A stretch of DNA of 63,329 nt, counting the filler, from Octopus bimaculoides (Eukaryota), in NCBI RefSeq assembly GCF_001194135.2. It is 4 parts of 4 records of this genome, joined end to end, with 100 filler letters (N's around TTAATTAATTAA, not from the genome) between each part and the next. Parts side by side here need not be neighbours in the genome. Positions count along the whole stretch, not along the records: positions 1 to 29,390 come from NC_068984.1; 3 more parts are not named here. One strand, 5' to 3'. The position numbers and the translations under genes were made by a program. The notes beneath the pieces were generated by a model. That model was not told the origin of the DNA, did not search any database, and saw only the letters and a program-made list of their open reading frames with translations. Positions 1-63,329 of this stretch are shown one piece after another; the stretch's first letter is position 1, and every line of letters begins with the position of its first letter.

Positions 1-117
1 ATCTTGTTAGTGTCTTTATTAGATATAAAAATGCGTACTGTCCTCTCCTAATGTGGCCTTCACTTGAATATGATGGCTTTTAAAAACTATTGGACACATA
101 GTTTATATCTATTATTT

Positions 118-305
118 GTTTTTTCAGTTATTAGAGTGCGGCCATGCTGGGGCAGTACTTTACAAAATTTTTTTCTTTTCAGCCTGGTATTTATTCTATT
201 GGTCTGTTTTGCCAAACCGCTAAGCTTCAGGGATGTAAACACACCAACACTGGTTGTCAAATGGTAGGGCAGGACGAACACACACACACACACACACATA
301 TATAT
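118..305 (-). mobile_element. SINE family A, 3' half
   Basis: Reverse complement of the TG-microsatellite-to-tail module (ttgacaacc.gtgttggtgtgtttac...ccagcatggccgc) seen in full copies. Confidence 0.75.
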
Positions 306-619
306 ATCGTTGCTAATATGAGAAAATAGTAATTCAGTGAAGGAGAAGTAGTGAGAGGAAGTGAGAGAGAGTAATAGCAGTCTGAAAGGAAGTGAGAGAG
401 AGTAATAGCAATGAGAGAAAGGAAGGGGCGATAGATGAAAAAGGAAGGGAGGGATGAAAAAAAATCAGTGTCTCAACTCTGTATAAATATGTGCGTGTGT
501 TTGTGTGTGTGTGTGTACAAGGTAAGTATGTGAATGTATATGTGATTTTTATGTACCTTATTTTGTACCTTATTTATATATAAAATACTACAATTAGATG
601 TCATTATTGATGGCACGCA

Positions 620-2135
620 GTCAGCTAATTAATCATAATAGCTCAGTTATATCAAAAAGCATAAACTGAGTTTAATAGACCGATGGATCATGATGGCTCA
701 GTTTATATAAAATGCCATAGAATGAGTTTGATAATGTGACCAAATAGTTAATATAATAATAATATCAGCTGAATTATAAAACCCTTCAACTGGATTTTAG
801 TTGTCTGATTAATCATTAGAGCTCAGTGAATAAAGCAATAAAAGAAACTGAGTTATCCCCTAATACAATAATGAGTGTAGTGTTTNNNNNNNNNNCAGTG
901 AAGGAGAAGTAGTGAGAGTAATAGCCCTGACTGTTTGTATTAGAGTGCATTGTTGTACCATTCAAAAGTTTTTATTCTTTACAAACAATACGCAATGCTT
1001 CAAGCGAACTACAATACTCTCCTATCTCTACGCCTGGGCCAGGCCAAGTTCGCAACTGCTAGAGACAACAGGGATATAGCCCTGACTGTTTGTATTAGAG
1101 TGCATTGTTGTACCATTCAAAACTTTTTATTCTTTTCAGTTATAGTTTTATAAAGAGCAATCATGATAGATTAGTTTACTTAAAAAACTATATACTGAGT
1201 TTAGAATTAAGTTTAAAATTAGTGACAAGTATAACAACTCAGTCCATATAAAAAAGCCCATAAACTGAGTTACTAATCATAACAGCTCAATACATATTAA
1301 AACCAAAAACTGGTTTATCAATCATAATGGCTCAGTTTATCTATTGAAGGTATAATCTCAGTTTAAATTTCTGATCAAGTATAATGGCTCAGTTGATATA
1401 AAAAGCCATAAACTGAGTTTAATAACCTGATCAAGCATAACGGCTCCAGTTTATATTAGGAGCCATAAAGTGAGTTATTGAGTATAATGGCTCAGTTTAC
1501 CTGAAAGTCCATAACTTGAGTTTAAAAGTTTGATCAATTATAATGGCTCAGTCATCATCATTATCATCATTGTTGAACATCCGCTTTCCATGCTGGCATG
1601 GGTTGGACGGTTTGACTGAGGACAGGTGAGCCAGAGGCTGCACCAGGCTTCAATCTGATCTGGCAGAGTTTCTACAGCTGGATGCCCTTCCTAATGCCAA
1701 CCACTCTGAGAATGTAGCGGGTGCTTTTTACGTACCACCAGCACGAGGGCCAGTCAGGTGGTACTGGCAACGGCCACTCTCAAATGGTGTTTTTTAAGTG
1801 CCACCTGCACAGGAGTCAGTCCAGCGGCACTGGCAATGACCTCACTCAAATGTTGTTTTTCACATGCCACCAGCACAAGTGCCAGTAAGGCAACACTGGT
1901 AACGATCACGCTCGAATAGTCCTTGAAGCCATCAACCAAACTGTAAAATTCAAACCACTCATATCAGCTCAGTTTATATAAAACCCCAAACACTGCGTTT
2001 AAATTTCAAATCAATCATAACAGCACAGTTTATAAAAAAAGACATAAACTGAATTTAGTTGTCTGATCAATTCTAATGGCTCAATTTATATAAATAAAAA
2101 TCATGAACTGAGTTTAAAAATCTGATCAATCTTAA
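620..2135. repeat. Degenerate ~50-60-bp tandem array, consensus GATCAATCATAATGGCTCAGTTTATATAAAAAGCCATAAACTGAGTTTAA
   Basis: About 18-20 recognisable units in three blocks (620-860, 1150-1550, 1940-2135), interrupted by a gap-associated segment and a SINE. Confidence 0.8.
1551..1930 (-). mobile_element. SINE family C ((GAT)n tail, internal ~57-nt tandem subrepeats) inserted into the 55-bp array
   Basis: tcatcatc...catccgctttccatgctggcatgggttggacg...gagtttctacagctggatgcccttcctaatgccaacc, then three gccaccagcac...ctcaaatg units. Confidence 0.88.
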
Positions 2136-2451
2136 CATTTCTGTTTATATTTGCTCATTTTTTAATTATGTTGATTTTTCTGAATATTTGAAACAGCTGG
2201 TTTACAGCTGGTTGCACTTGCTTACTGTGTAACAATTAGTGAACTGTCAACCATTAGTAGTGTTGCCTTGTGTTTATGTGAAAGAAGTGAAACAGTGACT
2301 CACACCCGCTTTTATTTCATTTTACTCTTTTCTCTCTCTCTCTCCAGTTGTGACACAAATAAATTTGAAGGTTTCTATATCAATCCACCTTGAATCCAAT
2401 GAAACATTGTCATATGGTCATTGATTTTAGTTTTCTAGGTGACCTACAAAG

Positions 2452-2610
2452 TATTGCTGTGGCTGTGTGGTGAGAAGTTTGCTTCCCAACCACATGGTTC
2501 TAGGTTCAGCCCCACTGTGTGGAACCTAGGGCAAGTGTCTTCTATAATAGCCTCAGGCCAACCAAAGCCTTGTGGATCGGTTTGGTTAATAGAAACTGCA
2601 AGAAACACAT

Positions 2611-2641
<31 letters not shown>

Positions 2642-2850
2642 TGTGTGTGTGTTTATCGCCCACCACCACTTGACAACCGGTGTTGGAATATTTATGTCCT
2701 TGTAACTTAGCAGTTTGGCAAAAGAGACTGACAGAATAAGTACCAAACTTTAATATAGAAAAAAAGCACTGGGGTTGATTCATTCAACTTCAATTTTTCA
2801 AGGCAGTGCTCCAGCATGGCTGTAGTCTAATGAGTGAAATAATTATGAAT
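2452..2850 (+). mobile_element. tRNA-derived SINE family A, near full length
   Basis: tRNA-like head GTGGCTGTGTGGT...GGTTCAGCCCC, core gggcaagtgtcttcta, (TG)n, tail gtgctccagcatggc. Confidence 0.85.
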
Positions 2851-2919
2851 ACAGGAAACCATTGGTTACCTGAAAAATCTGAGAAGATTAGAACTCTTGT
2901 TTTTAATTACTATTTATCA

Positions 2920-2940
2920 TTATTATTATTATTATTATTA

Positions 2941-2990
<50 letters not shown>
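2920..2990. repeat. (TTA)n microsatellite
   Basis: Direct reading. Confidence 0.97.
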
Positions 2991-2993
<3 letters not shown>

Positions 2994-3089
2994 CAATCAA
3001 AAGACGGCAAGCAGGTGGAATTGTCAGTGCAGTGGACGGAAGTTTTCACATCTTTTCTTTGGGCATTTCATGTTCTGAGTGCAAATACT

Positions 3090-3240
3090 GTCAACCTCTA
3101 AAGAATGAAACATTCTTTAGGGGGTTGATAAAATAAAGTACCAGTTAAACACTGGGGTCAATATAATCAACTAGACTCACACCCTCTTATGAAATTTCAG
3201 GCTTTGTACCTATAGTAGAAAGACTTATGAATAGCTAGAA
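3090..3240 (+). mobile_element. SINE family B, 3' part
   Basis: ggggttgataaaataaagtaccagttaaacactggggtcaat...gaaatttcaggctttgtacctatagtagaaag. Confidence 0.65.
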
Positions 3241-3244
3241 GTGA

Positions 3245-3556
3245 CAGAATGACTCAGGAGCTGAGATCGTTGCCAGTGCCGATGGACTGGCTCCTGTGCA
3301 GGTGGCATGTAAAATACACCATTTCGAGTGTGGCCATCACCAGTACCGCCTGACTGGCCCTCGTGCCAGTGGCACGTAAAAGCACTCACTACACTCTCGG
3401 AGTGGTTGGCGTTAGGAAGGGCATCCAGCTGTAGAAACTCTGCCAAATCAAATTGGAGCCTGGTGTCGCCTCCTGGTCCACCAGTCCTCAATCAAATCGT
3501 CCAACCCATGCTAGCAGGAAAAGCGGACGTTAAACGATGATGATGATGATGATGAT
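3245..3556 (+). mobile_element. SINE family C
   Basis: Subrepeats, then ggaagggcatccagctgtagaaactctgcc...ccaacccatgctagc...cgttaaacgatgatgatg. Confidence 0.88.
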
Positions 3557-4330
3557 GACACACATGTGCGCGCATGCACACACACACACACACACAATTA
3601 TAAGGAAGAAGAATGGAGCAAGCAAGTCTCTTTAAACATCAGTTTACAATTGTTTCATCTGAATTTGAACTCATCAATCTTGCCATATTATACAATAATA
3701 TATGCAACTACTGATTCTTCAGGTGCTACAGAAATGACACACACCAAATCAGTCTCAACAAAATTATGTATAAAAGTCATTTGCTGCAGGAGCTTGAATT
3801 ATCCAGAGGCGAGGGCTGGGTGAGTGGGAGGCGTCCTTTAATTGGAGTAATTTCCAAAGATTTCTAACATTGTTTCTTCATATTTTACTTTTGAATTTAC
3901 TTATGTAAATTTGTATAGGTATGGAAACTTGTATAGAAATAATCAGTATATGATTTAACATTTTAAACACAGTTCAACAAATTCATTTGTATTTATGAAA
4001 TGGAGGAGATTAGATGTTAAAATAGGTTATAGTTTTTATTATTCATGCTTCTATACAATTTGTTTCATACAAAACGACTCAGATAGTCATAATAGGAAAT
4101 TGGAATAGTCAAATTTGTACTCATCAGTAGCTGGGATAAAAACTAAAAAAGGTGTTAGAAGTACATAGATTTTCTCTTAGTAATCATATTGTATTAATGC
4201 ATTCATTCTTGGAGTCATGCCTATTTTAAGCAAGACATTTTAAAAATAGGCATGACTCCAGTGCAAAACCAAATGGTAAAATCAGCCATTATGAATATAA
4301 AATATTGTATACTTAGACTAATATTAAAAA

Positions 4331-4723
4331 TGATAGCATGTTGTCAACTTAATGTGACAGTCCCATAAAAGGGAAGAATGCTACTGTTATTTAGTCCTAA
4401 GAAACATCGTTTCCTGTTGGACTTGACACATTTCTCATGTCCTTAAGTGGCGACAAGCACCTCCACCCAGCAAAACCAACATCCAGAGACTAGTTTCAGA
4501 GTCATTGCCCATCATCAGTCTGGAGTAGCATGGTGGGCATTGAATCTGAAGGTAGTCTCTGGATGCTGGTTTTGCTGGGTGGAGGTGCTTGTCTCCAGTT
4601 TGAAAACATAAAGACACGGGAAATGTGTCAAGTCCAACAGGAAACGGTGTTTCCTAGGGCTAAATAACAGTAGCATTCTTCCCTTTTATGGGACTGTCAC
4701 ATTAAGCTGACAACATGCTATCA
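4331..4723. repeat. ~390-bp near-perfect palindrome (inverted duplication) centred near 4523
   Basis: 4331-4443 is the reverse complement of ~4611-4723, and 4453-4493 of 4553-4593 (1 mismatch). Residual symmetry (ttcaga/tctgaa, tgcccatca/tggtgggca) continues into the centre. Confidence 0.92.
4482..4524 (-). ncRNA. Minimal type I hammerhead ribozyme motif
   Basis: Minus strand: UCCAGA CUGAUGA U GGG CAAUGA CUC U GAAA CUAG UC UCUGGA. 6-bp stem I, intact core, 3-bp stem II (one G-U), palindromic ACUAGU stem III, GUC cleavage triplet. Confidence 0.75.
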
Positions 4724-5499
4724 CTTTATCATACTACTACTGCATAAATCTCTTTGAGAGATTTAGAAATATATTATTTTTAATATTAATATTTAATAGG
4801 TTGCTCACCTATTTACCTGACTGCTTGATAAGTCAGGAGTTATGTGATGTATTACACAATCTAACTAATTCTATCATTCTTATGTGAAAACAAAAACTCC
4901 CAATGAAACAATTGTGACTCTAATACCAGATAACCTATTTGCCTGTTTTAATTATGTAAACACTTGTGTACTCATGTTTTGATTACTCTTTCCCTGTTGA
5001 ATAACCAAACCTTGTCTTTAATTGATACCGATTTATTAAAATTTTTGGGTTGTCTCCCTTGCATTTTTCTTTTTTTACTAGAATTAATTTTTGAGCTAAT
5101 GGTGTTCCCTCCTCACTAAAAGTGTAAATCTATTTAATTTTAAAATTCCTTGGCTCATCACATTAATTATATTAGCACACATTTTACCGTTGGATACTCA
5201 AGGGAGGAAAAGAAGAGATGAAAAGACGAGATAAAGTAGTGCAATTAATATATATATATTAATATATTAACACACACACACATACACACACATTAAAAAA
5301 ATATGTCATATTAATATATTCTGAAAATATATAGAGAAATTCAATATGTGTAGAAGATTTTATGAGTTACTATTTTAATTTACAAGTTCACCCTTAATTA
5401 AAATGTGACTAGCCATGGAGCTCTTATACAGCAAGAAGCTTGCTCTGTTCTGGCCCTTGCTGTCATATTTCAACCTCTTGTCTCTTAGCACAAAGCTGT

Positions 5500-5730
5500 C
5501 TCTCTCAACGTTCGTATACTTGCATGCAAGCTGCTAGGTAACCTCACTGGTGCTGGTGCCACTAAAAGGCACTCAACACACACTGTAAAAAGGTTGGCAT
5601 TTAGAAAGGCATCTATAAATAGAAACCATGCCAAAATAGACAGTAGTGAACAATGCAGTCCTTGACTCCCCCATTGGACTCTGTCAAAGGGGTTAACCCA
5701 TGCCAGCATGAAGCATGGACATTAAGTGAT
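5500..5730 (+). mobile_element. SINE family C-related variant
   Basis: ggttggcatttagaaaggcatc...tagaaacc...aacccatgccagcatg...gacattaagtgatga. Confidence 0.65.
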
Positions 5731-5869
5731 GACATTGTACAAAGCGGCTTCTTGTAGGAGCGAGGGACCAGTCACAGAGTTCCTACCATTCACAGTAATG
5801 AGTTCTACTTACACATTTACTATTACTTATAAGACCCCCACCCATAAAAAAAGTTGTGGCCTTGTACAT

Positions 5870-6065
5870 CAGCATCAACATCATCATCATCATTTAACGT
5901 CTATCTTCCATCTTGGATGGTTTAACAAGATCTAATGGGTCTAAGGACTGCATTACACTCCACTGCTTACTTTGCTATGGGTTCTATGTCGTGATGTTCT
6001 TTCTAATATCAACCCTTTTTGTGCCACCAGCACCAGTGAGGTTACCGTGTAGCCTGCAAGACCAA
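5870..6065 (-). mobile_element. SINE family C-related variant, inverted relative to the 5500 copy
   Basis: tcatcatcatcatttaacgtc...ttcca...gtgccaccagcaccagtgaggttacc is the reverse complement of 5527-5560 and the tail. Confidence 0.6.
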
Positions 6066-6414
6066 AAACCATGATAGCTTTATGCTAGGTCAATATAAAA
6101 CGCTGTTCCTTCATCCACAAATTTTGCAGCCTTGTACCTACCTATGTAAGAAATCAATATAAAGCTACTATAATTTGTCACAATCTTAGTACTGAAGGAT
6201 TCAATTAAAGATTTTCCACATTATTAAAGATGACGGCTTAAACTCAATTATTTAATTCAGTTTTATAAAATCTTATTTAACCACTCAGTTATGAAGGGAA
6301 AGGATTTTTTAGATTTTCTCTATTAATTGGTTTGATTCAGCTTAATTTATATATGAAAGATCTGCGACTCTAGAGATATTTAATGTGGCTGAGAGAATGG
6401 TAGGGAAAATGTGT

Positions 6415-6730
6415 GCGTATGTGTGTGTGTGTTAGAGAGAGAAAGAAAGAGAGTGCTTGTGAGAGAGAATACATGTAAGGGTGTGTGCATATGTGAAAGC
6501 AACAGAAAAAGAGAACAAGAGAGAGGGGGAGAAGAGAAGGTGTGTGTGAGAGAGAGAGAAAGAGATGTGTGAGAGAGTAAAAGGGAGTGAAGTAGAGAGA
6601 ATGTGAGGTAAAGAGAGAGAAAGTGAAAGTCAGAGAGTGGGAGAGAGTGAAAGAAAAAGAGAAAGTTTGAGAAAGAGTGTGGGTGAGAGGAAATATTTTT
6701 AGATATATTTTGTACATGTGTGTGTGTGTA
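6415..6730. repeat. GA/GT-rich low-complexity tract
   Basis: Direct reading. Confidence 0.9.
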
Positions 6731-7501
6731 GTTAATTTGAGGAAGTTATATCCTCATTCGGGATTATATAATCCAAGGTGTTCCACTTGTTTAATCCCTA
6801 TCATATAATGTGAAAGTCATTGGTGTATGTTAGGGATTATTGAGATTATCAATATTGGAGGAAAAACAAGAAGAAAATGGAAAAGAACTGAATGTATGAA
6901 GAATTTATTTGTATGTTACAAAAAAAGATGAAAGTTTCTTTTAAAAAATATAACAGTACAAAGAAATTGATTACAGCTTGCCCTGGGTACACCATATGGA
7001 ATTCCTATCTACACCTTTCCTCCATATCATGCAGGGCCATTTATCTGATGGTGATGGTGGTGGTAGTGTCAGTGGAGGTAGTGATAGATTCATTTGACTA
7101 AAAATTCTTCAAGGCAGTGCCCCAGCATGGCCGCGATCTCATGACTGAAACGAACGAAAAGCAAAAAATAGGAAAACCCATTTAAGGGTCCCCCCCCTTC
7201 AGTTTTTATTACTGAAATAATAGAATTTCAGGAAGGTTTTCTGTAATAATCATTTGTCCAGTCCCAGGTGGTCAGACTATTTCTTTTTAACCGCCATATT
7301 TGTATCTTGCGAGGAGAATTCTCCTCCCACCACCACCACCATCATCACCACTACACAAGTATTTGCACCTCCTCCCTCATCACCTGGTACTTTTTGGTTA
7401 TCTCACCCCCATTAAAAAATTGGGTTATCTCTCTCAACTAGAAAAATTGTTTAACCCTTAATAAAACAAAAGAAAAAAATGAAAAAGATTAATAAACATT
7501 G

Positions 7502-7868
7502 CACAGGAGTGGTTGAGTGGTATGTAGCTTGCTTAGCAACCACATGGTTCCGGGTTCAGTCCCACTGCGTGGTAGCTCAGGCAAGTGTCTTCCACTATAA
7601 CCTCGGGCCGACCAAAGCCTTGTGAGTGGATTTGATAGATGGAAACTGAAAGAAGACCGTCATATATATGTGTGTGTGTGTGATTGTGTGTCCGTGTTGT
7701 CCCCACCAGCATCGCTTGACAACCCCATAATGTAGCGGTTCGGCAAAAGACACTGATAAAATAATACTAAGCTTACAAAGGGTAAGTTCTGGGGTCGATT
7801 TACTCGACTTAAGGCGGTGCTCCAGCATGGTCGCAGTCAAATGACTGAAACAAGAGAAAAGATTAAAG
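7502..7868 (+). mobile_element. SINE family A, near full length
   Basis: Same head, core, TG tract and tail gcggtgctccagcatggtcgcagtcaaatgactgaaacaag. Confidence 0.88.
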
Positions 7869-8099
7869 ATCTTATTGAATCTGATAAGATTTTTATAACA
7901 AACCACATACCATGCGTATTGTGGAGGCCAAAAGTCAACAATGTGTTGAAGTATTGAATCAAAAGGACCTAACCCTTTTAATTCCAATCCCTTGTCGCCA
8001 CATAATCTCAACTTTTGAGTGAAGAGATAGCCCAATTTTTTTATGGCAATATTTTAATTGGTGTGATATAACCAAAATCTACCCATCACCCTATGATAT

Positions 8100-8850
8100 T
8101 TATTTCTTTATTGCCGACAGGGGGCTAAACATAGAGGGGACAAACAAGGACAGCAGACAAAGGGATTAAGTTGATTATATCGACCCCAGTGCGAAACTGG
8201 TTCTTATTTAATCGACCCCGAAAGGATGAAAGGTAAAGTCAACCTCGATGGGATATATCACCCTATAATATTGAAAGGCGGTGGTGAGCTGGCAGAAACG
8301 TTAGCACGCCGGGCGAAATCCTTAGCAGTATTTCGTCTGTCACTACGTTCTGAGTTCAAATTCCGCCGAAGTCGGCTTTACCTTTCATCCTTTCGGGGTC
8401 GATTAAATAAGTGCCAGTCACGCACTGGAGTCGATATAATCGACTTAATCCGTTTGTCTGTCCCCTCTGTTTGTAGCCCCTTGTGGGCAATAATGAAATA
8501 AGAAACGTTAGCAGAAACGTCGTCTGCCACTACGTTCTGAGGTCGACTTTACCTTTCATCCTTTCGTCGTCCATAAATTAAGTACCAGTTGCGTACTGGG
8601 GTCGATGTAATCGACTTAATCCGTTTGTCTGTCCTTGTTTGTCCCCTCTATGTTTGGCCCCTTGTGGGCAATAAAGAAATAAGAAACGTTAGCATCCCGG
8701 CCGAAATGCTTAGCAGTATTTTGTCTGTCTTTACGTTCTGAGTTCAAATTCCGCCGAGGTCCACTTTGCCTTTCATCCTTTTGGGGTCGATAAATTAAGT
8801 ACCAGTTGCGTACTGGAGTCGATCTAATCGACTAGGCTTTGTGCTTGGAG
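8100..8850. mobile_element. Cluster of four SINE family B copies (one minus at ~8100-8250, three plus at ~8275, ~8506, ~8685)
   Basis: Repeated gttagcacgccgggcgaaat...ttctgagttcaaattccgccgaggtcgactttgcctttcatcctttcggggtcgat...gtaccag, plus its reverse complement upstream. Confidence 0.92.
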
Positions 8851-9134
8851 TAGAAAAGAATATTATTCAAAGGACTTCTGTTCATCTCAGGCGCCAAACA
8901 GCCAGTGACCTGTTACGAACTCATAATTTCTCTGCCTGACTGACAGCCAATCCACTGAGCTAATGTGACCCCCCACCTCCGTCCTTATCCTCCGCCGCCT
9001 CTGTACAAAATAGCACAAAGGTTAAAAGAAGAACAGTGACAAGATCCTTTCACGGAATTTATTGTCATAACTAAACATTTCTCATAAGAGTCAGTTTTAC
9101 TTTTATTGTCCCTTTTAAGGTTAATAAAATAAGT

Positions 9135-9345
9135 AGTAGCTGGTGGCGGCGGCGGCGATGGCGCTAGTAGATCGTAGGTGGTGATAGTGATGGTTGTGAT
9201 GGTGGTGGTAGTGGCAGTGGAGGTAGTGATAGTAGTAGGAGTAGTAGTGGTAGTGGCGGTGGTGGTGGTGGCAATGAAAGTTGTCGTCGTCGTCGTAGTA
9301 GTGGGAAACCCCATCGCTTACTATCCACCCCCACCACCACTTTTA
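9135..9345. repeat. (GTA/GTG)n trinucleotide low-complexity tract
   Basis: Direct reading. Confidence 0.9.
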
Positions 9346-11529
9346 TGTATTATTAAAAAAAAAAGAAGAGTTTTATTCATTTGATCATAATGATCAAATA
9401 TTGTGATTGATTAATTAAGGTAAGGAGTGTTTACGTCAAAGGTACCCATCCTGGGGGTAACGTACCTACACTTCCTAGGAGTGCAAGGTAGCATTTCAAG
9501 TGAATGTTACGTAGTGAGGTAAACATGCTTTATAAAAATCGTTTTTCAGGTTAAAATTATTAAACTCTTAAAAAATTAGATTTGTTTAGTCAGGTACAAG
9601 AAAGAATGTTGTTATTCTATAATACTGAATGAGGTGAAATTTTAAAAAAATATTAATTAGTCACTAGAAAATTGATTCTTTTTTTTGTTTACCTTCAGAT
9701 GTAATATGACTTTTGTAGAAGTGTGAAAATTAATCAGTTCTCTTAATAAGTTGGAGAAAGAGGAAAAGGCTGGAAGAAATTGCTCCCGTTAGTAGAGCGG
9801 TCTGCTAGAAATAGCAGTCATATCTCCGTCAAATCTTGAAAGCCACATTGGATAGTTACAGTTCATTCCTATAACTTTTCGTTAATATATTCTTTAATCT
9901 CGGTTGGGAATATTGCTTTGAAAATTGTGGGAATATATTCATAGTTTAAAACAAATTGGGTCCTTCCCTTTTAGCATTTAAACCGAAAAGACTAAAAGTA
10001 AAAATAATTTTTCTCACTGTTATACAAAGCTTCAATATGTATGTATGTGCATATGTGTTATACAAAGCTTCAATATGTATGTATGCATGTATGTGTGTGT
10101 GTGTATATGTATGTATGTATGTTTGTATGTGTGTATGTATGTACTGGGCCTAACGAGTTAAATTTTTGTAAGAAACCTACGAAATCGCATCCGGCCGAAT
10201 TAAACTTTTTAAAAAAAATAATATATACGGTGGTGCACCAGCATGACCGCAGCCACTTGGCTGAAACACATAAATAAATAAATATACACATACATACATA
10301 AATAAATACAAGTATGTATGTATGCATATATATATATTGTATGTATGTATGTATGCGTGTATGTATTAATATAAGTATGTATGCATACATATTGTATGTT
10401 TGTATGTATGTATTAAAGAATTAAATGAATGTAAACATATAAAAAAAATTGCTTGAATAAACTAAGGAATATCAAACTTGTCTGCTTTTCATACAAGTTT
10501 ACTTTATTCAATAATTTTACACCTGACGGAAACCGAATAAGAAAAGGAGAAATATGTTTCCTATTTGACCTACTTTCGCGACATTGTTATTTGTGAAGGT
10601 ATTTTGTTCTTGTGACAGTGAATGAAGTCATTTCCCTGGATTAAAGGTGTGTGGAGATGAGACATACAATAAAGGAAAAAATCTATTCTCAGCTTTCATT
10701 TATAAACTACACATTACTGTTACAACTACAACAATAATATATGAATAGGTCAGTTGAAACACCAGGGGAAAAAATAAATTAATTAAGGGTTACATTGGAA
10801 AGCTAGAGCGGGAAGGTGTTTATCAAAGGTCACCCTGTGCAAATAGTTTTTCGAACCTAACTTGATGCACTTTTCAATAAATAATCAAGGTAAAGATTGT
10901 TATAGAACCTAGTGTAATTATCTCCCTTAGACACAGTGCGTGAATGTTAGAGGCGAAGGTTAGACGGGGATGGTGGATGTCGGTTCGATAACGACTTAGT
11001 GTACAAACCACACACACAACTACTGACTGTTGATTTTAACATCATTAACTCAGCCGAAGGTAACTGCTTACTTTGAAATGTACCTTATTGTGTGTGTGCG
11101 TGAGTGATACACCTGGACTCCCAATAAACTTCTTTCTTTATGAATAAAAGTATGATTTTTTTTTCATTTTACAAAGTTCAACTCTGTTTAAAGTATTATA
11201 CTAAAATATGCTAATAAATAGAGCCATTTTTTTACACGGTTTAAACTTACGAGAAGTTTATGCTCTCTTTTTTTTTTTTTTTTTTGCAAGCTAATTATAA
11301 AAAAATATTACACACCTATAAAATACGTTAAATGCAATATTAAGTTTTTTTTTAGAATACTGACGTGGGTATTGATTAGAAATGATAATCACTTCCACTT
11401 TTGAAAAACTGCTACAAATATATAAGCTACAAGTAAAGGTATTTTACATTCAGGTAAAAATGTATTACTAAGAAAGACGGTCAGCCTTTGTAGTATTTTT
11501 ATTTTGTTATTATTATTTTTTTTTCTCAT

Positions 11530-12330
11530 CAGCACGGACGGGTACCTGGCAGCACGCATGCGTACGGAAAGATTGTCAATGGCGAAGATTTGAATCAGTG
11601 GCCTTCGACGCTGTTGTCGTCTAATTCGATGAGTTCTCCTTGTCAACGACGACACCCGTTGTCACATTAGGGCAAGAAGGAAACAGAAATGGACAAGGCG
11701 ACTCTGTATGCTAGCGAGTCTGCAGCTGGCGTCTCTTCCTACTGGTATCGTTTCCGACTACTTTTCTTTTCTTGAAGTGACGTCTTTATTTCAGTGAAGT
11801 CAATGTGTGCGCTACACAAACCCCAAATGATAGAAACACAAGCTACGAAAAAACAAACTCTTCTCCACCACCACCACCGCACTCTATCTCGGGTGCCTTT
11901 TCTTTGTACTTTCGCATTTGCGAGGAGGTGTCATCACTATGCCAAGCTACAATTTGATAACAATCGTCACTTGGAACTAGTAGTTGCTGCCAAGACATGT
12001 GCATTATTATTACCTTTGCTGGTACAGGAGCATCATAAGTACTATCATCTCAACCGCTGCAAGTCGCCCGACTAACCTCACATTCTATCCGATCTCTCTC
12101 TCCCTCTCTCTCTAGCTACCTGGGCTCTTATTGTCGCCGTCCATCGGTGACCACTGTCGTTTCGTCAATAGCTACTGGCTCTCGGTCTGCTGTAAACTAG
12201 AGTAGGAGACTATTATAATATTTTCTGTTATCGGAAACCTTGTGTTGTTGTTTTGTCGAGTGAATGTCATTGAGAGACGGGCACCTGACTGTTTACCGTC
12301 AATGAACATACGTCGCCTCCGCTCTTTAAT
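11530..12330 (+). promoter_or_regulatory. CpG-enriched, repeat-free putative promoter/5' UTR region of MAGI
   Basis: Many CG dinucleotides against a CpG-poor background. CRE-like TGACGTCT at ~11779 is followed by Inr-like TCAGT at 11791. No SINEs between ~10.3 and 18.2 kb. Confidence 0.45.
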
Positions 12331-13018
12331 GTTTCAACATCTCTATCACCCAAAACGACACTTGTCTATCTTCACACTGCTCTTTCTAAATTAACTAAGA
12401 TAATAACCTAAACATTACTACGAAAAATGTCGAATTAGCTGTGTCTTTGTTATCTTTATTAGACTGCTGCTATGAAAGAAGGTCTGCAACAATTATTATT
12501 TCTTGCTAGCTTCTCTCCTCTCTACATACATTATTTATTTTACTACACATGTATACAGTAAACATATTTACTGATACACTTTACATATATCTATTTATAA
12601 CCTCTGTTTTTCTCTGCTTTTACTTTCTCTCTTCTACTTCCTTTTATGTTTTCTTTGCTGCAAGTTTTCAAAAGTATTTCCTAACAACTTACTGCAAAAG
12701 GTTACCAGTCGACGACACCTGACCGGGGGAAGTTGTCACTACCTTCCTCGCTGCCAGCTTCTTGCTTTTTTCCCCCCCTATTTTTTTCTTTCTTTCTAAA
12801 CACCAAAACACAACACAATACAAGGATATCTGTTTTATTTGATTTTTTTTTATATATATTTTATTTTGCTTTCTACATTTTCGATGAACGAGCCTGAAGG
12901 AAATCTATTCGCCGTCATTTGGATCTATACGACTCAATGCTGGAAATATTACCTACTGCGCTTTTGGGTCTTTCTTCCTTCTTTAGTTCATTGTTGATAT
13001 TGATATTTGGCAGATAAC

Positions 13019-13481
13019 ATGCATAAAAACAGACAGTCGTCCGGTGGTTCTTCCTCGTCGGCATCTATGCCTATGCCATCGTCACAACTGTCTCATCATC
13101 CACAGCAACCACAGAACAAAGCCCTGCCGCCTCCCGTCAACAATAAGTTGCTGCCTCCACCTATAAAAAAAGATGTCAAACACTGGAGCACCAGACTCCA
13201 GGAGACAGTCGTATCCATCCCTTCTGATGGTGGCGGCGGCGGCGGACAGGGTTCGTCGATTACCATTAAGGGCGGTGCTGATACGGGCTTCTTCTGTTAT
13301 GTTGGAGATGTCCGCCACGACGAAGTAAAATATCATTCCGGTGGAAAACTACATTCTGATGATCTAATCTTGGAGATCCAAGGACAGAAAGTATCGGGAT
13401 ATACATTAAGAGATGTTAACATCTGGCTGAAGCAAGTCAGTCAGAATGGAGCTCCTGTACTCATTAAAACTTTACGTTCAG
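13019..13481 (+). CDS. MAGI: First coding exon of a MAGI-family protein (membrane-associated guanylate kinase, inverted): low-complexity N-terminus plus PDZ0 domain
   Basis: Translation HWSTRLQETVVS...ITIKGGADTGFFCYVG...DDLILEIQGQKVSGYTLRDV...VLIKTLRSG matches the MAGI PDZ0 pattern (HW..V.E...GGA..G.F.YVG...ELLLEV.G..VSG....DV...KAVRQG). ATG at 13019 (the ORF track starts at an upstream TTG, 13007). The exon ends CAG|GTAAGT at 13481/13482 after 463 nt (phase 1), the position and phase I recall for vertebrate MAGI exon 1. Confidence 0.92.
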
Positions 13482-16400
13482 GTAAGTCCTAACATTACAT
13501 TCACGAATAAGCAGTTGACAATTTGTTTTTGTTTGTTTTCTTTTTCATTACCAGCCTTAAAAAATATCATATATCTACCTGTAACAAGCTCACACACACA
13601 CACTCACTATCTCCGCCGCCACCTCCACCTCGTTGTTGATTCATCAACAAACATATCCAGTCGTTGTTTATTGTATTTTACTTTTGTTCGACATACGTTG
13701 CTTGTCTTATGACGAGTTTTTAATTTACTAGAGCAATCTAAAGCCTCATAATGATTATAAACCCCCCAAGTTTATATAAGTGTGGGCCATTGACCCAGCA
13801 TTTTCCTCTCTGCGGCCTTCATCTACCGCCTCTAATCTAATGTCAACAGTTTTTGTTATGCTTCTCTTGAAGCGACCTTAACTGCTATTTACCCAAACGA
13901 GTGCCAATGGTTTCTGCTAGAGGCCGCTTCCCACTTCTCTCTCTATTTCAATTAGTTATCAACAAGTGTCCTCGTTGTTTCACCTTTCAGTAACTGGAGA
14001 CAACATTACTCATTAAATTTCACCGACCGTCGTAAGATATAAATCGAGAGTGGAGTAGTGGTGAGCAATGGAAATAGGGAATTAAAATTATTTCAGTGTT
14101 CAGGCTCATATTTCACATTACTCAATTTAAAATATTCCCTTAATTTATTTTTCATTATAAAGACAGAAACGAACTTCCATTGCCGTTGTCATTATGTGAT
14201 GTTATTATTTTTTGTTTTTTACAAGTTAAAGTTAAGGAAATATAATTATTATAAATCATTTCTGTTTGTTGAAAGAAAAATAATCAAAGAATGAGAATGA
14301 AATGCAGTCGAACGTCTAATATATTTGCTTTAGAACAAACACAACCCAGTTTTCTGATAAACGATCACCTTCATACCTGCAAACTACTTCCGACAAACAA
14401 GTATTTGCAAATTAAAATTATGTGCTCAACACGCGCTGCGTGTAAGCATATAATTACATTACACTTCGATAAGATTTTCGTTGCATTTACGAAATTCCTG
14501 TGAATATTGTATACACATAGATGCATGTGTGTGTGTGTGTTTAGTGTTGATTGTCGAAAAAGAAAAGATAGTATAACAGATTAATAATACTTTTTTGTTG
14601 GGTTAGTCTGTTGCTATATATATATATATATATATATAATCATTTTCTTTTAATGAAGACAAGGTGCCAAATTTTAAGTGAACATGACATTGTATCTATA
14701 TAATCTGTGTGGCGTACGGTTTTGCCGCCGTTGAGGTTGCTCCCTGTTATTTTTCTTCCAACAAGTAACAAACATAAAAATAAAAAAATGAATTAAAAAA
14801 AAAAACCTGAAGCAAAGGCTCCCTGTGGTGACTGACATATTGCAACAGGTAAATGAAAGGTGTATCAGTGAAGCAAGTATTCACTACGTGTAGTTAAAAG
14901 CTTTTTCTTTTTTTATCGGACTAAACAGAGCATACTGTTTCTTTTTCCTTATAAAATTTAAATACATTGATCTGTTTACTTGTTTCTGTTATATATTTTA
15001 TCGAGAATTATCGACAGCCCCTATAACATTTCTAAAAGCAATTAAGCACAAACAGGTAAAGCTGAAAAATGTTTAGTCATATTTGTAATAAATAACAACA
15101 ACAATAATAGACAAAATTTGTGACACATTTCAGCAACTGTGTGTTTTTAATGACCTATTTCTAATTTATCGAAATGTTTTGGTCCTTCTATTAGTGTATC
15201 GGATACATTACTACTAGGTTGTATATTCATTTCATTATCGCTTTCAACTGAATAGTTTTTTTATGAACTTCGTTGGTGGATCTTGTCGTGTTATAACTAT
15301 TCTCTGGTTTCAATGATTTAAGAGCGAGAAGAAAAAAAATCCTTTTGCTATTTTCATTACAAGATTGTTACTGACTAGAGAGTACAGAAGCTTTTTAAAG
15401 TCATGTTTCAGTATTGCTAGGATCTTGCAAATAAGCAATGCTTTTTCATTGAATAATATGTTTAAAGGTTGTTTGGTAAAAATGGGTGTGGATTCCACCC
15501 ACAATGAATAACTCACATTGGTTCATTGTAAACGGGTACATTTTATCTGTTGTATTTATTTTTCATTAAGTTTTTTTTTTGTCCAAATCTTTGGGATGGT
15601 CATCATATATATAGGTTTGTTACTGCGATTCTTCTGCTTCCAAGCGTTTTCAAAATGTTAACAACCTTACTTTGGAATGGAATCAATGCTCGATCGAATT
15701 CTTGTTTCTGGAGAGAACCAGGTTTAAAGAGCACTTGAAAATTATTGATTTCGATGGATAATGGTAATAACAGATGATAAATATGCTTTGTGTGCAATTG
15801 AATTTAAGTGTTAATTAAGTACAATTTCTGTAATTATTTGCCTTATTATTCAGGGCTAAGTGAAACTCGGTTGAATTAAAAAGTTACATGTTTTAAATGG
15901 AAGTGGAGGCTAGTATAAAGTTAAAACCGGAGAGAAAACCATGCGGAATTATTATTTTTGGCCTTGATGTCAAATCTGACGCGCGGTCAACAGCCAAAAG
16001 TTACATAACGTTTGGTGTCGATCCATTTCCAGTTGCAAACGGTAAACGTTTGTCAGAGCTGTCAGCAGCAACTCTGCTAGTAGAAGGAAGAAGACAGGCA
16101 ATCTGTCTCCAACTATAGCTTCGTTTCAACAATGGATTGGTTGACGGCGGGGAAGAGAGGGAGGGGAGCGGGGGGCGCATTAAAAATGACCAAAGCGACA
16201 ATGGTAATAGTTCGTTCGTCAGCCGAGACACACAGACACACATGTACACGTGTAAGTGCGTACACGTGCACACACACACATGCACGTGCTCGCACGCACA
16301 CGTGCATTCACAGACGCAATGCATGCAGCTATCACTTTGCACCAACATCGAAAACGTCTGTTACCCTTGCATATGCATTTTAAAGTTGCATATTGGGCGA

Positions 16401-18269
16401 ATATGTACACAATTCTATCTTACGACAAAAATCTAGTTGCATGCTTGCATTTCCATGACAAAGCTGTTTGGAAGTCTTAAAATCGTCCTCTTTCATTCTT
16501 CATCTTACCCCCTCACTCCCCTTATTTAAAATTCATGGTACAGCTAGCTTTTGCATTGTTCCATACAACAACACTTATATATTCCTGTACCTAAACTATC
16601 GCTTCCTCTACGTTAATGTTTCTGGCGATGTCATCAAAGAGAAAAATAATCTTGCTATAAACATGATGCATACAATGTAGTCGTTCTGTGTTAATGATTC
16701 TCTTTTTCCTTCTTTTCTCACAAATTCTAATCTGAAATCCGTACCTTTTTGCAAGAGATTTTATGTCAAAATTCCTCCTCCTTTCGTTATTTTTTCTTTC
16801 TATTATTATTATTATTATTATGCAATGCCGCGAACTTAACGCCATTATATTTCTGATACTATCTCTACACCATCTTTTGCTTCCATTGTGCTTTTTTCCC
16901 CCTCTCTCTCCCCCCTCCCACTTTCTAGCTCCATCTCATTCTTATCGCAGTCATTATATTTGAAGATGTCCTATAAATGTCTCTTGTCTCGTTGACTTCA
17001 TAATGCATTGTCTCTGCAAAATGCATTTGTTTCTACAATTCCACTTAGCATCTATTACGTATTTCAAAAAGCAGGTGGCTCTCACCCCCCTCTCCACCTC
17101 TTTGTTTTAGGTTACCTTTTAACTCAGAAGCAAACATTCTAACATGAAAAAAAAATGGAATTGCTTAATGAAAGAATATATTCATTGTAGAATAACTTTG
17201 GCGTTGCAATCTCTACAAGGCAAAGCAGCAGCCGTTCTGTTGTTAATCTTCTTTCGAGTTGACAGTAAATCTAATTAGTTTTTAATTCATCCAGACATCA
17301 CGCATTTGCACAGACGTCTTAATGTCAAACCATTATGGACAATCTCTATTGTTTTTTCTTTTCTTTTTTTTTCTGTAATTTTTATTTATTTATCAAACTG
17401 GGCGAATGTTTTCTACCTGTATTTGTATTCTGGTGTTTAATTGAAGAATTTTATAAGTCTGTCAAGCCATAAACGTCGTCTTAAATAATTCTGTTGAGAG
17501 TTAGTGTCATCAACCCCTAGCAGAAAAGCTTTTCCAGGTCTTTATTTTTTTTGTTGTTGTTTTTGTTTTTAGACAAATACTAGAATATCATAGCAGATGG
17601 AACTACTAACGCTTTGGCGTCTGTTACATTTCTAGGCATTTGTAGTTTTGGGTTTTTTCAAACGTAGATTGTTTTTTTTTTGATTTTTTTTTTGCTTTCG
17701 TACTTTTGATATCTATTCATCCCTTGGTTCAGTTTTGGAGTCGCTGTCACTCGAAGACCCCCCCACACACACACACACACACATACCTTGTCGAGAAGGA
17801 AAAGGGTAAAGCTTTTCCCTTCCTGTGACTTGTGCAACAGAAATTACGATTCTGAAAATATTTTTGCCAAAAATTTCAATACATCCTCTACTGCACCACC
17901 CACTTCCGTACCTTTTTTTTTTTTTATTCTTCATAAGGTATGATGCTTCCAAGGGTCCCCTAATCATCGCCCATTCCTTGCTCTAAGTGACCTCCCACTT
18001 TTATTTTTGTAGTATTCCTCAAATTCGCCACAGAATACCAATAGTTGTAAATTTGTTCAAATCGTTGGCTCTTTGAGCAATAAACAACGAATTTATTTCC
18101 GAAGAAGAGATGTTGTAGACAGTCTTTGAGAATTTCGTATTGCTGTTACTATTCTGCTAGGTGCCAGGTAGACCGTAATGCTTTCTTCTGGATCATACTA
18201 GGGGAAAAACTGGGCAAATTCTGTTGCCTGCCTAATTTTGGCTAACGTATATACTTAAAAAAAAAAAAA

Positions 18270-18420
18270 TTCATCATATCATTTAACGTCTGTTTTTCCA
18301 TGCTTGCATGGGTCAGACGGAATTTGTTGAAGTAGATTTTCTATGGCGGATGCCCTTCCTGTTTCCAAATGTGGCAATATTTCTCATGTCCAGAAATGTT
18401 ATTCATGGAAAACTGGAAAT
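18270..18420 (-). mobile_element. SINE family C-like 3' fragment
   Basis: tcatcatatcatttaacgtctgtttttccatgcttgcatgggtcagacgg...ggatgcccttcc. Confidence 0.7.
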
Positions 18421-18684
18421 CAAGCGCGCATGCACACACTCACTCACACACACACACATACACACACACTTTGTAGAAGTTACAGTGACTCAAGAGCTGA
18501 GAGTTTCACATTATATATACTCATGTTTTGAATTTTATTTTCCGGTTTGCATCCCCAAAACTGTATATATATATCAATGTTTGTTTTTCATGTTCAGTTA
18601 TGATAAAAACAATTTTACGTTACTCCATATTTTTGTAGAGTACAAATTTAGTATTCTTAAACAAGAATATTTATTTCTTTATTG

Positions 18685-18890
18685 ACTACAGGGGACAAAC
18701 AAGCACAGACAAACGGATTAAGTCGATTACATCGACCCCAGTGCATAACTGGTACTTGCTTATTGACCCCGAAAGGATGAAAGGCAAAGTCGACCTCTGC
18801 AGAATTTGAACTCGGAATGTAACGGCAGATGATATACCACTAAACATTTTGCTAAGTGTGCTAATGATTCTGCCAGCTCACCGGCCTTTC
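18685..18890 (-). mobile_element. SINE family B
   Basis: gaccccgaaaggatgaaaggcaaagtcgacctc...gaatttgaactc...gattctgccagctc. Confidence 0.88.
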
Positions 18891-19029
18891 CTTAAGCAAC
18901 AATATTATTGACAGTAACTTCGAAGTTTCAACCAGGTAAGCCACTGTTGGACTGCTTGATAATGACAATCCAATGATGGCTTAACTGGATGAAACTTCGA
19001 AGTTACAGTCATTAATATTCTTGTTTAAA

Positions 19030-19200
19030 TATAATACACACACGCAACAGGCTTCTTTCAGTTTCCTTTTACCAAATCCACTCACAAGGTTTTGGTTGAC
19101 TCAGTGCTAGAATAGAAGACACTTGCCGAAGACGCCACACAAAACTGAAAGCACATGGTTGGCAAGTAAGCTTCTTACGAAACAGTCACATCTGCGCCTT
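19030..19200 (-). mobile_element. SINE family A, 5' half
   Basis: caggcttctttcagtttcc...aaatccactcacaagg...gacacttgcc...cacatggtt is the reverse complement of the head module. Confidence 0.75.
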
Positions 19201-19464
19201 ATATGAACATTTTGCAAAACAAACCAATTTGGGACAATTTATATAGAATAAATAAATATCTCCATAATTATTTGTTTGGTATTGATAATTTAATACTTTC
19301 ATAATTGTTTCAAGTTGGTTGAGTTGTATAAAGGAAATTAAACCAAAGAGATCATCTCTTTTAGATTGACTTATCTGTTGGGTTTGTGTACTTCATCTCA
19401 TTCCTATTCCTCTTTTGTACTACTATTAACTATATAGTCTCTTCATTGTTTAGTAAATAAAAAC

Positions 19465-19885
19465 AATTGCAGGCATGACTTTGTGGTTGGGAAGCATGTT
19501 CTGTACCCACATGGTTCCAGGTTCAGTCCTACTGTGTAACACCTTGGACAAGCGTCTTCTACTATGGTTCCAGGCTGACCAATACCTGTGAATGAATTTG
19601 GTAGACAGAAGATGGAAATTGTGTGGAAGCCCATCATGTGTGTGTGTGTGGGTGTGGGTGTGTGTGAGTGCCTTTGTTTGATCCTCCCACCTATCACTTG
19701 ACAACTGGTGTTGGTTTGTTTATGTCACTGTAACCTAAGTTTTGGCAAGCGAGGTTAATGGAATAAGTACCAAATAGAAAAAAGATAAAATCCTGGTATC
19801 AATTTGTTTGACCGAACCGTTTAAGGTGGTGCTCCAGCATGGCTGCAGTCCAGTGATTGCAACAAGTAAAGGATAAAAAGATGGT
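19465..19885 (+). mobile_element. SINE family A, near full length
   Basis: Head, core, TG tract and tail all present. Confidence 0.8.
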
Positions 19886-19974
19886 TATTTCAGTAATAAG
19901 TGTATAATTTTAATTTCTCATTACACCTATATCATATCATTTGCATCGTTTGTTTCCATGGAGCCATATGAAAA

Positions 19975-20140
19975 AGCACCTGTGTGGGTGCCGTGTAAAA
20001 TGCACCCTGTGTAAAGTGACTGGCATTAGGAAGGGCATCTTGCCATAAAAACCAAACCAAAACAGACAGCTTGAGCTTGGTCAAACTATCCAACCCATGC
20101 CAGCATGGAAAAATGGACCATTAAATGATGATGATGATGT
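19975..20140 (+). mobile_element. SINE family C-related 3' part
   Basis: ggcattaggaagggcatc...tccaacccatgccagcatggaaa...ttaaatgatgatgatgatg. Confidence 0.75.
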
Positions 20141-20309
20141 GTGTATGCCATCTTTATTTGTTTTCCATAAATAGAATCAGTTGCTGCACATTTTCTTCCC
20201 ATTTTCTTATGTGTGTTCAAATGCGATGTCAGTGTTGTATGTCACCAAACAAAACATGGTTTGCACTCTGCCTTTTCTCATTCTTATCTTTTTGCAGAAC
20301 ACACGGCTG

Positions 20310-20695
20310 TAAGGTCTATTGTCTTTTCCTTGTTTCAGTCATTTGACTGCAGCCATGCTGGAGCACTGCCTGGAAAAGATTTTAGTTGAACAAATTGACC
20401 CCAGGACATTTTTTGTTTTTTTTAAAGTCTGGTACTTATTTTATCAGTCTCTTTTGCCAAACCACAGGGATGTAAACAAACCAGTGCCAGTTATCAAGCA
20501 ATGCAGGTGGGACACAAAGCACATACACATATTTGATGGACTTCCACACAATCTCCATCTATCAAATATACTCACGAGGCATTGCTTAACCTGGGGGGCT
20601 ATGGAAGAAGACAATTCCCAAGTTGCTGCGCTGTGTGATTGAACCTGAATCCATGTGGTTTCAAAGCAAGCTTCTTAACCCCACGTCCACACTTG
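20310..20695 (-). mobile_element. SINE family A, diverged
   Basis: Reverse-complement tail cttgtttcagtcatttgactgcagccatgctggagcac through head gaacc...catgtggtt. Confidence 0.75.
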
Positions 20696-21544
20696 CATCA
20701 AATTTCTCAGCAAGAAACTTTTCCACTCAATTATTTCCACTTCCGTTCCACCGGCCAATATTGCTATATAAATAGTGTTTAACATAAGATTCTTCATCCT
20801 ATCAGATGTCTTTGAATTTCTTGTTATCTTTTAAAAGCATCACTATTGAGATTACATTATCGCTGATTGTCTTGATACATCGTGATTACCATACTTAACT
20901 TTTAGTGCCATTATCTTTAAATTCTTGATGGAATGCCTTCAATAACAACGAGCTGTGTTTACCCAGCCATAAACACATTGCCATAGTTACTACTTTAATT
21001 AGATAACTACTTTAACGAAGGCATAGCAATCAACATATTAACAGATGCAGTTTATTTGGTACAGTTTCTTAGTACCCGCCACCACCAAGTGTATTCCCAG
21101 AGATATTATGGAGATTTACCTTTAAATTATTCCACAAAGTCAAAATATTTTGTCTAGTGGCTGTTTATTAACCATGATCTTAAATTAGAATTTATCTCTC
21201 AGCCAAACAGAATGCAGCATTTATGCAACACTGAAGTTTGAAATTGCATTTTATGCATTTTCATATAATCTCGTGATTGGCCAGTCTGTCGGATGTTGTT
21301 ACACATCGCTGGTCACAATGTGCTTTGCATCAGTTTAGCTTTTAAATGATGCCACTTCACTGGTTAGGTGGCAAACAGGCCACTGTGTCACTGGGTTATG
21401 CATTTACAGCTGAGTGGATTGCTGCAATAGAAAATGAAGTATTTTCCTCAAGAACACAATGCATAACCAGTCTGGGAGCAGAAACCACAATCTCAGAATC
21501 ACGAGTGCAACATGCCTTACTAGTAGGCATTTTATATGGAGAAA

Positions 21545-21907
21545 ACTGTGCCGGTGGCACGTAAAAAGCACTGCCTTGCTGGCACTTATGCCAGTGGTAC
21601 ATGGAAAACAACATTTGAGCGAGGGCGTTGCCAGTGCCGCTGGACTCGCTCCTGTGCAGGTGACACATAAAAAACACCATTTGAGTGTGGCCGTTGCCAG
21701 TACTGCCTGACTGGCCCATGTGCTGGTGGCACGTAAAAGCACCAACTACACTCTCGGAGTGGTTGACGTTAGGAAGGGCATCCAGTTGTAGAAACTCTGC
21801 CAGATCAGATTGGAGCCTGGTGCAGCCTCTGGCTCACCAGTACCCAGTCAAACCATCCAACCCATGCTAGCATGGAAAGCAGACATTAAACGATGATGAT
21901 GATGATG
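21545..21907 (+). mobile_element. SINE family C
   Basis: Three subrepeats and the canonical 3' module with (GAT)n tail. Confidence 0.9.
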
Positions 21908-22145
21908 AAACTGCAGTGAGTTGGTTGAACTCTGTGAAAACAATGGCTGGGAGGCATTATGCCTTTGTGTAGATATAAGTATTAGAGGATTTGTTGGCAG
22001 CCAGTTTCACTTGGTACTCAAGAGTCTTGGACTAGCTGTGAAGGAGAGAAAATATGTTGCCAGAAAATTGTTGGAAGTTTCTAAGAAAGCAAATCATTAC
22101 ATCTGGCTCAAAGGGGAAGATGAATGTTGCAGCAAGAATGAGCAT
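21908..22145 (+). mobile_element. HERO/R2-superfamily non-LTR retrotransposon C-terminal restriction-like endonuclease fragment
   Basis: ELVELCENNGWEALCLCVDISIRGFVGSQ...LKSLGL...SKKANHYIWLK matches the HERO-type tail pattern EL..EC...GW...PVEVGCRGF.G.S....LG......AE..S.WLW.KR. Confidence 0.6.
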
Positions 22146-22613
22146 TGAGGATAATAGAAACACTGACTCAACAAAATTCATGCTATTATGTGAAAGTTTT
22201 CTCACCTACATTGGTGGTTTGTCCTGGGCAGCTCTGGTGTCATGTGGAAGGATCTGAAACGCCAGTGCTGGATTAACCAGCCAGATGAGAAGTTGGGCAC
22301 CGTTGAAATGGTAAATGGCTTACGGCACAAAAGAAATCAATTTAAATTTGCTAAAATAATGTTCAATGGAGTTCATATGATTGGAAATATAATTTCAGAA
22401 TATTCATGGTGTCATAGCGAGGATTTGATTAAAGACTTTGCAATGAAAAAAAATAGGAGAAAACTTTTCTGATACAACTAAAGTGAAAGTATACAAAAAT
22501 AACCATTATTTTCCATCTTAATATTAGTTTTTTGTTTCATTTTGAAAAATAAAAAAAATTATTTTATAGTTTATTATTGTTTATATTTTGAATTATATTT
22601 TATATGAGGGTGT

Positions 22614-22975
22614 GGAGGCGCAGTGGCCCAGTGGTTAGGGCAACGGACTCGCAGTCATAGGATCATGGTTTTAATTCCCAGACCAGGCCTTGTGGGTGTT
22701 TATTGAGTGAAAAAAACACTTAAAGCTCCACAAGGCTCCAGCAGGGGCTAGTGGCAAACCCTGCTGTACTCTTTCACCACAACTTTCTCTCACACTTTCT
22801 TCCTCTGTCTGTTGTACCTGTATTTCAAAGGGTCAGCCTTGTCATACTCTGTGTCACGCTGAATCTCCCTGAGAACTACGTTAAGGGTACACGTGTCTGT
22901 GGAGTGCTCAGCCACTTGCATGTCAACTTCATGCAGATCAACTGAAACCCTAGTTGTTGGAACCAACAGAGTGCT
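22614..22975 (+). mobile_element. tRNA-derived SINE, family D
   Basis: tRNA-like head GGAGGCGCAGTGGCCCAGTGGTTAGGG...GGATCATGGTTTTAATTCCC (A box and decayed B box) followed by a non-tRNA body; not a functional tRNA. Confidence 0.65.
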
Positions 22976-24444
22976 GTAGTATATGAGGGCACCAAAATGT
23001 TTTAAGTGCTTAGGGCATCTATGGGTCTTAATTTGGCCCTGTGAAACACCTACAAAGCTACTTCACCACCTGATGAAATATTACCTTCTGTATTTGGAGA
23101 CAACATACAATAGCACTATCAGTACACCAATTTTTACCTCAAGCATTTTGCAATTTGGTGCCAAAAGTGTCGTTATTTCTTGTAGTCTTCATTAAGTTTT
23201 ATTAGACTTTACTAGTTTGGAAGTTTTGAAGAGAGTGGAGTTACCCATTTGTTACTGCTGTCCCCTAAGTCTACTTTGCCCCTGCCAAAGGCCACGGTTA
23301 TGGATCAAAAAGCAGAAGATGGTCCTGTGGCTGAGACGAAATCAGAAACCACATGGTTGGGAAGCAAGATTTTAAATGCACAGCCAAATTTTAGTGTGTG
23401 GAATTAAAAAATTTCAATCCAGAAAATAATGGGACTAAATGTTCACAATGATAATTCAAGGTTGGGTGGGGGAATATGAAAATGATAAAATATTGGGATT
23501 TCTCATTTATCTTATACTGACATTTTGACATTTCTATATGCAAAATTTGCTGTATCTTGGGAGGGTCATTATGTTAATAATACGCACATTCACTGATTCT
23601 ATTTCACTTCATTTTTTATTTGTCAGTTGGTTAATCATCTATCCAACTAACTTAAAGATTGATTGATTAATTGTTCAGTTCATCAATCAGCTGGGTTTGT
23701 CAGAGTCCCTTCACTGCTGTCCATAACCTCATTAGTGGCATACTCTCTCTCTGTTTCTCTCTCTGGTCTAATGATCATAAAAAGAAGTAGAATAAAACCA
23801 GTGCATGTGTTTATTATTAGCATAATGACCCTCCCAAGATAAACCAAACTCTATTTCAACCACATGAGTTTACATCAAGAGTCTTGCAAACCAAATAGAA
23901 AAATGAAATATGAAATTCATTTTATTTTAAGACAAAAAAAAAATTTATCTTTGCACTCATGAACATAAGGGTTTTTTTTTTTTCTATATTCTTCATTAGT
24001 AGAACAGTGTTGGAAAAATAAGGATAAAAATTTGTAAAAAAAAACCCCAAAAAATGAAGGAATATATTCTTCACATATTCAGAAAAGAAATAGTATTGGA
24101 AAGAGTAAAAGATAGCTCTCTGATTAATAGCATAAGAATAAAGAATATTTTATAGCAAATATTTTTTTCTGGTTCTTTTTTTTATTTTTTTTTTATTACA
24201 TATTCTAAATATTTTCTATAGCTATACCTTCTGCAAGACTGTATGTAAATGTGCATGTATGATGTTTTGGTTTGAGAAATTGCATGTTGTATAACAATAA
24301 TTGAAGTTCCCAACAAAAAATTCAAAGTAAATGTAATACTGTCTTTCTCAAATAGAAATACATATAAATAAATATGTTGTTCTATTTTGGCATTCAGCAG
24401 TTTTTTTTTTTCTATTTTTTACAAACCACATACAGTTGCTACTT

Positions 24445-24625
24445 ATATGTCATCATCATCATCATCATCATACGACCACTTTTCCATGCTTGCATGGGTC
24501 AGATGGAATTTGTGAGGCAGATTTTCTTTGGTCGGATACCCTCCCTGTCACCAACCCACACCACCTATTTCCAAGCTAGGTAATATTTCCTCATGACCAG
24601 GCATATTTTGGGTTGTAAACAAGTA
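24445..24625 (-). mobile_element. SINE family C-like 3' fragment
   Basis: (ATC)n then ttttccatgcttgcatgggtcagatggaatttg, same subtype as 18270. Confidence 0.7.
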
Positions 24626-24639
24626 TCACTGTCATATAA

Positions 24640-24830
24640 GCAGTGTTGTTCATTTCCAGACTTCCATGATGTGAAGTCAAGAGTACACACACACAGGCTT
24701 TTTCTAATATCTACCAAACCCAATCACAAGAGTTTGCTTGACCCGGGGCTGTAATGAAGACACTTGCCCAAGGAGTCACACAGTGTGATTAGACCCAGAA
24801 ACAGGCTTCTGAATTACACAGCTGTACTTT
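24640..24830 (-). mobile_element. SINE family A, 5' half, diverged
   Basis: ctaccaaacccaatcacaag...gaagacacttgcccaagg match the reverse-complement head. Confidence 0.65.
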
Positions 24831-25864
24831 AAACTTTAAACTGCACGACGAGTAATCAATATTTAGAATCTCATTTGTATTATTTCTGTTCATGTATTGT
24901 AATTGTATCCTTCGTTAAGAGATCTGGGTTTGAATGTTATGCAGAGTATTTGGAGAAAGCAAAACAAACCAAGAGAGATTGTTTATAAGATATTAGCTTA
25001 CATATATTTCATTAACATAGGGTGATTATTAGTTATATGATGCAAATTACATAATCAAAATTTAATGTCAAATCATCAGAGAAGTGTAACACTGATATGT
25101 AACATTGCTGGATTGGAAAGATGACAGAATTCACAATGGTGGAGATGGTTGGCCTGGAATTGGTAGCCATCTCTGTTATGATGAATCCTATCATCCTTTA
25201 AATCAAATGTTACAAATAAAAGTCACTCATCTCTGATGATTTGACATTAGTTATATAATGCATATTACATTATCAAGACTTAATCACCTTATGTTAATGA
25301 AATGACTGTAAGATGGTGTAGCTAAATGTCTTATAAGTAATAACATTTTTCTTTTCTATATGTGTAGGTGTACATGCCTGTATATATGTATGTGTGTATA
25401 TGTTAAAGTTAAACCTTCTGTCCATCTGGGATTGAAAATACTAGTTTCTCAAACATACTAATCATAGATTCAACTATTCATGATATTGATTCTAAACTTA
25501 GTAATGTTTGTTATTTATGATAACCATATTCATCTTATTCTTGAAATATTAGATTTCAGTTAATTATTTTAATAAGATGTTTTTGTTATCAAATTAAACA
25601 TCTAGAAATATAAATTGTTTGCATCACTTTCACCGATGATGATTTAACTTGCTTCAATCCTGCTACAATGGAAAACTTTTCGTCCTTCAGTTTTATTTTT
25701 ATTTATTTATTTATTTATGTGTTTCAGCCAAGTGGCTGCGGTCATGCTGGTGCACCACCGTTAATTGTTAATGTTTGATATAGAAATCTACCTCATGAGG
25801 TATTTCACCACTTGATTGTAATCATGCTCACACAACATATTTGACTTTATTTCAATCGTATATT

Positions 25865-26195
25865 CGGAGACTCCCTTCGGTCATGAATGACCATGGGATT
25901 GCACCTAGAAAGTTCCCTCACCAAGGCACAAGTCCAGGCAAGGTTGTTTATGGAAGACCAGCAGTCATCCATGCATACAAGCCTCCCCTCTCCATGCCAC
26001 CGATGTTATCCAAGGGAAAGGCAAAGGGGCCGATACAGCTTGGCACCAGTGACATCGCAACTCATTTCTACAGGTGAGTGAACTGGTGCAACATGAAATA
26101 GTGTCTTGCTCAAGAACACAACTCACAGCCTGGTCTGGGAATTGAACTCATTACCTCATGATTGTGAACCTGATACTCTAACCTCTGAGCCATGG
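25865..26195 (-). mobile_element. tRNA-derived SINE, family E
   Basis: Reverse-complement head (ggctcagaggttagagtatc...gagttcaattcccagacc), a gtgttcttgagcaagacact core of the kind found in CORE/V/Deu-type SINEs, and a tail ending ...gaccgaagggagtctcc. Confidence 0.7.
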
Positions 26196-26789
26196 AAACA
26201 TAATTAGCTATCACCCACTTCTGTATACAACAGGTGGGAGGTAAAGACAAAAACCCCTTACTAATGTTTATCAGTGTGAATTATACTTCCTATCAGATTG
26301 CAATCATATCTCTGTAAGAATGTTCTAAGGAAGAAGAGAGAGAAAGAGACCTTTTGACTGAACTTAGTCATACTGGCTTTATTAGAAGAGTATTTTAATT
26401 ATCAAATTGAAAGATAATTAAGAAATTTTAAGGTGAGTCCTGAGGTGGATACAGATAGAAACAAACTTCTGTGCCAGTTTGCATCTCCCATGTGATCTTT
26501 GCCCCTTTTTTTTTCATTCAAGGGCTTTTTTTTAACCCTGTATATTACATGCTTTTAATCACTGCACTCACTCTGAGAATCCTCCTTGAAAGTTTATTTC
26601 GCATCTTCTCAGAGTTTCTACAATTTCATGAGTTAATCCTTTTATTGCCATATTTCTGCTTTTGTTTCTGTTGATTTAGAAAATTATGCAGAATTTGGTA
26701 GAATAAATTTCTCATTAATAAGCTGCTGTTTGGAATAAATTAACATGAAATTTTGATGGAAAGTGTTAATTTAATATATATTTACTCTC

Positions 26790-27200
26790 TCTTTACTCTT
26801 TTACTTGTTTCAGTCATTTGACTGTGGCCATGCCGGAGCACCACCTTTAGTCGAGCAAATCGACCCCAGGACTTATTCTTTGGAAGCCTAGTACTTATTC
26901 TATCGGTCTCTTTTGACGAACCACTAAGTTACGGGGTCTCTTTTGACGAACCACTAAGTTACGGGGACGTAAACACACCAGCATCGGTTGTCAAGCGATG
27001 TTGGGGGGACAAACACACACACACACATATATATATATACACATATATATATATACACATATATACGACAGGCTTCTTTCAGTTTCCATCTACCAAATTC
27101 ACTCACAAGGCTTTGGTCGGCCCAAGGTGCCACGCAGTGGGACTGAACCCGGAACCATGTGGTTGGTAAGCAAGCTACTTACCACACAGCCACTCCTGCA
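26790..27200 (-). mobile_element. SINE family A, near full length, with internal ~31-bp tandem duplication (~26905-26967)
   Basis: Close match to family A; gtctcttttgacgaaccactaagttacgggg occurs twice in tandem. Confidence 0.9.
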
Positions 27201-27839
27201 CCTATATTATATAAATATATATTTGTATCATATATAAATATTTAAAACAGGAAGTTGGTATTGCACACCTAGCGGTGTACTCAAGAGGTTTGGTATCCAA
27301 AGGGTTAATAATATTGTTTTATATCTGGTGTTTCCAGATTCAGTAGACGAGCCTTGTTTAAGTTACTACATAGTGGGACTGAACCTGGAACCATATGATA
27401 GGAAAGCCAGCATCTTAACTATGCAGCCACATCTGTACCTAAATAATTATAGGAAATGAAAACGTAGCTGATATGGAGAATATTAATATTTGTTAGTGAA
27501 ATATTCCATGTTTATAAAGAACGGTATTCTAACTTCTCTAAGGATAGCCGCTGAAATAATTGAATGCTGATTGCAATATTGGAAAATACTAGAATGAATT
27601 CTTGCTTCTGTCAAAATACCTTTCATAAAGATAAATACAGTCTCTTCTGTGTAGTTGTATAGCCATAGTGATTCTCATGCAATTAACCAAAGTCATATGG
27701 TAGATGATAAAATATGAGATTTCAATGTATTATTAATAGAAATGTGTTGTGGCAAGACACCAGTATACGTCAGCAAATAATTTGCTTGCTGATTTCTATG
27801 AACAAGATCCTTGATAGATTCATTGTTTTGGTAGTGTTG

Positions 27840-27890
27840 CTTTGGCTGAAGAGACACCCAATAAGGTTGAAACATCATGGTATCTCAAGG
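27840..27890 (+). ncRNA. Hammerhead ribozyme motif, probably degenerate (upstream copy of tandem pair)
   Basis: CUUUGG CUGAAGA GAC ACCCAAUAAG GUU GAAA C AUCAU G [GUA] UC UCAAGG. Same core and stems as 28172-28221, with a 3-nt insertion before the cleavage site. Confidence 0.55.
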
Positions 27891-28171
27891 TTTCCTTACA
27901 TTAAATTGCATGTTTTATTAACACACATTGTCTAAAGAGATGAGATGATCATCACTGGGGAAAAAGCAACAGTGAACAACATATTCACATTCAAATCTGT
28001 TAGAATTTATTAAGAATGAACAGATGTGTTGTTGTTTCAATTCTTACTGTTCTCTATGCACCCCGTGAGTTACTATGTTTGGCAGACATCAGGACACATC
28101 AGCAAATAATTTGTTGGCTGATTTCTATAAACAAGGTTCTGTACTCTTGTAAGATTCATTGGTCCAGAGTA

Positions 28172-28221
28172 GTTTTGACTGACGAGACATACAATGAGGT
28201 TGAAACATCATGTCTTAAAGT
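28172..28221 (+). ncRNA. Type I hammerhead ribozyme motif (downstream copy of tandem pair)
   Basis: GUUUUGA CUGACGA GAC AUACAAUGAG GUU GAAA C AUCAU G UC UUAAAGU. 7-bp stem I with wobbles, intact core, stem II GAC/GUU, short stem III, GUC triplet. Confidence 0.72.
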
Positions 28222-29161
28222 CCTCTTATAGTGTATCGTGTGTGTTAGGAAGATGCTTTGTCTAAAGTGATGGCAAAATAGTAAAATCAAATATTTTCGT
28301 TGATATATAAATAATAGCCGGACAAAATTGTTTCAGTTTCTTTTTGTGTTTGTATCCATCTTTCATATTCTTCAGTTACTCAATTTTAAATAGATTCTTA
28401 CATTCTGACAATGCCTTTCACAATCTTTGAATTACTCATGGTAAGAACTAGGGTCATGCTGTTATCAAATATTTTAATTGGGTCAGTTACAGGTTAATGA
28501 AGCTAATTATGGAAGCAACAAAATATTGTCCATTCACTGTTTGATTCAAAGCTATCTTTCTACGATGAAGATTTATTTATTGAAGAAATTTCCTACACAA
28601 CAAGATAGAATTACAAATGAGTCTGAACTTTGATGGTCTATAATTCATTGAAATGTGAAAAACAAGCTGAAAACATACCATTCCTGTGACATCTGTTGTT
28701 TGTAAACATTAATTACTGACTACTGTCATTTTGATTCTTCATGAAAAATGGAATCTTCCAGAACCACTTTATTCCTATTAAATCAAAAGTTCAATTTTTA
28801 GTTTTTCATTTCTTCAAAGTCTTTTTTTACTAGATATCGGAAAAAAAGAATCTTAATGAATAATTGAAATGACTTTATTTGTATATGCAATTAACCAGTC
28901 AATCGTACATCGATCTTATTTTAAACAATGTAATATTTGGGAAAGTTATGCAATTAACCAATCTATGCAATTATCCAGTAAACAATTAAGCATGTTCAAC
29001 TGTTCTGTATATTTGTGTTAAAATTTAATGTTCTCTTCCGATTGCATGTAATTCTACAATTTGTGGTGTTATAAAACTCTATAACTTTCTATAATGTTAT
29101 ATAAAACTACAACATTTTATAGTGCTATATATATATATATATAATGTCATATATGAAATTT

Positions 29162-29380
29162 GAAGGTGGCACGCTGGCAGAATCATTAGAATGCCAGGCA
29201 AACTGCATGGCAGCATTTTGTTTGTCTTTACGTTCAGAGTTCAAATTCCAGTGAGGTCAACATTGCCTTTCATCCTTTCAGAGATCAATAAAATAAAGTA
29301 GCATTTGAATACTGGGGGTCAATGATACTGACTAGCTCTCTCCCCCGAAATTGCTGGCCTTGGTCCAAAATTTGAAACCA
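29162..29380 (+). mobile_element. SINE family B
   Basis: ctggcagaatcattag...gagttcaaattcc...cctttcatcctttc...actggggg tcaat...gaaattgctggccttg. Confidence 0.82.
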
Positions 29381-29390
29381 TTACATGCTA

Positions 29391-29490
29391 NNNNNNNNNN
29401 NNNNNNNNNNNNNNNNNNNNNNNNNNNNNNNNNNTTAATTAATTAANNNNNNNNNNNNNNNNNNNNNNNNNNNNNNNNNNNNNNNNNNNN
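29391..29490. other. Artificial 100-bp scaffold join: 44 N + TTAATTAATTAA + 44 N
   Basis: Identical structure at 55694-55793 and 61910-62009. The 12-mer is palindromic and has stops in all six frames. Confidence 0.93.
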
Positions 29491-29534
<44 letters not shown>

Positions 29535-29759
29535 GCCTGCATCTAAGATTTTACGTATACACCATATATATCTACAATTTAAGTATTGAATATTATTTTT
29601 ATCACAAAGAAAACCTTCAGGAAAACCTTTTAACTAGAGTCATTTTAATCATGCAATAGTATTTTATATAGAAATGTGTCAGCTCTGTTTGTTCAAGATA
29701 TTCGGTTGAATGTTCTCTGTATCAAGGTAACTGGAAGCATTGAGGCATAGCTTTTGATT

Positions 29760-30245
29760 AAGTTTTACGAGCATATAAAATGGGTCGTGCACTAATTCGA
29801 AATTTGGTATCGATATAATAGCAGAGTTCTAGAAACAGTTCTCTCTGGCAGTGAGACATAGAAGAACACAGTGAAAATTGATAGAACGTTAGATGTGCTC
29901 CACCAAAGATACTTGAGAAGTATTTTGAGAATGTACTGCCATGACCATGTAACAAATGAAGATATCCTAAAGAGAGTCGATAAGAAACCACATAGCGAAA
30001 TCATCACAGAACGAAGATTAGAAGCAGCAGGCCATATGCTTCAACTAGCAGAACAATGCCATTCTTAAACAACGTTTAGATGGAGGTCACCGGAGGGAGA
30101 AAGAGAAGACCAATAACTACGTAGTACACGTTATTCATAATCGACCTGAGAATGGTTGATATCGCATGGCGGGATGCTGAGAAAACCGCAACCAACACAA
30201 ACTGGTGACGTCAGTTCGCTGCCCAATGTGAGCACTGGAAGATCT
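29760..30245 (+). mobile_element. RTE-clade LINE 3' fragment
   Basis: GSET..VKIDRTLDVLHQRYLRSILRMYCHDHVTNEDILKRV...SEIITERRLEAAGHMLQL matches the RTE post-RT consensus (LYGSETW...LDVFHQRCLRRIL.I.W.DHVTNEEVL.R...ERRLR..GHVLR). Confidence 0.8.
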
Positions 30246-30746
30246 GATAGTAGCAATGAGAATCGAGTCATCAACGGACTGCATGGTGAAATGGCTTAAC
30301 ATCAACAGATCTAGATTCCAATGTAGTCTATATATTCTCAGCATGCTATTTCTAAATCACAATATTGACAGCTGACAAGCAAATTATCAGGTTATGGCCA
30401 TTTTATTGATAACTCTGTTTCTTAAAAATAGGTATGCTAATACATGAAAATATAAATTTTTGTGTTTACTTGTATACTTGTGGGTGAGAATTAGATTTAG
30501 TCACAAACTATCTATATCTTAATCAATCATATGTCTTTGATTTTCGTGTTCCAGGCAACGTGTAGGAAGAAGTACAATTAAATTTATACGTTGTATAGAT
30601 GTCTACGTGCTTATCCGTGCGTCGGTGCACACCAGTGGCATATAAATTAGAAAATATATAAGTTGATACATCACACGTCTCATAAATATTTTCCTATCAA
30701 TTGCAAAACACACGTTTTATACATACACAAGATACACAGGCATACA

Positions 30747-30800
<54 letters not shown>

Positions 30801-30944
30801 GAGAGAGAGAGAGAGATAAAACACACACACACACATACCATACATACATGTATAATTACGATATATGATACGTATATGTACCTATAATGTATATAAATGT
30901 GTATGGAGAATTGTATATACGTATATAGACAAAAACAAACCCAT

Positions 30945-31225
30945 ACGAAGGTAAGTTTGAAAAGATTGCAACCAGGTCGTAAAGGGTTCGAATGGTGTCA
31001 CAACTGAAGGCTTCAGATTTCATTACGTTTGGTCGACATTATGCTTGTAATACATCTCTGCTACAAACGCTACAAACTGTGTGGCGATGATTCTATCGTG
31101 TCTGTGACATGTTCGACAAGTGAGGCGATATTTTAGACTTGTAAATTCATTTGGACGAACAACAGAATTCTTGTCGTTGAAACTGTCAGAGATCCACCAA
31201 CAGACGCACAGACGCACACATACAC
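30945..31225 (+). mobile_element. Possible mariner-like left end
   Basis: Begins TACGAAGGTAAGTTTGAAAAG, similar to mariner TIR starts (TACGAGGG...). CpG-rich non-coding sequence; no transposase motif seen. Confidence 0.3.
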
Positions 31226-31284
31226 GCATGCGCACACATTTTGGCACTCAGTCAGACAGGCAAACAGAAAGATGGAGAGAGAGA

Positions 31285-32190
31285 TAAATAGATAGATAAA
31301 TGGATAGATAAATGGATAGATAGATGGATAGATGGATGGATAGATAGATAACTTTCTTTATTGGCCACACAGGGCTGAGCACAGAGGGAACAAATACAAA
31401 TGTAGAGCTTTTCTTTTCGAAACTGAAAAAGAAAGATGGGGTGGGAAATAAGAAAAAACGTAAAATACCGATCAAAAGGGATCGGAGAAAAAGAAAAGGA
31501 TAAAAAGGGATCGTGTATCACAGAAGAATGTTAAAAATGTAAAAAGTAAGATTAGGTTTATCCGTGGAAAGAAAAGCTTACGGAAAAGACCACGGTAACC
31601 TCAGGCAGGGAGGGAATAAGCACATGAGAGCAAAGTGCTTTCTCTTTCTCTTTTTTCGATTTACAGGAACATGCTCAAAGTGGTTTCGTCACTGGTACGC
31701 ACCATCTTTGCTACATTCACCCACCTTTTGTTTTTAACTTTCAAGAGAGAAAACCTACCTCTCCATTCTCACCTTCCTTTTCAAGTGGTACTTGAAAAAG
31801 TTGACGAGCGATTCGCCAGAGAAGTAAGTGTTTGCGTCTAATCCTTTCGCTCGTGTCCACTACACACATTCTTTCACCATGGCCACCAGTACGATGAAGA
31901 CTGCCTTGCCTTCCCGGTTGAGGGAAGGTGGTGGAGTAATTGACACGATAGATTCGGCCGACAGTCGGACTCATCCAACACGTGACAGCAGCCGTTCGGC
32001 ATAAGCCGACAGGTTAGAAATGGTTGGACACTGCAAGAGTCCGTGCAGAACGGTTTCGTCGCTCTGACCGCATCTCGGGCAAGTCGGTCCGGTGTGTCTT
32101 GAACCGTGCTTGTGGAACTTATTTTGGGTGTCCCTGTAAATACTAGTAGACACAAGCATTGGGTCATTCTGCACTTGACACAGCGCACCA
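31285..32190 (-). mobile_element. L1/Tx1-clade LINE 3' end (zinc-knuckle region, 3' UTR, (TATC)n tail)
   Basis: CPRCGQSDETVLHGLLQC (CX2C..H..C) followed by a hydrophobic C-terminal segment (GKAVFIVLVAMVKECVWWTR...FFKYHLKRK). AATAAA on the minus strand at 31357-31362 lies just before the TATC repeat. Confidence 0.8.
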
Positions 32191-32386
32191 GCTATATTCT
32201 GACTGCTTACGAGAGATTTTGTTGCACAAGTACTGGGCTCATGTTTATTTCATAGTTTCTAAGAGGACAGGCATGGGTACCCACAGTGGTATTTCAACTC
32301 ATAAAAGAGAGCATTTATTATAATGCACATCAGCGAATAATTCAATGACACTAGCAACTGAGTCATGCAGTATACAGACCCACGCT

Positions 32387-32545
32387 CATACACAATTGAA
32401 GGAACTTACTCTGATTCCAGTAAATATCCAAGACAAGTGAAAGCATAAGCTGATTAGTCATAAAATATGGCGAGTGAAAGTATATGTATCACAATATCGC
32501 TGCAGAATTGAACGAATAGTTTAAAATTTCTACTTAACAACAGAT
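32387..32545. repeat. Dispersed repeat homologous to 34222-34380
   Basis: ttgaagg...agtaaatat..aagacaag.gaaagcataagc.gattagt.at..aat.tggcga.tgaaagta...aaaatttctact shared. Confidence 0.85.
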
Positions 32546-32806
32546 TCCAGTGAATTGAAGAGAAGAATTAAGCTGAGTTTAGATATTTCTCGGAAATCAA
32601 TGTAAATCATTCGTGTGCTCTTTTCGAATTCTATAAGGGTGTATGTCCGTTTTAAAATCAAATATGTAATAAACATTGTAATCAATATTCTATGTTTTGG
32701 GCACACGAGTCACTATAAAATAACATTATTCAGAAAACAGTATGGATGCACAAAATCACTTGAGTTATCAACGAAAAGATTGTCTCACGTTATACATGTA
32801 CATATA

Positions 32807-33578
32807 TAGGAGGTGGTATCAAAAGGTTCGCGGACTAGTTATGTTTAATAAAAAAATAAACTATTTACCTAAGTTTTCACATCATCTGCTTCGAAATAGC
32901 CACCTTGCGCAGTAATACACCGGTCCCAACTTGCCCGCCATTTTTGGAATCCGGCCTGAAAGTCGTTTTCTATAAGCGAGACTTGGGCCTGCTTCGATTT
33001 TTCTGTGGATGTCGACAACGGTGTTAAAACGGCAACCTCTGGCCTGCATTTTCATCTTGAGGAAGAAACAAAAGTCCACAGCTGCTAAATCTGGTGAATA
33101 GGGTGGGTGACGAGAAACTCACGAGTAAAGAGACCTCGGTGACACACTGCATGTTCGTTGTGAAGAATCCAATTCTTTGTGAGGAATTCATTCATCCGGT
33201 CGCTGTCACTGAATATCCTCTCACAAATGTTTGAAAACGTTTGATGGTCTGGCCTTGGAGAACGAATTCTCGATGTATAATTCCAAATTTCTGGGGGCAA
33301 CACTTGTGGGAGGACTTCCAGATCGTTCATCATCTTCCAGGCAACTTCTTCCGCTTTTAAAGCGGCCGTGTCACGTGAAACATTGCGTACGACATATTGC
33401 CTAGACGCCGTAAGCTAGCCGAACCAGGCTCAATGTCTCAGTAGCAGACTTCCCAAGTTTAATTCAAAATTTCCCGTTATACCTTTGTTCCTGTTCATGA
33501 CAAAATCGCGGACTAGAGCATCATGATCGGAAAATCCCAATTTCATAACTTGCGAAGTCAACACAGTGATGTCACTTG
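32807..33578 (-). mobile_element. Mariner-type transposon relic (3' part of transposase plus terminal inverted repeat), cut by a gap
   Basis: Minus-strand NWILHNEHAVCH (HDNA motif), HPPYSPDLAAVDFCFFLKMK and a C-terminal RF.TV..I motif. TA plus a TIR-like GGAGGTGGTATCAAAAGGTTCGCGGACT at 32807. Confidence 0.88.
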
Positions 33579-34106
33579 NNNNNNNNNNNNNNNNNNNNNN
33601 NNNNNNNNNNNNNNNNNNNNNNNNNNNNNNNNNNNNNNNNNNNNNNNNNNNNNNNNNNNNNNNNNNNNNNNNNNNNNNNNNNNNNNNNNNNNNNNNNNNN
33701 NNNNNNNNNNNNNNNNNNNNNNNNNNNNNNNNNNNNNNNNNNNNNNNNNNNNNNNNNNNNNNNNNNNNNNNNNNNNNNNNNNNNNNNNNNNNNNNNNNNN
33801 NNNNNNNNNNNNNNNNNNNNNNNNNNNNNNNNNNNNNNNNNNNNNNNNNNNNNNNNNNNNNNNNNNNNNNNNNNNNNNNNNNNNNNNNNNNNNNNNNNNN
33901 NNNNNNNNNNNNNNNNNNNNNNNNNNNNNNNNNNNNNNTGACAAGTAATATTTGAAGCTACTTTAACGTGGCTGTCGTTCCGAGCGGAATCTACTGCAAT
34001 TTTTAACCCCAAGTGGACACCTCCTCTAGATGGTTAACGATGCACGGCTGCATCCGATAAAACTGAGGGCAGGGTAGCGAACCCCTACCATCTCCTAGCC
34101 ACTAGA

Positions 34107-34157
34107 CCAGTAGACCAGCTTTGGTTTCAGGATATTTCTGCCATTCCTCAGTACTAG
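34107..34157 (-). ncRNA. Type I hammerhead ribozyme motif
   Basis: Minus strand: CUAGUA CUGAGGA AUGGCAGAAAUAUCCU GAAA CCA AAGC UGG UC UACUGG. 6-bp stem I, intact core, 4-bp stem III with tetraloop, GUC triplet. Stem II is imperfect (A-U, bulged U, GG/CC). Confidence 0.68.
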
Positions 34158-34655
34158 ATATCTCGTCTGCTAGAGATTATAGCCACTCTCTTCTGCACGC
34201 AATATGAATATTTCAAGCGAAGATACAGTTGAAGGCCCTTTCTCTGCTTCTAGTAAATATTGAAGACAAGCGAAAGCATAAGCCGATTAGTAATATAATG
34301 TGGCGACTGAAAGTACATATGTTACAGTATCTTCTCAGAATGAAACGAAAAGTATAAAATTTCTACTGAACAGCGGACATCTTGTCGGAATTTAAGAGTA
34401 GACCATCCGACAATTAATAAACTGTTAACATCTGGTTTACGTTTGGCTGACGTTGAATTACTGTAACATGTGTTATCTCACTTGTGTTTAACGTTTTTAC
34501 AAGCGTCTCTTGTTTAAACGTTATCTCCTCAAATAATCAACCGACAAACGATTTTGCTTTCAGCTTAATAAAAGGAGGGATAAATTATCATTTCGACCAT
34601 GATACCCGAGGTAGCTATTTACAAGATGTTTTTTTTAAATTATATNNNNNNNNNN

Positions 34656-35235
34656 AGACGACTTTGGAATTTCCTGCATCTCTTCTGGACCGTGATCTGA
34701 CGTAAATTGGTGAATCCTGCCATAATCCTTGCCTTCAGTTCATATTTCCTTTTACAAGGAATTTTGTTGGTCTCTCGCTCAACTGCGCCCCACACATAAT
34801 ACTCAAGGAGGTTACGGTCTAGGGAGTTATGTAGCCAGATGTTAGGGGTGATGTGGTCGCAGAAATTGTCTGAAACCCATGACTAGGTTCTCCTGCTTGT
34901 GTGGCATGGTGCAGAGTGAAGTCGCCAGACATAGATTCGAACAGCAGCTACCCTCTTTACTCAGGGCAGCACTGCTTCCTCCAGGCACTTCATGTAGGCC
35001 TCCTTGTTGAGTTTGAGGCCGTGTAGGATGGTGAATGGAGGCATAACGTTACCATCACTGGCGGGGTCACTCCAAAACACTATAATGTTGACTGGATATT
35101 TGATTTTTTTATCACTCTTGGTACATGTCCTCAGATTGCACTGTCCACAGATTGACACCCAAATACTCTGAAATATCCGTATTAGAGCTTCCGGCGCGAA
35201 TGCCAAGCAGGCAAATTTATAACGTTTTACCATCA
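34656..35235 (-). mobile_element. Tc1/mariner superfamily (maT/DD37D-like) transposase fragment
   Basis: KYPVNIIVF..ASDGNVMPPF...GLKLNKEAYMKCLEEAVLP.VKRVAA...SAPCHTSRRT.SWVSDNFCDHITPNIW...YYVWGAVERETNKIPC, with stops and frameshifts. Confidence 0.85.
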
Positions 35236-36519
35236 TCATTTGCGTGTGTGTGTGTGCGCGCGCGCGTCTGTGTGTGTGATATTCTTTTATTTAAACCTGC
35301 CCACTTCGAAGAAATTCACTAATTACAAGATGACAGTGCTGTTGCAATATTACAAACTGATTATTAAATGCTTGAAAAAATACAAAAGCAATTATAAGCG
35401 TCAACAGTTATTAATCTCTGCAGGGAGACCGTAAATTAGCCTAATGCTAATGATCATTAAATATTAAATGCAGGCTTCCTTTTATTTTACGTTTTATCTC
35501 AATTTTTTTTTTTTGTGTTTTCATATTTTTTTTTTATTAACAATTGCCATTAGATTTTCTCATTTGAATTTACAACGATCTTTGCATAATTGCTTTTCCC
35601 CAAAATTACTTGCCAGTAAAGTAGTGATTATGAAGAAACGTTTTGTCAGCCTTATTACTTCTTGCAAATATAGTTTCGTGACTTCTGTATTCTCTTTTGT
35701 TCTTTTGTTCTAAAATCTGGAAATATTTTGTTCTTAGATTTTGCATATTCTGCACCTGATAAAAATTCAAAGGTTGTCGACAAAATGTGCGTCTTATTTA
35801 TTATGTGCTCTGATTTTATCATCACATACGTCTAATTAAAACTACAAAACTGTATCAAAATTAACAATTCAAGAATATAAGTTCTGTAATTTAGTGAGTT
35901 TCTTTTCGAATTTATATGCTGTATTCACATATTTGATCGCGTGCATTTAAATAATCAAGTGTACATATTCTGTTTCGAAACTTGCAACAAAAATTAAATA
36001 TAGAAATAAAACGAGTTACCAAAACTAACTGAAAGTTACCATCAATTTTAGTCAATTAAAGGTTTGAAAAGTTGAGACAGGATGAAAACGCATTTGAACG
36101 TAGAAAGAAAAATTATATTTCCAGTATATGAACATAGGCAATTAAAAGTTTATCGCCTAAGTTTGTTAATCATGCATATGTACACACTAAAGATATTTGT
36201 CTCTAAAGATGAATTGAATACACAAATGAGACGTTGTGTATTTCATTATTTATAATGGGCAAATTTGCAAAAGCCGTAGACTACAGAAGAGGCTCATATC
36301 GTATCGGATGCGGTATAAAGATTCAAATTAGTGTTCATCCGACTTCTATTTGCAAAATCTATGAGTATTAACACACACATACACATACACACATACACAC
36401 ACACACATACACACACAGGCACATACACACAAACACACACACACACATACACACACAGACACATATACACAAACACACACATGTATATAAAGAAATTTGT
36501 GTATGTATATATATTGTTT

Positions 36520-36925
36520 CTTTTATTCCTTTACTCGTTTCAGTCATTTGACTACAGTCATGCTGTAGCACCGCCTTGAAAGGTTTTAGTCGGATAAATC
36601 AACCACAGCACTTGTTTTTAAAACCTAGTACATATTCTATCGGTCTCTCTTGCCCAACTGCTAGGTTACTTTGATGTAAACACATCAACACACCGGTTGT
36701 CAAGCGGTGATGGTGGAACAAACACAGACACAAAAGACATATATTTATATACATACATAATATATACACATACATAGTACATGCATACATAAATGCATAA
36801 ATACCTACATATATACACACACAAACACACAGACACATACATACACATACACATGCACAAATATATATATTTATGTACGACGGGCTTCTTTCAGTTTCCG
36901 CCTACCAAATTCACTCACAAGGCTT
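36520..36925 (-). mobile_element. SINE family A, head-truncated
   Basis: Tail, CA tract and cgacgggcttctttcagtttccg module. Confidence 0.8.
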
Positions 36926-38554
36926 TCGAGTCCGTAAGAAGGCCACTCACTGTCTCGTTGTAGGCAAATAGGTGCCAATACACCGAGCCAGTCCCCAGCT
37001 GACGCTGAATAATCAGACGCTGAATGGAGCAACCAGCCATTGAATGATGATAGGAATATTAGAAGGGGACCTGTCACTCGTGTCATTTTGCAACGCCTGC
37101 CTTTCCAGTCTCTGTTGCTGAAGAGATTACCGCTCCGAAATTAACCACATAATCTTCGAGCAGATTCGGTTTATTTACGCCTATTGACTACTGCGAGAAA
37201 TTTTCTCCGTGACAAAATACAACGAATGTTCTTTGGGTTTTTTTTCACGAGATGGAGTGTGCTTCATTTGAACTCGTAACAAGTTATATATAAACTGAAC
37301 TACACAGCAAACGTTGCGCACATACTAAATAGAAACCGGTTTACTAACAAACTGCCGTAGCAGACATTAAAGAGTATTAAATTTAAAAACAGTTCTTTCC
37401 TAATGATAAAACGTAATTTCCTGACCGTTCCACACACAGCGTGACCGGAAAACCACAAGTTTAGCTCAGTCGCTTTAATACAATATATTTTTCAGTGTCT
37501 GCCTCCCTCTCTCTCAGTCCTTTTGCTTCTCTCTCAGTTTCGTTCGATCTAATCTATATCTTATTAGAGCCAATATTGTACCGATGATGGCTGTACAAGA
37601 TGAAAAGCCTCATTTGTTGTATAGTTTACTGAATATTAAAGGGTTTGTGTTGAAACTAATTCCAGGGCCTACACGAAATTCAATTGACTAAATTGAATTA
37701 AGACATATACACTGGTCAGACAGAAAACACACTTTGGTAATATTGCACCCTAACGACGTGACAAATCACATTTCTCATTGTCACATAGATTTGCCTACCA
37801 TTTCTAAGCGCTGTAGAAAGAATGTACTATATATGTATGCCTGCGTGTGTGTGCGTTTGTATGAATATGTGTATATATATATATATATATGTGTGTATAT
37901 ATATATATATACATATATGCATACATACATTCATTCATACATTCATACATATATGTTTTTATTACTCTCTATTACATTTAAGCTTAAGATATGTTTATTT
38001 CTCATTTAAATTAATTATTGGATGCAATATGGCTGACGTCTGATTAAATGGGAATTAGAAAGAAATATAAAATTATAATTTTTCTCACAAATAGAAAAAA
38101 AATACCCAATTTTAGATAATTTAGCATTAGATAAAATAAAATTTACGTTAACGATCTTTGTTCAAAATAATGAACATATCCTCCGGAAATCAAGTTATAG
38201 AATTTTCAATTATTTTTTCTGAGCTTAATCTTGTAATATAATATCTTTACGTATTCATATTAAATTCTGAAGAAAAATTACGTATCAACTTCTATATAAT
38301 TCCTCTCTATATATTTAGTAGAACTACTTCGTTTTTCATAGTATTTTTATTTTCAAAGGTTATCAAGTCGATATTTTCATGAACTTTCGAAAGTTATCCT
38401 ATAAGCACGGTTATTTCTGTATCAGTATGCATAATATATTGGTAAGCATAAGATATCTCTTGAAAACTCAAAATGTTAGATATGCAAATGACTGGTATAT
38501 GTCTACGCATACTCATTAGTGGAACATACGTACTTTTCACTTATTTTGTCACTA

Positions 38555-38720
38555 GGCCAGCAATTCTAGGGCAGTGATTAAGTTGATCATATTGATCTCG
38601 GTACTCAACTAGAACTTATTTTACCCCGACACTGAAAGGAAAGGTCGACTTAGCAGCATTTGAACTCAGAAGGCTGTGCATTTTGTCTGACGTGTTCAGG
38701 ATTTTCCGGCTCGCTTGCTT
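38555..38720 (-). mobile_element. SINE family B, diverged
   Basis: gaaaggaaaggtcgact...atttgaactcagaa. Confidence 0.55.
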
Positions 38721-38959
38721 ACGACAGGCCGTAAAGCGGATACATTCATTAGCTGTAAGATTCAAACCACGTGTTTAATTTTGTCTATGGGCGAGGATAT
38801 TTATTTCCCGGTTCGCTGGTCGTCTCGCATCATGCATGTCAAAGGGTATTTTCTAGAATTTTTAGGTACTTGTCGTTCATGGCTCGGGTGAAAGATTTAG
38901 CTGAATGGGGGAATTTTAGTCACGGATGAGATATTTTTATTATTATTTAGCTTTAGTTT

Positions 38960-39485
38960 GGTATCAAACAGAAAAAGAGGCTCACTTTGTAACCTTGTGG
39001 TTTCAGGTTCAGTCCCTCTGCTCGGCACCGCAGAAAAGTCTGCTTTGCTATAGCCCCGGATTGAGTAATGCCCTATAATTGAATTTGGTAAAAGAAAACT
39101 ATGTGGAAGCCTGTCACATATATACATATATGTGTGCGTGTATCAGTTAAATAAAGTGAAATCATAGTCTGGTTTTAAGGTTTTATATTATGGTATCTTA
39201 ACAAAATTAGCGCTTTCATACATGAGGTACTCATCGGATTCCAAATGCATGTGTCTGTGGACTGTTTCTTTGTAGTCGTGTTGCCCCCCCCCCCCACATT
39301 ACTTGACAACCGTTGTTTGTTTACATCCCTGTAATTTTGCCGTTAGTCAAAACGTGTGCCGACATAATAAGTATCGGAAATTGGAAAGAAGCAGTGGGGT
39401 CGATTTGATCAACTGAACTCATCTAAGTAATACTGCAGCATGACCACAGGGCAATGATTGAAGAATGTAAAAGATAAAAGTTTAA
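38960..39485 (+). mobile_element. SINE family A, old diverged copy
   Basis: ggttcagtccc, ctatagcccc, cttgacaaccg, ggggtcgattt and cagcatgacc landmarks in the family order. Confidence 0.6.
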
Positions 39486-41989
39486 GGTTCTGAATCCGTA
39501 AATAAATTTTCGGTTCTATGAAAACCTGCTATTTGTGGAAATTTTAATCACCAAGAATATCAGAAACTTCCATTTGTTCTCCTAAATGAATTCGATCAAA
39601 TACGTCTTGATACTAAATGACATAAACCATAAATCATTTTCCAATATTTCCAAGATACATTAATAGCTGAGCATTTCTAACAATGATAACTAACAAATTG
39701 AATATAATAATAATGATTGCGGGCATCATGTAGATTACGCACGACCTTTAATTATGTCGCCTACAAAGATTTAAAATCTTTGAAAATAAAATAATGAGAA
39801 TTAAAACATTATTTTAAATAAAACCGTCTGTAGTTATTAAAGGTTGCAGACAAATTATATTCTATCGTAGTAATTGTTATAATACACTTTCCTCAGAATT
39901 CACGTTAAAACACTTAAAACAATTATATTAAATTTAATTTATGTCGAAAACGTGACTAAGATAGCTTCTCACTGCGTAAATATAATTTTTAAATTCCATT
40001 ACACAAAGTTGTACGATATTTCAACTATATCTACCTACACGTTATTCAAGAGATAATCAGACAGACGGGAGCAGACGAGCAGATAGAAAGCCAACTGAGT
40101 ACTTAATTAAAATGACAATGAATGTTCAGAGCGCTATAAGTAAATTTCTCAAACGCAGATTTTATGAATTATATTTCTATGATTTATCAGTAATTGTTTC
40201 ATGGTGCACTTAGTTTTCGGCACTGAAACCAATTGTTTAATATTGAAGACTAACTTACGCGCGGTTCCTTTAATACTAAACATAAATATAATGAGATAAA
40301 ATGCCGAGCTATCACAAATAGAAAGTCTAATTACAGAGATAATTTTAGGGTCAAATATGAAATATATTACATAACCTCTCGTTAACATCGAATATTAAAA
40401 CATCGAGTGATTTTTTGTGATACATTTTAAACTCAACTCTAGAATATTTGATTTTAATAACTGATAATTCTTCCAAAGAAATATTATCATATACGCAGGT
40501 TGATATGAAACACGTAGATAGATATAAGGTTGAAGCAAGAAATGCAGAAATGCGAGATACGTGGAAGTGTAGGTAAGAATATAATTACCTCTGGAAGTAG
40601 ATGGATATGATATGGATTAATATATTGGTTATACGCATGGGATATAGTATCAAATAATTAGCAACGACTTTGTAATATGTATTTTCGCAACGCGATCTTC
40701 CGTTTTTAAATACTATTGATATCTACTTTGCTGTTTTTCTCTCTTAACTTTCGATAAAAATATTTTAATAACACATTCCCGATTATCTGCCTCTTCTCAG
40801 AACGTTAGTCACATGTCCTGTCGTAAAATAGAAGAATCGAATAAACATATCACGTTATTTCGTTTCTCTCTTATTTGTTACAATAGTTTTCCATCACGGA
40901 ATGACCATTCAAATTGATTTTTAGTTAAGGCTTTGAAAGCAATAAAGCTTGATATCAAAATATCTCACCCGCTTTGATTTTGAAGTATTACTCTCAGATT
41001 CAAATCTCCCTTAAAGCTGCATTTTAAATAATTTTACATTACTTTCATTTTCTTTTCATTTACTTATCATTTTCTTTGACAACATTTTCTTTTGCGATAT
41101 GAGTATCATTTCCTTCTCTGTAATGTAACCACGTGGAATAAGGAAACCTCAGCTGATTTTGACTTAGAAATATTCGATTATTCGGGGGAAGTTCATGTTG
41201 TTATTCCGCCTTTTCTAGTACATTATTTCTGTATAATTCTCAGTGACAAAGAGATATTATGCTGCCTTCTCTTACATTCACTCTCAAGTAATTCACTTCA
41301 TTCAAGTTTAGAACATCCATGGCCATTGCAATACAATTTATATAGAGGAGTTCTTGTCTAGCTTCTTATATAACCGATAATTGCTCTTAAGCTTCTAGTG
41401 TTACGATGCAACATCAGTGTTTCAGTCTCAGCCTTAATATTTGGTTTTCGTAATCGCTTCCATAAGCACTTGTTCGCCATTATTTACTATGATGCATTAG
41501 GTTATTCGTTCTGTTTAACTTTATCACAAATAACTAATCCTTTATTTGTTATATATTTCTGTATACTTTCCTCCAAAGAATACACTACCTATTAATGTCA
41601 TTTTCAAACAGTCTTTTTGGGTTGTGCATCTGCAACGCAGTCGTAGGCATGTAAATTATATTTAAGTAGATATTATCAGTAACCCATGTTTCCGACTTGG
41701 ATAGATGAATGAAGCCAGTAGTGGTCGCTACAACCGTTGCGGTTATAGCGACCACTACTGGTCCTGAAGTGCGGTAAATAGTGCGGTATAACACATCATT
41801 TCTAAATATAGTGTATTTTATATTAATCTACATTTATTTTGTGCTTATTTACCGATTTTATGTGCGCCCATTGTGTGATATCCTTTCATATATTCACATC
41901 CTAAGATATTGTTTAAATAAATTGTTTTATTGTTTATGGCAAGAGGACTTCTTTCAAATATAGCTAGTTAGCTAACTAGCTAGCTAGAT

Positions 41990-42086
<97 letters not shown>
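41990..42086. repeat. (TAT)n(TAG)n compound microsatellite
   Basis: Direct reading. Confidence 0.97.
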
Positions 42087-44029
42087 AGGAGAGCAAATGT
42101 GCATAGGCCGATTTTGGAAACGCATCTGAGTACCGTGTTTGTACTTTCAAAATAAATAACTCATTATTCGAATTCAATTGGTCAGTCCTTTACTTTGCAA
42201 TGGGAAGAAGTACGGTTTGCCGCTAGACCTGTGCTTTTTTTAAATTTCCATTTTGTAAATATTTGCTTGCTTGTGTATAAATATACATTGTTCTGCTTTG
42301 CACAAACTTACCTCGAAAAGATTTGTACATATAAATATAAAATAATAATAATAATATATCGGGAAAGAAGAAAGAAGAAAATATGATAATAATTACAACA
42401 AGCAAAATAGCAATTTCTAAAAAGAATGTGGTCGAAAAAATACAGCAGCTAGTATTGCCAATTTAACTGCAAAATGATAATTCTTAATTTGAATCATCTC
42501 AGAGGAAAAGCATTGTGGTGAGGGACTGTATGTCACTAAATATTCAGCCGCTTTATCTGACGATGTTATCAATAAGGAAAGCGCTGGCGTATGAGAGTGA
42601 AGCATTTATTTACAGAGATTTACGTTCTGATTTCAAATGCCTCCGTGACTGACTTTGCTTTTCGTAATTAAAGAGCCGGTAAAAGAAGTGCTAACCAAAG
42701 ACTGGAAAACATATAAACGGCTATTCTCTTGAATTTCTGGTCTTGTGCCTAATTTTGAATTCATCATCAACATCACTATCATCGGAATAATCAAAATCAT
42801 CATCATCATCATCAGCATCATCATCAACATCATCATCATCATCATTATTATAATCATCAGCGTTATCAATTTCGAAATATTATTTAACCGTAACATTGAC
42901 TTGCCGTATTTCTTACATTAGAACTTCCGTTATAATTGCTTACGTTATTCATGTAAGAAGATTTGAAAACTCTCGTTCTATCCTTTAATTATGGAGGGCA
43001 CATTCATTTTTGTTTTCTCGTAACTTGCAGCTAGTAGACAAATATTTTTCTCTGAAATGTCGAATTTGACTTTTGGCTGGGAAAGACTGCTGAAAGGTAG
43101 CCATGATAGCTATGGTAGGAGTGATGCTAAAACTGTCGTCTGCTTTCAAACGTTTGCTTGTCAAAGCAAAAGAAGTGACTCTAAAAATTTGGCTGAGAAC
43201 TACAATAACAAAGGCGTAGATGTTAACTGTTGATAACACCAGTAATATGATACAACAAAGCAGTAAATCGGAAATCGTCACGAGTATAAACAACGCCAAC
43301 AGAAACAACAAGATTAGAAACAACACCAACACGAATGCCTACAGAAAGAAAAATAAGGGGAAAAAATTTGGAGTGTTATAAAATTGCTGACATCGACAAA
43401 GCTAAAAACTAAACAGTTCAAAATGTCAGCGAAAATTCGGATAAAACAAGTGACATCAGCAGCAGCTAGAATGAAAAGAAAACAGAAAATAATTTTAGCA
43501 GTGACAGAAACAATAAGGAAAAAGCAACAAAAATGTAAATTTACAGTGACATTAAGAAATATACCTCATCTCCACGAACTAGCAATGCATAAACTCAATA
43601 TTCCCTTCAGTTTAATACTAAAAATATAATGTGAAGGAAGCCTTATATAACAAGAACTGGAATGATAGCACTTTCACAGGTTGGGGCAGATGATATAAGG
43701 TGTTGCTTTTAAATATTATAAATGTTTTCCCAATTTCACTAACCCACCGTTCCCATTTCAGAGAGGATATAAAAGATAGACTCCAGGTTGCTGTAGTTTA
43801 TTATGTGGATATTATTGTCCATGACATTACTGTGACGGTTTTTCTTTTCAATAACTGAACTTGATGTACTCGATGTCTCTCTTTTATCTTATTTATCGCT
43901 GTTTCTACTGCTGCAAATGTTACTGTTGCTTTTCTTGTTTTTCTTGATGTTGCTGCCGTCTTTGTTTAGTTTGCGACGCAGTGAAAATTGTGAACTGAAG
44001 AAAATATGCCTCCCAAACGTTGTCTAGAA

Positions 44030-44870
44030 CCATTTACTGTCATAATTAACCAAAAGTTTTTCAAGATGTGATCACAATAAAACCTTATACATCATCAAAC
44101 ATGGTGCATCCACAGGCCCCTTAGAATGTAGGTTCACAACAAATGGATCTATCAAGCAACAGAATCTTTTCTTTGGAGAAGAGACACATAAAAAGTGCTT
44201 TTATGCAACGAAAATACATGACTACATGACCTCTTGCACAAGAAGTAGGGAGGGGGTCATGTTCTGGGCCAATGTACGAGGATTAGGTGAACGTCAGTGC
44301 TCAACCTATTTCTGAATCAGCTTAAGCTACCAGTGAGTATCAATCAGTTTTTATTCATCTTGACGTTTTAATAGATCCAGGCACTAAATACCTTAATGAG
44401 ACCCTTGATTCAATAACACGAACTGGCATGTACGTTTTCTCCTATCGAATTACTACATCTTCCGTATGGTTAATATAGGCTTCATTACTGACTTGTCCTC
44501 CTCTAGAATGGTACCACTACTTCGATTTTTGATGTGTTAGACGCTCTGAAAGTGATAGTGTTGTTCTCATGTGAAGACATTGGAATTCTTTGTCTGGATC
44601 TGAGTAGGAAGTCCTTAAATCACATCAAATTTTGCAACAAGAGGATTGAGAAAAGAAATCCTTGAGGGACCATCTTCGAGATTAGAAACGGTTGTAATTG
44701 GTGGTCGTTTAGTCTGCTCAGCGAAAGGCTGATCCTCGGTAGTCCCTTAAATAGGACAAAAAGAGCTTTATTTATTAAGACCACCATGCAGTATTAATTG
44801 CTACTACAGAAAACTTTTGATATCATAAGTTGATAGATGCCCTAACAAATCCTGGACTATTATTAACCGA
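44030..44870 (-). mobile_element. Highly decayed CR1/L2-like reverse transcriptase fragment
   Basis: MVPQGFLFSILLL...MSSHENNTITFRASNTSKIE aligns by eye to GVPQGSILGPLLF...MYADDTTITFSAS...E.E. Confidence 0.45.
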
Positions 44871-44882
44871 ACTTACATTGTA

Positions 44883-44913
<31 letters not shown>

Positions 44914-46547
44914 GGTAGGGTGGAGAGATTTATATTCTGTAATTAGCAGATGATTATGTACTTTATTATCAGCATCACCATTCTAGGTTTGCTCGACTAG
45001 TAATATCGGTTTTCTGAAGTTGCACTCATTTTCCGAAAGACACGTGAACAAATGACATGGAATTATAAAACGTTTTAGGTAAAACTACCCAGGTAAGCCA
45101 CCCGGTGTTCTACTTAGACGAACTAGCTTTTCTTAGAGTTTTGTGACGTTCTCTGAGAGTCACAGATGACCGTCGGAGTAAGTATTGGAAGTCAGCTCCA
45201 CTTCTCTGTAGTTCTTCATGAACAGTTCAACGCAGATAGTTGTACCAAGAAATCTTATTCATCAATCTGGAATCAGATATAATTGTCTACTTCCATTGCG
45301 ATCCATCAAAGTCCAAAATGTATATCTATTATAATGCTGCGCAACCAAAACTGCTTAATGAAAGGTTTTATTTTCGCTATTTTCTCTGTATTTCTCTATT
45401 TATGACTTTTTCGCTCGACTTGGATCGAGAAGCGTGGCAATATTGTTTTAGAATGATTTATGTCAAATGTTTACTGGATCGTCATGAACACAAATAGCAA
45501 TGAAGTTGATGGTGGTGCCTTCGTACATGCCGATATGGAGCCAAACGACTGAATTTCTTTGAACGTCTAGAGACAATCATATGACTATTTCTCTCAGTAA
45601 CGTTAATGGATGATTGGCAGTGAACCACGGACCACTCAGAGGTTGTGTGAACAGTAATTGACAGAAAGAAGTACAACTCGCCGGCATGTTACCGCCCAGA
45701 TTTCACTAATCCACCAATGTAGCCCTAGACTAACAATAAATAGTAAAACCAGCCGTTTATAGATCGAAGTTTCACCGAGTTTAGACGACATTCTTCGTGA
45801 ATTTGTCACTGTCCCTGATATTTGCTAACACTAACCACACATCAATGATTTGTGCAATCGACCGAAGCAAAACTGATATTAAGGAAGAAGACTAATGGAC
45901 GTCAAACGCGTTCTTCGTCGAAGGACGAAGATTAGGAAATAATTTGAGCGATAATTGATAGAGGCAAATATTTTTGGTTTCATATTTATGTTTTTCCACT
46001 GCTTTTGCATTTTACTGTCACCCAACGATTGTCACTCATCTGCAAAGTTACTTAATTCACTCCTTGTAGTAATGCGATTGACACATCTGTGTAACCGAAA
46101 ACATGGCGAGTTTTTCGACTGTCTAAGCTGAGACTAAAAGTGTTCTTGGAGCATCGGGTTCTCTGTTTTGTTTGTCATCATCGTCGTTGTTGTCGCTGAA
46201 TATTTTCTTGCCATCTCAATAAAAGATTTTCCGTTGAATATTAAAACAGCTACAAAAACAAAATAATTCTAAAGCTTAACCCTGGTTATTATCGATTTAA
46301 CTAAATGAAACCGTATCATTGATATCACAGTAAACACGATAGTTACAATGTAAAGGTAAATGCATACTCCCTAAAATTTAATCATATAGACGCAAACAAA
46401 ACATGAAAAGCGAATATACTATAAAAGTAACGAACAGACACAACTGGACAAAAGTGGAATAGGGAATAAATACTGCAGAGTTATATCTTATGTTCGGATT
46501 TCATAAGCGGTTGTATAGCTATTTTATAGTCCCGGGAACATTCAAAA

Positions 46548-46728
46548 TTTGGTTAGGTGTAGGCATAGCTCTGTGGTGAGAGGTTTGCTCCACAGCCACA
46601 TGATTCTCGATTCAAATCCCACTGCCCGGCAACTTGGGAACCTGTTTTCTATTATAGCGTTGGACTGATCAAATACTTGTAAGTGAATTTGGTAGAGGGC
46701 AACTGAGAGAATGCTCATCGTATATGTA

Positions 46729-46781
<53 letters not shown>

Positions 46782-46985
46782 ATCAGTATTTGTCTCCGCC
46801 ACTATTTGATAAACCAACCGGTGTTAATGGGTTGGGTTTACGTCCCCTTGACTTTGCGGATCGGCGATAAAATCGATAGAATAAGTACCGGGTTTTAAAA
46901 AATAAGAACTGAGTTCGATACATTCGACTGAAAATCCCCATGGTTGTGCCTCAGCTTGGCTGCAATCTAAGTGAAACAAAAATTA
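46548..46985 (+). mobile_element. SINE family A, diverged
   Basis: Head ctgtgtggtgagaggtttgc, gggaacctgttttctattatagc, (TG)n, gatagaataagtacc, tail. Confidence 0.7.
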
Positions 46986-48057
46986 AATTAATTTCCGTAG
47001 TTTAAGAATTAAGGAAGCTATACTCATACACAGACTAGGACCCCAGATTAACAACAGGCTGCAGGTTGGTAATCAATATATTTAGCTACCTCTGGATGCG
47101 TGTAGGTTCATTTTTTATATGCTCATCTATTGTTTATAACAAAAAAAAAAGAGAAGTGGAAAAAAAGAGAAAAAAGGAAGCTGCACGTATAATACATAAA
47201 CAGCGCTACAGATGTACCAACACACACGAGATTGAGACATAGCCGATCTCACGCACTTCTCATGAGGAATTCCGGAAGGGGCTTCATGAGACCACTGCTG
47301 AGAATCTTCCGAAAAAACGAAAACCGTTGGAAAACCGATCCATCTAAGAATATCTGAAGAAACAATTGTATTCCGAAATATCATCGGACAACGGATAATT
47401 AAATTACAACAAGTATATAGACCATTTTGTGTATTATAGTGNNNNNNNNNNNNNNNNNNNNNNNNNNNNNNNNNNNNNNNNNNNNNNNNNNNNNNNNNNN
47501 NNNNNNNNNNNNNNNNNNNNNNNNNNNNNNNNNNNNNNNNNNNNNNNNNNNNNNNNNNNNNNNNNNNNNNNNNNNNNNNNNNNNNNNNNNNNNNNNNNNN
47601 NNNNNNNNNNNNNNNNNNNNNNNNNNNNNNNNNNNNNNNNNNNNNNNNNNNNNNNNNNNNNNNNNNNNNNNNNNNNNNNNNGATCCATCTAAGAATATCT
47701 GAAGAAACAATTGTATTCCGAAATATCATCGGAGAACGGATAATTAAATTACAACAAGTATATAGACCATTTTGTGTATTATAGTGCAGTTTTACCAGTC
47801 AAAACGTTTTATTCTTTACAAAAATTAAAAGATATATTCGATTAATAACGTACTCCATAAATGATTGAAGGTAGTCCGATTTCTCCGTCTTTTGCTGCAT
47901 ATAAATGCGTTGCTTATAAAGACAACTCTCCGTACGTTTATGCGTCTAGAGGTGACGGAATAGATTTAGATACATTATGTAATAGCGCATGTCATTTAAA
48001 TCAAGCACGGTTAAGGCACTCGTAAATTTGTGTTAATCAAGCAAGCTCTACGGACAC

Positions 48058-48240
48058 AGACGTGGCTGTGCGGTTAAGCTGCACGGTTTACAAACCCCAT
48101 GATTTCATGCTCAATCACTCTGCGTAGCAACTGGTTTCTACCGTATAATAGCTCCACCAATGGCTTATGAGTAAACTTGGTAGACGGAAACAGTTCCGAA
48201 GACACTTATATGTGTGCGTGTATGTATGTATGTATGTATG
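48058..48240 (+). mobile_element. SINE family A, 5' part
   Basis: gtggctgtgcggttaag...ttggtagacggaaac followed by (TATG)n. Confidence 0.55.
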
Positions 48241-49785
48241 TATGTATGTACGTATGTATATATGTGTGTATGTATGTACATGTAATTATATGCCTGTATG
48301 TGTTACTTTATATATATATATGCATACACACACATATATATATATATACATCTGATTCTCTAATACGCAGCTATATGCACTCCATTACCTTATAATTGAG
48401 AAACATCTTGTTTCTATGAGATATATATTACTTCTAACTCTACTACTACTACTACTACCACTACCACCACCACCACCACCACCACTACTTCAACTACAAA
48501 TGCTGCTGCTGCTACCGCGATTATATTGTGATTTTGTATTAAAAACAAATTTCTTTGATATAAAATTAATGAAACCCACAAATACACATAATACATGAGT
48601 ACACATACACGTATAAATATACAAACACTCCCATACACACATATGCACATACATACATACATTAATAACGTATATATATATATATAATCTAAGCAAAGAT
48701 ATAAAAAAGGAGAGATGGAGTGGCAGAAAGAAACAGAAAGTGTGAGAAAGAGAAGATTAGTTTGCTTAACGATTACATCATGATTAAATATCATTTTTTC
48801 TATATCATTTCGTTTATCTATACATAGAACACATGCATCATTTCATGTGTTATTGATAATTATTGATTTTTCTATACTTGGTTACCTTGTTTGTTTCTCT
48901 AATATTCTACGAATATTCTACAGTTTTGAGTAAATAATCGCCTCTAACATTTTCGTTATATTTTGTTTTTTCTTCATCTTAGCATCTCTAGCAAATTTCT
49001 CTTCTGACCTCAAACGACATAGAAAATACTTTCAGTTGCAATTTATTATTCTACTTGAAAGCAACAACACTAAATGTATGTGTCTACGTGTGCGTGAATG
49101 GATGATTATATATATATATATATATATATATNNNNNNNNNNNNNNNNNNNNNNNNNNNNNNNNNNNNNNNNNNNNNNNNNNNNNNNNNNNNNNNNNNNNN
49201 NNNNNNNNNNNNNNNNNNNNNNNNNNNNNNNNNNNNNNNNNNNNNNNNNNNNNNNNNNNNNNNNNNNNNNNNNNNNNNNNNNATATTACGGAGATGTACT
49301 TGCATAGCAAGTGAACTGATCTGAGATCGTGTGCTGGAACGAAAACAATTGCAGCGTGGAAGGTGTTTATAAGCCATTTAAGAAACACAAAAAAACATTA
49401 GATTCACTTCAACATTTAAATTTAATTTGCCAAAATATTTTCGTCGCTTTGAGACCGCAACCTGTTCACTGATAAGATTTCGTCCTGCATTACAGAGAAG
49501 ATGATCTGTGCTGCATCTGTTGAAGTGAATCTAACAGTTTTTGTATGTTTCATAAATGGTTTATAAACACCTTCCACGCTCCAAATGTGTGTATATATAT
49601 ACGTAAATGTCGAACAAAGAGAATGAGTGCTAAACACTGCGTTGGTGGATAAAATTTCCTTATATGTGTACTAAGGTTACAATTTTCTCATGTTAAGAAA
49701 CATATCGTAATATCTTAACAATATTTCACGCCGATCACATGGAGGAATGGTGTTCGTCTCCACTTTCATATATATTTGTGTGTGC

Positions 49786-49823
<38 letters not shown>

Positions 49824-51259
49824 NNNNNNNNNNGTGTGTGCGTGTGTGTGTGTGCGTGTGTCTATATGTGTGTGGGTGTGTGTGTCAGTGGCGACTCCGG
49901 CACGCGGACCGTTCGGATTAGCCCGAGTATAAATTTAATAAAGTGAACGTGTATTTGCAAGCTGATTTAATTTCTGCCACCACTGACCCCAAGTATGTAA
50001 TTTCAGCCAATATGTCTGGCTCCTCTGATTGAACCTGGTCGCAGTTTATATATTTTCGTTCAGCATCTGGCGGTCGTCTTAGAGATGCCCTCTGTCAAAA
50101 ATTATCATTCGTAGCAGACGTTCTCTCGACATCATTCACACACACCTGACTCGGGCTCAGAAGTTACAGCCCGTGTTGTTATCTATAATCGTAAAAATTA
50201 AAATTAATTCAAATTCAATGTTTTCTTGAAACAATAAATTTCTATAGAGATTAGGTTTTAATTCCGATCTATAAAAAAATTCCGTTCTACAATATTCAGA
50301 AAGGAACGGAAATTTATCCAGCAACTCGGGCTAATACGAACGACAACTATTGTCAAGAGGACAGGCAACACTCAGATCTCTGATGTTTGTTGTCCTTATT
50401 TGATTGCTGTTATTCTGTACGTATGTGTGTAAATATATNNNNNNNNNNNNNNNNNNNNNNNNNNNNNNNNNNNNNNNNNNNNNNNNNNNNNNNNNNNNNN
50501 NNNNNNNNNNNNNNNNNNNNNNNNNNNNNNNNNNNNNNNNNNNNNNNNNNNNNNNNNNNNNNNNNNNNNNNNNNNNNNNNNNNNNNNNNNNNNNNNNNNN
50601 NNNNNNNNNNNNNNNNNNNNNNNNNNNNNNNNNNNNNNNNNNNNNNNNNNNNNNNNNNNNNNNNNNNNNNNNNNNNNNNNNNNNNNNNNNNNNNNNNNNN
50701 NNNNNNNNNNNNNNNNNNNNNNNNNNNNNNNNNNNNNNNNNNNNNNNNNNNNNNNNNNNNNNNNNNNNNNNNNNNNNNNNNNNNNNNNNNNNNNNNNNNN
50801 NNNNNNNNNNNNNNNNNNNNNNNNNNNNNNNNNNNNNNNNNNNNNNNNNNNNNNNNNNNNNNNNNNNNNNNNNNNNNNNNNNNNNNNNNNNNNNNNNNNN
50901 NNNNNNNNNNNNNNNNNNNNNNNNNNNNNNNNNNNNNNNNNNNNNNNNNNNNNNNNNNNNNNNNNNNNNNNNNNNNNNNNNNNNNNNNNNNNNNNNNNNN
51001 NNNNNNNNNNNNNNNNNNNNNNNNNNNNNNNNNNNNNNNNNNNNNNNNNNNNNNNNNNNNNNNNNNNNNNNNNNNNNNNNNNNNNNNNNNNNNNNNNNNN
51101 NNNNNNNNNNNNNNNNNNNNNNNNNNNNNNNNNNNNNNNNNNNNNNNNNNNNNNNNNNNNNNNNNNNNNNNNNNNNNNNNNNNNNNNNATATATATATAT
51201 ATATATACGAACTAAAATATACGGACTCTGCTACCACATCTCGATCTCTCACAAATGTG

Positions 51260-51900
51260 TCACAACAAATATTTCCAACAAGAAAACATCGTTTTAGGTA
51301 CCTGGGGACACCGAAGAATGGGACAACTTTTCATCTAGCATAGTAATTCTTATATGTCCATGTTTAAAATGTTAGGGATGCCTTCAAGCACCACATAATG
51401 TGCAACAATCCACTTTGGAAATAGCAACCGATGTTCCTTTCTTTTTATGATTCTATGTTGGTTTCTTGCCATAAGGATTACAACTAACTTTGTAAGATCT
51501 TTCTTTCCTCTGCTTCTCAAACATAAGCCGGACACTTGAAACAAAAGCCTTCACATTTGTTGTTTACTAATATCACACTGAACTTTTCCTGTCTTTTTCT
51601 GCTTTGCCCAACACCACTTTCCATTACAAGACTGTAATCCTGACACCAAGAAATTTAATGAAAATAAAGTTGTGGGCGTATGACATGCAAATCGGGTGAA
51701 ACTGGCAGTCTGTGATCTCTTTATTATTCTGTTCGGTGGCCTTCTGTCGAATCGCAATTAGCTTCCTATGAAAAAGATGTTGATGAAGTCTCTATTGTTT
51801 TCTTACCCATACTCTATTAAATCTGATGTATCCTAAGTTAAGTATTCTCATGCTGCCATGACCTCCTACACAACCGGCATGTGAATAATCAAATAATACG
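51260..51900 (-). mobile_element. Degenerate L1/Tx1-like LINE fragment (post-RT region)
   Basis: RGKKDLTKLVVILMARNQH resembles the W.GKK.LV....L...R..GG segment of L1/Tx1 ORF2. Heavily broken. Confidence 0.35.
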
Positions 51901-51989
51901 AACCATGCAAATATATATTCTGTATAATTTATCAAAGAAATTTCTTACGTAAAATCGACTGAAGCAATCTAGCAATAATTAAGCTTCAA

Positions 51990-52210
51990 ATAAGGCAGCG
52001 AGCTGGCAGAATCGTTAGCACGCTCGGTCACATGTTTTGCGGTACTCCGTCTGCCGCTACGTTCTGAGTTCCAACTCTACTTTGGACGACTTTGCCTTTC
52101 ATCTTTCGGAGTCGATAAATTAAGTACCAGTTGCATACTGGGGTCGATCTGATCGACTGCGCCCCCCTCCTCCGAAATTTCAGGCCTTGTGCATTAGAAA
52201 GGTATAATTA
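51990..52210 (+). mobile_element. SINE family B
   Basis: ggcagcgagctggcagaatcgttagcacg...gactttgcctttcatctttcggagtcgataaattaagtaccag. Confidence 0.88.
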
Positions 52211-52332
52211 AGCTCGAAGTGTAAATTAGACATACTCATATTTGTTGCACCAGCATGACCGCAGCCACTTGCCTGAAACACATAAAAATAAAAAAATATA
52301 TATACGCATATACGGAAATGTACATTTGCACA

Positions 52333-52530
52333 GGTATGCATATATATATAGGCGCAGGAGTGGTTGCGTGGTAAGTAGCTTGCTTACCAACCACATGGTT
52401 CCGGGTTCAGTCCCACTGCGTGGCACCTTAGGCAAGTGTTTTCTACTATAGCCACGGGCCGACCAAAGCCTTGTGACTGGATTTGGAAGACGGAAACTGA
52501 AAGAAGCCCGTCGTTTATATGTATATATAT
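52333..52530 (+). mobile_element. SINE family A, 5' half, young
   Basis: ggcgcaggagtggttgcgtggtaagtagcttgcttaccaaccacatggttccgggttcagtcccactgcg...gaaagaagcccgtcg. Confidence 0.9.
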
Positions 52531-54283
52531 ATTTAATCATTTATGTATGTATACATATATACACATGTGTGCAACAATCCTACACGTCATGTGAAATACA
52601 AACTCCGAACTCAAACTACGCACATTTCATACACCACCACGCAGTAGTCACACATTTCAATCAGACTCGTATTAAAGCTGTTGTAAATATAAGCAAAATG
52701 TGAGGTGCTACAGTAAGGAAAATAAAACGGAGAATTCAACATTCATTGCTCCGAAATGATGGGAATTGGAAAACGAGATATGGCTGTAATGTCCAAGGGA
52801 GGTAATCGTGTAAATCATCAATATTTCAAAACCAACATTACTGTGATTAGGAAGAAGACTAACGTTAATAATAATACCTCAAGAAAAGGAAAGAAACTAT
52901 ATGGTCAATAAATAATTTTTAATAACAGAAGTGCTATTATCTCCGGGAATTTTTTTAAAGCAGGTTAGAGAAATATTGCTGACTTTAATGGTAATTAATG
53001 TAAAGGCTAGAAAAGATCAACATAAAAAATTATATTGGAGTCACTTATTTGTTTTTGTTTTTCAATTGACAAATGAATGGGTGTTTATTTTAATTTGCTA
53101 ATTTTTGGTGGAATTTTTGTGGAATTTCTTTTTAAAATAGTATTTTTTTATTATATATCCCGCCCACGTTTTGCCTGCTGTCATCCTCATGCAGATGTTC
53201 AAACAGATAATCAATGGTATCAAACAAACCATTCTCGGGGGCCATGCAGTCTTCCTTTGTCTCTTAACTAAACGTTGGAAGATAATTCATGTAGCGTGCT
53301 ATAATACATCGCGTTTTTAGAGGATTAACTGAAGATTTTGTAATGAAGCAAACAGTTCTTTACTTCGTTATAGGAGACCNNNNNNNNNNNNNNNNNNNNN
53401 NNNNNNNNNNNNNNNNNNNNNNNNNNNNNNNNNNNNNNNNNNNNNNNNNNNNNNNNNNNNNNNNNNNNNNNNNNNNNNNNNNNNNNNNNNNNNNNNNNNN
53501 NNNNNNNNNNNNNNNNNNNNATTCATGTAGCGTGCTATAATACATCGCGTTTTTAGAGGATTAACTGAAGATTTTGTAATGAAGCAAACAGTTCTTTACT
53601 TCGTTATAGGAGACCTAACATGTAGGGGAGAATGCTGTCGGTAAAAAAAGTGCAAATCATGATTACAACAAGTAGAAGTGGGAATCCATTTTCACTGACT
53701 GAACTATTTATATATCCATAATCGATGTCCGTGGCTGATACGCTTAACTTTGTATAATATATTGTTTCCCCTTATCCATCAAAGATGATACCCAGTTATT
53801 GAAATGCACCGCAGAGAAAGACAGTTGTAGGATACCGATCAGAGGTCATGCTTATACTATAGATTGGTTTCTGTAAATCTATAAGACGAATTGGGCTAAG
53901 TGTTGGAATCAAATGATACAGTGAGAAACATGCCAATGTGTGAGATTCCATATAGTCAAGCGAATAGGCAGAAACAGCAGACAAATCTCACTGCTGCCAC
54001 GTGAATGAAGAATATATCGGATAACAATTAATTTGTGTATACCGTGTTTTGAAAGATGCTATGCTGGTCACTCTTGTCTGCCTTTCACAAAATATCTCCT
54101 TCACTCGATATTAAATATCGACAAGAACAACAACATCAATCAGAGAAATGAGACTGAAAATATTTAACGCTGAGTATAACAAATAGAAATTCTAATACAT
54201 CGGACAGAAAATGTATCGGCTTGAGAATTAATAATATTTAATATTTTCGGTAAGTACGGCGAGAAGCCTAGACTTGCCCATTA

Positions 54284-54695
54284 GGCGTAGGAGTGACTGT
54301 GTGGTAAGTAGCTTGCTCACCAACCACATGGTTCTGGGTTCAGTCCCACTGCGTGGCACCTTGGGCAAGTGTCTTCTATTATAGCCTCGGGCCTACCAAA
54401 GCCTTGTGAGTGGATTTAGTAGACCGAAACTGAAAGAAGCCCGTCATATATATATATATATGTATGTATGTATGTGTGTATGTGTTTGTGTGTCTGTGTT
54501 TGTTCCTCCAACATCACCTGACGACTGATGCTGGTGTGTTTACGTCCTCGTAAGTTAGCGGTTCGGCAAAAGAAACCGATGGAACAAGTACTAGGCTTAC
54601 AAAGAATAAGTCCTGGGGTTGATTTGCTCGACTAAAGTGGTGCTCTAGCATGGCCATAGTCAAATGACTGAAACAAGTAAAAGAGTAAAAGAGAG
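54284..54695 (+). mobile_element. SINE family A, full length, young
   Basis: Complete head, core, microsatellite and tail ending in (AAAAGAGT)n-like repeats. Confidence 0.92.
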
Positions 54696-54809
54696 TAAAG
54701 AGTTGCCTCTCTGTTATTTAACGTCGTTAGCAAAGAAAAGAATTTACTATGCTTACTGATTTAATGACATAGATGTCAGTAAGTATCTTTATAATACTTA
54801 TTTCAAATT

Positions 54810-54945
54810 TTGTCACATGACCAGCAATTTCAGAGTAGAGGGTAGGTCGGTCACATTAATCCCCAGTGCTCAAGAGGTAATTAGTTTATTGACCCCGAAA
54901 AGGATGAAAAGCATAGTCGACCTTGGAGGAATTTGAACTTAAAAG
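54810..54945 (-). mobile_element. SINE family B, partial
   Basis: gaccccgaaaaggatgaaaagcatagtcgacc...aatttgaact. Confidence 0.7.
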
Positions 54946-55516
54946 ATAAAACAAAATGAAAACACGTCCTGCATTCTCTCAACTATTTGTCGCTATTCCC
55001 TCTCCTCAACGCATGATTATTATTATATCTGTTTAGATCCGTGATGCTCTCTGTGAAATATGATAACCTATATAACTGTGACTATTACGGCAGATGGCGT
55101 TTCTGAGAATTTAAAACAGCATTTTGTTTCACTCAAAAACCACAAACAAGATGTCATCTTTTGTGTGCTTGTTTCTTATTTACAGCTCAGTGGACTAAAT
55201 GATTTGAATAATATACTGAAGTGCCAATAACAGCGGACATATTGCCGTTACTTCGACTGGCTGTTCGTAAATTTATCAACACATTCTTCTGCATCTCAGT
55301 ACTAGACAGTATAGTACAAGTTTATATGAACGCAATATTGTGTTTGAACATCAGTAAAGCTTCTGACTTTTAACATCATACCTCAAAACATTAATCCTTT
55401 CACATTATTTGGGACATATAATGCAGGTCTCTTCTAAAATAGCCCCATTCAGTATTGCATTGCGAGTAAATTTCTTAGATTAGAGGTGTGTGGAAATCTC
55501 GTCATACCGCCCCGTC

Positions 55517-55562
<46 letters not shown>

Positions 55563-55693
55563 TATTATAATACAGGGTATCAATAGATACCACCACGCTG
55601 AAAAAATAGCAGTCAAATCCTGACTCTAAAACCACAATAAATGTCCGCAAGGCACGATTAGCGAAGACGCAGACCAAATAAACCAGTAAAAAT

Positions 55694-55793
55694 NNNNNNN
55701 NNNNNNNNNNNNNNNNNNNNNNNNNNNNNNNNNNNNNTTAATTAATTAANNNNNNNNNNNNNNNNNNNNNNNNNNNNNNNNNNNNNNNNNNNN
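55694..55793. other. Artificial 100-bp scaffold join
   Basis: 44 N + TTAATTAATTAA + 44 N. Confidence 0.93.
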
Positions 55794-55856
55794 GCGAAAT
55801 GCTGCTTAGCATTCTTTCCGGCGTGCCAACGATTCTACATACTTGCCGCTTTACTG

Positions 55857-55857
55857 G

Positions 55858-55952
<95 letters not shown>
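55857..55952. repeat. (TAC)n(CAC)n microsatellite
   Basis: Direct reading. Confidence 0.97.
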
Positions 55953-55979
55953 ACGATGATGCTGGTGATGATAATAATG

Positions 55980-56244
55980 GTTACAAACCTTTCGGTACAA
56001 GGCTAGCAATTGTGGGTGAAGGCAGGAATCGACTACATCGACCCCAATGCTTAACTGGTACTTATTTTATCGACCCCCGAAAGGATAACAGGCAACGTCG
56101 ACTGCAACAGTATTTGAACGCAGAACGTTGAGTCGAGAGAAATAACGCTAAGGGTTTTTTTTCCGACGGCGTAACGGTTCTCCCATTTCCCCGCCCTAGT
56201 AGTAGTAATAGTAGTTGTATTATTATTATTATTATTATTATTAT

Positions 56245-56281
<37 letters not shown>

Positions 56282-56590
56282 GGTGGTGGTGATGATAATC
56301 CTTTCTACTAAAGGCACAAGGCTTGAAAGTTTGTGTGGACGGGGACTAGTCAATTACATCGACCCTAGTACTCAACTGGTACTTATTCTATCGATCCCGG
56401 GAGGGTGAGAAGCAAAGTCGACCTCGGCGGAATTTGAACTCAGAGCGTAAAGACAGACGAAATACCGCTAAGCATTTCGTCCAGCGAGCTAACGATTCTG
56501 CCGCCAGCTCCCCGCCTCTGTAGTAAAAGCAGAAGTGCTAATAATTATTTCAAATTCTGGCACAGGGCCAGCAATTTTAGAGGAGGGGGT
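55980..56590 (-). mobile_element. Two tandem SINE family B copies separated by TAG/TAT/TGG microsatellite
   Basis: atcgaccccaatgcttaactggtacttatttt (~56040) and atcgaccctagtactcaactggtacttattct...aaagtcgacctcggcggaatttgaactcagagcg (~56360-56450). Confidence 0.85.
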
Positions 56591-56639
56591 ATACACACAC
56601 ACGCCCCCTCTGGCACACAGAGAGACACACACACATATA

Positions 56640-56790
56640 CGATGGGCTTCTTCCAGTTTCCGTCTACCAAATCCACTCACAAGGCTTTGGTTGACCCGAG
56701 GCTATAGTAGAAGACGCTTACCCAAGGTGCCGCGCAGTGAGGCTGAACCCAGAAACATGTGGTTGAGAAGCAAGTTTCTTACCACTCAAA
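56640..56790 (-). mobile_element. SINE family A, 5' half
   Basis: gatgggcttcttccagtttccgtctaccaaatccactcacaagg...gaacccagaaacatgtggtt. Confidence 0.85.
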
Positions 56791-57335
56791 TATGATTTAA
56801 CAAAAGAAGGTAAATAATAGTTTTAGTTGTTCCTATCACTGGAATGCGGCCATGATGGAGCACTGCCCTGCAGTATTAGTCGAACAATAAGGCCCCTTTT
56901 TGTATTTTAACTGTTGTGTCACAGCCTTCATTTGACACACAAATGAATCAATAATTCTCGCAATACAAAATAAATTTATAGAATTGACAGGGGAGACAAC
57001 TCATGATAACTGTTAACAGAATAATTCCCCTTGTTATATAATTTTTTTTTTCTTAGTTCCTTTTTTCTTCTTATGCTGATTAATACGACAAGCATTCTGG
57101 AATGCTGTTTACTCGTTCTTTATATATACTTCTGTCCCATACACACACATACAAATCACTGCTAATTAAAGTCATTTCTGTGTTCACGAAATTAAGAATA
57201 CTAGTGGCCACTTCACTATGTAGATCGACAATCGGTCAAACAACTAGATCAGTCGTTCTCGAGCATTTAAAATTTTTTTTACGTATAGACCATTTTGATT
57301 CATATCTTACTCAACTGGACCTCCATAGACATTCA

Positions 57336-57346
<11 letters not shown>

Positions 57347-57428
<82 letters not shown>

Positions 57429-57441
57429 GCTNNNNNNNNNN

Positions 57442-57494
<53 letters not shown>

Positions 57495-57512
57495 ATATAT
57501 ATATATATATAT
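57347..57512. repeat. (TCTA)n(TCTG)n(TC)n(TA)n compound microsatellite
   Basis: Direct reading; contains a 10-N gap. Confidence 0.97.
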
Positions 57513-58129
57513 GATATTACTGTATTTTTGTAATACAACATTAAAAGGAATTTTAAATATCTTGTATGTTGTAGAACTATAAGCAATTGATCGCAGAGAA
57601 ATTTTAACAACAAAACCGTATATGGACCCCTAAGGGCCATATGGAGCCCGGTTAAGAACCATTGGACTTGATAGTGAGACATAGACACACATACAGGGCT
57701 CATGATATTGCGCATCCTTACGTGTTTGAAGGCCAAACTCCTCATGCACACGTGTACATGTTGTTAAACCTTAAAGGAGTCCTGATTGACGAGGTCTGTG
57801 GTCAAAAACATTTCTAGTCATCAACACGCCTTCATATTTAGCAATATGGATGACTACAGGATGTAGTATGATCATTTCTCATACAAGAAAGTAGCGTGAC
57901 TTTAGGGAAGATTGGACTGCCAGTTGTATATATATGTATATATATATTATGTATGTATGAACACACAAACACACACACATATATGATAGACTCTCTCGTC
58001 AGTCTCGACATATGGGGATCCGAAAACCTACACTTTCGTTGTCAGTGGTAATGCTTATGTCGAGTGAGACATTTAAGTCTCGCTAACGGTTTACAAAGAA
58101 GTCTGCAGGTTGTTGCAAGTATGGGGAGT

Positions 58130-58575
58130 ACGGGTTAGTGCAGGCGGTATATTTACGTGATTATTTGACATAGTCTACTCATTTTCGATGCTCTACTTTC
58201 AGCGATCTATAAGCTTGATTATTCCATCGAAGAAAGTTTTCAGTTGACTGCTCAGCCATTTCTGTAATACTTTCTTCAGTTCTTCGTCCGTAACAAATCG
58301 ACAACCTTGCAAAGGATATTTGGGCGGTCCAAAGAGGTGATAATCGGAAAGGGGCGAGATCTGGACAATGCACAGTGTTTCAGCAACTCGATTCTCAATT
58401 TTTCGATGGTTTCAACATTGCTGGCTGCCGTAAGTGGGTGTGCATTGTCGTGCAGCAATAACACTTGATTTGACAATAGACCCCGGCGTTTAGTGCGAAT
58501 TGTTGATTTTAGTTTGTTGGCCAGCATTTCACTATTGCCTACACTAGTGACTGTAGACCCCTTTTCCAGGTATAA
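58130..58575 (-). mobile_element. Mariner transposase C-terminal fragment
   Basis: LEKGSTV...EMLANKLKSTIRTKRRGLLSNQVLLLHDNAHP, then a DLAP motif in another frame. Truncated by a SINE tail at ~58580. Confidence 0.85.
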
Positions 58576-59079
58576 GAATAAGTCCTAGGGTCAGTTTGTT
58601 CTCCTAAAGGTGTTGCTCCGGCATGGCCCTTGTCTAATGGCTGAAATAAGTAAAAGAATGAAAGAATACCTTACTAGCCAACTTATCTCTAATATAGCTC
58701 AATATGGAAATATTCAACTAAGAGTTTTCTTTATTTTTGATCCCAGCAAGGCTCGGCACTGTGTAAAAGAAATTTTCTAATCATTCTTTAAAATCTTGGC
58801 GGCTCTCATCCATATCTGTTGAGGAGCGTAGACTGGAAATGTCAAACACGTCTCCATTCTTCCCAAACGTCAAACTTATACACCTGCTTGTGACTTTGTC
58901 CTTTGTTTTATATACATTTGAACCATATACATACATGCATACATGCATACATGCATACATACATACATACATACATACATACATACATACATAGACATAT
59001 GTGCATATATGTATACACACACGCGTGCGCACATATATATGTGTCTTAACCCAAAATCCCTCTTCATGCTCATTCAGGA

Positions 59080-59200
59080 AATTCTGAATCTTCAAAAGAG
59101 TTGTGTAGCCATGATACATCGGGTGACCATGACACTCCTTGATATTGATGAATAAAACAGAACTCACCGCCAACACTTTCAAAGATCGTTGCTACAGGCA
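59080..59200 (-). mobile_element. Short degenerate mariner-like fragment
   Basis: KVLAVSSVLFINIKECHGHPMYHGYTTLL weakly resembles the KVLASVFWD..G...IDYLEKG.TI.G.YY..LL segment. Confidence 0.3.
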
Positions 59201-59660
59201 TATCCACTTAACTTTAAATAATTGAATAGAATTTAATGCTATTAAGAAAAGAATTCACTATATTTTGGATAAATTACCTTAACAATATTCTGAAGATATT
59301 GATTCAGTAAGAATTCTTGCATTCAAACAATTTAGAAGTATTTTTCAATTTCAGATTAAATAAAAGAAAACTTTAATCTTGCGTTTTTTTTTTTGAGATA
59401 TGTTTTTATTCAAAATATAATTACTCTAAATGAATTATGTTTCTAATTAGTAACTGATATTCCTCAATTTTAATGAATTTCAGTTATTTTTTTAATTAAA
59501 TACATAATTTTCTCCTTTTCTTTTTTGAAAGTATCAGGAAAAATTGCTGAAAATAATGTAACGCTTTGCAAAATTTCAGTTAATTGGCCTTCATCTTAGA
59601 CATGCATACTTACAACCTCTAAATTAATCAGTCGAAATATAGCTAAACAAGTGTTTCTCA

Positions 59661-59720
59661 TCTCACTGATGACGAGAAATAAGTAAGTGAATATACTTTA
59701 ATCTCGAAACGCGTATGTGG
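59661..59720 (+). ncRNA. Minimal type I hammerhead ribozyme motif (Penelope-type)
   Basis: UCUCA CUGAUGA C GAGA...UCUC GAAA CGCG UA UGUGG. Intact core, stem II GAGA/UCUC extended by AAGUA/UACUU, palindromic ACGCGU stem III. Stem I has one mismatch. Confidence 0.55.
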
Positions 59721-59981
59721 CTAATCGGAGTCGTATGGATTCATTATTTTTCTTTTTGCTTACGTAAAAAAGTGTGTTACTGTCTGGGAGATTCTTACGG
59801 TAGGAGAAAAGTAATTTTTAACTCCTATTTCTAAAATCGGTATGTGGTGAAGCAATTACCTGACCCTAATTATAATTATGTTAATAATTATAAAATATTT
59901 GTGTAATTTACCTATAAAGGTTATTTTAACGTACCGATCAACTTTGTAAAATTATTAATTAATTAATTAATTTTACCCTTT

Positions 59982-60024
<43 letters not shown>

Positions 60025-60309
60025 ATTACAGAGAGATGAAAAAGATGAAAATGAAAAAAATAGGAAATGTGCACTCTTTTTTTGTCTTCAATCTCATTGT
60101 TTGTTTACATCTGACGTCTCGGATATGAAACATCGTAACAAAACTAAATGCTGGTTATAATTTCTATAGAATATCTGTAGAGATAACCGTAACAAAGGAG
60201 TTGTTGGGGATAAAATATGAAGGGAGGGTGTATGAAGATTTGTATTGAAACATACTGAGTATGTGTATACGTGTGCATATGTGTGTATATGTGTGCATAT
60301 GTAAGTACA

Positions 60310-60350
<41 letters not shown>

Positions 60351-60370
60351 ATTTGTGTGTGTGTGTGTGT

Positions 60371-60411
<41 letters not shown>

Positions 60412-61909
60412 AATGAATAAATGGGTGAGTGTATCCCAGTATGATAGTTCATCTGAAGTAGCATCGCATGCCCCTTCCATATACATCTTCGTATGTTCTA
60501 GTAAACCCCAAACTTGTCATCACCATCTCCTTTCTTAAAATCACGTCACAAATTCACGTAGAATGTCTTCCATCGACCTGTTAGAAATACAAACCAAATC
60601 TACCTTAAATCGCTTCCTCCACCCACCTTCTTGTTAAATATTGCAAGAATATATTGAATAATTTAGACCATTTTTTTTATCTACAGACCTCTTTGATTAC
60701 TATTGATAATATATAAATATATATTTTGATAACATATAAAAAGATCGAAATATGTGCAGGGTTATGTCCTTTAATTATCGGAATTATGGAAAATTTTCCT
60801 TTTCCTCACCACATAAATATATCTGATTACATATGTTACGTTCACTATGTAAAATGTATCAACAGTAACTCAAACCTTACGCCGCCAAAGCTATGGTAGT
60901 GTACAACGACAACATCACTACGATCTGTAATTTATGATTGGAGTAATACAAGGGTCCAACCTATCATCCATGCTTTTAAAATTATATCTGAAGAACCTTC
61001 CCCACAGCTTTTAATAAATACATGCAAAAATTTATAAATGTTATTTACTAGGATCACATGCATCCGTAAGTGTTTGTACAATTCATTATGTTTAACATCC
61101 CTCACAGGCCTTCCTGCACAAGCAGTTAGTTTCCAGTGCTATAAATGGCTTTCTATCCCCGTGATAGGTAACCAGTATGTCTGCTAGAAATAACAGTTTT
61201 TCTTATCGCTTCATCCACCTCCTCTATGCAATTTGATATTATATTTAGAGCTTCGATTAAAAATATTTTTACATCGTGTCTTACCGACAATAATCTAACC
61301 GGAGGCTGGTTACATGTTTAGTTTTTAACATTGATTTTATTAAAAAACTCTTACTGTTTTGTCATATTAGCATATTCTGTGGTATTTGTCGTATTAGCAA
61401 TTGTTTTGCGGTGGTTTTATCTTCTATCGAAAATAATAGTTTTTTTTCCCATTGCTTCCATAAAATTACTACGTACGGATGTGTGTGTTTTAAGCGTATT
61501 GAAGATCCTGCGATTACACTAGCTTTCATAATTTTCTTTGCTTCTGTATATTGTTCTCTAAGTTGTTTCGTTCTATTCAAACTATTACGTAGTTTTCTGG
61601 TGAGTCTTGTTTTGTTCTGAATTTGATTAAATATTTTAATTTACATTTCTAGAAAAATCGTCTTCCACCAGCAACAATATTATTTCATCTCAAAAATATT
61701 TAATGAAATATAAAAAAGATAAATACAAGTGCTACTTTAACGGGCAATCTAACTCAATGCTAGAGAATTGAAATTAAAGGAAAAATTAAAACCGAAACGG
61801 AAAAAGAAAGGATGCAATGACAAAGCAGTGTTTATAAATGATAAATTAACGATTTTCGCTGTGGTTAAGAAAATCAGCCGGGCTGGGCGGTTAAGACGCT
61901 TGCTTCCTA

Positions 61910-62009
61910 NNNNNNNNNNNNNNNNNNNNNNNNNNNNNNNNNNNNNNNNNNNNTTAATTAATTAANNNNNNNNNNNNNNNNNNNNNNNNNNNNNNNNNNN
62001 NNNNNNNNN
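61910..62009. other. Artificial 100-bp scaffold join
   Basis: 44 N + TTAATTAATTAA + 44 N. Confidence 0.93.
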
Positions 62010-63329
62010 TGAGGATGACTCAATTATTAAAAACAAAAGCAACTTCATACCTTCCAAAGCAAGAAATAAAGCACTCAACGATTTTGCAACCACATCCAGA
62101 GTTTCCTTTTTACCCCACCCAAAACCAAGGTCAAATCAAACTTTAATAGCAAAGAATGGAAAAACCTAAGAAACTTACAACAGGACAAAAGCCTTACTAT
62201 CAAAAAAGCTGACAAAGGTAGTACTGTAGTCCTAATAGACACAGATTTTTACAAACACCTGGTATTCTCCTTACTACACGACAACTCTTTCTATGAAATT
62301 ACCACTAACTATAAACAGCAAAAAACACTCAAAAACCTCACCACCCTTATACTCCAGCATGGTCAAGGACTCACGGACAAAGAAAAGGATTATATCATTA
62401 ATTTCAAATGCAAGCCCAGCCTNNNNNNNNNNAGGATTATATCATTAATTTCAAATGCAAGCCCAGCCTCTTCTATGGCCTCCCTAAAATCCATAAAAAC
62501 AAATCCATCACCGAAGCCTGCAAACTCTTCTCTGAAATCTACATCAACATCAAAGCACCGGAAGATTTAAACTAAGACCCATTATAGCAGGCACCTCCTG
62601 CGAAGCACACCGCTTAAGCAATTTCCTGGACATCCTTTTGAAACTTTTCCTAAGTCACATCAAAAGTTTCATTAGAGATGATCTTGACATGCTCAAGCAC
62701 CTCCCGAAAACAACAAACGAGGAGGCACTCTTGGTTTCTTTTGATGTGATCAACCTTTATACAAACATCCCTCATGAATATGCTAATGAGGCAATTAAAT
62801 TCTGGTTGGAGAAACACCCAGAAGCGTTTCCTAATCGCATCAGCACAACCTTCATTATAGAATCACTTAAGTTCATTCTGACCAATATTTACTTCCTGTT
62901 TGCAAACACATACTATCGCCAAAAATGTGGTATCGGGATGGGTACCAAAGCTGCACCAGTCCTTGCGAAACTCATAATGGTTTTTTTTTGAATTATCACT
63001 ATATGAGATCTCACACCAGAAATTTGGGCACCTTTTCCACATCTACTTAATGGAAAACTGGAAAAGATACTTGGATGATTGTTTCATCATTTGGAAGGAA
63101 TCCTATGAAAAACTTCTAGAATTCGAAACCATACTTAACAGCATACATCCCAGCATTCAATTCACTATGGAATTCAGCAAACATTATCTCCCTTTTCTTG
63201 ATCTCTAATTATGAAATCACCTAATAACCAAATCACAACCGACATCTACCACAAACCCACAGATTCACAACAATACCTATTTAGCTCATGCCACCCAAAA
63301 CACACCAAGATAAATATCCCCTTCAATTT
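62010..63329 (+). mobile_element. Penelope-like element reverse transcriptase, frameshifted, runs off window end
   Basis: Across frames: IKKADKGSTVV, YGLPKIHK, RPIIAG, LLVSFDVINLYTNIPH, YYRQKCGIGMGTKAAPVLA, WKRYLDDCFIIW (YLDD at 63068-63079), IHPSIQFTME, PFLD, TDIYHKPTDSQQYL...SCHPKHTKINIPF. This is the typical PLE RT motif order. Frameshifts near 62575 and 62985, and a stop near 63205. Confidence 0.93.

What the first reader, a model, noticed from the sequence alone, without database searches (positions are those of the whole stretch)
27748..28272. Tandem hammerhead pair 330 nt apart: retrozyme-like dimer in the sense strand of the MAGI intron
Seen: two diverged copies of a unit, each with CUGANGA-GAC..GUU-GAAAC-AUCAUG..UC. 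Stem I differs between copies (CUUUGG/UCAAGG vs UUUUGA/UUAAAG) yet stays paired, and an upstream UCAGC..GCUGA hairpin is also kept. Predicted cut sites 27884 and 28214 are 330 nt apart. Established: metazoan non-LTR retrozymes are ~170-400-nt tandem units with type I hammerheads that self-process into monomers and circular RNAs, probably mobilised by Penelope-like elements. Inference: an octopus retrozyme family, which I do not recall being characterised. The upstream copy has a 3-nt insertion and may be inactive.
Basis: partly seen in the sequence, partly recalled or inferred. Interest (0 to 1): 0.85.

Follow-up and report, generated by a model that had tools for sequence, protein, structure and literature searches.

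The report
Decayed hammerhead-ribozyme repeat in MAGI intron
Two old, diverged copies of a ~200-bp repeat lie 330 bases apart downstream of a mollusc MAGI exon; each carries a type I hammerhead ribozyme motif (one intact in its core but weak, one broken), so this looks like a worn-out remnant of the known "retrozyme" kind of mobile repeat and is only a modest lead.

Summary
Blocks 27745-27942 and 28076-28272 are homologous (72-81% identity). Each carries CUGANGA...GAAA...UC in type I hammerhead (HHR) topology, with predicted cut sites after C27884 and C28214, 330 nt apart.

For a real hammerhead: copy 2 matches Rfam Hammerhead_1 over the whole model, and an explicit descriptor hits only these two sites in the window (0.005 chance hits per shuffled window). 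All 22 core, helix II and helix III positions are identical between the copies, against 72% identity elsewhere (p=0.0013). Loop 2 resembles the axolotl retrozyme loop 2.

Against an active retrozyme:
- The Rfam score is 23.6 bits, below the gathering score of 34.
- Copy 1 gives no Rfam hit; a 3-nt insertion splits its helix III.
- Helix II is only 3 bp and starts with a G·U pair.
- The hammerhead fold is about 13 kcal/mol above the predicted optimum.
- The 330-nt monomer folds no better than shuffles (z=+0.26).
- The 133-nt spacer is not repeated, so the array has only 1.6 units.

No further copy could be retrieved; the source genome is not searchable here and the species is unverified.

Verdict: probably an old relic of a type I HHR tandem-repeat (retrozyme-type) element, a new member of a known kind. 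Present activity is doubtful. Interest is modest.

The parts
27745..27942 (+). Repeat block 1 (upstream copy of the ~200-bp unit)
   Evidence: blastn 27745-27942 against 28076-28272, 72% identity, E 1e-24; MAFFT alignment A1
27770..27792 (+). Conserved hairpin of copy 1 (UCAGCAA...UUGCUGA)
   Evidence: Fold z=-2.6; lies in direct-repeat family D1, 84% identity
27839..27891 (+). Hammerhead motif of copy 1, degenerate. Helix I 27839-45 with 27885-91; CUGAAGA 27846-52; helix II GAC 27853-55 with GUU 27866-68; GAAA 27869-72; GUA inserted at 27880-82 inside helix III; C17 = 27884
   Evidence: Found only with the relaxed descriptor (helix III 1 bp); no Rfam hammerhead hit at E<=10 on a 78-nt slice; sequence read
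27943..28075 (+). Single-copy spacer between the blocks; would be the rest of the 330-nt unit
   Evidence: No significant similarity to the sequence before block 1 or after block 2
28076..28272 (+). Repeat block 2 (downstream copy)
28098..28122 (+). Conserved hairpin of copy 2 (AUCAGC...GCUGAU)
   Evidence: Fold z=-2.3; the most conserved 30-nt stretch of the unit starts at 28099
28172..28221 (+). Hammerhead motif of copy 2, core intact. Helix I 28172-78 with 28215-21; CUGACGA 28179-85; helix II GAC 28186-88 with GUU 28199-201 and 10-nt loop 2; GAAA 28202-05; helix III ACA 28205-07, loop UCA, UGU 28211-13; C17 = 28214, predicted cleavage between 28214 and 28215
   Evidence: Strict descriptor hit; Rfam RF00163 Hammerhead_1 at 28173-28220, 23.6 bits, model positions 1-45 of 45
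27885..28214 (+). Hypothetical 330-nt monomer released if both hammerheads cut
   Evidence: Coordinates; GC 35%; linear MFE -71.0 kcal/mol with z=+0.26 against shuffles
13007..13492 (+). Context: MAGI-like exon (N-terminal PDZ) that sets the host-gene strand
   Evidence: PDB 7ykf MAGI2, E 7.8e-12; Pfam PDZ; mollusc homologues

Best explanation
This is an old, decaying 1.6-unit remnant of a tandem repeat that carries a type I hammerhead ribozyme. That is the genomic form of a metazoan non-LTR 'retrozyme' or hammerhead satellite. It lies in the sense orientation downstream of exon 1 of a mollusc MAGI-like gene.

How such elements work (established for the family, PMC7229834, and inferred here): a transcript running through the array folds a hammerhead in each unit. 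Each hammerhead cuts after H17, leaving 5'-OH and 2',3'-cyclic phosphate ends. Unit-length RNAs are then circularised by a tRNA ligase (RtcB type) and are thought to be copied back into DNA by the reverse transcriptase of an autonomous element such as a Penelope-like element.

At this locus the host pre-mRNA would supply the transcript. Copy 2 keeps every catalytic-core nucleotide, but helix II is very weak and helix III is short and nearly palindromic, so it would cut poorly or only as a dimer. Copy 1 is disabled by a 3-nt insertion in helix III. Release of a 330-nt monomer or circle from this locus today is therefore unlikely. At most the intron RNA is nicked at 28214|28215.
For: Shown here:
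- Two same-strand homologous blocks with a 330-nt period.
- Copy 2 aligns to the whole Rfam Hammerhead_1 model at 23.6 bits.
- The descriptor matches only these two sites in the window, against 0.005 hits expected per shuffled window.
- All 22 core, helix II and helix III positions are identical between the copies, against 120 of 166 elsewhere (Fisher p=0.0013). The 8 substitutions inside the motif fall on N7 (1), loop 2 (3) and helix I (4), and the helix I changes all preserve pairing.
- Loop 2 resembles the Ax330 retrozyme loop 2.
- The helix III near-palindrome ACAU-C-AUGU resembles ACAUGU of Ax330. The dimer duplex energy is -5.2 kcal/mol, against -6.0 for Ax330.
- GC is 35% and the unit length lies within 170-400 nt (PMC7229834).
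- The unit is not one of the abundant SINE-like families that fill the window.
- Decay: 19-28% divergence between the copies, the GTA insertion in copy 1, and no Rfam hit on copy 1.

Background: Rfam hammerhead type I loci are reported in a cephalopod genome, 235 in the giant squid. Retrozymes are proven in a mollusc, Mytilus.
Against: - The Rfam score is below the gathering score (23.6 against 34). The hit was lost to the filters when 1.2 kb or the whole window was searched.
- Helix II is 3 bp with G·U at 10.1-11.1, whereas the proven retrozyme hammerheads have at least 4 GC-rich pairs.
- The hammerhead fold is +6.5 kcal/mol against an MFE of -6.7, with a competing GAGACAU/AUGUCUU helix.
- The monomer is not highly self-paired.
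- The spacer is not repeated and no target-site duplication was found.
- No other family member was found anywhere, though the searches had little power.
- The perfect conservation of the constrained positions over about 25% divergence fits a purely neutral relic poorly. It hints at past or present selection.
Confidence: 0.65

Rival explanations
1. Live retrozyme. The locus belongs to a currently active cephalopod retrozyme family, and this dimer itself self-processes from MAGI pre-mRNA into a ~330-nt linear and circular RNA.
For: - The core of both copies is intact at the nucleotide level.
- 22 of 22 constrained positions are conserved despite about 25% divergence, which suggests selection.
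- Helix I pairing is kept through 4 changes.
- Weak monomeric hammerheads such as axolotl Ax330 still work as dimers, and the helix III duplex energy here is similar.
- The sense orientation in a transcribed gene gives a route to expression.
Against: - Copy 1's helix III is split by a 3-nt insertion, and Rfam gives no hit there.
- Helix II is only 3 bp with G·U, and the hammerhead fold is 13 kcal/mol above the MFE.
- The monomer is not self-paired, z=+0.26.
- The units are 19-28% diverged, unlike young active arrays.
- Only 1.6 units are present.
Confidence: 0.12
2. Chance look-alike. An ordinary local duplication of intronic DNA happens to contain a hammerhead-like string. There is no ribozyme ancestry and no mobile element.
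For: - The score is below Rfam's gathering score; scaled to a 2-3 Gb genome, 23.6 bits is expected a few times by chance (rescaled).
- The relaxed descriptor hits 0.08 times per shuffled window.
- Helix II is weak, and the fold is not favoured.
- No other copies were retrieved.
- The first-stage reader selected this site from many windows, so a selection effect applies.
Against: - The strict descriptor expectation is 0.005 per window, and lower still for 7 bp in helix I and 3 bp in helix III.
- The per-family Rfam E for the window is about 3e-5.
- Independently, the motif sits in a repeat of retrozyme-typical period.
- The substitution pattern avoids all constrained positions (p=0.0013).
- Loop 2 matches the canonical type I loop.
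- Jointly these are very unlikely by chance.
Confidence: 0.15
3. Penelope-like element debris. The two blocks are pseudo-LTR fragments of a deleted Penelope-like retroelement, which carry hammerheads in their flanking repeats.
For: - PLEs carry hammerheads in both flanking direct repeats, and solo or truncated copies are common.
- PLEs are abundant in cephalopods.
- The layout here is direct repeat, short spacer, direct repeat.
Against: - PLE min-hammerheads have a 7-8 bp helix II, a 4-5 bp helix I and essentially no helix III. Here helix I is 7 bp, helix II 3 bp and helix III 3 bp, which is the canonical type I layout.
- The repeats are 133 nt apart rather than about 3 kb.
- None of the 10 window ORFs scanned against Pfam shows RT or GIY-YIG, and no ORF of 70 aa or more near the element looks coding. 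This is only a partial test.
Confidence: 0.05
4. Host-exapted intronic ribozyme. A hammerhead is kept by selection to cut MAGI pre-mRNA and tune its processing, like the amniote intronic hammerheads HH9 and HH10.
For: - Sense orientation inside a conserved neuronal scaffold gene.
- Constrained positions are perfectly conserved between the paralogous copies.
Against: - No orthologous intron could be compared. The only related locus, L001, shares just the exon.
- There is no Rfam match to HH9 or HH10.
- The ribozyme is weak and its partner is broken.
- This explanation does not account for the second copy.
Confidence: 0.03

Closest known systems
Metazoan non-LTR retrozymes (Cervera & de la Peña 2020, PMC7229834), e.g. 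the Mytilus galloprovincialis ~350-390-bp repeats
   Same: - Type I hammerhead, one per unit.
- Head-to-tail units of a few hundred bp (330 here).
- Low GC.
- A mollusc precedent exists.
- Short helix III.
- Tertiary loop contacts are not obvious, as in Mytilus.
   Different: - Only 1.6 diverged units are present.
- Helix II is 3 bp with G·U, against at least 4 GC-rich bp.
- The monomer is not highly self-paired.
- There is no sequence similarity to the Mytilus or coral units outside the core.
- There is no evidence of copy number, RNA or circles.
Amphibian satellite 2 and axolotl retrozyme hammerheads (HHR_Amex1 in Rtz_331, HHR_Amex2 in Rtz_353)
   Same: - 330-350-nt tandem unit.
- Very weak helix III: GAAACAUGUC in Ax330 against GAAACAUCAUGUC here.
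- A weakened base of helix II, as in Amex2.
- Similar loop 2 (CCAAAAAGG against CCAAUAAGG).
- Weak as monomers and active as dimers.
   Different: - A vertebrate lineage with about 10^5 copies.
- A perfect even-length palindrome in helix III; here the palindrome is odd-length with a central C·C in the dimer.
- The rest of the unit is unrelated.
Schistosoma Sm-alpha SINE-like hammerhead repeat (~335 bp) (from my own knowledge)
   Same: A canonical type I hammerhead with a CAAAUA-type loop 2, inside a ~335-bp repeated, tandem or dispersed non-autonomous element.
   Different: Sm-alpha has a stable GUCC/GGAC helix II and is highly repeated and transcribed. This comparison was not tested here.
Penelope-like element min-hammerheads (Cervera & de la Peña 2014, PMC4209133)
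   Same: The hammerhead lies in direct repeats; dimeric action is proposed; the host phylum carries PLEs.
   Different: The min-hammerhead architecture (long helix II, short helix I, no helix III) is not met, and no RT/EN ORF lies between the repeats.
Amniote intronic hammerheads HH9/HH10 (Rfam RF02275/RF02277; from my own knowledge)
   Same: Sense-strand hammerhead inside an intron of a protein-coding gene.
   Different: Those are single-copy and ultraconserved. Here the motif is part of a duplicated repeat, conservation across species is unknown, and there is no Rfam match to these families.

Membership tests
Hammerhead ribozyme, type I (Rfam RF00163) | Catalytic core CUGANGA / GAAA / UH in the right order, with helices I, II and III and the open end at helix I | tested here: met
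   Copy 2 has helices of 7, 3 and 3 bp and all core nucleotides. Copy 1 has all core nucleotides, but helix III is interrupted.
Hammerhead ribozyme, type I (Rfam RF00163) | Covariance-model score at or above the curated gathering score (34 bits) | tested here: not met
   Copy 2 scores 23.6 bits over the full model. Copy 1 gives no hit at E<=10. Nothing reaches gathering in the whole window.
Hammerhead ribozyme, type I (Rfam RF00163) | Helices supported by compensatory change | tested here: inconclusive
   With only two sequences: 4 one-sided wobble changes in helix I, all still paired; helices II and III invariant; no double changes.
Hammerhead ribozyme, type I (Rfam RF00163) | Self-cleavage after H17 | not testable with these tools
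   Thermodynamics only: the hammerhead fold is +6.5 kcal/mol against an MFE of -6.7.
Metazoan non-LTR retrozyme | Hammerheads lie in short head-to-tail repeats of about 150-450 bp, from dimers to multimers | tested here: met
   Two same-strand hammerhead blocks with a 330-nt period. This is the minimal case: 1.6 units, with the spacer present once.
Metazoan non-LTR retrozyme | Low GC content (below 45-50%) | tested here: met
   GC is 35%. The surrounding DNA is 30-44%, so this does not discriminate.
Metazoan non-LTR retrozyme | Unit RNA is highly self-paired | tested here: not met
   MFE -71.0 kcal/mol against a shuffle mean of -72.5, z=+0.26. An old copy may have lost this feature.
Metazoan non-LTR retrozyme | Multi-copy family dispersed in the genome | not testable with these tools
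   The source genome is not in any searchable collection. Protein-word, HMMER and DNA-pattern searches were empty or spurious. There are no further copies in the 29-kb window.
Metazoan non-LTR retrozyme | Expressed as unit-length linear and circular RNA | not testable with these tools
   No RNA data are available here.
Penelope-like element pLTR min-hammerhead | Min-hammerhead architecture: helix II 7-8 bp, helix I 4-5 bp, minimal or no helix III | tested here: not met
   Helices I, II and III are 7, 3 and 3 bp, compared with the description read.
Penelope-like element pLTR min-hammerhead | The repeats flank an RT plus GIY-YIG ORF | tested here: not met
   Only 133 nt lie between the repeats. 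The only Pfam hit among the 10 window ORFs scanned is PDZ.

The most novel reading that the evidence does not exclude
Cephalopods carry a so far undescribed, still active retrozyme family whose type I hammerhead has an unusual helix II (G·U at 10.1-11.1, 3 bp, 10-nt loop) and an odd-length, nearly palindromic helix III, and works as a dimer. Copies embedded in the sense strand of long neuronal-gene introns such as MAGI would be transcribed with the host gene and would yield ~330-nt circular RNAs. The perfect conservation of the constrained positions between the two diverged copies would then reflect selection.
Probability: 0.15. Interest if true: 0.55.

Novelty: new member of a known kind. Interest (0 to 1): 0.3.

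Why it matters
If a genome-wide search confirms a family, this would extend hammerhead retrozymes to cephalopods. No paper in the held library describes them there; only an Rfam count for the giant squid is on record. It would also provide a natural hammerhead variant with a wobble 10.1-11.1 pair and a minimal helix II, to test how far the motif tolerates decay.

Cephalopod genomes are repeat-rich and their neural RNA biology is unusual, so an abundant ribozyme-made class of circular RNA would be worth knowing about.

As it stands, the locus is one decayed remnant of a well-known kind of element. It changes nothing about how such elements are understood.

Tried and rejected
- Rfam at gathering on the whole window and at E<=10 on 1.2 kb gave no hammerhead. 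The hit appears only when a 76-nt slice is searched, so the earlier negatives are filter losses, not absences.
- I tried to fish for other copies through spurious ORFs. The search for homologous proteins with ORF 28016-28231 and with a concatenated three-frame translation of both blocks found nothing. These searches are weak: the two window copies share only one 5-residue word with each other.
- The HMMER scan of 1.84 billion representatives gave one hit, P0041 (E 4e-19). I rejected it. It is a translated satellite with a ~74-aa period, each stretch scores only about 23 bits, and the matches do not cover the hammerhead.
- Exact-pattern DNA scans of the metagenome (twice), viral and prokaryote-genome collections found nothing. 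That was expected, since none holds cephalopod genomes.
- No orthologous intron was obtained. The best MAGI-exon relative, P0001/L001 (ENA ERZ21867824), shares only the exon at 73% nucleotide identity. The exon ORF itself is not on record.
- Extension of the repeat beyond the 200-bp blocks, and target-site duplications, were not significant.
- tRNA-derived SINE idea: ARAGORN finds no tRNA in the window.
- High-copy SINE idea: rejected. The window's abundant repeat families each occur 3-5 times in the window, while the hammerhead unit occurs only as this pair.
Full report
**What is there**

The region holds two homologous blocks, 27745-27942 and 28076-28272, on the same strand. blastn gives 72% identity (E 1e-24) and MAFFT gives 81% mean column identity. 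Local indels make the offset vary between 329 and 333 nt.

The 133 nt between the blocks (27943-28075) match neither the sequence before block 1 nor the sequence after block 2. The structure is therefore 1.6 units of a 330-nt period, not a longer array. TRF does not report it. There are no other copies in the 29.4-kb window, and no significant target-site duplication.

**The hammerhead motifs**

I wrote an explicit type I descriptor: CUGANGA, helix II, GAAA, helix III closed by A15.1-U16.1, H17, then helix I. It hits only these two sites in the window on either strand.

Copy 2 (28172-28221) reads GUUUUGA-CUGACGA-GAC[AUACAAUGAG]GUU-GAA-ACA[UCA]UGU-C|UUAAAGU. Its helices I, II and III have 7, 3 and 3 bp, and C17 is at 28214.

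Copy 1 (27839-27891) has the same core and helix II. GUA is inserted at 27880-27882 inside helix III, which leaves only the A15.1-U16.1 pair contiguous. Its C17 is at 27884.

**Is it more than chance?**

Several independent lines say so:

- **Shuffles.** Among 3000 dinucleotide-preserving shuffles of the window, the strict descriptor hit 16 times (0.005 per window) and the relaxed one 233 times (0.08 per window).
- **Rfam, copy 2.** Hammerhead_1 (RF00163) aligns to copy 2 over the whole model (positions 1-45) at 23.6 bits, with E 3.6e-4 for the 76-nt slice against 4227 families. That is below the gathering score of 34. The hit was lost to the speed filters when 1.2 kb or the whole window was searched. 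Rescaled to this one family, the E-value is about 3e-5 for the window, but a few chance hits for a 2-3 Gb genome. The score alone would not carry a genome-wide claim.
- **Rfam, copy 1.** No hammerhead hit at all.
- **Repeat period.** The motif sits in a direct repeat whose period is typical of hammerhead tandem repeats.
- **Substitution pattern.** The 22 positions that a hammerhead constrains (core, helix II, helix III) are all identical between the copies, against 120 of 166 other aligned positions (one-sided Fisher p=0.0013). The 8 substitutions inside the motif fall on N7 (1), loop 2 (3) and helix I (4).
- **Helix I.** The four changes there keep pairing in both copies. All are one-sided transitions through G·U; none is a double compensatory change.
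- **Loop 2.** Copy 1 has CCAAUAAGG, which resembles CCAAAAAGG of the axolotl retrozyme Ax330. It also resembles the CAAAUA-type loop of classical type I hammerheads, which I recall from my own knowledge.

Together these make descent from a canonical metazoan type I hammerhead much more likely than a chance look-alike.

**How good is the ribozyme?**

It is poor:

- Helix II is only G·U, A-U, C-G, closed by a 10-nt loop. The proven retrozyme hammerheads of coral, mussel and axolotl have at least four, mostly G-C, pairs.
- In nearest-neighbour terms the hammerhead fold of copy 2 is +6.5 kcal/mol, against an MFE of -6.7. The competing fold pairs GAGACAU with AUGUCUU and buries the cleavage site.
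- The gap between hammerhead fold and MFE is about 13 kcal/mol. It is 3.6 for the coral ribozyme and 7.4 for the mussel one. It is about 16 for axolotl Ax330 with the structure I drew, and Ax330 cleaves only about 6% in an hour as a monomer and needs to act as a dimer.
- Helix III (ACAU-C-AUGU) is an odd-length near-palindrome. Two copies could form an extended intermolecular helix III of 4+4 bp around a C·C mismatch. Its energy is -5.2 kcal/mol, similar to -6.0 for Ax330 and far weaker than coral or mussel at about -15.
- The cut-to-cut 330-nt RNA (27885-28214, GC 35%) folds no better than its shuffles (z=+0.26). Retrozyme RNAs are described as highly self-paired.

**Other conserved part**

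A hairpin, UCAGC..GCUGA (27770-27792 and 28098-28122), is the best-conserved 30 nt of the unit. It folds modestly better than shuffles, with z of -2.6 and -2.3. Its role is unknown. In coral retrozymes a second conserved region besides the ribozyme is reported.

**Context**

ORF 13007-13492 (+) encodes an N-terminal PDZ domain. It matches MAGI2 (PDB 7ykf, E 7.8e-12) and Pfam PDZ. Its named homologues are molluscs (Batillaria, Lymnaea, Dreissena), and the best hit, at 80% identity, is unnamed.

The element is therefore in the sense orientation, 14 kb downstream of what looks like MAGI exon 1. 'Intron' is a reasonable inference, and 'octopus' is unverified.

The window is packed with SINE-like dispersed repeats, each present 3-5 times. 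The hammerhead unit is not one of them. No tRNA is found. None of the 10 window ORFs scanned against Pfam shows an RT or endonuclease domain.

**Search for relatives**

The source genome is in none of the searchable collections.

- Protein-word searches with spurious ORFs of the unit found nothing.
- The HMMER scan returned only a translated satellite, which I reject as a summed weak match that does not cover the ribozyme.
- DNA-pattern scans of the metagenome, viral and prokaryote collections were empty.
- The nearest MAGI-exon locus (L001) shares only the exon.

These negatives have little power. The question that would decide the matter, whether there is a family, stays open.

**Literature**

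Metazoan non-LTR retrozymes are tandem units of about 170-400 nt with type I hammerheads and low GC. [quoted passage not shown] They are proven in a coral, the mussel Mytilus and the axolotl, and are inferred bioinformatically in many invertebrate phyla (PMC7229834).

Penelope-like elements carry a different, minimal hammerhead in their flanking repeats (PMC4209133). No paper in the library describes hammerheads or retrozymes of octopus. The giant-squid genome paper lists 235 Rfam Hammerhead_1 loci without further analysis (PMC6962438).

**Interpretation**

The most likely reading (about 0.65) is an old remnant of a type I hammerhead tandem repeat of the retrozyme kind, carried in a MAGI intron. 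Copy 2 has an intact core but is structurally weak, and copy 1 is disabled. Excision of a 330-nt RNA from this locus today is unlikely.

| Reading | Confidence |
|---|---|
| Old retrozyme-type remnant (best explanation) | 0.65 |
| Chance motif in a local duplication | 0.15 |
| Still-active retrozyme dimer | 0.12 |
| Penelope-like element debris | 0.05 |
| Host-exapted intronic ribozyme | 0.03 |

One point does not fit a purely neutral relic. All constrained positions survive across about 25% divergence, which hints that the units diverged while the ribozyme was still under selection. Only more copies or orthologues can settle this.

**Verdict**

This is a new member of a known kind, of modest interest (0.3). 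It is a useful seed for a genome-wide search, not a finding in itself.

Noticed in passing
window 13007-13492 (+): An exon-like ORF encodes a Ser/Pro/Gln-rich N-terminus followed by a PDZ domain. It matches MAGI2 (PDB 7ykf, E 7.8e-12) and mollusc PDZ proteins. No exactly matching protein is on record in the collections.
   Followed up: partly
window 2459-2845, 7504-7874, 19482-19881, 20310-20683, 26790-27198: Five copies, in both orientations and 67-83% identical, of a ~400-bp SINE-like dispersed repeat that ends in a (CA)n/(TG)n microsatellite. One copy lies about 550 bp upstream of the hammerhead blocks.
   Followed up: no
window 1552-1892, 3258-3555, 21572-21908: Three copies (86-88% identical, mixed orientation) of a ~340-bp GC-richer repeat with an internal 66-nt tandem period. 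TRF reports the period at 1720-1917 and 21605-21738.
   Followed up: no
window 8100-8833, 18671-18890, 29165-29315: A third dispersed repeat family. At 8100-8833 several copies are nested in direct and inverted orientation. The copy at the window's end (29165-29315) has a tRNA-like look, but ARAGORN calls no tRNA.
   Followed up: no
window 10227-10284 and 25704-25761: A 58-nt stretch is 100% identical in inverted orientation 15 kb apart. That is far better conserved than any other repeat pair in the window.
   Followed up: no
window 26905-26966: A perfect 2.1-copy tandem of a 30-nt unit (GGTCTCTTTTGACGAACCACTAAGTTACGG). It lies inside the SINE-like copy upstream of the element and looks like a recent duplication.
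   Followed up: no
L001 (ENA ERZ21867824, contig ctg123273l, 688,645 nt), gene at 10001-10462: A contig filed under a metagenome assembly carries a MAGI-like exon 80% identical in protein to the window's. It is evidently a eukaryotic (mollusc-like) contig. Outside the exon, only one 64-nt stretch matches the window.
   Followed up: partly
protein P0041 (1301 aa, from the representative library): This predicted 'protein' is the translation of a long satellite with a ~74-aa period. It reached E 4e-19 against a 71-aa spurious ORF only by adding up 17 weak matches. It is a reminder that repeat-derived ORFs inflate HMMER scores.
   Followed up: yes
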